From Neophaeotheca triangularis (Eukaryota): a stretch of 43,969 bases of DNA. Below the pieces are notes generated by a model that saw only the letters and a list, made by a program, of their open reading frames with translations, did not search any database and was not told where the DNA came from. The number at the start of each line of letters is the position of its first letter. Within the stretch, counting starts at the first letter, position 1. This document shows, one piece after another, positions 1-43,969 of this stretch. A program made the translations under genes and the position numbers. The stretch lies in the NCBI GenBank assembly GCA_054600435.1, contig BAAIJX010000047.1, positions 124,001-167,969 of the forward strand, written 5' to 3'.

Positions 1-1679
1 AGCTCATCAGATGCTGCTTCCTGCGCACCTGATCGGCGAGTGTTGGAGGCCCGACGGGACCTACGGCTTCACGGCCGAGAGTAGGTGAGTCCGTGTCGAT
101 GGGGGTCTGCGCCGCGCGGGGCGAGGTGTCGGCCATTTCGTACGAGTTGGCTTGTAGGTGTTCGCGGAAGCGGCTGCTGCCGGTGCTCGAGTGCTGGCTT
201 GTGGGGCGCGGGGAATTGTTTGGGTGCGGCGGTCGAGGTGTCACGGGTCTGGAGTCGAGCATGGCGACTTTGTCGGCGGAGCGTGCGGCTGCAGGGCGTT
301 GGTAGAGGGTCGGGGGCAGAAAACCGCTCTTCTCGCTGCCGGTTGTGGTTGGGTGCGCTTGCGCTACGCCTTCATGGTGCATGGCGTCAGCTTTGCGATC
401 GTTGTCGGTGTATTGCGTGCCGCGGTAGAAACCTGCGATGTTCACATACCTGTCAGACCCATTGTTCCTCGCGGGGGGTGTAGATGGAGCGCTGCCGCGT
501 GTGTAGCGGTGGGGTATACGCACCTCCATACGGAGCGAAGACGTCGTTGGCGACGGCCGTTGAGCCCTGTCGGCCGCGACCTACCGCGTAGCTGCTGCCG
601 TCATGTTGCGCGTATGACTGGTTGTTAGTCCCCCCTGGCGAATAGTCGTTCAGCCGTTGGGTCTCGATTGGTCCGCCCATTGCGCTATGGGTAGTGACTG
701 TTGCTGAGCGACGTTCTTCTATCTTCTTTCTGCGACGACGCGCGCAAATGGCGATGAGGAGCAGCAGGAGCAAGAGACCGGCGATGGCCCCTAGAACTCC
801 CCCAACGATCGCACCTATGTTCGTGCCGCCTCCGCCTCCGCCTCCGCGATTGGCGGGTGAGCTTTGCGAAGTTTGAGGATCCGCAACCGCGTCGGGATTC
901 GTCTTGCTCGCGGATATGAAATTAGGGGTAAGACCCCGTACGAACGAATCTGGACCAATGTCGCTCTTATAGTAACATGTCCCTCCTCCCAAACCCGAGA
1001 ATGTAAAACCGGCGCAATCCGATCGGGTGCTACATGCAGCAAAGCACTCGCCATAACCGCCAGAATTGATGTCGACAGAGTTGAAAGCATCCGTGGTGCT
1101 GTCGGTATTGCAATGGACGGTATAGGATATTCTCAAGCGGTCGGCAAAAACCGTGTTGTTACCATTCGGGCAGTCAGGCGCATCAGGCTCTGTGGGCGCC
1201 GAGGCGGATGTGGTAGACGGTGATGCTCGAGTTGTCGTTGACATGCGTGAGTTGCCGCTCGTTGTCGCACCAGTTGCTGTGTTCGATATTGAAGTAGTCG
1301 TTTGCGTCCCGCTGGATGTCGTTGAGGATCCGCTAGCGAAGTCGGGGCATCCGCCGCTGAGATTGCAAGGCTCGAATGAACAGCATCCGCGGTAGCCGTT
1401 GGGACAGCTGTAGAAACTAGTACCACTGGGACAATCCTGTCTTTCCTGCAGCACAGGCAACGATGCTGCTCCTTCGGCAGTCCCGGACTTTTGCTGCTCT
1501 GTCATGTTGAGTGTCTCGACTATCAGCTTTCCGATCCGGCCAAAACTCTTTGCTTTTCGTGTGGGCTCTGCTGCGTCACTGCTCAGGGTGGTCAAAAGAT
1601 CGAGTGAAGCTGTTTCCTCTGGCACAGCACTGAGCCTCTCGGGCGCATTTTGGACGCTAGTTAGGTCTGGGACGATCAT
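1..1679 (-). CDS. Single-pass membrane protein with Cys-rich domain, Ser/Thr stalk and PAN/apple-like domain; 3' end runs off the window
   Basis: ORF 453..1697 has CPSGTSFYSCPNGYRGCCSFEPC, a Ser/Thr-rich region, a PAN-like motif (CFAACSTRSDCAGFTF..CYYK) and a TM helix IGAIVGGVLGAIAGLLLLLLLIAIC followed by RRRRKK. Predicted intron 523..433 (GTGCGT...CTGAC...CAG) joins in frame to an open exon 432..1 (GFYRGTQY...RRKQHLMS). First ATG is at 1679; the true start is uncertain and no clear signal peptide is visible. Confidence 0.8.
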
Positions 1680-2661
1680 CCTGTTACAGCTTCGCAATCG
1701 CGCGACAATGTTGTGTTGTACGCAAGACTCAGAATATCAGGAGAGGAGCGGAAAAGCAAGAGGAGGTAGGGGGTTAGGCCGTACATCGCCGGGTGGCGTC
1801 AAGGGACAAAGGCCGCATCCGGTCAGAATTGAATTTGTTTGCGGACAAAGGGGTGAACATCCTTCGAGACACACCCGGGAGTCATTCGCATCGAGTGGAA
1901 GTCGACCGCAGACATGGCTATCTTGGACAACTCATGTTTGGGCCTTTCGGATACGAAACCGCCACGCTTGGGATCGGTCTGCATTGTGCTCGTCGACTAT
2001 GCTCACGTGCGTGCTCACGATTCCCCTCGTGGAGTTACTCTGTCGGGTAGTGCCAAGGTTGCGTGGTGGAATGCGACAAGGAATGGAAGCCAAGGCTGAA
2101 GACCGTGGGATAGGACTGCACGTAGTTGTCAATACAACGAGCGATGCCGTCCACTTTCGAGGGTCCTGGCGGTATTCTCGAAAGGAAGAACTCCTTAGTG
2201 TAGTGATTTGGTGACCGAAACAACGCGGCACAAGCAGGTTCCCTGGGCTTACAAGGGTGGCCTTCCACTGTTGCCGTAGGTGAAAGACCAAATCCTGTGT
2301 TTCTCACAATATGAGTACCTGGGTAGATACCAATGGAGTGTCGTAGATGGGAGTGTACTGACCAATGGAAGCATCCAATGTAAAGCAGACGGGAGGGAAA
2401 GCAAAAGTGCACCTCAGTCTTCCGAATGAGGAAGGCATGTTGACGCGTGATGTCAGCGGCGTTTCCCCAGATCGCGGTGCGCGTCACCTACTGTACATTA
2501 CATTACCTTCCTAATGCAACTCTATCTCACACCCAATCTACCGGTACATCCATCTCTCACTCCCCAGGCCATCTAGGATTGTTCGAACGTCTCTGTTATC
2601 CCACTGCCAACGATTTATAGAAACCCTGGAAAACTGTTCGAGCGCATCTAACGCGAATACA

Positions 2662-3693
2662 ATGGCCATTGCAAAACGCCCCCGGACCTTGGACGGCTTC
2701 TTTGGTCCTCCGCCTACCAAAAAGACCAAAGCTAGTACCTTCAGCCCGGGGGACAATGAAGCAATCTCGGAAGAAACAAAAGACGAGGCGCCTGCACAAG
2801 AGAAAGCTCCATCCCAAGAGCTCTCTACACACCCAACCTATCCTTTCGCCATACCCCATCTCCCCCACGAAATCACAGACATCCTCAACTTCGCCCCCGC
2901 CTCGGAAGCCAGAGCAATCAACAACCAACCCGACCTCGACCTCCTCTACTACGAGCCCTACATCCCCAAAGAAATCGCCACCGACCTCTTCCACTACCTC
3001 CGGCGCGAACTCTTCTTCTACCGCGTAACCTACCCCATTAAACGCGGTCCGGTGGAAACAACAATCAACACACCCAGATACACGACCGTCTTCGGCATCG
3101 ACGCGACGGCCAAATTCCCCACCGACCCCACCTCCACCACCCCCCTCGACGCCACCACCTCCAAACCCCTGCCCCCCTCAGCCTACAAATGCCGGCCGCG
3201 GCCTCTACCCCAATGCCTCGAGCGCCTCAAAGCCCTCACCGAAGCCGCAACATCCTCAACCTTCAACTTCGCACTCGTAAATTACTACGCCGACGGCAAA
3301 GACAGCATCAGCTACCACAGCGACGACGAGCGCTTCCTCGGCCCGGACCCGAGCATCGCCTCCTTCTCTCTCGGCGCCCGCAGGGATTTTCTGCTCAAGC
3401 ACAAACCCACGGAAGCGAAACACGAGTCTGAGACGAAACCGCTGAAATTGCCGCTCGGGAGTGGCGACATGGTGCTCATGCGTGGCAAGACGCAGGGGTC
3501 TTGGTTGCATTCTATTCCCAAGAGGACGGGGAAGGCGGATGAGGCCGGCAGGGGGAGGATCAACGTCACTTTTCGCAGGGCTTTGGTCAAGGGGGGTACG
3601 GAGAATTATTATCGGTACAATGTTGGGGAGGGTGGGGTTTGGAAGTGGGATGAGCGGGGGAGGGAGATGAGGCCGTGGGGGGAGGGGAAGTGA
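2662..3693 (+). CDS. AlkB-family 2OG-Fe(II) dioxygenase (ALKBH2/ALKBH3-like alkylation repair enzyme)
   Basis: 343 aa intronless ORF with FNFALVNYYADGKDSISYHSDDE (HxD), IASFSLGARRDF, WLHSIPK (distal His) and RINVTFR (2OG-binding RxxxxxR). Confidence 0.93.
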   Translation: MAIAKRPRTLDGFFGPPPTKKTKASTFSPGDNEAISEETKDEAPAQEKAPSQELSTHPTYPFAIPHLPHEITDILNFAPASEARAINNQPDLDLLYYEPYIPKEIATDLFHYLRRELFFYRVTYPIKRGPVETTINTPRYTTVFGIDATAKFPTDPTSTTPLDATTSKPLPPSAYKCRPRPLPQCLERLKALTEAATSSTFNFALVNYYADGKDSISYHSDDERFLGPDPSIASFSLGARRDFLLKHKPTEAKHESETKPLKLPLGSGDMVLMRGKTQGSWLHSIPKRTGKADEAGRGRINVTFRRALVKGGTENYYRYNVGEGGVWKWDERGREMRPWGEGK

Positions 3694-4336
3694 TGGGTAG
3701 GTAATGGTAACCTAGGTTTGGCTGGCTGTTGTCTTTGTTAGTAGTTTGAGACTGCGTATTGGATGGTGTGCTCGTTGTCGCCGGTCTCTGTCGACTTCAC
3801 TACACAATACGAGAATGTTCGTCTTGCGAGTGGCCATCATCGGAGGTTTGCCACCGGGTGACCCGACACCGAAGTTTGTACGCGCTCTGCTACTGCTACT
3901 GCTAAGCCCAGCCCTTGACTCTCCTGCTTGTTGTCATGTCGTCGTTTCGCAATGCAGTTCGCCGCAAACTTCCTAAGCAGTCGTGGTGCCCTCTTTCAAA
4001 GCACAAAGGTCTCCCGAAAGCATTAGCATGCATGTGCACGAGAAAGCCTTCGCCACCGTGAATCTACAGGTAATCCTAGTAGCACGCCTGTTCCGTGCCA
4101 TGCAACGCGGCCTCACATGTCCTCTCTCCCCTGTGCGTTGATCGTAGTCGCCTTCCCGCAATGCTCGCGAACACAGCTCCTCGCACCGGGAACGTCGACC
4201 TACGACGGGTTGCGCATCTTCCACGACACCTTGCGCCTCGAAGGCAGCGAGACAGGCCAAGATGGACCCGGAGCCCGCTTCCTGACTTGCACTCAACCAG
4301 AAGTTAGCTCTGCACCTACCACAGAAAACAGAAACC

Positions 4337-5229
4337 TCAAGTCGCCACTCCATTCTCACCCTGATCAGCACTCGCCGCCTGAGCACCGCCGTCTTGCCCC
4401 TCCAGCGTATCGTCGCCAGTCCACCAGAACTTCGGCCCCAGCCCAGACAGCCCCATGGAACCAATAAGCCCATACGGCTGCTTCGGACCCTCCTCCTCCT
4501 CCTCCTCCTCCTCCTGGCCCTCAACAACCTTCTTCTTGCTCCCAAGCCCCACATCATGCCACTCCTCCGACTCGACTTTGAAAGCCGCAATCTCCGTCTT
4601 ATCGATAAAGTACTGCGCGCTCTCGTCGGTGGGATCCATAGTCCAAACCCACGACCCGCCGTCGCCGGAAGCGTCGGGCTGGAAGTGTGTGTTCTCGAAG
4701 AGCTGCTCCGGGGGCACGACGATCTCGTCGAAGAAGTCGGTCTTCAGCCAGACGCCCGTCTCCTCGTCCAGGTAGTTGGTTTGCGCTAGTATCACTTCGC
4801 CTTTGAAGGGCCGGAAGACGACGAGTTGGAAGTCGACGTGCACGTTGACGATTCCCGTGCCGCTGTGGCCGATCAGACCGTCGGAGCAGCTATCAATCTT
4901 GTAGACGCCGACCTGGGTGGGATTAAGTTAGATGGGGTTGGATTTTGAGGGGTGGTGGAGACCGGGGCGGATGCTGAGGCCCCGGACAGCGACCAGCACT
5001 TGAGGGTGCATTGTGTGGAACTAGCATCGACTTACGCAAAGACCAATTTTCGGAATGACCTTGTCGGCATACTTGGCGTTGAGGCTGTCCTCGATAAGGC
5101 GCGCAGAGGGGATGTTGAAATCGGCGGGCTTGATCTGAACAATGTCCTGGATTTTGACCTGAGGGACACGTTAGCAGAGTGTCCACGGATGTTTCGAATT
5201 TGAGTTAGTGAACTTACAAGCACGTACAT
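4337..5229 (-). CDS. RPC25: DNA-directed RNA polymerase III subunit Rpc25 (RPC8)
   Basis: Exons 5229..5218, 5158..5036, 4912..4337 with GTAAGT donors and CAG acceptors. The joined product MYVL-VKIQDIVQIKPADF...LNAKYADKVIPKIGLC-VGVYKI...VNVHVDFQLVVFRPFKGEV...GSMGLSGLGPKFWW is characteristic of Rpc25. Confidence 0.93.
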
Positions 5230-5659
5230 TGTGCCTTTTTACAAACGAATTAACTAGGCTCGGTCACAGAGGGGGATGAGGTTTTTTTGTAGATTTAGAA
5301 CAAGGAGGTGCCCTGGTGGGATACCAGGTTCAAGACAATGACCTAGCGCGTAGGCTCGTTATGGCAGAAAATGGTCACGCGCTGGGTGAAGGGGTGAAGA
5401 AGTGGTGAATTTTGTGAAGACGACAGTGAAGAGAAGTGAAAGTAGCTAGTAGGTAGAAGCTTTGTATACAGTTGCAACTTTGCGTCCGTGCTTTGCAGCC
5501 AGCAACTAGCGCCGGCAAATACGAGCCATTCACAAGTCCTTCGAGAAGCTCACCTTGATCAAAGTCGTTACCTGCCATCGGCAAAAAGCATCAATCATGC
5601 TTTTTCCGGGGTAGGGTAATGTAACATCACTCACGTTCGTTTGTTTTGATACCCTAGAC
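5230..5659. promoter_or_regulatory. Bidirectional promoter region between RPC25 and the Rsa1/NUFIP1-like gene
   Basis: Head-to-head start codons at 5229 (-) and 5660 (+), about 430 bp apart. Confidence 0.6.
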
Positions 5660-7509
5660 ATGGCGCCAGGAGGCTTTTCGTTCCCGCCGCCTCCACCGCC
5701 GCCTCCGAGGGCAGCAGCGCCAGCAGGGCAGGGGGACGAGCCTACTGGAGGTGGCGCACACGGGCAGTCCGGACACCAAAGTTATTCTTCACAACAACGT
5801 GGCAGAGGTAGAGGCGGAGCTAGAGGACGCGGCAATCCTGATCAACGAGGTCGAGGGAACAGCCGCGGACGAGGCGGGCACTCTGGGGCCTTCAGCGGTC
5901 CTCCGCAGCATTCATCCGGGCAAGGCTATCAAGCTCTTCAGCAAAACGGGTGAGCCGAGTCTGAACATGTCTAATCATGGTACAGAATGCTTACGAAACT
6001 AGAAGATTTTCGCCACCACTTTACGGAACTTCACAGTCCGGGCCGACCGATTCGGGTCAATATTCACCCCAAGCCATAGCTGGACACAAACGAAAAGCGG
6101 AAGCTCTACGTGGACCTACTCAGAGCGATTTAAGCAGGGCAAGGCCTCCTGCACCGCCTTCGGTGCCAGCTTTCGGTGGTCCAATAGTAACGCCCTCCCA
6201 AATTGGACCGCAGAAGCAACCGCCACAGGCTACCAAGCAAGCCGCAGCCCCTAGCAAACCGCGCAAGAAGGGCAGCCTCTTCGGCATCGGTCAATCAGAA
6301 TATACCCCTGCCCAAGTTTCGTCTTCCGAGGATGAAGCCGACGATGAGGACGAGGAAGCCGCATATGCCGAGCTCGGCAACAAGCTGACCTTCGAACATA
6401 ACGGCACCGTTCTCTCTCTCAACACTGCTGCGGACATCGCGGCCTGGAAGAAGGAGCGTAGCCAGAATTGGCCCACGCGTGCTCGCATGACGGAGAGGGA
6501 AGCTCGACGTAGGGAAGTAGGACTTGAGCGGAGGCGAATGCTAGCGGAAGCTCAAGAAGCGCTTCGGCCTAGGAGGGGCGCGGATGAAGCCGTAGGAGGG
6601 CAGCAGCGAGGAAAGAGGGGTGTGGTCAGAGATGCCAATGCCAGAAATCAGCCAAGTATAGATGAAAGCCTTGCAGACGGGTCTGGAAAGTGGGGCACGG
6701 AGTTGGAAAGGACTAGGAAGCGGTTCGAGGAGCAAAGTAATCACCTTGCGAGCCTTCGGGCGAAGGTTGTGGCAAGCGAGGCGAAGAACAAGGCTCTGCG
6801 GGCACAAGCCAAAGAGGATCACGACGGCACTGCAGATGACGAACGAGCCGTGCCTGTCCCAGACGCTAAAGAGGAGTCCCAAGCTGTCGCAGGGAACGGG
6901 GATAGCGCAAGGAAGACAGTGATGGACGTCGATGCAATTGTATCCACCAGTGCTGGGGACGGCGAGGGAATGGCTGACGTTGATGCAAATACTGTCACGG
7001 AAGCAGGATCTCGAGAGCACCCTTCCGCCACGGCTGACAGGGAACTTGACGTCGAAGCTCCTCCACAACCTCAACCGCAAATATCATCACATCGATCCGC
7101 ATCCCTATCCTCATCCAGCGGCTCCTCAAACACAGACTCCGACTCCGACTCGGACGGCCCACCCGAGCAATCAACTTCCAAAAACCCTGCCCCAAAGCCC
7201 TCATCACAGGAATCCAAAGTCCCTCTCTGCAGATACTACGTCGCCTCAGGCTTCTGCCGCGACGGCGTGCAATGCCGCTACCGCCACGAACTCCCCGAGC
7301 GCGGTTCCGGTGCAGCTCTCGCCATGGAAGCGGAGCGCAAGAGGAAAGAAAAAGTTAACCAGGAGCAGAAGCCTTTTATTGTGCCCGTGCCTGGGGCGAA
7401 GAGGAGTATTACCGATCGTCTTGTGGAGAGGCAGAAGGAGGAGGAGGATGTGGTCGCGCTGGGGGTGGTGAAGTATTTGGGGGAGATGGGTTTTTTTGCT
7501 TCGAAGTAG
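5660..7509 (+). CDS. RSA1: NUFIP1/Rsa1-domain protein with CCCH zinc finger (box C/D snoRNP assembly factor-like)
   Basis: Exon 1 5660..5949 (Pro-rich, RGG repeats), intron 5950..6002 (GTGAGC..TAG, frame-restoring), exon 2 6003..7509. NUFIP1 core LNTAADIAAWKKERSQNWPTRAR and CCCH finger CRYYVASGFCRDGVQCRYRH. Confidence 0.8.
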
Positions 7510-8520
7510 GTGTCTTGATGTAAGTGTAAGGTACTTGGTTGAGGGGAAGGAGTAAGACGGACTGGAGCAGTCTTTTTGCAAGCATCTCACCAATGGATGG
7601 GAACGTGGCTATTGCCCTCTTTAAAGTTGCAGGATCGCAGCTAAATGCTACACGCTTGCGACACTCTCAGAACCCCAGAAGGTTATACAGCCCCTTCCAG
7701 CATTATCATAATACCCACGAGCGACTTCATTCTCACAGAACGACGCTCAAAGGGTAATGGTCTGGATGTCATAAAAAGCGAGTTGTCCATTGGCTGTCCC
7801 GAGACTACGCTAGCGGCCGGCTGGAAAGCACAGACAATTGAGGCCCATAAAGGCTCAGAAGCTTTCCTATCCTTTCCTTTTCCTTTCTTTCATCCCGTCC
7901 TATCTGATCTACATACAGTTTTAGAATCACAGCCTCGTTGGAGATTATTATCATGCAACTGGTTTGATTTGGTAGATGTGTGGATCTAGCCGAGCATTTT
8001 ACTGGCCAATATTGACTCCAATTAAGCGAATGGAGTTGCATTAACCTTCCCTCCTCACCCAAATGCAGTTAGTAAACGTCGGTAAACGAGCCTCGCTGAG
8101 TTGCTATGTTTCTTTCGCTGGTAACTCTCGGCAAACACCATTTATCTCTCGCGCCCCTCGTGCACAGCTTTCTGGCAGTATTATTCCATTCTCAACCTGG
8201 AACTCCCCCTACCGAGGAAGGCTATCAACCTTCACTCATGGTTGCACTGTCCATTTGAAGCTTGAACGCGTTCCCAAAATCGACCCTTATGTTTTTGACA
8301 TCTTTGGGGCGGATCTGAGGTCTCTTGGAGATCCTGCGAGTAATGGGGACGCCGAGACTGTGAAGACGATAATTGCCGTCGATTATATGGAGACGTTGTA
8401 GTAAGAAACACTTAGATTTGCTCAACGAAGCCCATTTCGGGGTATACTCCTGAATTAGCTGACGCTCAATATCAGGCACGATCACAGCGAAGAAAGTCCA
8501 GAAACGGCGATCAACAGGCC

Positions 8521-9717
8521 ATGAGTCGGTCGTCAAAGCATTCACCGCGTGGACCATATGGAGACCAGTTACCGGATGTCGAGCAGTTATGTAAAGATCA
8601 TTTCGATCTGAATTGGCAGCTCCTTTCTATTCTCGAGCAGACTAATTACGCGGTTTCGACACCTAACAGCAGCAAAAAGTCACTATCGAATCTCAAAAGT
8701 GACCTTGCGGCCGTCGAGAAAGAGCTCGAGAAGCTTCACGAAATCACCGAAGCAGAGAGGAAGGCCCAAACCGAACATCCGAGGACCTTTTTCGGGAATC
8801 TGAGGCTGAGACTTAGTAGGAATGAAATGCGCGAGTCTTGGGAAGCCAAAGCGGAAGAGATAGGTCGCAGGTTTCAGGATGCCTGGCAAAAGGAATACGA
8901 TACCGCCCAACGCCGCGACGAGCTGCGGAGTACAGTCTCAAGCACAATGGCCGATATCTCACGTAATAAGCAGGCTCAGGCCGAGCTGGATCAACTTTAC
9001 GCTTTCATATTCGACGGTCCCACGCCCCAATTTCTCACCGAAGATAGGCGCGAGGATGCCTTTCGAAATGCGAGGGCGAAACGCAACGATAGCGTACAAG
9101 CTCTGCGCGAGCAAAAAGAGGCCCTGTCATTCTTGAAGGGCTGTCATCTATCTTTACAGCGCGCTTTCGACCTCACAATGAGAGCTACGCTTTGCGAGGT
9201 TCGCACCGAGTGCGTACCACCGTCCTGGTGGCAAGCGAAACAAGCCTATCTAGACGCCCGACGCCACATGGTGCGAGCACGCAGCGAGCAACCGCAGATC
9301 AACAAGCTCGGCGGTGAGGTGCTCACGTGGGAGGAGCTCGCGTGCGACGTGGCGCAAGGAGTCTTTCCCAGTTTGGCGGAGCATCCCGGTCTCGAGTTTG
9401 CCAAGGCGCAATTACAGCAAGCTTTGGGGGAAACGGGTGAACAGCTTCACGAGCAGGAGCAGAGGATTCGTCACGCGGAAAAGCAACTCGAGGATGATGA
9501 GAGGAAGGTGGAGGTCGAGAGGAGTTTGCTTCAGAGATTCAGGTCGGAAGCTTTCGAGACGCTTGCCGGATGTCGCAGGCCATGGGCGCGACAGAGCAGA
9601 CACTTGCAAGTAACGGACGAGGCTCCGCCTGTTTATACTCGAGGGTTACATAGGGAGGTTTTCAGCGATGCTGATGGCAGGGGAGTTGGTTCCGAATGTA
9701 GCCAACAAGGTCTCTAG
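8521..9717 (+). CDS. Fungal hypothetical coiled-coil protein
   Basis: 398 aa intronless ORF, helical and coiled-coil in composition, with motif ELDQLYAFIFDGPTPQFLTED and a C-terminal PPxY (APPVY). Start codon uncertain. Confidence 0.75.
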   Translation: MSRSSKHSPRGPYGDQLPDVEQLCKDHFDLNWQLLSILEQTNYAVSTPNSSKKSLSNLKSDLAAVEKELEKLHEITEAERKAQTEHPRTFFGNLRLRLSRNEMRESWEAKAEEIGRRFQDAWQKEYDTAQRRDELRSTVSSTMADISRNKQAQAELDQLYAFIFDGPTPQFLTEDRREDAFRNARAKRNDSVQALREQKEALSFLKGCHLSLQRAFDLTMRATLCEVRTECVPPSWWQAKQAYLDARRHMVRARSEQPQINKLGGEVLTWEELACDVAQGVFPSLAEHPGLEFAKAQLQQALGETGEQLHEQEQRIRHAEKQLEDDERKVEVERSLLQRFRSEAFETLAGCRRPWARQSRHLQVTDEAPPVYTRGLHREVFSDADGRGVGSECSQQGL

Positions 9718-9801
9718 TCGTAGCCGCCCTCAGGCACAGGTATGGTAAAGCACAAGACAGGACGGGCTCTATGGTTTGACGACTGCCGCTGTTTCATGCG
9801 G

Positions 9802-11334
9802 CTAACCGGGTGGAAAATTGCGACGAGCTGCTTCCATGTTTCGGTGTTGGGGCGCTTGGGGAGGCACATTGGCGTTGCTCGGCCCTTCGAAGATTACGAT
9901 TATAGTCAAGTCAACCAATTCGTCATGCCATACCTTCTGCTTCCTGAAGCACTCAACGCCCCGTCTCCACCGGCCCTTGGCTTCCCCGGACAGCACGGCC
10001 AAGATCAACCCTCGATCAAACATGCCAGCAGCTCTTCGGCCGTGGTGTTCTGTAACAGTAACGAAGTCTGTCGCTCTGCGTTTGGGGAAACGACATTCCG
10101 CTCGTCGCTTCCATCCGAAAACGATCCCTGGCAACAAACAACTATCATCTGATATTTCCCCAGCTTCCTCGAGATCGGTCTCGTGCCTGACTACGTTGGC
10201 CTTGGCACAATGCGACCCGGATTCAAGGGCCTTTTGCGCCACGGAAACGCCGCCGCCAACGTGTTCGTTTTGCAACGGCAAGACTACCGTTGCGTCGACC
10301 TCTCCGTCCCTCCGTGGACGTTTTACACTGTGCCTGCCACTCTGGTGACTCTCTGCGTTGGAGCTTTGGTCTTGATCGGAAGCAGCCTTTCTTTTCTGTC
10401 AGCTGGTTCGACTGCTGCTGAAAGGGGTACAGCTCAGCTGGGTGGTTGTGGAAGAAGGGTAAGCGTATAGTGGGAAGCGAGGGTACTGGTAGTGCGGCCG
10501 GTCTCTAGAACCACGCGGGTGACGAGGATGAGCCTGGACCAGACGCCGAGCAGAGGAAGATGCGTGAGCTCGCGAATCGTAAACTGGGATTCAGTGGAGG
10601 CAACTGACGTCGCTGTCGCTTGAGCTTGGGTGCGAGCCGGCAATGTCTTCTTATCCGATTATTCGCCAGCAAATCAGTGAATGTTCATTACGCCATCGTA
10701 TTGCTTGACATGCTTGTGCCTTGGAGAAGGTTTACGTATAGCAAACTGCTTGGTACTTGGTCCGGTTGATTGCTAATCGTGAAGAGTGAATAATTGAAGA
10801 GCAGCTTTGTAATAGAACGCACTGATCAGATTCTCGACCGGAAAACGCATTCGGCGATGGTCGGAGTGGACCAAGTTTCTTTCCTCGTGATCGTCAGCAT
10901 CGGCGCTTTCGCCATAGTAGCGGTGATAGGAAATTAAGACTGTCTCGACGGCGTCGAAAATCTTGTAGCGAGAGCCCGGTTCGGTCGACGCTGCTTTGGC
11001 CCCCTTATTAAACAGCTACGGTCTGTGCGACGATGGGCGGTAAGGATATGCAGATCCAGTCCTGAAGTCGCCTCTTACCTCCACGATCCTGGAACGTGAA
11101 AGCCACCATCATCCACCATAGGGCTTCGGTTTGGTCGTCATCGACGTTGGACAGTGTTGTCTTAGAGAACGGGAGAATCATTCTAGAATAATTACCGAGC
11201 ACACGTGGAAGGATTGGCCCGCCGGCTTGAGTTCTTCGACACATGTCGCACCAGCAAGCGTTCCGATACCACAGAGCCAATGAGAGCCGCGACTCGGAGA
11301 TTAACAGTGAAGATAAAGGTATCCGCGAGCGCAA
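9802..11334 (-). pseudogene. Possible decayed gene of unknown family
   Basis: Protein-like minus-strand frame from 11015 (LFNKGAKAASTEPGSRYKIFDAVETVLISYHRYY...) interrupted by TAG 10775, TGA 10676, TAA ~10661 and TGA 10436, then ~200 open codons in another frame ending at 9802. A GTAAGA..TAG intron-like segment lies near 11078..11016. No recognisable domain. Confidence 0.3.
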
Positions 11335-12522
11335 CGGTGTTATGTGTGGGGGGGCAGCGACGAAGAAGGACCAAGCTGGTGGTAGTCAACTACAGGTACC
11401 TAGTCAACTAGGTACCTTAAGTCACGGTGTGGGATGGAGATGATGATGTGGCAGACGCCCGTGCCGCGACTGAAATTGCGGCGTTGCTGACCATGAGACA
11501 GCACCTGGGGCGTGCGTGGGCGCGCACGTGAGTGTCAAGTGTGGATGCCTTCGGGCAGCAACACAACCTTGGAAGACCCTGGAGGTTCCAAAGGGCAATT
11601 CAACTCGGCGGAGTTGTACTCGACGCGTACGTGCCTCAGGTGGAGGCGAGTTGTTCTGCAAACAGGAGGTAGGTCCGACCGGCGAGATGGCAGCTCGTGC
11701 TCGGATCGAGTTCCACGTGAGTATCACATCTCGTCTCTGGCAACAGACATGGCAGCGTTTCTCAGATGGAACACGAGACTTCGAGCGTGGCTTGCCGAGG
11801 AGGAGGAGGAGGAGGCCTCGGGGAATGAGTGAAGAAAAAGAAGATGTCCAAAGGCAACAGGCAACTGCAGCCTGTCGTGGATACAGTAGGGGATACGGAG
11901 GTACACCAGTACTAACAGTTCCAGCTGTGTGGTCTGTGACAACTAGCAACGGCTTGCATTATTTCCTGCTGTGCATAGATGATATATACGTTCCTCCCAC
12001 GATGGTCAGGACGGCCCATGATTGGGCAGGGAAAGCTGGCGACGAGTAATGGGACGAATAGTGACAGCGATCAAGCTGCGGAAGACAGTAACAGAATAAC
12101 AAGAGGCCGCATGAGTCGAGGGCACAGTTTGAAGTAGCACCGTACTGTACCCTTTCATCAGATCGAGTCGTCGGCTTGAAACATGACCTATTTATTATTA
12201 TCACCTAGGTACTAGTATTATTATTGATGTGTTGGCGTTTTCAAAACTTGTAGCGGCCCGCGCTAGCTGATTCGGACTAGCGCTCGCTTATAGTTCCCGA
12301 TCCGGCGCAAGTGAAGTCTCGGTCGAATCAACATCACCTCCCGAGCTCGACGATTGATTTGCAAGGGATCACGGGATCACGGCTAATCACTACTAGTGTA
12401 TACTACTACTAAGTGATGTAGCGTAGCATACTGCATGGGCGCCCTCGTCGTCACCTCCCTCGGGGTCCGGGCACGGCTGCACCTGTACCAACTACCAACT
12501 GACAGTCGTTTCACGAATCACC

Positions 12523-12550
12523 GACGACTCGACGACTCGACGACTCGACG
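12523..12550 (+). repeat. Tandem 8-mer (GACGACTC) x3.5
   Basis: gacgactc gacgactc gacgactc gacg, in the region upstream of the KLAP1-like gene. Confidence 0.85.
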
Positions 12551-13132
12551 CTGTTCTGCTGCCTGCATCTGTGCTCCTTCTAGAAAACCGGGCGACGAAT
12601 GGCCCACCCGCGCAAGCACAGCTCAGCATTCCGGTCGTGCTGTCGCCGTATCGCTCATGGTGAAGCGGGCATCCCCCCTCGAGGCCACCTTGGGCGCCGC
12701 ATGCTGCTGCTAAGCTCCCTGTATGGTCTGCCCACGCCGTACATGCATGATGCCTCTCGTTGCAGGTTGTGCCCTGGCTGCCAGAGGATCATACCGTGCA
12801 TACACAGTAGTAGGTAGTTCCTTGAGCTGCCATGCGCACAGGTGCTAGACGTGGCATCCCATCCACGAGGCCTTGCTGTATTATTAGCTTACCATCCGTC
12901 CTTCTACTCTCGCCCTTGTTTACTCGCCTCGCTCTTCGTTCAACTCTCACTCTGTTTATCCGCAACACATCACACTAATTGATCAGCACATTGCCGACTT
13001 CGACTTCGAGGCGTATCTTTGAAAGCCACTGCATGATATTTTCCGAGGGTCATCGCCTAGCTGAAGATCGCCTCGCCTAAACGATTTACCACCTGCACAC
13101 CCTCTGCTCGCTAGATCTGACCCTTGTTGTTG

Positions 13133-15289
13133 ATGATGGCTACTAGCAATAGCTTTGGAGACTCACTGCTCGACACCCTCCTTCAAGAGAGGTCTGCCAT
13201 CTGGTCACAACAAAGCTGGTCGGAGGAGCGGAAGCAGCAGCAATGGGCCTCTCGAAAAGCAGCCCTTTGCCCCCAGTCGCTGCAAAGCCCTTTACCAGGG
13301 TTGGACCTACCAGGACTTGAACGACAGCCTCGCGCTTCTGGCCGTCAGTTGGTAAGTTGCATTCACCTCCAGGGCCAAAAGCAAGGCTGACTTTCAAAGG
13401 CTCAATCCAATTTCGACAACCAAGCTCTGAACCGAAGCGGCAAATCCAATATGGCTAGAAGTGCGACCTCGCATCCTGCCCGCTCGGTTCCGTCCATCGT
13501 CACTACAGACAAAGTGAAGCGGTCGTACCAGGACGAATCGACAGCACTCTCTAGCAGCTACACTTACGGCACTGGTCTCTCCCAATGTGCTCAAACCTCT
13601 TCTCCGCGGCAGCTGGAAGGTGTACAAGAATTCGATCCTGCCACATATCTTGCCCAGCTTTCGAGTGACTGCGACGACTCGCCCATTTCTGTCACCAAAC
13701 GGCAACGGGTCGACAGTTTTGGTGCAAGCCAGCCAACGCCTCACTCGTATCAGCACTACCCGTGTGTGCCCTCAGTGCCTTCGATGACGCCGAGCACCAG
13801 TATGTCATCGTCGAACCATCTGCCACCGAGCTCCTTCGTTGGAGCTGAGAACATGAGCCGACAGAGCAGCGGCATGAGCTCATCGTTTCCCCAAAGCTTT
13901 GACATGCTGCGGTTTGCATCCCAGTCCAGTGGTAGTGATGCGCCATTCGTGCTCGAAGACGATCTCAACATGCCCTACATCTCTTGTAACACAGAAAGGC
14001 GGGCGAAGAACGCTCCGACAAGCGCAGGCTTCACATCAAACAACAACGAGCAGTTGTTCAGCAACATTGGGTTTGTCGGTCAGGGCTTTCCTTCGTCCGA
14101 GAACTCTCCTATCTACCATTCAGACGTCAGAACAGGCGCGCAAGGATACGCCCCACAACCACCATTCTCCTACACTCTAAACCAGAAGCCCGACTTAACC
14201 CTCCGAAGTCAACCACTCGGCGCCGACGCAGGATCTCAGCAGATGAGCCGCGACAGCTCAATGCAGAGCAACAGCTCTTCAGCTTCTTCAAACTTCGACG
14301 CGACCAAAGCCTCCCAGCGCAGACTCAAGCACATCCAGAACAGCGCAAAACAGCATATTATTCCCCGCGCCGTCGCTACCACAGGCCCGACCTCTAGTCC
14401 ATCCTCAGACTCCAAGCCAGCAACCAAGCTCTCTTCCAACACCTCCAACGCCAAACTTGCCCTACCCAAGCAAACTTACCAACGCCCCTCCCACCCCAAA
14501 CTCCTCTGCAACCTCTGCAGCGATTACCCCAACGGCTTCCGCGGCGACCACGAACTAAACCGGCACTACGAAAGAGCCCACGCGCCTCGCCGCAAAGTCT
14601 GGATCTGCGTCGACCCATCCCAAAACCCCGACTTCGCCCGTAATCCCCTCCACGCCACGGCTGCCGACACCGAGAACCACCAGCCCGCCAAACCCCTCTC
14701 GATCTGCAAACAGTGCAAGCAGGGCAAACACTACAACGTCTACTACAACGCCGCGGCACACTTACGCCGAGCGCACTTCTGCCCCCGCAAGCGCGGCAGG
14801 CGTGCCAAAGGCGAAAGCCGCGAGAGCAGGGCCGGCAAAGCCGGCGGCGACTGGCCGCCGATCGAGTGGTTGAAGAGCCGCGGCTGGCTGCGAGAAATCG
14901 AAGTCACTTCCGAAGAAGCGGACAAGAATGAGAGGGAAGAGAGCGCTGAAGCCCTCTTCGACGACTTGCAGAACAGCATCCCGCCGCTCCCGAGAGAACT
15001 CGGTGGCCAGCAGCACATGGCTTTCCCCATGCAGCAGCAGCAGCAGTGGCACTTCGCTTCCAGCCCCGCTACTCCCGTCGACTGGCATTTCGACGACGAC
15101 TACTCTGCCATGTTCACGCCGCCCTTCCCGCAGCCGCTGAAGAACGGTCTCGCGGCCTCGATCGAAGCGCCAGAGATGATGCACTCGATGAGCGCGCCCG
15201 GGGCTTTCAACATGGGCTATGCCACCGACGAGGACCTGATGTTTGGGAATGGATACACCTCCATGGATCATTTCGGCAGCGACATGTGA
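13133..15289 (+). CDS. KLAP1-like (key lime pathogenicity) zinc-finger protein
   Basis: Exon 1 13133..13351, intron 13352..13399 (GTAAGT..CTGAC..AAG), exon 2 in frame with ORF 13451..15289. Family motif [25 protein letters not shown]...WICVDP...[25 protein letters not shown]...[11 protein letters not shown]. Confidence 0.82.
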
Positions 15290-16012
15290 ACAGGAAGAGC
15301 TCGGATTAACTCTGAGAAGGAGGCCGCGAGAAACACAGCGATGGAAGGATCGGACGGCAATGCCGGGCAAGGCAATGGTACCCCTTCATGCCTTGTAAAT
15401 TTCCTAGGACTTGTTTCGGTCTTGTAGAATAAGGGGGCAACACCCCTCTCGGATGTATGTTTGGGGAGCATGGAAACCAGCGTCGCTGGATCTGCGCTGT
15501 CATGAGTATATAAGCAGGACCTGTAAAATTATAATCTTGTAGCAATTCTGCTGTTTCGACTCATCGCAGCTTTCCCAGACTCCTCGTGGGTGACTATCAT
15601 GCTCCAGCGAGCAATGGCGGCAGAAGCTTGGTACCTAGTTTTGTGACGTCGAAAGCAAGTGGTTGTTCCTTCACCGGTGCGAGGGGTGTAAAGGATTTTG
15701 CCTTCCTCTTAGTTGTGTTCGACCGGTAGCGGAAGCCGACCAAATTTGCCTCAGCTGATGCAATGCAGACACCCAATGGCGTGAGCGATTGCCCATTAGC
15801 CATGCCGCCCGAGCGCTCTTCGGACCTAGTCGCCGGCCCTCCACATTAATGCCTCAGTCTTGAAGTCGCTAGCCTCGAAGGAACACTATCTTAACAGAGT
15901 CGTTCAAAAGGGTATCTAGTCATTACCATTCATTATCTATCCATCGTGACACAGCCCATCCCAACGTCAAGCCTACCCAAAGGCCAGCCAGCCACCCAAC
16001 CGAAATAACACG

Positions 16013-16039
16013 CACCACCACCACCACCACCACCACCAC
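16013..16039 (+). repeat. (CAC)9 microsatellite
   Basis: Perfect trinucleotide run just downstream of the C2H2 gene stop codon. Confidence 0.9.
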
Positions 16040-16058
16040 GGCAGCTCTCCCACCACCA

Positions 16059-17420
16059 TCAATCCTTCTCAACCAACCACACCCTCTCCCCACGCCTCCC
16101 AACAATGCCCTCCCTAACAAACCACTCCTCCAAACCCTCATCTCTCCTCCACTCCCCCACACCCGCAAGCCCCTGCCCCCCCTTCCCATCCCCCTCCACC
16201 ATATGCGCAGCCAAATGCTCCAACCTCCTCTCCCAACCCCCCAACCCCAGAAACCGCTCCTCACAAAACAAACACAAGCTCTCCGCCGGCAAATCCCTCT
16301 GCCAAACATAACAGCGCTCACACTCGCCAGCCAGGACCCCGCTCTCGCCACCTTCTCCCTCCCCGCTTTCCCCCTCGAGCCTCTCGCCGTGCATGCGCCG
16401 TATGTGTTGCACAAAGAGGTCTTTGCGGTTGAAGTCGTTGGTTTCGGGGTTTGTGGGGCGCGTTGAGCAGTGCCTGCAGCGGTAGAAACCGAGGCGGAGG
16501 TGTTGGGTGCTGATGTGGCGTTTCCATTCGTTTTTGGAGGTGAAGGTTGAGGGGCAGCCGTAGGGGGCGAAGGGGCAGGTGAAGGGGCGGTTGGGCCGGA
16601 GCTTGGTGGGTTGGGTGTTGAGGCGTTTGGGGTGGGGGCGTTTGGGTTTTTTGGGTGAGGGGGTGGGGGAGGTTAGGGGTTTAGGCTGCTTGGTTCGGCG
16701 TCGTTTGATGTTTGGTTGGGGTGTGTTATTGGTTGGGGGTTCTTCTGGAGCGCGCGGCTGGCAGTCTAGGTGGTATTGGGATGGTGCGTGGTCGTATGTT
16801 GTTTGTGTCTGCAGCGGGCGATAGCCCTCCTGTGGGCAGTTGCCAAAGCAATGTTGTTCGTCATCGTAGGCTTCTGGCTGATCGTCCTCGTACTGCTGAA
16901 CGTCTTGCATGGAAACGCAATGATAGCTCGCTGGGCCCGACTGCCCGCTGTAACCATCGAAGCCGTATAGAGGGATGTCTCTGGGGACCAGTCGCGGGGA
17001 ATACATGTTGTCGAGGTCGGACAATTTTGGGGAAGCGACCTGTCCATCACTCCAGCCGCTGCTCACTTGAGACGAGCCTGAGTTGCTGGGTGAGAGATAT
17101 CGATGGCCGTGAGCCGTGTATGTAACATCATGTCCCAAACGACGATGGTAGCTACCGGCAACTTCTGGCCAAGGAGGCATTGCGACATGTGATACCGAGT
17201 TCATCCAGTTTCCCAAGAGTTCGTCTCCGCCAGGTACAAGCTGGCTGACTATTGACACCGACGGCGTCCTCGACCAGATAGTTTGGTTATCTTGGGTGCA
17301 GTCGAGTAAGGAGTCATGCCTGGTGAGTGGTTGAATCATTGACTCTCGGTCAGTCCACGATCGGTACTGACATTCCTCACTTTCATCGTTGGCCTGGCAG
17401 GCTGAGTTGTCGCTGGCCAT
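16059..17420 (-). CDS. C2H2 zinc-finger transcription factor
   Basis: 453 aa ORF with basic NLS-like stretches, fingers RPFTCPFAPYGCPSTFTSKNEWKRHISTQH and CRHC...FNRKDLFVQHIRRMH, and a terminal CLFC...WERRLEHLAAH. Confidence 0.88.
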   Translation of the reverse strand: MASDNSACQANDESEECQYRSWTDRESMIQPLTRHDSLLDCTQDNQTIWSRTPSVSIVSQLVPGGDELLGNWMNSVSHVAMPPWPEVAGSYHRRLGHDVTYTAHGHRYLSPSNSGSSQVSSGWSDGQVASPKLSDLDNMYSPRLVPRDIPLYGFDGYSGQSGPASYHCVSMQDVQQYEDDQPEAYDDEQHCFGNCPQEGYRPLQTQTTYDHAPSQYHLDCQPRAPEEPPTNNTPQPNIKRRRTKQPKPLTSPTPSPKKPKRPHPKRLNTQPTKLRPNRPFTCPFAPYGCPSTFTSKNEWKRHISTQHLRLGFYRCRHCSTRPTNPETNDFNRKDLFVQHIRRMHGERLEGESGEGEGGESGVLAGECERCYVWQRDLPAESLCLFCEERFLGLGGWERRLEHLAAHMVEGDGKGGQGLAGVGEWRRDEGLEEWFVREGIVGRRGERVWLVEKD

Positions 17421-19283
17421 GTTTGAAGCTCAGAGCTGGTCACAGAGATGTCCGATCCAGGTCGAACTCCCGTCTGGGTTCGACGAGTATTTGTATTCCT
17501 GGCAGCACAAGGCTATGGAGAATTTTAGCGATAAGACAGTGGTCACAGCAGCGGAGGTGATGGTGGCAGCGAAGAGGCCGCCTTCGCAAAGGCAAGAGAG
17601 GAAATACGAGGGCACTATCTTGCCCACAGCCTCAGTAGTCTTGTATCAGAGTCGAAGAGGAAAGAGTATCAGTGATAAAAGGTAGCCGGGAATCGACTCA
17701 CCACCTACGTCTATTTACCTAGCACATCCCCTATATGTAGCACTCCTTCCGCAGAAAGTCGCCATACTAACGTTCGCAGAGCCTCAAAACTGGGAGACGC
17801 CAGACCCTGCATGAGGTGTCGAAACCGGTCAAATTTTGACCAACAGCCATCGCCCGGCTGCTTGTCAGCTGAGCGATGCATGATCGATTTTAGTGCAGAT
17901 GTTGGGACTCAGGCAGTCATCCGAAGCCATTGGCCGGCGCGAGGGATCCGAGTCACCTACCTTGCCTATCGAGGGCGCGTTCGGTGGCTCCTTCGGTAAC
18001 ACGCCACTGGGACGCGCGGGCGTTCTTTTTCCAGCTGAGTGTTGGTTTCCATCTGCCTTCCACGTGCGGAAGCTGTGACTTGCCCGTCTCCTGCAGGTCG
18101 TGCGTGCTGCACTGTCTGAATGTCAATGTCGCTCGGACACTCCGCGCGAGAATAGTTTCCGAACCCTCGTCCGCGGTTGTGAGGGGGGGGCCTTTGGGGA
18201 GGTGGAAGCGGATACTTGCAGGAACCACGTGGTGCTGCGAGGCGCTGGAGCGGGCACAGGCGCATGAGAGTCGATCCGCCATGGCGGATGCACCATCCAC
18301 CCACGGACTTGATCTCTCCGCCCTCGCCTCGCAAGGATCTAATACTCCACGCCCTGGATGCGTACCGAGGGCGGCGGCAAGCGGCCTCAGCCGCAAGGCG
18401 CAAGACACCCATGCCTGAGCCCAAAGCCCTTGAATCATGCCAAAAATCGACCTAACAGTCATGAGCTGTTCCGGGCGTAGACATCTAGGTGACATCCAGC
18501 CGGTTGTTGAAGATAAGGCAAAAAGTTGCCTTCAGCAATGCCCGAGGGCTGGAGATGCAAGCGAAAGCGGGTGGCTGCTTTGCTCAGTCCAGTTTAGGTA
18601 TGGACGAGCGAGCTGTACCATTGCAGCCCCGAAAATGCATAGATAAGACGCGGGTGGTCAGACTTGAACAATCGTTGTGTTAATATTGTATGCGGACGGG
18701 AGGTGTTGGAGCATGTTGAACCAAGCAGAGAAGGATGGTTGGAGAATTAAAGCTGCTCGTCAAGGTTTCCCTCCATTGATGTAGCGCTATGAAGCCGCCA
18801 AGCCTCCGCCCAATACCAGTGGGTACCCCTTTCATAGATACCTACCTAGGTAGTTACTAAGGTAGTCAGGCATCCCTAGGTACCGTGAACTTCGATTAAA
18901 GTCCCTAGCTTGACAGTGCCATTTTCAATCAGGCGTGCTAAACAGCAGCTCTATCAAGTGAGAGTTCTGATTGACGTTTTCGTAGATATAGTACATCAAT
19001 AGCTACGGTGCACGATACACTCAAGCGTCGATACGCGGTGTGTATGGATGCCTCGACTTATTCAATCTCCGGGCTGCTTTGGCCTGGGTATCCTTCCACG
19101 TAGCATCTCAGCCCCCGACTGGGGGTAATACCGCTCATGTCCTCAAGCGAGCGAGGCTGATACCTCCTTGGAATCGCATCAGCCGTCGTGTGCGACTCTG
19201 CCTCACGCGCAAAACTTTGCCTTCGCCGACATGAAGAGCCCACATCACCTTGCGACTACAGATCACAGCGGGTGTGTATCTCC

Positions 19284-21518
19284 TCAAACCCCCTCCCCAC
19301 CCTCCTCCTTCTTAACCCCCTCCCCCTCAAAAACTCCCGGCCTCAGCTTCCTCAAATGCTTCCCAGCAACCTCCCTAGCATCCTCATTCCCCCTCCACAT
19401 CGCCTCGAGCACATCCAGCGCCGCCTCCTTGACAGGCGGCCTAAACATCGCCAAATACACTAGCGCAGTGACAGCAATAGGAACTCTCTCCGGATCATCG
19501 GCGATTTTGTGAGCGCGGTCCAGCAAGCTCTGATCCAAAAAGGGCAACTCCGCGAGAAAGCGGGTGAGGTATTTGCCGTCCTTGACGTCGAAGTAGGGGA
19601 TCATAAAGTCCAGCAGGCGGGTCGCGTAGTGGTAGTAATCGGCCAGGAGGTGAGGTAGCGGGAGCGGCGGGATGGAGACCGCTGTGCGTTGTTTTTGCGC
19701 GAGGCGCGCGACGTACCATTCTTCGTTCAGCCAGTTGAGCGCGACGTCGAGCCGTCGGCGGAAGTCTTCCGTCACGTAGTTGTAGAGGGATTCGCGGATG
19801 GCGTTTGCGAGGTTGAAACTGCCGTCGGGCCGGATGACGACGCCGGTTTCGGGCGAAACGGAGGCTTTGATGTCGTTGTTGTCTTCTTGTGGCCCAGGCT
19901 CGGTGAGGGCGAAGGTGGAACGTGTTGCGATGCGGGTTAGGAGTGTGAGCCAGCTGTCGCGGTCGCGGGTTATGGTCGGGAGGGAGGCGAAACCTTGCGT
20001 GTCAGCTTCGTTGCCTGTGGTGATCTTTTTGGGTTTTGTCCGGGCTTCTTGGTCCAGGTCTTTGAGGGCATTGAAGATGCGGATTACCGCCGTTTGGCTA
20101 TATTCTGACTTCTCATAGTCGTCGAGGGCGTGGGATGGACCGAGTTGGAATGGCGCGATGATATCGTCTGGTTCCAAGTCGGGGCGAATGGCTTCGATTG
20201 CATCTTGTGTAGGGTCGTAATCCTCGTCGTCTTCTTGGCTCGCTGGAGCGGCTTCTGGGGCTTGTTTGCTCAAATTCAAGAAACGTGCCCTCACCGCGTT
20301 GACAGCATCGTCGAACTGCATCTGGTTTACTGCCGCCAGTAGTGGGGGAATGAGCTGCGCGACAATCTGTTGAGGTAGCCGCTCAACGTGAAAGTTTGTT
20401 GCGACTTGGTCTTGGGTCAATGTAAAGAGCTGTGCGAGCGAGACGGGTCCGGGTGGTAAAGGCGGGTACTGCGCTGGTTGTTGCTGAGGTGTGGTGCCCT
20501 TGGCGGCCTCTTCATCCACTCGTTGCCGCTTTGCATCGTCTAGACCGTCAATCGGCTCATCAGGCGCTGGTCGCTTAAGGTTATTCTGTCTCTCAGAGAA
20601 CGCCCGTACGAGACCGTGCTTCAAGCCCTCCACGTGCTGCTGTATCCGTCCCGCCAGGTTGTGCTGCTGATTACGCTTGAGCACGTTGAGAAGAAAAGTA
20701 ATGGTCGTTCTCGTCATACTCCTGATTGCAACCTTGACTGTTCCACTCAGACCGGAGCCCTCGGCCGGCTTCAGGGGGTTGAACGTGAAGACTGTCGACA
20801 GAATCTTGTTCGAAATGCTAGCACGCTTTTGTACCAGCACACCAAGAGCATTGAGCGTTGCTGTGATAATCAATGGATCCACCACGTTCTCCTGTAACAC
20901 ATACAACAGCCTGTCGAGCAGCCCTGACGCCTCTGCTTCAAGATTTGCAGGGGGGATCGTAGGATGATCTCGAGGAACGAGGGCAAGGCTGACTTCGTTT
21001 TGATCCGGCCTTCGTGGATCCGCAATCAGTCCAGGCGTCTGCACAAGCACGACTCCGGCCACAAACTTGATGCAGCATATCCTTACCCCCGCAGTGGCCG
21101 TATCTATGCGCTTCAATATCGAGCTCTTGATCCCCGCCATCTTGCTCCATGTCTCTTTGTCGGCAGCATTGGCAATGGTGTGCTTGAAAACGAGCGGATA
21201 GATGCTAGTGGAACACTGCACGGCACTCTTTACCACAGTTGCGTCTTCTTCCTCTCCTAGTTGCTCCTTCCGGTTCAAGTAACTTTGCAAGATATCCAGC
21301 ACACGGAAAGCCATCTTCTGCTTCTCCTCCGCACTCACAACCGGGCTCGCGAACATTTCGGCAAAGAAGTGGGCACCCCATCTTCGCAAGTCAAGATGCG
21401 CGCCCGAGCCTACTACAGCTAGCACAGCGGGCAGAACTTGGGGGTATATGGCTGGGTCGCGGAGCACAATGTCTCTGGCTTGGCTCAAGTGTGTGATGGA
21501 TGTCGCGTGGTCTCCCAT
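19284..21518 (-). CDS. PTA1: mRNA cleavage and polyadenylation factor subunit Pta1 (symplekin N-terminal domain)
   Basis: 744 aa intronless ORF with GVRICCIKF..VVLVQTPG, SLALVPRDHP, LEAEASGLLDRLL, DFRRRLDVALNWLNEEWY, LTRFLAELP and YLAMFRPPVKE. Confidence 0.93.
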   Translation of the reverse strand: MGDHATSITHLSQARDIVLRDPAIYPQVLPAVLAVVGSGAHLDLRRWGAHFFAEMFASPVVSAEEKQKMAFRVLDILQSYLNRKEQLGEEEDATVVKSAVQCSTSIYPLVFKHTIANAADKETWSKMAGIKSSILKRIDTATAGVRICCIKFVAGVVLVQTPGLIADPRRPDQNEVSLALVPRDHPTIPPANLEAEASGLLDRLLYVLQENVVDPLIITATLNALGVLVQKRASISNKILSTVFTFNPLKPAEGSGLSGTVKVAIRSMTRTTITFLLNVLKRNQQHNLAGRIQQHVEGLKHGLVRAFSERQNNLKRPAPDEPIDGLDDAKRQRVDEEAAKGTTPQQQPAQYPPLPPGPVSLAQLFTLTQDQVATNFHVERLPQQIVAQLIPPLLAAVNQMQFDDAVNAVRARFLNLSKQAPEAAPASQEDDEDYDPTQDAIEAIRPDLEPDDIIAPFQLGPSHALDDYEKSEYSQTAVIRIFNALKDLDQEARTKPKKITTGNEADTQGFASLPTITRDRDSWLTLLTRIATRSTFALTEPGPQEDNNDIKASVSPETGVVIRPDGSFNLANAIRESLYNYVTEDFRRRLDVALNWLNEEWYVARLAQKQRTAVSIPPLPLPHLLADYYHYATRLLDFMIPYFDVKDGKYLTRFLAELPFLDQSLLDRAHKIADDPERVPIAVTALVYLAMFRPPVKEAALDVLEAMWRGNEDAREVAGKHLRKLRPGVFEGEGVKKEEGGEGV

Positions 21519-21976
21519 ATTGGCGAATTCACCAGGAATGAGGCGACACGGACGGCAGCAAAGGAAAGATCAGAGAGAAGCTATCTAACGGGATTGCGCG
21601 TGCTTAATCTTCGCTTCTCGTAGCCTCCATTCATAGCCAGGTGAGTCAGGGTCGACGGGACGGATTAGTGAGAGGACAGAGAATGGTCCCTGGAGGCTGA
21701 TGTTGTTGGAAGGAGAGCGAGTACCCCGAGTGAGCGGAGAGGTGTTTGTAGTACGGAGGCAGTTGGTCGAAGTCAATAATTGAAGTTGTTTCCGTCGGAG
21801 CTGTACACTGGCAAGTCCAATGCGCGCGTCAGTCGGTCTTCGAACGTCGGTTCTTGGCGCGCAACCATCACTCGCGAGTGACGCTAACCACTTTGGGCGT
21901 CTATCAAGACATCCGACATGGCGCTTGAGACGATGCCATACATCACATCCTGACAGGTAGTTCACCAGCCGCCAAA

Positions 21977-22356
21977 ATGCCAATCGGAAGGTAGTGCTCA
22001 TTCCCATACTTGAGTCTCGAACAGTACCACTGACAAATGACAGAATACCCCAATCCTCCTACTACGACAAGAACAACCGCCCCTCTGCCGCCCTCTACCG
22101 AGCACGACAACCATACCTCGTCAAGAATGCCGTCACAGGTCTCTGTATTATAGGCTTTGTCGCGGGAGTCTGTACGTTGGAGAACGTGGCGTACCGAGGC
22201 CAGGGACAGGATACTAAAAGTAGCGCAGACACATGGACCCTCAAGGCCGTCGGCCAAGACGACTTCTCAGATATTCCTATGCCCGACGTCCCGGCGCAAC
22301 CGGCTCAAGCACCGCATGCCAGTGGTAATGTCAAGAGCGCAGGGAGTACGCAGTAA
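21977..22356 (+). CDS. COA3: Cytochrome c oxidase assembly factor 3 (Coa3/CCDC56-like)
   Basis: Exons 21977..21990, 22044..22171, 22229..22356 give MPIGRIPQSSYYDKNNRPSAALYRARQPYLVKNAVTGLCIIGFVAGVYTWTLKAVGQDDFSDIPMP..., with one TM segment and the QDDFSD motif. Divergent from PTA1 (about 460 bp). Confidence 0.85.
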
Positions 22357-22795
22357 GGATGGGGTCTGGGAGAGATGCAATTCATCAACGGCATTGGGAG
22401 GCGTTTGGGGACATTTGGGCGTTATGGGGATCATGGGGCTACACTCTCACCTCGGTGGAGTAGTCGGCGGGGCAATCATCGTGGTATGCACGCCCTTTGT
22501 ATACTGTGTATCATGCGAAAAGAGCGGCACAAATGGCATGTGGCGAGTGATGTCTTCAGATGTCTTGGTCACGTTTACCATGCAGAGCTTGATCGATTGG
22601 CCACCCTCGAACGACCAAAGCGAAAAGCAGCGGCAGTCGGGAATGAAGACCCGAGAAAGCAAAACGAAATGCCGGCTCCAACAGACAGCAAAAGAGCAAA
22701 AGAAACTTCCTGTTATGGTGGACAGGAGAAGAAACCATTTAACTTCATAGGCACCTTGTGGCTGGTTTGCTTTTTATTCAAACCGCTCCCAGCCC

Positions 22796-22916
22796 TGTCG
22801 GGTGGGGATTCGAACTAGCGACTTTCTTAAACTGAAGGCTCGCTACTAGTGGCCCTTGATCGATCCGCGGGGAAACTAATCCCAGTCAGAGACCTTGCCA
22901 TTAACCTAGGCAGCTA
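22796..22916 (-). pseudogene. Degenerate tRNA-like element (tRNA pseudogene or tRNA-derived SINE head) with Pol III A and B boxes
   Basis: Minus strand reads TAGGTTAATGGCAAGGTCTCTGACT (A-box/D-arm-like, from 22908) and AGTTCGAATCCCC (B box, 22816..22804), about 80 nt apart. The stems pair poorly, so it is not a functional cloverleaf. Confidence 0.5.
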
Positions 22917-23198
22917 TGTGTTCCGGGTCTTCCCCCCGAATCTACATGATCACATTTTCTTGCTGGCTTACTGAATAAGCAGGACGTGGAGCCTTATATC
23001 AGGTCAGTAAAGAATATTCAGGGGTCAGAGAAGCTGCGCACAGGCTGTGAGTACAGTAGGTAGGTAGTGAATCTCTAGGCACAGACTCTTCATCTTCTCT
23101 TCACTTCACATTCGATGACTCGATTATGATAGACAGATCTTCTTCACTTGCGTCTCAATTACTAAGTGTACTTAGCCCTAGTGGCAGTACCTGAGAGC

Positions 23199-23206
23199 TA
23201 TAAAAG
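23199..23206 (+). promoter_or_regulatory. TATA box (TATAAAAG) of the multi-intron transcript leading to CDS 24723
   Basis: ctataaaagcg followed ~25 nt later by a pyrimidine-rich tract and the first donor site at 23272. Confidence 0.6.
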
Positions 23207-23452
23207 CGAGGCAGTGAGCCTCCACCATCTCTCTCTCCTACTACAACATCCCGGAACGCCATTTTAACGAGGTCAGTGCGCACTCCCTCTGTCAGCTCCA
23301 AGTCCTGTCTGCTTTGTTTATAAGATGGTGCAGCTAGTCACTGACCTTTACAGCAAAAGGCTGGCAACACTCAAGCTCTTCAGCAACAACAGCAACAACA
23401 ACAACAACAGTAAATCTTGGCGACCTAGGCATTTTGGCCTCCTTCACAACCA

Positions 23453-23700
23453 TAACATCTGACACATCTCTTGAAGGTCCGGCTTGCAAAGCAACCAGCT
23501 GTCAGCAACCAAAGGCCCTTCTCAGGTAGGTCATCTCTCCCCCCTCGCCAACAACAACAGCCCAGTTTGCAATGTTCACGGACCCCTAAAACTTCACCTC
23601 CCAACACCAGCCTCCCAACTTCAACATCTGACACCCGTTCATAAGATCTCACTGGCGAAGCAACCAACTGCCAACATCAAAAGGCAATACTCACGTAAGC
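23453..23700 (+). repeat. Tandemly duplicated branch site + 49-nt exon unit
   Basis: AACATCTGACAC precedes both exon 23477-23525 and exon 23646-23694. Both are 49 nt and share AAGCAACCA.CTG.CA.CA.C.AAAGGC...T.CTCA. Confidence 0.75.
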
Positions 23701-23986
23701 GATCTTCTTTCCCATGCACCCTCCACAGCCTAGTCCACAGCAAGCACGGACTCCGAAACCTCACCTTCGAATTCCTCACCTGCAAATCCTTAACCCCAAT
23801 CTCCCACCCCTCAGCTCCCACCTCCCAACCTCCGCCTTTCAATTCTCACATTCCAACTTCCTCTGACCGACGAAGCATCAAACAGCCACGCTTGTCTTAC
23901 TTGAGCGACAGTACGCCCTACCCACCTCCAAGCCATCAACAGCAGCTTCCTCCACAACTTTCAGCGCCAACCAAATCAAACTTCAA

Positions 23987-24225
23987 CCTAACACATATCA
24001 TCCAGCTCCACTTCATCATCACACCAATACCGAAACCAATACCAAACCTCCAATACCACATCTCCGAGCGAGCCAGGGGTAAGACCAACTTCCTTCACTC
24101 GAAACAATACTCTGCCTAACACCACTTATCCAGCTCTGCTTCATCATAATACCAACAACCAATACCAAATCTCCACTACCAAATCTCCAATACCAAATTT
24201 ACGAGCGAGCCCAAGGGTAAGACCG
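23987..24225 (+). repeat. Tandemly duplicated branch site + exon + donor unit
   Basis: CCTAACAC..ATCCAG|CTC..CTTCATCAT..CCAATACCAAA..CTCCAATACCA..GAGCGAGCC..GG|GTAAGACC occurs twice (exons 24006-24078 and 24134-24216). Confidence 0.8.
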
Positions 24226-24722
24226 GCCTTCATTCAGCGCGGCTTCAACAGCCACGTCCGGGACATTCAGGTGTCATCAACATCTCCAAGATCAAACCTG
24301 CTAAACACCCTTTTCTAGCTCAGCCATAACAATACCATCCAACAAGAACAAAAAGAATATTCAAATTTCCCACCAGGAATCATAGTGAGCGGCATCCCTC
24401 CTGCACAACGTTGTCTGTAGCATTAATGTTGCCTGCATCATTCACGTTGTCTGCAGCGTTCACGTGCCACTCAAGTCCTTCCGTTCCACTCTACTAAAAT
24501 CAATACTCCAGTCCCTCTATACCATCCACCGAAGAACTTGGACAGCAAAATGTTAGTCTCAGTGAAGACGACCGCTATGAGCGGCAATAGACATCCCTTT
24601 TACACTTTACAAAGATGTTTGCAACATTCACGTGCTATACATAAAACATTCTAAGCCCAAGTCCCCCCGTACTAACACCACCTCTAGCTCTCCAACACTA
24701 CCCAAACCTCACCATATCAAAA

Positions 24723-25636
24723 ATGGCACCCAAAGCCGCCACGAATACCGCCTCGGGCTCCGCTCCCGTTTCCGGTTCCTGCTCCGGCTCCGGTGAAAGC
24801 CAAATCTTCTCCTTCGAGGCCGTCGCCGCCCTCGTTGCCACTATCATGCACGCCACCGGGACTTTCGGCAAAGCCGAATTCCACCTCATGAGCAAGCTAG
24901 ATGGGGCCCGCGGGGTTTCAGGCTTCGATCACTTGTTCCGCAAGGTCAAGGTGAGGGCGAAGCAGATGTTGAAGAAGATGGAGGATGATGGTGGGGAAGA
25001 TGTTGTTACGCCGGCGAAGAGGGCGAGGGGTAGTGGTAGTTCTTCTGGGGGAAAGAAGGGGAAGGGGAAGGGGAAGGACGTGAAGACTGTTGATGGGATC
25101 CGGGAGGTGGATGGAGAAGATGACGAGGAGGTTGAAGTTGTGGTTGTGGAGAAGGGGACGAAGGGGAAGGGGAGGAAGAAGGTGCAAGTTGAAGTGGTTG
25201 ATGAGGAAGATGGGGATGAGGTGGTTGAGGTGGTTGAGAAGGGGAAGAAGGTTAACGGGGTGAAGAAGGGGAAGCGGACAAACAAAGGGGAGGAAGAGGA
25301 GGTCGAGGAGCAGGCACATGGGGAGAGAGTTGGGGCTGGAATCATTGGGGGCGGGATGGGGGACGTTGGGAAGGAGCGCGGCAGCGGCAAGAGAGGTAAG
25401 TTTTCATTCACACGCGATCGACACTGTTAATGTCGATATTGACCATCAGAGAAGCCCGCAGCCCCTCTCTTATCGCCGAGGACAGCGTTCTCCTCCAGAG
25501 GGCGCTAGAGGGCGGTGACGGCGGCGAAGAGGCCATCGTCCCAGCCGCGAAAAGATTGAGAACGGAAGAGCCGGAGTCGGTGCAGTCATATGGGGCGTGG
25601 GAAGACGGATTCATCGATTTCGGCTTCCTCGCCTAA
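24723..25636 (+). CDS. Small hypothetical protein with a short helical N-terminal domain and Lys/Glu/Gly-rich low-complexity tail (putatively nuclear)
   Basis: AAAATGG start context. FSFEAVAALVATIMH...FHLMSKLDGARGVSGFDHLFRKVKVRAKQM is followed by TPAKRAR and K/E-rich tracts. Intron 25396..25454 (GTAAGT..TTGAC..AAG) joins to an exon ending ...PAAKRLRTEE...FIDFGFLA*. An alternative CAG acceptor at 25449 would stop at 25508. Confidence 0.72.
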
Positions 25637-25861
25637 ACCATTTACTGCGCCGGCTCCGGGCTCCAGCAATAGCAGTGCTCTGCTGTTGAAGCGTCTGAGC
25701 GTCGAGAAGTGAGAAGTTTGGGGAGATTTGAAATGGAGGAGCAGGGGCCGGTGCAGTATTATGGGGCGGGCGAGGACAGTTTCATCGATCACGGCTTCCT
25801 CGCCTAAACCATCTACTGCGCTGGCTCCTGGCTCCAGCAATAGCGATCCCCTGTGGTTGAA
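25568..25861 (+). repeat. 171-bp-period tandem duplication of the terminal codons, stop and proximal 3' UTR
   Basis: Copy 1 is 25568-25690 and copy 2 is 25739-25861. Shared sequence: CGGTGCAGT..TATGGGGCG..TTCATCGAT..CGGCTTCCTCGCCTAAACCAT.TACTGCGC.GGCTCC.GGCTCCAGCAATAGC. Confidence 0.92.
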
Positions 25862-26099
25862 AGCAATGATATACCCAAATAGCGACTGAAAAACGGGAAT
25901 GTAAAACAACGTATCACTAAGTGCCATGAATGTCTCCTTGGTGAAGTTTTTTAGACACCCGACGTGAAGTGAAGTGAAGTCGGCATTGGCTTGGTCCTAA
26001 CACGGAAGCTTTGCCGAGCGACAACCTCCAACTCCGTCGGCTCCCACTTCACAACCAGCAACGACCGTGCCGAAACAGCCATTGGCGCCCACAGACACC

Positions 26100-26932
26100 A
26101 TGCAACCCATCCAGAGAACAGCAGCGCAAGCTGCACGACGCCTACGACCCCAGCTGCAGCGTCAGCAACGCCGCGCCGCCAGCGACACCGGCCACGGCGC
26201 CTCCAGCGACCCCTCCAAAGGCACCCACGGCCAACCACACCATGCCTCCTCTGGCACGGAATCGCTAGGCGTACGTCCCATGACGACCACCCCATAAACC
26301 CGCTCAAGCAAGTACGCCCTCTAAACTAACACGCCGCCCGTCCAGAAACCCTTCTACATCTCCATCTCAGCCTTAGCCTTCGGTTTCGCGCTGTACAAGC
26401 TCTCGCGCCAGGGCACCGACGAGCAACCTTGGTTGACTCGCCGCTTCATCGAGGGCTACAACAGTTACAAGGATGTCTGGGCCAGGCGGAACGACGTGCA
26501 CACGCAGATGGTGCAGCAGGCCGCTGGCGATAGGTTGCTGTTCTTGAATGAGACCGGCGCGGGCCAGAACAGGCATGTTGATGTGAGGTTTCCGGAGTAT
26601 GTATAACCCGTTGTGCAATTGGGAGGGGCTTGGGGGTATATGAAGGGGGTTGGGATTGAATGGGCGAGGGGGACGATGTGCGGTGGTTGAATGGGGGAAG
26701 AGTGCAGATTGCTAATATGGATGTTATCTACAGGATCATGAACCAGAGCTCTCCCTGGAACGTGCCGGCTGGCAACGGCAGCGCGAACATGGACGCCGTG
26801 ATTGCGAAGTACAGGGACGAGGCATTTGCGCAAAACGAGGAGAAGCTGAAGCAGGTGCAGGAGAACAGGGTGCCGAGGGAGCAGCCTGTTAGGTCTTTGA
26901 AAAAGCTGACGCCGGCGGGATTGGACTCGTAG
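26100..26932 (+). CDS. NADH-ubiquinone oxidoreductase 17.8 kDa subunit, mitochondrial precursor
   Basis: Exons 26100..26270, 26346..26596, 26734..26932. Arg-rich presequence, TM segment after ESLG, and WARRNDVHTQMVQQAAGDRLLF...RFPEIMNQSSPWNVPAG. Confidence 0.88.
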
Positions 26933-28106
26933 AGGGAGGGGAGTGGGTAGAGTGTGTATATTCCAGATTGGCATCGTACGGGTAATATGCGATTGACTCG
27001 TTACACTGTTATATTGGCATGGTTTGGAACTACAGATGGTTTGGCTGACTTTGAGTAGCTCAACTGATTCGAATTGCGTAAGTATGAGCGTTCCCGCTCG
27101 CTATCGATGCACTCAATGATGGTGGACTCAGGTCCTCCAAGGCATGCCGCGCTTTCGAGCTTGGCAGAGCTATTACATTCCCGCTAGCGACTATACCAGT
27201 CTCCGCCCATTGTAAATCAAGTATTACTGACAGGGGTGAAGCGTGGCTCTAATCCTTACAGCATAGGATATGGCTAGAAGTTAAAGCGTTACTCTTCACG
27301 CTGACCCCCAGATCTACTCAAAAGGATTTCGCGCTGGAGGTGTCCTCCTGTTAAGCCTCTCATGCAATCAGGTGTACCAAAACCCTGGACAATCTACGTG
27401 TATCACGATGGAGGTAGTTGGTATTGAGTCTTATGGTGCAACTACCTGGATACCGGAATTCGAGGTTTTCCGTTTTGGGCAATGGTGGAAAAGGGCCGCT
27501 CCACGCGCTAACGATCAAAGGTGAACTTTAATCAAGTATGGCTCTCTTCCTTCTCCCGATAATGACACTCTTTCGCATGCAATATATAAAACAATTTCTA
27601 ATGAAAGCCAATGGGGGCTTGAGCGAGCTAATGCTTTAGTATCCTACAGAAATGTCGATTGTCTTGGAGGCCGATGTCGACGTCACTATGGATGCGCCCC
27701 GATGTCAGAACTCCCGTGTTTCTGCTAGACAATCCTCTATCCGTGGCTCTGGGACATCAAATTCTTTCTAGGACGTCGTCACCGATCCTCGGAACTCGCG
27801 AGGTCGCCATGGCAGATGGCATTTCACCAGCCTTCTCCGTGAGAGTAAAGAATGCAAGTGTCGCCGTCTAAGATGCAGTTTTTACTTGCTCTCCAAATCT
27901 ACATTCCTATGCCCGGTCTTTGACGACCCGCATCCATTAGAGCCACAACGACACGTTTGCACGAGTCGGTTTCTAAGGGTGAAACACCGACAAGCGCCGA
28001 CAGCAGCGGGAACCTATTCTAGAGAAGAACACCTGGTCCTACCAGCAGTCGCAGCGGGCGTCGGCCTCGATTCAACGACAAAGCCGAGCTGACCTTCTCG
28101 GGCGCC

Positions 28107-29090
28107 ATGCAGGGCAGGAAGCTCCCAGGCATGCACTTCTGCAATACGCTGGCAGTTGGAGTCTTCCTTTTCTCCGCCACCTGCCAAAGCCTTGCCATAT
28201 TTCCTCCAGCAGCTTATCCTAACACGACCGACGCTGTGACTGGCAATAAGAACACATCTTCGAGCAGCTACGATGCAACCGTTTTAGCCGACTGCCCCGT
28301 CGCCCTGTGGGGCATGCGTGCCATCAACTCAAGCGAAGATGATCTCACCGGCAACGGCCACACCGGCACGTACAAACCGACCATTCCTCGTATCGCCATT
28401 CTTCCAAACGGCGAGAACGCAGCCGACTTGGACGGCTCGAGCCAATATCTCACCGTGCCATCAAATGAGGCCTTCAGCATCCCCACTACCGGCAACCTCA
28501 CCTGGGAAGCGTGGATCAAACCAAGCGTCGCAGACTTCCCACGCGCGTCCGGTCAAGGTTACGTCTCATGGCTCGGCAAATGCGCCACCTTCTCACCCAC
28601 TTGCGAATGGGAAGGACGTCTGTACAACACAAACACAGCCTCGGACCGTCCAAACCGCTTCTCATCCTACGCCTTCAACACGAGCGCCGGTCCAGGCTCG
28701 GGCGCATACTGGCAACCCAACCCAGGCACTGTGCGAGTCGGCCACTGGTATCACGTCGTAGGCCAATTCACCACGCAACCCAAACCCCCGGCAGACAGCA
28801 GCGACAGCGCGCGCGCACCAGGCGAGATCGATATCTGGGTCAACGGTATCAAGTGGCAGCAGGCAAGACACGGCCAGACGGGTTTGATGAGCCAGTATAA
28901 CATCGTGCCCCAGGCGGCTGACAGCCCGCTGAACATCGGCACCAAGGCGTTGGATAACTTCTTCGCGGGCGCCATTGGCAAGGTGGCGATTTACGACCAT
29001 TTGCTCACGGATGCCCGGGTGAAGGCGCATTATACTGCCATGACGGGCAAGACGCCGACTGGCTGGTGTACGAGCACTTGTAGCTTGTAA
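28107..29090 (+). CDS. Secreted LamG / concanavalin A-like lectin-fold protein
   Basis: Intronless 327 aa ORF (start may be the ATG at 28131). Signal-like LAVGVFLFSATCQSLA and LamG motifs LDGSSQYLTVP, LTWEAWIKP, GHWYHVVG, IWVNG, PLNIG, FFAGAIGKVAIYDHLLT. Confidence 0.85.
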   Translation: MQGRKLPGMHFCNTLAVGVFLFSATCQSLAIFPPAAYPNTTDAVTGNKNTSSSSYDATVLADCPVALWGMRAINSSEDDLTGNGHTGTYKPTIPRIAILPNGENAADLDGSSQYLTVPSNEAFSIPTTGNLTWEAWIKPSVADFPRASGQGYVSWLGKCATFSPTCEWEGRLYNTNTASDRPNRFSSYAFNTSAGPGSGAYWQPNPGTVRVGHWYHVVGQFTTQPKPPADSSDSARAPGEIDIWVNGIKWQQARHGQTGLMSQYNIVPQAADSPLNIGTKALDNFFAGAIGKVAIYDHLLTDARVKAHYTAMTGKTPTGWCTSTCSL

Positions 29091-30775
29091 TTTGAGGGGG
29101 CCGAGGAATCGGCATCGCATGCCTGGAGGTTGTAGAGGTATTGCGGTCTTGGATAGGCATTAGCATGGCGTACATATCATTAATAGAAGATACATTTCCT
29201 GAATGCGTTTTCGCCCGGCCCGGATCGAGACCTGTTGCGTTGCAGCAGCAAAGTTTCCAGCGCTTCGTTCTCGGCCGCGAGTCTAGGAGCTCAAGGTCGC
29301 TATTCTTTCGTACCATTCGCCTCACTTGCGACGGATACGCCCCAAGAGTTTGGCGGATACGTTAACAAAAGTGTGCGGTGCTCTCGAGTGCTGAAGGCGA
29401 CCGCTTGCGCAACCGGACAGATACCAAACGATGATACGCGATCTATTCCTTTTCGGGTCAGTGACGCGGGATGGGCATTGGCGTATACAAGGTATGTAGG
29501 CGCTAGCCGTTAACGATACATGATGAGCTCTAGCCAAGAACACCTCCCTCCGTCGAAACATTCTGCTATAGTTCGCAAGTCAAGACCGTTCTAGCGTCAG
29601 GTCTAACGCGTTGTTCCAATGGCTGGGATTATAATCGGTCAGGTTGGGCCGTGGGATTGCCCTGATAACGGCAGCAAGGGGGTTTGCTTGGTGGGAAATG
29701 GGAAACGTCGCTGGAAGCGGTTGCTATTGAGCAGTGTAGACGATACTACCAAGCGTCGTTGGAGAGACATGGAAGCGCAATTCCGAGGATGCTGTTGAGG
29801 AGTCGGTCGTAGCATGTGTGCGTTGCCGCTTGGGGTTGTGGTCTGCGGCGCCTGCGTGACGTTGGAATGTCAGAAGCCAGCTTGGATGACCTTGATTGAG
29901 AGCCGGACGACAATGGTTGTATGGAAGACTAGATGACAAGTTTTTGTCGGTTTGATCTCGCCGTCAAAGACAATCATGAGACGAGGGTGTAGTGGAGGCG
30001 ATGACGGGCGATGTCCAACCCGCTTGAAGAGGCTCACGTGAGTAGAGTCAAAGCCACATGTGAAAGGATCGTTTTGGTGGTACAGTCCCCCCGAATGAGC
30101 GCGCTACAGCCTGAGGTGCAGACGTGGGCAAGGGCAGGGTACCTAGGTAGAGTGAGGTAGGTAAGGTACCTAGGGTAAATTGGTAAATGTTCTCGACCTT
30201 GCCCTAAGACCCTTCCCCCACGGGGCACCGCATCCGCATTCTCGGCCCGGCAACCCCGACTTTAGCCGGCAGCTCGCCCAATAATTTCCACCACTTACCA
30301 GACGACAAGTCCTCTACAGCCGTCGTCGACCTCGATCTGACAATCTCTCTCCCTCCACCTCACCCGACGCGGCTAGCCATTCGCGCCCGCCTTTTGCAAA
30401 AGCGCCACCAGCGGCAAAACCTTCTACCACAGCCTACAGGTACCAGCCATGGCGGACCCTGGCGTGATCGGATCCTTCCGAGCTGTCAGGACGATGTAGA
30501 GAGCGCGTCGAGAGCGTGCAGGTCAATCAATCAAGTCCGCACTACTCCGCAGCAATATAAAAGGTATACTGTATGTTAGTGCCGAGGCTGGGGATCCTGA
30601 CCGTTTATAGCAGCAACCAGGACTTCGGTAAGGGTGGCACGTGGGAGGTTGTCGGAAGGGGCGTGGGTGGTCAAGCTGGGTATAATAGGTCGTCTTGTCC
30701 CTGTCCCGGGGCCCGAAAAGGGAATCCTCTACAAGAGTAGCTTGCCATTGCCTTACCACGACCATTTCTGCCATC

Positions 30776-32868
30776 ATGTCGGAATCCAGGAATGCCGGTG
30801 ATATTGAGAAGATTGCTCTCGACCAGGTCGAGGAGAAGCTGGGGAAGTCGGCGCTCGATGAAGCTAAACAGGCTTCAGACCAGGAGCACAATGCGACTGT
30901 TCGCGAATCCCTCAAGAAACATAAATGGTGAGTTTGGTGAAAAGCATTCGTGGGATGAGCAAAGACAGGTTTGGAGCGCAAGTGTGGCAATGCGATCCGC
31001 TTGCTAACGACAAAGCACACAGGGCGGTCTTCTGGTCCTGTATGATCTCCATGACAATCGTCATGGTAAGCATTAGCCCTTGCCGTCTCGTCCATGGATG
31101 CCTGCTGATATTTAGATGGAATAGGAGGGCTACGATACCATCCTAATGGGAAACTTTTGGGCTTACTCAAGCTGTAAGACTTTCTCTCCAAAGCCCTGGC
31201 CTCGTACAAGCCACTGACATTGTTTTTCTATAGTCAACGAGAAGTACGGCACTTACCGTGGCGAAGAAAACGGATACGTCGTCGATGCATCCTGGCAGTC
31301 CGGACTAAATATGGGTGCGACCGTAGGGGCCATCTTTGGAGCGCAACTTAACGGCTGGGCCTCCGCAAAGTACGGTTACAGATGGGTTTGCATCATCGGC
31401 CTGGGCTTCCTCAATTGCTTCATCTTCCTCACCTTCTTCGCGCCAAGCAAAGCCGTTCTCCTCGTCGGACAAATTACCTGTGGTAGGTATCAAAAGTTTC
31501 CTCTCTCGGATTCAAAGTGGCAAGCTGACCATTTCCAGGTCTGACATGGGGTATCTTCGCCACAACATGTCCCGCGTACGCATCTGAGATCATGCCGCTC
31601 AACCTTCGAGGCTACTTGACCATGTATGTCAACCTATGCTGGGCAATGGGTCAGTTCATTGCGGCCGGCGTTCTCAGAGGTCTGGTCAACAACCCTACTC
31701 AATGGGGTTACCGCATTCCCTTCGCCCTGCAGTGGATCTGGCCCCTGCCGCTTATGATTCTCATCTACCTGGCGCCTGAATCACCCTGGTTTTACGTCCG
31801 CAACGACCGATTGGATGACGCAAAGAAGTCGCTGAAGCGCCTAAGCAAGATTACCGACGACGAGGCCAATGGTACTCTTGCCATGTTGCTCCACACTGTC
31901 AAGATCGAGAATGCAACGACGAGCGGGACCAGTTATTTTGACTGTTTCAAGGGTACCGACAGGAGGCGGACTGAAATCGCCTGCCTTGCTTTTGCCGGAC
32001 AGATTCTCGCCGGTAGCTCGTTCGCTGTAAGTCCAACTACCAGACACGCCACGTTAACCAGACTAACTTCAGTCGACAGTACTCTCCCGCCTACTTCTTC
32101 ACCTCCGCTGGCATCCCCGAAGAAGACTCCTTCTCCATGTACGCACCTCTCAACTCCCCCATCCCCCCTTTGCCAAAACTAACTCCCTCCCCCCCAGCGG
32201 CCTCGGCGGTACCGCGATGGCCTTCTGCGGCACAATCCTCGCCTGGTTCATCAGCTACAAAGTCGGGCGGCGCACAATCTACATCATCGGTGAATCCATG
32301 TCGTGCTTCCTACTGCTCATAATCGGCAGCATCGCAGCGGCTGCCAACGAAGGCCCCGGCCTTTGGGCCCAAGCCGCTATGGCCCTAATCTGGATCTTCA
32401 CCTACTCCATCACGGTCGGGCCCTTTGCCTACAGCGTCGTCTCCGAAATCAGCGCCGTCAGGCTTCGCGCGCAGACGGTCGTGTTGGCGAGAAACGCCTA
32501 TCAGCTCGTCAACATCGTGAGCCAGATTCTAGTCCCGCACATGCTGAATCCCGAAGAATGGGACTGGCAAGGCCGGGCGGGTGTAAGTATCCTTCCCCAC
32601 CACCCAGATTCCTCCCCAACAACAACAAACCCTTTGCCCTTTCGCCTGAGCTTTGCGCTAACGAGACTTCTCACCCCGACAGTTCTTCTGGGCCGGCACG
32701 TCCGCTTGCATGGCCGTCTGGGCTTACTTCCGCCTCCCGGAACCCAAAGGCCGGACTTACGAGGAGCTGGATATTCTCTTCGCCAAGGGCATTAGTGCGC
32801 GCAAGTTCCACAAGACAAGGGTCGATGCGTATGCTGAAGACGGGTCGACGACGGCGCCGATGACTTGA
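30776..32868 (+). CDS. MFS sugar porter, maltose/general alpha-glucoside permease
   Basis: Eight exons (introns 30928-31022, 31066-31124, 31174-31233, 31483-31538, 32027-32079, 32139-32197, 32583-32682). Motifs MEGYD, YASEIMPLNLRGYLTMYVNLCWAMGQ, APESPW, CFKGTDRRRTEI, VGRR and PEPKGRTYEELDILF. Confidence 0.93.
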
Positions 32869-33720
32869 GTTGCTAAGACGCTTCGGCTTGTCGATTGGTG
32901 AAGGGGGGGAGTGGGGTTTTATTTGTGTTTGGTTTGGCTAGCGGAAGAACACAAAGGGGGGGAGGGGGGTACGAGGGTTGGCTGGGTTTTGTTGTAAGCT
33001 AAGTGGAAAGCAAACGGGAGGGAGAGAGGAGAGGGAGAGGACATACCCAGACCCGGATTGCGGCCCCCTTTTTCCTAATAGTTTCGAGTTTGTAGTTGGT
33101 TCCAAGTCGATCGCTTCTCTGCCCTTTAGCGCACACGCTAGCCTAGCTACGATGTACCCATCTCCACCGTTTGGGCACTTGACGTAGACGAATAAGTCTT
33201 TGGAATCTACCGATGGCCGAAAAGACGTGTCTCGCTTCACGTGTATTGCTTCTGGTAACTCGTTGTAGACCTCGAAGAAGAGATCAATGGGTCGAAAATT
33301 GCACGATTGACTGGAGATTGTAAAAATCGGCGGCCGTGTGCCAGGTCCATCAGGGGACCGCGCTCTCGGCTTATCGAATTATGCGTCTTACTCTTCGACA
33401 GATTTGTCGATATTGCATTGGTTATTGTAAAAGCCTTCGAGGGACGGGGTAGACAAAATTGGAAGAAACTGCAAAATTGTTGCATAGACGGATTCAATGT
33501 ATTCAAAAGGATTAGAAGCCTTAGTACTCTGTAAACGACCTACGCCTTTCACCATCGGAAACCATTGTCATGCTCGGATCTCGTCGGCGTTTCGGGGAAA
33601 GCGCAGCAACGCTGACAATCATGCTTCTTCACAGGAGAACGATTTTCCTCCCGGAATTTTCTCTCCACTGATCAAATCCCCACCACAAAGGCCGCCATTA
33701 CCAATCTCAATTCACTTTCT

Positions 33721-36700
33721 TCACCAAAATCTGTTCGTCTGCACAGACGACGCAGCCTCCTTCCTAACCGCCTTCACACCCCTAGGTCCATAGTTGTACC
33801 ACCCAACCCCATCCATACCATTGAGAAGGTGCTGCAACAATCCCTCAGCTCCATCCAACTTCTCCGCTTCCCCAACCGTCGTGCTCACGCTCGCCTCCCA
33901 CCAACGTCTCTGTGCCATGACCATAGTGCCTTCCTCTTCATCCACAAAGCGCACAGTCCCAGGTGCGAAATCAGTCGCGTGCGCGAGGAGTTTGCGACAT
34001 TCGGTGACTTTGAGCTCGAGGCCGGGGAGTATTGTGAGGGTATAAGTGCGTTTGTGAAAGACTTCGCCAATGGTAAGGTCGTCTTGGCGCAAAGTGGAAA
34101 AGGTGGTCAGTCCTTCTTTACGGGCATCGGAGTCGGGTTTGAGACTGACGTAGAATTTGCGCATGGTGTCGGTGTTTTGCTCCTGCTCTTGCTGCACGCT
34201 GATTCGGGCGTCCCAGACTCTAACAGGGTAGTGGATGTAGAGCTCTGAGGTAGATGCAGCGGGTTTGATGATGCGATCGTTCGTCATATCGATATTGTAG
34301 ATGATGTGGTTGCCCAGGTTAGTGAGAACGTGGACTTCGTATAACTCCTGTGCTTTGATCGACTCTGCGACAATGGTCATCGACTCGTTCGAAATTTTGT
34401 CCGAAAACTGGCGGCCGAGATCGATGATGTGGTTGACGTCGAAAGGCGTAGTAGAGAGTCGAGCGTTCAAGGTCGAGTTGCTGGCTGCGGTGAGGTTGGC
34501 TTCGATCTCGCTGTATCCGACGTCCTTTTGAGCCTTGCCCGCTGGCTCGCGATCGAGAATGATACCGAACTGCACCTCGATGCGGTCATCCTCGCTTGCC
34601 TTCAAGTCCTGCATGAGCATGTACTTGATGTTACGGTTGGCTGGGACCACACGCGGAAGTACGAGTGGCATAGGTGGAGGAGTCGCTTGCTGCCCAGTAG
34701 AAGGAACATTCTCGGGAGCCTGTGCCTTCTTGGGCGCTTTCGGCGGTGGCGGCGGCGGCGCATCTGGCAATGGCAACTCAACCTTTGGAAGACCTCTTTG
34801 CTTGTTACCAGGCTTGCTGCCACCCTTAGGTTTGCGACCAGCCTGTTGACCCATCGTCTTTTTCTTTCCGACCTCGCTGAGAGGTGCTTGCAGGCGCTCA
34901 TCGATTTGATCCTCGTAGTCGAGTAGACTTTGCGTGCGCTGAACGATTTGAGAAGGCCGTGTCGCATCGGGGGGTTCGGTTTGAAGACCAGATAGCAACA
35001 TGGAATTTGTAGAGGCTGGTTGCGATGAAGACGCCTGAGGAGCGCTGTTCTCCGAGTAGTCGATGAGCTGCCCTGCTTGTCCGGCGCTCGTAGCGGGGTT
35101 AGACGGGGGAACCTGTGCGGGCGTAGCAGTCTGAGCATTTGCAACAGATGGTAGCGCGGAGCGAGCGCGGGAAGACGTGGGAACAGCCCTGGTATTCTGC
35201 AGAACAGGAACGTTAGAGACGTTACCGCGGTTGATCAATCTGCCTGTACTCACCGCCCGTGACGAAGATGGCTGGGTGTGCGCGGCGGCGTTGGAGACAG
35301 CTGTTGATGCTCTTTTCACACCGTGAGCCTGCGCTGGGGTCGGGAAAGCTGTTGGCGAAGTGATGGCTGGAACTTGAGTCGTGTCGGTGCCGACGTCGAT
35401 GAGACCGCCCTCTGCAATGGGGCGTAGATGCGCGACATTATTTTCCCACGCCTTGGTGTTGAACTTGGTTTGCTTGTAGTCGTTAATATCTTCTGGTTCA
35501 ACAGGAAGAGCTGAAGGTATCTCGTCCAAGCCCGACTCTGCGCCAGTCATGCTTGCTTGACTCATGCTTACTATTGTCGAGCCTTTTGCTGTCGATCTCC
35601 TGGCCCTCCTGGAGCCTTTTGGGCGGTAGTTGTCAATGTCCCACTTGGCTTGAGCTGCTGGATCTGCCGTGAGACCGATTCTGTCGACTTTCGAAAAGGC
35701 TTTGATGTTGTAAGGGGCGCTTTGGCTGTCACTGTTGGACTGTCCCATGGCTGAACGATTGAGACCTGGCATAGTAGTGGCAGATGATGGCTGGCCGGCG
35801 TCGCTGGCGTGTTGTGTCGACTTGTCCTTTGGGTCATTGGCCACAGCAGGGGTCACTGCTGGAGTGATGGCGGCATCCTTGCGGGCGAAGAGGCTGTGAA
35901 AAGGAGCGAGCTCCGTTGTATCGCTCTTCTCGCTGGTTGCGTCTGAGCCAGAGTCTGAGCCCTTGCGAATCTTGGTCTTGCGGCCCATGAGCTCGCCGAA
36001 TCCCGTGGCCTTCTTGGGCGTGCGGTCGGAGTCTTCTTCGCTCTCGTTGTCTTCGGCCGACGCTCCACCCTTTACAACTCTTGCACGTCCACCAGTTGCC
36101 ATCTGTTCGGCCGGTTTGGCCATCATCCTCAGAGCATCCGAAGGGGCTTGTGTCGCCGTCTCTGTGGCTTCTGGCATGCTTTCGCCAAGACCTCTGACCC
36201 AGTCAAGGATCCTTGGTTTCTCCGTCGAGTGCTTCCAGCTGGCGGTCTGGTCTTGGGATTCTGTGCGGACAACCTTGGCAGTCGCAGTGATGGCGGGCAT
36301 AGCGAGGTTGAGGTATAGTGGAATGGGGTGCCCAGCCCCATTCTCACCTTGGTCGTCGCCCGGCCCTTGCGGGAGTGGGACGCCGAAGGATCCGTTGAAG
36401 AGGTGGCCCCCTCCAACTCTCTCAGCGCGAACAGCCCGAAGACTGAACCGCGAGGTGTGTCCTTTCTCCGCGAAGGACACCAAAGTGCGACGGAGCAGCT
36501 CACCGGGCAGCTCGCGCAGCTGGAAGAAGCGGACGCTTATCGCGCCCTGCAGGATGATGCGGTGCATCACCTTTGGGACGGGCATCTGCGGTGAGTGTAA
36601 GTATGATGTTCGTGTATATGGTGTAAGCGCTGCCGTGTAACTTACCACGCCCACCTCCTCTTCGCCGACGCTCGCCGCCGGTTGCTCTCCGCTCTCCAGT

Positions 36701-37124
36701 CCTTGGACGGAGCTCTCGCCGAAGCGCCACACGTTTGGTGTTCGCTGTAAAATAAAGTCAGAAGAGATTCGACGTGGTGTGAAAGAAGGTTAGTTGTGAC
36801 TTACACCTTCGCGGTCAGCGTCCCTAACCTCCCCCTCGAGGTAACTGGCCAGCACCTGGCCCAAAGTCACATCGGCCTGGGGACCGAGCGACGATGGGCA
36901 GGTGAGGCAGAAAGCCTGCGGTTGTCTGTTAGTGCATGCTGGGAGGTAGTAGTAGATGGTGAAAGAGTAAGTACCTCGAGGCTGGCGTCGTACCAAACGA
37001 CAGCCGAGCCATTCTTCATGCGCGCATTGAAGCGCGTTCGTACCGTCTCTCTTGCGGTCTTGTTGGCGATATAGAGAGTGGTATGTAGGTACTTGGCCTG
37101 CACGTCGGTAGGCAGTGCGGCCAT
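33721..37124 (-). CDS. Hypothetical protein (~1074 aa): folded N-terminus, long disordered centre, globular C-terminal domain
   Basis: Exons 37124..36975, 36915..36805, 36744..36646, 36585..33721. All three introns are phase 0, 59-60 nt, with canonical sites. The C-terminal ~290 aa look globular and beta-rich (IEVQFGII, RLSTTP, IHYPVRVWDARISV, RRWWEASVS, MDGVGWYN). Confidence 0.8.
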
Positions 37125-39929
37125 GGTGATGGTTGCGCTCTACGTTGCGTTTAGTGCGTGTGGTGGTGCGTTGTCGATGTCTGAAAGTCGCCGGGGCTGG
37201 GAGAAGAGGAAAGGAGAAGGTCAGTCACAGGAAAAGTCCACGGGAGCAAAATACGACGCGGCGCCAAGCCCCCTTGTGACGGCATCTCCCAGATTGGCAG
37301 GAACGAGAACACTCACGCAACAAGAAGGCGCGGCGGCCGCCACCTCTCCTCCCGTCGTCCTCCTCCTCCTCCAAACACGTAGAAGGTATGATAACTGCAG
37401 CCCTGAAGATTTCGAATACGTTAGCTATGAAGTTGAAGTTGATTATATACCATGAGCCATTGCATATGAATATCAGGGGAGCTGCGGCTGATCGATGCGA
37501 ATCTCACTCTCTCCTGTCTTTCACGTGTCTTGGAGCGGCAAGGCCGCACAGCAAGCATCAGATGCGCCTTTTCGGTCTTTGGTGATGGGGGCCAACAATG
37601 CAGTCCCCTCTTCATCTAGGTCAACACTTGCTGCCTGTAATGCCAAAGCACAGTGCTACGAGCAGGCTGCGCTGAGGATCAAGGAGGAACACAAGATTTG
37701 CGCCCTAGAATACTCCTGAATCTGATTGACTCAAAGTCCGACAACTAGGCCGGTATGGAGCCAGTCTTACTGATGTTGTGATGTGTTAGTACTCTGCCAT
37801 CCCTCTCCGTTGCGCACTAAGGAGTATGCAGATGCTTACCGCTATGCTAGCAATGAAGTACTAGTCCGGTGAAGGAAGCAGTAGGAAGTGAATGTAAAGT
37901 GAAAGAGGTGATCTAGAAGGAAGGAGTAAGGTGTATCTTGGAAGTGAGGAGAGGGATCCAAGTGAGCTTCTCCCCTGCAGCAGGCGTTTGCAATGCGCCA
38001 CATCCAATGCACCTATCCGTGTGCAAGGCGCCACGGACGCCACAGGTCCCAGCTCTTGGCATCCTCACTTATTCAAAATGTCCTTTTGAGTCGCCAACTA
38101 AATCACCAAGTACACCGCAAAAAGTGAACAAAAAAGTGAACAAAAAATTGCAGACCATTTATAGAAACAAAAGCATGCCACCTACCCAAACAATCCAAAA
38201 AAAAAATTGAGACCCGCATCTATCGAATACGTGGTATTTGACCATTGCACGGTTTTGCCTCCGAAACTCTGCCTAATCGGGATGCGAGATACACTGGGCC
38301 AAGTCTGAAGTCAAGCACCATTTGACTAGAAACCCTCGCATCCGGATTAGGTTGGTTTGCTCTCCTAACTGCGCTACATTGATGGGCTGTTCGCTGGTTG
38401 GTATGGGATAATTCTTGCGACAGTCGAATATATTCTCTAGAACATCATGAGCGCCCATGAGGTGGTCCGAGCGTCATCGTGTTGCATTGCAGGGAGCTGG
38501 TGGCGAGAGGGTGCTGCGAAGGTGTACTGAGGTTCCCGTAGGCTTCATGGACATCACCTACCGTGCCATAACCACAACGCAATATAGCTTTTTCACATAT
38601 TTCTGATTTGAATAATGTCCTCGCGATCGTGGATCCTCATCATGCTCGTGTCATGACGCAGACTTCACCGCCATCCAACCGAAGGGGCACGCACCGGCTA
38701 TCCAGGAGCCGCGCGAAAGTCCTCACTCAGTCCACAAGTGAAGAAAGACGTCGAGTCGTCTGCGATTGGTAGCGGATCTGGGTCCGATGTGCCAGTACTA
38801 TTGCAGCCATTACTGGAGAGGAGACAGCCGTGGCCCTGTCATCCGGAGGCTCTCGCATTACCAACGACACCGGACTTCCGGGGAGTTTGAAACCTTGACC
38901 AAGCTTTTTCGTGTCCTTTGCATGCCTTCAAGGACCAAGAGTATCCCACGCACAAACTATGGGCCAAATGCGCGTCTTCCCGGAACGTGTCGGGCCTTCT
39001 CCGACGACAACCCAAAAGACTGCCTCCGAAATTGGCCACCCGGCCCTACCAGTCCTACGTGATCAGAGAAGATATCCTCATCAGCACCGCAAGGCGTACC
39101 AAGTCGTAACCATGACGCATCTCTCGAAAAAGCCTTATGTCGCAGAGGTTGAGCTTTTGTTTTCCACCTCCCTTCGGACCTTGGTCTTTGAGCTTAGCTG
39201 TCGTCTCAAACGTATCCTGCTCTTGTGCATGGCAAGATACTCGTCTAGCGTCCAAGGCGTGGGAATCTCCTATCGTAGTGTCTTCCGCTCGAGGCGCAAG
39301 CAGCTCGCAGACAAGACGATGCAGCCGCGGTGACTTTCGCGCTCTATGCCCCGCGACGCCTTCGATGTATGGCAGTGTGGTACACACAGATACCGGGGAT
39401 GAATATCCCAAGTCAGACGAGGTACACAATAGAAGGTAATGGGTTGGTTGCGATCAGCCTCGAGAGTTGTCGTTCACTTGTCGTCGGCAACGGAGCTCAA
39501 TCGTCTCCACCACGATATCGAACTAGGCCGGAAAAGGTACAGTAGGCTGGATGGAACTACAACCTACTCTCACCTTTTCCTGGAGGTACGGCCATCGAAA
39601 CAATTCACACAAACACATAGAGATTTTCCTGTGCACCGAGAAACGCCCAAAATAAGGAGGCTCGTTGCATCTCGGCGGGTCGTCATTGCATCACCGGACA
39701 TGTGACATTGACGATACAAGACTACTTCTGCAAAACCGAGATCGTGTCCAAACACCGCGCCGCCCATCGGCACCTGTGGAAATCCAAACCTCCTACATAA
39801 TTCGAACCGTACAGACAAGCGTGTGAGATGATCATTTCCGAATCGACTCTCGACAATCTCGCTCCTATCCATCGCTGTTTGATAAGTCATTCCCCCACCC
39901 GCAAAACTTCTCACGAGCAGCCCGCCCAT

Positions 39930-40516
39930 CCTGATCGTCGTGAGAGTGACCTTGGCGATGCATCTGAAAAGCACCCATGTCGCCAAAGGTGAAACCAATA
40001 CCTCTTGAGGTCCGTCAAAGCTGGCATCCGACCCAATGGCATGAAACCACGTTTGCAACACATCCGGGTTGACTTTGTCGTTTTGAAAGAGATTGTACGT
40101 GGGCGTCCACTTTCCCCACGATAGTGGCATCAAAACTGGCCATCTTTCCTGATATGCTGGACAAGGGCGTTCTTGAGAGCGTTTGCCTCGTTAGTGGGAT
40201 CGATTCGGCAGTCCGCGCCGGGCACGTCGCCGGTCAGGGTGATGACACAGCAAACCGAGGCAACGCCGGCGGCCTGACACCCCGTTTGAGTTTTGATCGG
40301 GCACGTTTGCGGTCGTTCTAGGGGAGCTTGGGGTTAGAGTCCACTTTCGCTCTCGTCCACGTATTCGAAGCCCGAATTGCGTTCCACTCTGTCCAATGGT
40401 GTGCAGATGTCCGGCTCATACCGTCATTCAACCGTGACCGGACAGTCCATCGTAGGGGCAAAGGTGGAAGACAGTATGGCTGCCACTGCGGGGACAAAGG
40501 CGAAGGTCGACTTCAC
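39930..40516 (-). pseudogene. Frameshifted small secreted Cys-containing (effector-like) protein gene
   Basis: GTG start at 40516, signal-like KSTFAFVPAVAAILSSTFA, a frameshift in a C run, intron 40421..40318 (GTATGA..CTAAC..TAG), exon RPQTCPIKTQTGCQAAGVASVCCVITL...DCRIDP...KDGQF, and a further shift near 40135 into GKWTPTYNLFQNDKVNPDVLQTWF. The 3' end is uncertain. Confidence 0.5.
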
Positions 40517-41302
40517 GATGTTCAACGTGCTGTCTTTGTGACGGCTGTATAAACGAGGGGTAAACGTTCTCAGGGTGTATTGCGCAGCTGCGCTAGATAG
40601 TCGTTAGTCGAAGTGTAGTGTGGTATCGATCTCTTGCTCATGGTCATCTACTTGATCATACATGTCTTTCAGAGCCTAGAAGATGCTCTGTGCGACTTGA
40701 GGGTTGTCGTGTTGGTGGCGTTGCTCTCGTGCTACACATTAAACCCCGGAATACTCTGGCATCAGCCTTGACGAGCAGCACATTGTGCCGGAGTAGTGAA
40801 TTGTGCCAGAAACCAGCTTTACTTGGCGATATCTGCCCACAATTGGGCTCAGGGCTGCGTTGAACTTGGAAGATTTATTGCTATCTTCTGCTTGATGCTT
40901 CAAGTAATTTGCACGTCTGACCGCCCTAAAGTATATACCATGTAGCATTTTGAACCGTGTTCTAAACACAAACTCGCACCCTACTCGAGCTTTACCGAAC
41001 GGGAAAGCATGCTCTTAAATGTCTCGGGGCAGAACAAAAGGACCGAACAGTTGTTAGGGTCAGGGTGTCGGCGAAACTCCGGGTTTCTGCAGGTTGCGAG
41101 CTGCAGCTTGGAACAGGCATCCTGAACCAATCACTCATACCATACCAGCCACCGCACTCAGTACCTGTGGTAGTAGTCACTCTCTCACCCGCGAGGGAGG
41201 GGGTGCGGAGGGGTTGGTACCTGCAGTATGCTCGAAAGACCGTCGACGGTTGGGGTATTGCCCATTTGTCCCTCTCTTTCTCTTCATCTTCCCACAACCC
41301 AA

Positions 41303-41305
<3 letters not shown>

Positions 41306-41335
<30 letters not shown>
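41306..41335 (+). repeat. (CAG)10 microsatellite
   Basis: Perfect CAG run ~250 bp upstream of the CDS at 41588. Confidence 0.92.
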
Positions 41336-41338
<3 letters not shown>

Positions 41339-41587
41339 CAGTGTCTCGCCGTCGTTGAGACATTGTCCCAAGTCACGCGTTTGGACGACACACACGTGCG
41401 AGTCGAGACATCGCGACGACAGACCAAGGCAAGAGGGCATGCCTCCAGGTCATGAAGGCTGCCTTCTTCGTTGACTTTGCGCATATCGCACTCTCGCTCT
41501 CATCAATTCCCTACCCCACCGTATCAATCTCTCCGTAGTAACGAATTCGCTGGACGACGCAACTCAAACCAAGCCATCGACAGGCGC

Positions 41588-43434
41588 ATGATATCTCCAC
41601 AAAACGACCCGCGAAATATGTCCCGACACGCCTTTCTAGATTCCCACCCCTCCATCTCTGCTTCCATGGAAGATTTCGAAGCGCGCGAATTTTCACCAAC
41701 CGTCCCTGATCTACCCAGTCAACATTCCGGCTTTCGCTCCAACACTTCCTCCTACAGCGACGGCGGCTCCTCCTCCCGTCGCTCTTACAGTCCGCCTGCC
41801 TGGCGCAAAGCCGGAAGCGGTTGGTTCAAGCACCAGCAATCGTACAGCCCGTCGAGAAGCGCCTTCCACTCCAAAGAACCGAGTCCAGCCTTTCGTTCTT
41901 GCGAAGACGATGGGAGAGATGATGGGGAGGGAGAAGTGACTGCCTTCCCGATACCGAGTCGCATACCTTTGCCTGAGAGCCCGGTGAAGGGGAGGAGTCC
42001 CAGTGCCAGCCCTGAGCCGGAATTTGGAGGTGATAGGGACAAGGGCGGGGGTGAGTTGAAGAGGGAGCGCGATGCAACACCGGACGTGAGTGATGAGGTG
42101 CCTAGTGCGGAGACAACACCTACGCAGAACAACTGTAAGTCTGATGGCTCCATCTTCTTTCACCCACACAAGGACCCCCTGCTCGCTGCAACATCATGTG
42201 CCCACCCGCCATACTGACCGCCACCTTCAAACTAGACATTCGCTTCTCTACATCCCTTGACGTAGTACAGCATACTGAGCCCATCGAAGCAGCAATACAG
42301 CACTTGCGCAAAGGCTATCATCATGTCTTCAAGACGCCCTACACGGCCTTCTTCTACTCTCTACTCACGCTCTTGCTATTTCAAATTTACACAAGTCTCT
42401 TGACTACACCAGTCAACGCGCCCGCACCCGACCTCGTCAAAGTCGCCAGCCTTGCCAAGTCGTTCGAACCTGTCATCTACTACTCCGAGCATGGGCACGC
42501 CCAAATCAGCGAACTTCAAGACACCGGCATCGCAGTCTGGGACTTGGGCGAATCCGTGCGCTCCACCAACATGACCAGCGCGCCCATCATCGTCCACCAA
42601 CTCGACGACCTAAGCGACAGTCTCAAAACCCTAGCTGTGGAACTAACCCGCTTCTTCGCGGGCGTCGACGCGGACGTTGACTCCATCCTCCTCGTAATGG
42701 AATGGGCCGGCCGCGAACTGCACTCCCTCTCCTCGACGCCCTCCTCAACCCTCGCCTCCATCTGGAGTAACACACACAACCTCCTGATCCGCACGGGGCT
42801 CTTCGGCAGCGGCGAAGTGATGCGCGGTCTCCTGGGCCAAACGCGCGCCGAACGCACCAAAAGCACTCTCGAGCGCACTTTCCAAGAGTTCCTCAACGTG
42901 CTGGAAGAAAGCATCAACAACGAGCTCGACTACAGCATTCAGCTCTTCGCCCTCTTCGAAGCCATCGACAAGCAGTTTCTCAACCTGCAGCGCTCCGTCA
43001 TCCGCGAACAAGATACACAGGAGCGACTCGAGAACGACTTCCTCTCCTCGCTGTGGACAAAAGTCATTGGTGCCAACTCTGGAAAATTACGCAAATACGA
43101 ACGCAACAGAAACCTGCTGCTCTCGGTGCGCGACCGCACTGTGCGCAACAAACATGTCCTCGTCGATCACAATCAGCGACTTTTGCAACTCAAGAGCAAT
43201 CTCGAGATTTTGAGGCGCAAATTGGTGAGTCCGCTTGTCCGGAGCCAGAATTCGAGTACGCTGGGTGTGGAGGAGCAGATTCGGGGGTTGGAGGGCACGT
43301 ATGAGCTGTTGAGGGGCAGTCGCGAGGGGCAGAAGAGGAAGATGATGGAGCTTGTGTATGGGAGCGGGAACAGGAGGGCTGCTGCTGCTGCTGGATTGGA
43401 GGGGATGGGGAGGAGGGAGATTGAGGGGATGTGA
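41588..43434 (+). CDS. Fungal hypothetical membrane-anchored coiled-coil protein
   Basis: Exon 1 41588..42134 (Ser/Pro-rich, SPPAWRKAGSGWF; alternative ATG at 41618), intron 42135..42235 (GTAAGT..CTGAC..TAG), exon 2 with TM AFFYSLLTLLLFQIY and a long helical domain beginning PDLVKVASLAKSFEPVIYYSEHG. Confidence 0.85.
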
Positions 43435-43969
43435 GTGGCGAGTTCGTGGGGTGGAGTGGGTTTTTTGTGCTTTTTACGGTGTGGAGGGATGGGAAGGCGT
43501 TTGTTGCATCTTTCGCGGGTTTTGATTAGACCAGCCGGCATCACAGGATACTTGGTTGGCAAGGCAAGGATACTACAAGGGATGTTTCTGTCATGGAAAT
43601 GCGAGTGAATGATACACCTAGGATACACTGCTAGCCACGCTTCTTGAAAACCTCATTCCCAACACAAAGCGCGCCCACTGCATGATGCTCAAAACCGGGA
43701 GCTTAGACGCTCACGAACCGACTGACCGAAAAAAAGACGGGCTTCCTGGAGACCAAAACACCTCCCTATTCCCGGGACTTCCCTTTCCTCTCCAGCCCTT
43801 TCCCCAACTTCCCCTTCCATTCAACCTGCTCCTCTTGAGGTTGTCACGAAACTCTATTCCTTCCCCTCCCCCCCCCTTCCCCCCCCCCCCTGTAAGAGGA
43901 AAGAGAGAGCTCTGGGTTTTCTGCATTAGCGAGGAGTTGAATCATTTGTGGCGTGGCGGGGATCATGGC

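What the first reader, a model, noticed from the sequence alone, without database searches (positions are those of the whole stretch)
23199..24722. Nine-intron, AUG-free 5' leader in front of a small orphan-like gene
Seen: after a TATA box, nine successive donor/branch/acceptor sets tile 1.5 kb with 25-83 nt CA-rich exons. The spliced ~520-nt leader has no ATG before the CDS at 24723, while several introns do contain ATGs. The last exons (24006 onward) are also stop-free in frame with the CDS. Fungal 5' UTRs usually have few or no introns. Inference: a splicing-gated expression switch in which only fully spliced RNA is translated, possibly stage-specific. Alternatives are a host transcript for intronic small RNAs or a non-AUG N-terminal extension. 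This is the best candidate for an undescribed system in the window.
Basis: partly seen in the sequence, partly recalled or inferred. Interest (0 to 1): 0.8.

Follow-up and report, generated by a model that had tools for sequence, protein, structure and literature searches.

The report
Possible nine-intron fungal gene leader
Upstream of a small fungal gene lies 1.5 kb that looks like nine short introns built partly by local duplication, probably an unusually long spliced untranslated leader, but no RNA data could be found to show that it is transcribed or spliced.

Summary
Between a TATAAAAG box (23199) and the start codon at 24723 there are nine sense-strand donor/branch/acceptor sets. Removing them leaves a 528-nt CA-rich leader without ATG. 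A fixed regex finds 7 such sets against 2.1 in shuffles (0 of 1000 reach 7). After deleting one copy of each duplicated unit it finds 5 against 1.7 (14 of 2000).

Two pairs of exon-plus-splice-site cassettes are tandem duplicates, so the nine sets are not independent. In these pairs the splice signals are identical at 26 of 28 positions, against 65% elsewhere.

The ATG argument is weaker than stated, and the open upstream frame follows from composition. The gene is not an orphan: about 100 clusters of small Dothideomycete proteins share its N-terminal helical domain and its start methionine. That argues against an N-terminal extension. No snoRNA-like feature was found.

No RNA evidence was obtainable, and a proximal promoter remains a serious rival. 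Best reading (about 0.45): a real multi-intron non-coding leader grown by cassette duplication. A regulated splicing switch is untested.

The parts
23199..23206 (+). TATAAAAG box, candidate distal core promoter
   Evidence: Read. It is one of only two TATAAAAG on the + strand of the window.
23219..23245 (+). CT-rich tract 20-45 nt behind the TATA box, candidate start region. A transcript start at 23230 is assumed, not shown.
   Evidence: The sense-strand C>G skew sets in here and runs to about 24950.
23230..23271 (+). predicted leader exon 1 (5' end assumed)
23272..23353 (+). predicted intron 1 (82 nt): GTCAGT .. ACTGAC .. CAG. It holds ATG 23325.
   Evidence: The donor is off-consensus at +3.
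23354..23409 (+). predicted exon 2 (56 nt, CAA/CAG repeats)
23410..23476 (+). predicted intron 2 (67 nt): GTAAAT .. TCTGAC .. AAG. No ATG.
   Evidence: The donor is off-consensus at +5.
23477..23525 (+). predicted exon 3 (49 nt), core of cassette A2
23526..23645 (+). predicted intron 3 (120 nt): GTAGGT .. TCTGAC .. AAG. It holds ATG 23572.
23646..23694 (+). predicted exon 4 (49 nt), core of cassette A3, a duplicate of exon 3
   Evidence: 23454-23536 against 23623-23705, 70% over 83 nt, offset 169.
23695..23875 (+). predicted intron 4 (181 nt): GTAAGC .. TCTGAC .. AAG. It holds ATG 23714.
   Evidence: An alternative acceptor near 23814 is possible, by my reading.
23876..23910 (+). predicted exon 5 (35 nt). 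It carries the only in-frame stop upstream of the CDS.
23911..24005 (+). predicted intron 5 (95 nt): GTACGC .. CCTAAC .. CAG. No ATG.
   Evidence: GTACGC is also seen in a probable CDS intron at 32139.
24006..24078 (+). predicted exon 6 (73 nt, three CCAAT), core of cassette B1
24079..24133 (+). predicted intron 6 (55 nt): GTAAGA .. CCTAAC .. CAG. It is formed by the 3' flank of cassette B1 plus the 5' flank of B2.
24134..24216 (+). predicted exon 7 (83 nt), core of cassette B2, a duplicate of exon 6 with a 14-nt repeat insertion
   Evidence: 23987-24086 against 24115-24224, 76% over 110 nt.
24217..24318 (+). predicted intron 7 (102 nt): GTAAGA .. GCTAAAC .. TAG. No ATG.
   Evidence: The branch site is a variant.
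24319..24384 (+). predicted exon 8 (66 nt)
   Evidence: It resembles the B cassette weakly.
24385..24511 (+). predicted intron 8 (127 nt): GTGAGC .. ACTAAAA .. CAG. It holds ATG 24426, an 18-nt tandem repeat (24407-24465) and CACGTG at 24461.
   Evidence: It folds at z -3.3.
24512..24551 (+). predicted exon 9 (40 nt)
24552..24687 (+). predicted intron 9 (136 nt): GTTAGT .. ACTAAC .. TAG. Its donor splits ATG 24550. It holds ATGs 24577 and 24615, CACGTG at 24629 and the TATA-like TATACATAAAA at 24636, which are the rival proximal promoter elements.
24688..24722 (+). predicted exon 10 (35 nt), the last leader exon, ending in AAAA before the ATG
24723..25395 (+). CDS exon 1: conserved helical N-terminal domain (residues about 24-118) and a K/E/G-rich tail
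25396..25454 (+). CDS intron (GTAAGT .. TTGACC .. AAG). An acceptor at 25451 also keeps the frame.
   Evidence: The 284-aa database protein fits the acceptor at 25454.
25455..25636 (+). CDS exon 2 with stop codon

Best explanation
The 1.5 kb between the TATAAAAG box at 23199 and the start codon at 24723 is most likely a transcribed, non-coding, multi-intron 5' leader. The gene it precedes encodes a small protein of a family found across Dothideomycetes, with an N-terminal helical domain and a disordered basic/acidic tail.

The leader appears to have grown by local tandem duplication of cassettes. Each cassette holds a branch site, an acceptor, a short exon and a donor, so every duplication added a ready-made exon and intron. 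Full splicing would leave about 0.53 kb of CA-rich, G-poor, weakly structured RNA without AUG, which scanning ribosomes can cross to the conserved AUG. Transcripts that keep introns 1, 3, 4, 8 or 9 would carry upstream AUGs and should be translated poorly.

Shown here: the signals, their excess over chance, the duplications, the better conservation of signal positions, the conserved start codon and the lack of coding signal. Inferred: transcription from the distal promoter, actual splicing, continuity with the CDS, and any effect on translation. I take the array to be mainly a constitutive, perhaps nearly neutral, product of cassette duplication rather than a regulated switch.
For: - Seven regex-defined intron sets against 2.15 +/- 1.18 in shuffles (0 of 1000 reach 7). 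After removing duplicates, 5 against 1.71 (14 of 2000). The minus strand of the same region has 3.
- This is the highest density among 850 sliding windows. It is above the 6 scored over stretches where ORF joining finds probable CDS introns.
- Donor-like hexamers number 18 against 7.6 expected (0 of 500 shuffles reach 18).
- Donor types and the CTAACAC branch context match probable CDS introns of the same window.
- In the two clear duplicated cassette pairs, splice-signal positions are identical at 14 of 14 and 12 of 14, against 67% and 63% elsewhere. Combined, 26 of 28 against 196 of 302, one-sided Fisher P 0.0011. The two differences keep a valid donor. Exon bodies are no better conserved than the flanks (about 69%, my count on the alignment), as expected for non-coding exons.
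- A TATAAAAG box with a CT tract sits at the 5' end, and the strong C>G skew begins there. No other long ORF sampled in the window (13 others) has such a long skewed upstream tract.
- The spliced leader has 0 ATG against 3.3 expected (P 0.0115), while the introns have 6 against 6.9.
- None of seven poly(A)-like hexamer patterns occurs in the leader.
- There is no single dominant coding frame. Paralogous exons of 49/49 and 73/83 nt would be read in different frames.
- The start methionine is conserved in the family.
Against: - No RNA evidence at all.
- Three donors are off-consensus at +3 or +5 (GTCAGT, GTAAAT, GTTAGT), three acceptors are AAG and two branch sites are variants.
- The nine sets are not independent, because they include two duplicated pairs.
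- The signal-conservation test is biased. Signals were called only where both copies have them.
- In 6 of 8 internal exons the donor is simply the first GT after the acceptor in a G-poor sequence.
- ATG paucity is partly a property of the whole tract. A 711-nt block is ATG-free even unspliced, and low folding energy is shared by exons and introns.
- A proximal promoter is plausible: TATACATAAAA at 24636, two CACGTG, and a repeated 18-22-nt motif inside 'introns' 8 and 9. There are also five CCAAT inside 'exons' 6 and 7.
- 5'-UTR introns are rare in a related, well-annotated Dothideomycete. Cercospora beticola has 446 such introns in all and a mean 5' UTR of 188 bp (PMC7368123, passage read). 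The prior for nine in one gene is therefore very low.
- The predicted introns (median 102 nt) are longer than probable CDS introns here (median about 59 nt).
Confidence: 0.45

Rival explanations
1. The gene is transcribed from a proximal promoter near 24640-24700 with a short unspliced leader. The upstream CA-rich 1.4 kb is untranscribed promoter or low-complexity DNA. Its splice-like motifs arose by chance, were multiplied by tandem duplication, and were picked out by a reader looking for them.
For: - A TATA-like TATACATAAAA lies at 24636, 87 nt before the ATG. Two CACGTG lie at 24461 and 24629. A motif of 18-22 nt occurs four times at 24408-24465 and 24612-24633. Five CCAAT lie at 24024-24187.
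- Several signals are off-consensus.
- The duplications inflate the count.
- The prior for many 5'-UTR introns is low (PMC7368123).
- ATG paucity and weak folding are shared by 'exons' and 'introns'.
Against: - The excess of complete intron sets survives removal of duplicates (14 of 2000 shuffles). It is strand-specific (7 against 3).
- Signal positions are conserved above background in both duplicated pairs.
- This reading gives no role to the canonical TATAAAAG and CT tract at 23199, where the strand skew begins.
Confidence: 0.28
2. Only part of the array is real. Either the mRNA starts inside the tract (for example behind the CCAAT-rich units, about 24250-24380) and only the last two to four introns are 5'-UTR introns, or the distal promoter drives a separate spliced non-coding RNA that ends before the gene's own promoter.
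For: - The strongest signal sets (introns 3-7 and the branch/acceptor of intron 9) are unevenly spread along the tract.
- CCAAT and E-box-like motifs lie upstream of exons 8-10.
- One or two introns in a fungal 5' UTR is an ordinary number (PMC7368123).
- Neighbouring genes show single intron-like sets upstream of their ORFs.
Against: None of seven poly(A)-like hexamer patterns occurs between the distal TATA and the ATG. No second strong TATA box lies in between. Nothing in the sequence marks an internal start.
Confidence: 0.17
3. This is the first reader's reading, a special case of the best explanation. The intron array is a regulated, possibly stage-specific gate: only fully spliced RNA is translated, and intron retention with upstream AUGs switches the protein off.
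For: Retaining intron 1 creates a 227-codon ORF from an ATG in good context (AAGatgG) that overlaps the main start. Introns 3, 4, 8 and 9 would add ORFs of 5-50 codons.
Against: Four of nine introns (2, 5, 6, 7) hold no ATG, so they cannot gate in this way. There are no RNA data from any condition. The duplication history suggests growth by accident rather than design.
Confidence: 0.07
4. The tract is coding. It would be either a non-AUG N-terminal extension of the protein or exons of an unannotated gene.
For: About 100 in-frame codons before the ATG are stop-free, and a 214-codon frame is open even unspliced.
Against: - 33 of 37 aligned relatives start at the methionine aligned with 24723.
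- The other frames are equally open, which is a composition effect.
- Duplicated exons would be read in different frames.
- No frame dominates the codon-usage score.
- The 214-codon frame has no Pfam match.
Confidence: 0.02
5. The tract is a host transcript whose introns release small RNAs (snoRNA or microRNA-like), or its introns are introner-like elements.
For: The tract consists of many introns and short non-coding exons. 'Intron 8' folds unusually well (-30.5 kcal/mol, z -3.3). Introner-like elements are known in Dothideomycetes (PMC4457414, abstract and Introduction read).
Against: - No Rfam match lies in 22500-26200 apart from two weak plant-miRNA matches outside the leader.
- No TGATGA occurs anywhere in the leader.
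- 7 of the 8 introns folded are no more stable than shuffles. Intron 4 was not folded.
- The duplicated units include the exons, and no copy lies elsewhere in the 44-kb window.
Confidence: 0.01

Closest known systems
Spliceosomal introns in fungal 5' UTRs
   Same: Both have sense-strand GT .. CTRAC .. YAG units upstream of a conserved start codon, with the last acceptor 35 nt before the ATG. The introns are longer than the CDS introns of the same window.
   Different: Nine in one leader is far above the norm. The Cercospora beticola annotation reports 446 5'-UTR introns in all and a mean 5' UTR of 188 bp (PMC7368123, passage read). Splicing is not shown here.
Intron and exon gain by tandem duplication within a gene (tandem exon duplication)
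   Same: Two cassette pairs (exon 3/4, period 169; exon 6/7, period 128-137) each carry branch site, acceptor, exon and donor. Intron 6 is made of the flanks of two adjacent copies.
   Different: It lies in a non-coding leader, so there is no frame constraint, and it is repeated to give an array. In Zymoseptoria tritici, tandem duplication within a gene is said to account for under 1% of single intron gains (PMC4457414, Introduction read).
Introner-like elements (ILEs) of Dothideomycetes
   Same: The fungal class is the same. The introns are longer than regular ones and sit at a locus with several apparently gained introns.
   Different: ILEs are near-identical introns spread over unrelated genes (PMC4457414). 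Here the repeated unit includes the exon, the copies are adjacent and 70-76% alike, and no copy lies elsewhere in the window. The genome could not be searched.
Long 5' leaders with upstream ORFs or alternative distal promoters in fungal regulators (for example yeast LUTI transcripts; recalled, not looked up)
   Same: A distal and a proximal candidate promoter lie in front of one CDS, and upstream AUGs are present in incompletely processed forms.
   Different: The fully spliced long leader here would be AUG-free and so translatable. No isoform data exist.
Non-coding snoRNA host genes (recalled)
   Same: Both have many short non-coding exons separated by introns.
   Different: No snoRNA-like match or box C motif was found in any intron, and the array ends in a protein-coding gene.

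Membership tests
Spliceosomal 5'-UTR introns | GT donor with a fungal consensus (GTRNGY / GTAAGN) | tested here: met
   All 9 start with GT. Six fit the consensus, and three are off at +3 or +5 (GTCAGT, GTAAAT, GTTAGT).
Spliceosomal 5'-UTR introns | Branch site CTRAY a short distance upstream of a YAG acceptor | tested here: met
   7 of 9 are CTRAC and 2 are CTAAA variants. The branch A lies 9-14 nt from the acceptor. 6 acceptors are YAG and 3 are AAG. Probable CDS introns of the window show 9-16 nt (my count).
Spliceosomal 5'-UTR introns | Lies inside the transcribed region upstream of the start codon | not testable with these tools
   No RNA holder was listed. The laid contigs are of unknown kind and show no joints.
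Spliceosomal 5'-UTR introns | Exon-exon junctions observed in RNA | not testable with these tools
   The caps for run search and read laying were used. No joints were reported.
Tandem exon (cassette) duplication | Adjacent homologous units, each with acceptor, exon and donor | tested here: met
   23454-23536 against 23623-23705 (70%) and 23987-24086 against 24115-24224 (76%). The signals lie in register.
Introner-like elements | [quoted passage not shown] | tested here: inconclusive
   No copy lies elsewhere in the 44-kb window. No genome is held for this window.
Introner-like elements | Stable predicted secondary structure of the intron | tested here: not met
   Only 1 of the 8 introns folded is more stable than shuffles (intron 8, z -3.3). 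The other 7 have z from -1.3 to +2.1. Intron 4 was not folded.
snoRNA host gene | Intron-encoded box C/D or H/ACA snoRNA | tested here: not met
   No Rfam match in the leader at E <= 1. No TGATGA in 23199-24722.
Myb_DNA-bind_8 (PF22980) for the encoded protein | Match to the Pfam model | tested here: not met
   0 of 37 family members match at E <= 0.01, and P0001 has no match at E <= 1. The name is only an Atlas lead at score 0.87.
Myb_DNA-bind_8 (PF22980) for the encoded protein | Three-helix Myb/SANT-like fold | tested here: inconclusive
   The model has confident helices at 31-45, 50-60 and 65-88 (pLDDT 91-97). Foldseek finds nothing at E <= 0.001, though homeodomain and Myb entries are among the weak rows. 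The best VIA-align Z is 4.9.

The most novel reading that the evidence does not exclude
A fungal gene has acquired a record-size, nine-intron untranslated leader within a short evolutionary time. It did so by repeated tandem duplication of 'acceptor-exon-donor' cassettes. Selection keeps the splice signals so that the AUG-bearing stretches are removed, which makes protein output depend on complete splicing of the leader. This would be a directly observable case of intron gain by cassette duplication in a UTR. It would come from the fungal class already known for introner-like intron gain.
Probability: 0.12. Interest if true: 0.6.

Novelty: new member of a known kind. Interest (0 to 1): 0.35.

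Why it matters
If transcript data confirm it, this would be an extreme fungal 5' UTR with nine introns, where related annotated genomes average far below one. It would also be a clean example of introns and exons being created by local cassette duplication without any coding constraint. That is useful for the debate on how fungi gain introns, and for improving UTR annotation in Dothideomycetes. If the proximal promoter is the true one, the finding shows how duplication of a few chance motifs can mimic gene structure in low-complexity promoter DNA.

Tried and rejected
- **RNA evidence.** No RNA holder was listed for 23000-25700. Four runs were laid on 19000-30000, all as contigs, with no joints.
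  - X5 (kind guessed) has one 162-nt contig colinear with the genome across 23610-23771.
  - X6 (kind unknown, 95-99% alike) has colinear pieces at 23900-24066 and 24658-24808. It also runs unspliced through the CDS intron, so it is probably DNA.
  - X1 and X2 hold only 24793-25029.
  - None of this bears on splicing.
- **Whole genome.** None is held for this window.
- **Relatives' loci.** A metagenome scan with the protein found nothing. The scan with a seven-protein alignment gave one locus, L001, with a 20-residue match in a 1465-nt contig. On reading it I judged it a false positive. Leaders of homologues could therefore not be inspected.
- **Earlier findings of this scan.** There are none for this genome or sequence. 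A word search returned four notes on other fungi that do not bear on this case.
- **Exon 9 as a copy of exon 10.** The idea was that exon 9 with its split ATG is a duplicate of exon 10 with the start codon. Local alignment supports only a 20-nt motif (2 of 300 shuffles reach its score), so I dropped it.
- **Codon usage.** The scan discriminates weakly. Real CDS scores +8 to +13 per 40 codons, while the leader scores +2 to +8 in several frames at once. I used it only as lack of a dominant frame.
- **Folding energy of the spliced leader.** Only 3 of 120 random segments are less stable, but the concatenated introns are equally unstructured. It says nothing about exons as such.
- **Protein fold.** No convincing structural neighbour was found.
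- **Literature.** A search for counts of introns per fungal 5' UTR gave only the C. beticola passage. The Fusarium graminearum Iso-Seq preprint has no statement on UTR introns in the passages seen. The listing for the species name was not read further.
Full report
**What is there**

The window is fungal. The only full-length database match of the coding sequence at 24723 is a 284-aa NCBI protein, 100% identical, named 'hypothetical protein MBLNU230_g5757t1 [Neophaeotheca triangularis]'. The neighbours are ordinary Dothideomycete genes:
- A symplekin/PTA1 gene lies on the minus strand at 19284-21569.
- A small COA3-like gene lies on the plus strand at 21961-22356 (Pfam Coa3_cc, E 4e-10).

The gene under study has two coding exons, 24723-25395 and 25455-25636, separated by a 59-nt intron.

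**The observation**

- TATAAAAG lies at 23199, one of two on the plus strand of the window. A CT-rich tract follows it.
- Nine successive donor/branch/acceptor sets follow, in the sense orientation. The introns are 82, 67, 120, 181, 95, 55, 102, 127 and 136 nt. The internal exons are 35-83 nt.
- From an assumed start at 23230 the spliced leader is 528 nt, contains 37% A, 34% C and 12% G, and has no ATG.
- The seven ATGs of the unspliced tract lie in introns 1, 3, 4, 8 and 9, or, in one case, across the donor of intron 9.
- The frame of the CDS is stop-free for about 100 codons upstream.

**Is it more than chance?**

I used a regex fixed before looking at its results: a loose donor, then CTRAY, then the first HAG within 35 nt, with intron length 45-250 nt.
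- It finds 7 non-overlapping sets on the plus strand. Dinucleotide shuffles give 2.15 +/- 1.18, and 0 of 1000 reach 7.
- A stricter donor gives 3 against 0.41 (1 of 1000).
- The minus strand has 3 sets.
- Among 850 sliding 1.5-kb windows on both strands, this region has the only counts of 7. Counts of 6 occur over stretches where ORF joining finds probable CDS introns.
- Donor-like hexamers are enriched, 18 against 7.6.

The nine sets are not independent. Self-comparison shows two clear tandem duplications:
- The exon 3 and exon 4 cassettes, at period 169 and 70% identity.
- The exon 6 and exon 7 cassettes, at period 128-137 and 76% identity.

After deleting one copy of each, the counts are 5 against 1.71 (14 of 2000) and 2 against 0.35 (72 of 2000). 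The excess is therefore real but smaller than 'nine sets' suggests.

**The ATG and open-frame arguments are weaker**

The spliced leader has 0 ATG against 3.3 expected (P 0.0115), and the introns have 6 against 6.9. However, a contiguous 711-nt block (23715-24425) has no ATG even unspliced. The whole tract has 7 against 10.9 expected (P 0.098). Given the seven observed positions, the chance that none falls in the 35% of the tract called exon is about 0.05 (my arithmetic).

In 6 of 8 internal exons the donor is simply the first GT after the acceptor. Part of the pattern therefore follows from how the parse is made in G-poor DNA. The open upstream frame is compositional: another frame of the leader has no stop in 176 codons.

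**The gene is not an orphan and needs no extension**

An exhaustive HMMER search found 104 representative clusters at E <= 0.001 and 7 at E <= 1e-10. Almost all are small proteins of 80-200 aa that match residues about 24-118. Named members come from Ascochyta lentis, Peltaster fructicola and Hortaea werneckii.

In an alignment of 37 of the 104 hits, 33 begin at the methionine aligned with 24723. Two begin later and two carry predicted extensions. This supports 24723 as the true start.

The domain has no Pfam match. It folds as a confident small helical bundle followed by a disordered tail. It has no convincing structural neighbour. 'Myb-like' is only an Atlas lead at 0.87.

**Evidence that the signals matter**

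In the two duplicated cassette pairs, the positions I had defined as donor (6 nt), branch core (5 nt) and acceptor (3 nt) are identical at 14 of 14 and 12 of 14 positions. The remaining aligned columns are 67% and 63% identical. Combined, this is 26 of 28 against 196 of 302, one-sided Fisher P 0.0011. The two differences turn GTAGGT into GTAAGC, and both are usable donors. Exon bodies are no better conserved than the flanks.

This is the pattern expected for non-coding exons whose splice sites are under selection. The caveat is ascertainment: signals were called only where both copies show them.

The branch context CTAACAC occurs seven times in the window. Three are in the leader and one is in a probable CDS intron. 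Donor types such as GTACGC and GTGAGC also occur in probable CDS introns.

**Other context**

- The sense-strand C>G skew (down to -0.68) begins at about the TATA box and ends in the first 200 nt of the CDS. None of 13 other long ORFs sampled has a comparable upstream tract.
- None of seven poly(A)-like hexamer patterns lies in the tract.
- No coding frame dominates. The 214-codon frame that is open without splicing has no Pfam match.
- The locus as a whole is rich in local duplications. Besides the two leader pairs there is an 87-nt repeat in the CDS and a 171-nt-spaced duplicate of the 3' end.

**The main rival**

The last 320 nt before the ATG look like a promoter in their own right. They hold a TATA-like TATACATAAAA at 24636, two CACGTG, and a motif of 18-22 nt present four times. 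All of these lie inside 'introns' 8 and 9. Five CCAAT sit in 'exons' 6 and 7.

Three donors, three acceptors and two branch sites are off-consensus. In Cercospora beticola the mean 5' UTR is 188 bp, and only 446 introns (2.8% of all) lie in 5' UTRs (PMC7368123, passage read). The prior for nine in one gene is therefore very low.

**RNA and comparative evidence**

No RNA data could be brought to bear, and no relative's locus could be fetched.

**Small-RNA and introner readings**

- There is no Rfam match in the leader.
- There is no box C core anywhere in it.
- 7 of the 8 introns folded are no more stable than shuffles, and intron 4 was not folded.
- The repeated units include exons, and no copy lies elsewhere in the window.

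Introner-like elements, known from this fungal class (PMC4457414, abstract and Introduction read), are therefore not what is seen here. A genome-wide test was not possible.

**Verdict**

- **Most likely (about 0.45):** a genuine multi-intron, non-coding leader that grew by tandem duplication of acceptor-exon-donor cassettes.
- **Proximal promoter with no upstream splicing:** about 0.28.
- **Partial or separate upstream transcript:** about 0.17.
- **Regulated splicing gate:** possible in principle for five of the nine introns but untested.
- **Extension, orphan and small-RNA-host ideas:** not supported.

If real, this is an extreme member of a known kind, not a new kind of system.

Noticed in passing
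window 21961-22356 (+): A small COA3-like gene (Pfam Coa3_cc, E 4e-10), probably with one short intron, lies between PTA1 and the TATA box. In Peltaster fructicola the PTA1 homologue and the homologue of the 24723 gene carry locus tags two apart (AMS68_002439 and AMS68_002441). This suggests conserved gene order.
   Followed up: partly
window about 22790-22880 (-): A tRNA-like relic with a T-arm-like GTTCGAATCC stretch. It is not called by ARAGORN, with or without the intron option, or by Rfam.
   Followed up: partly
window 25553-25690 and 25724-25861 (+): The last 84 nt of the CDS plus the start of the 3' UTR are duplicated in tandem (81-82% identity). The two weak Rfam MIR408 matches on the minus strand fall on these copies and are far below the gathering score.
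   Followed up: no
window 25104-25182 and 25191-25269 (+): An 87-nt repeat inside the CDS encodes two acidic/basic blocks. It helps explain why this protein (284 aa) is longer than most relatives (about 100-170 aa).
   Followed up: no
window 24407-24465 and 24612-24633 (+): An 18-nt tandem repeat (3.3 copies) has a fourth diverged copy 168 nt downstream. Two copies end in CACGTG. The stretch gives 'intron 8' a fold with z -3.3. It could be a binding-site array or a structured RNA element.
   Followed up: partly
window about 37771-37839 (-) and about 25941-26008 (+): Single intron-like sets lie upstream of neighbouring genes. One is GTAAGC .. TACTAACAC .. CAG behind a CT-rich tract. The other is GTGAAG .. 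CCTAACAC .. AAG upstream of ATG 26100. They may be ordinary 5'-UTR introns.
   Followed up: no
window 23272-24687 (+): The distance from the branch A to the 3' splice site is exactly 14 nt in 6 of the 9 predicted introns, including two (7 and 8) that are not part of the clear duplicates.
   Followed up: no
proteins P0003, P0004, P0006 and others: Many database relatives end in unrelated residues just after a conserved K-R-G/S motif, at the position where this gene has its CDS intron. Their models probably read through an unrecognised intron.
   Followed up: no
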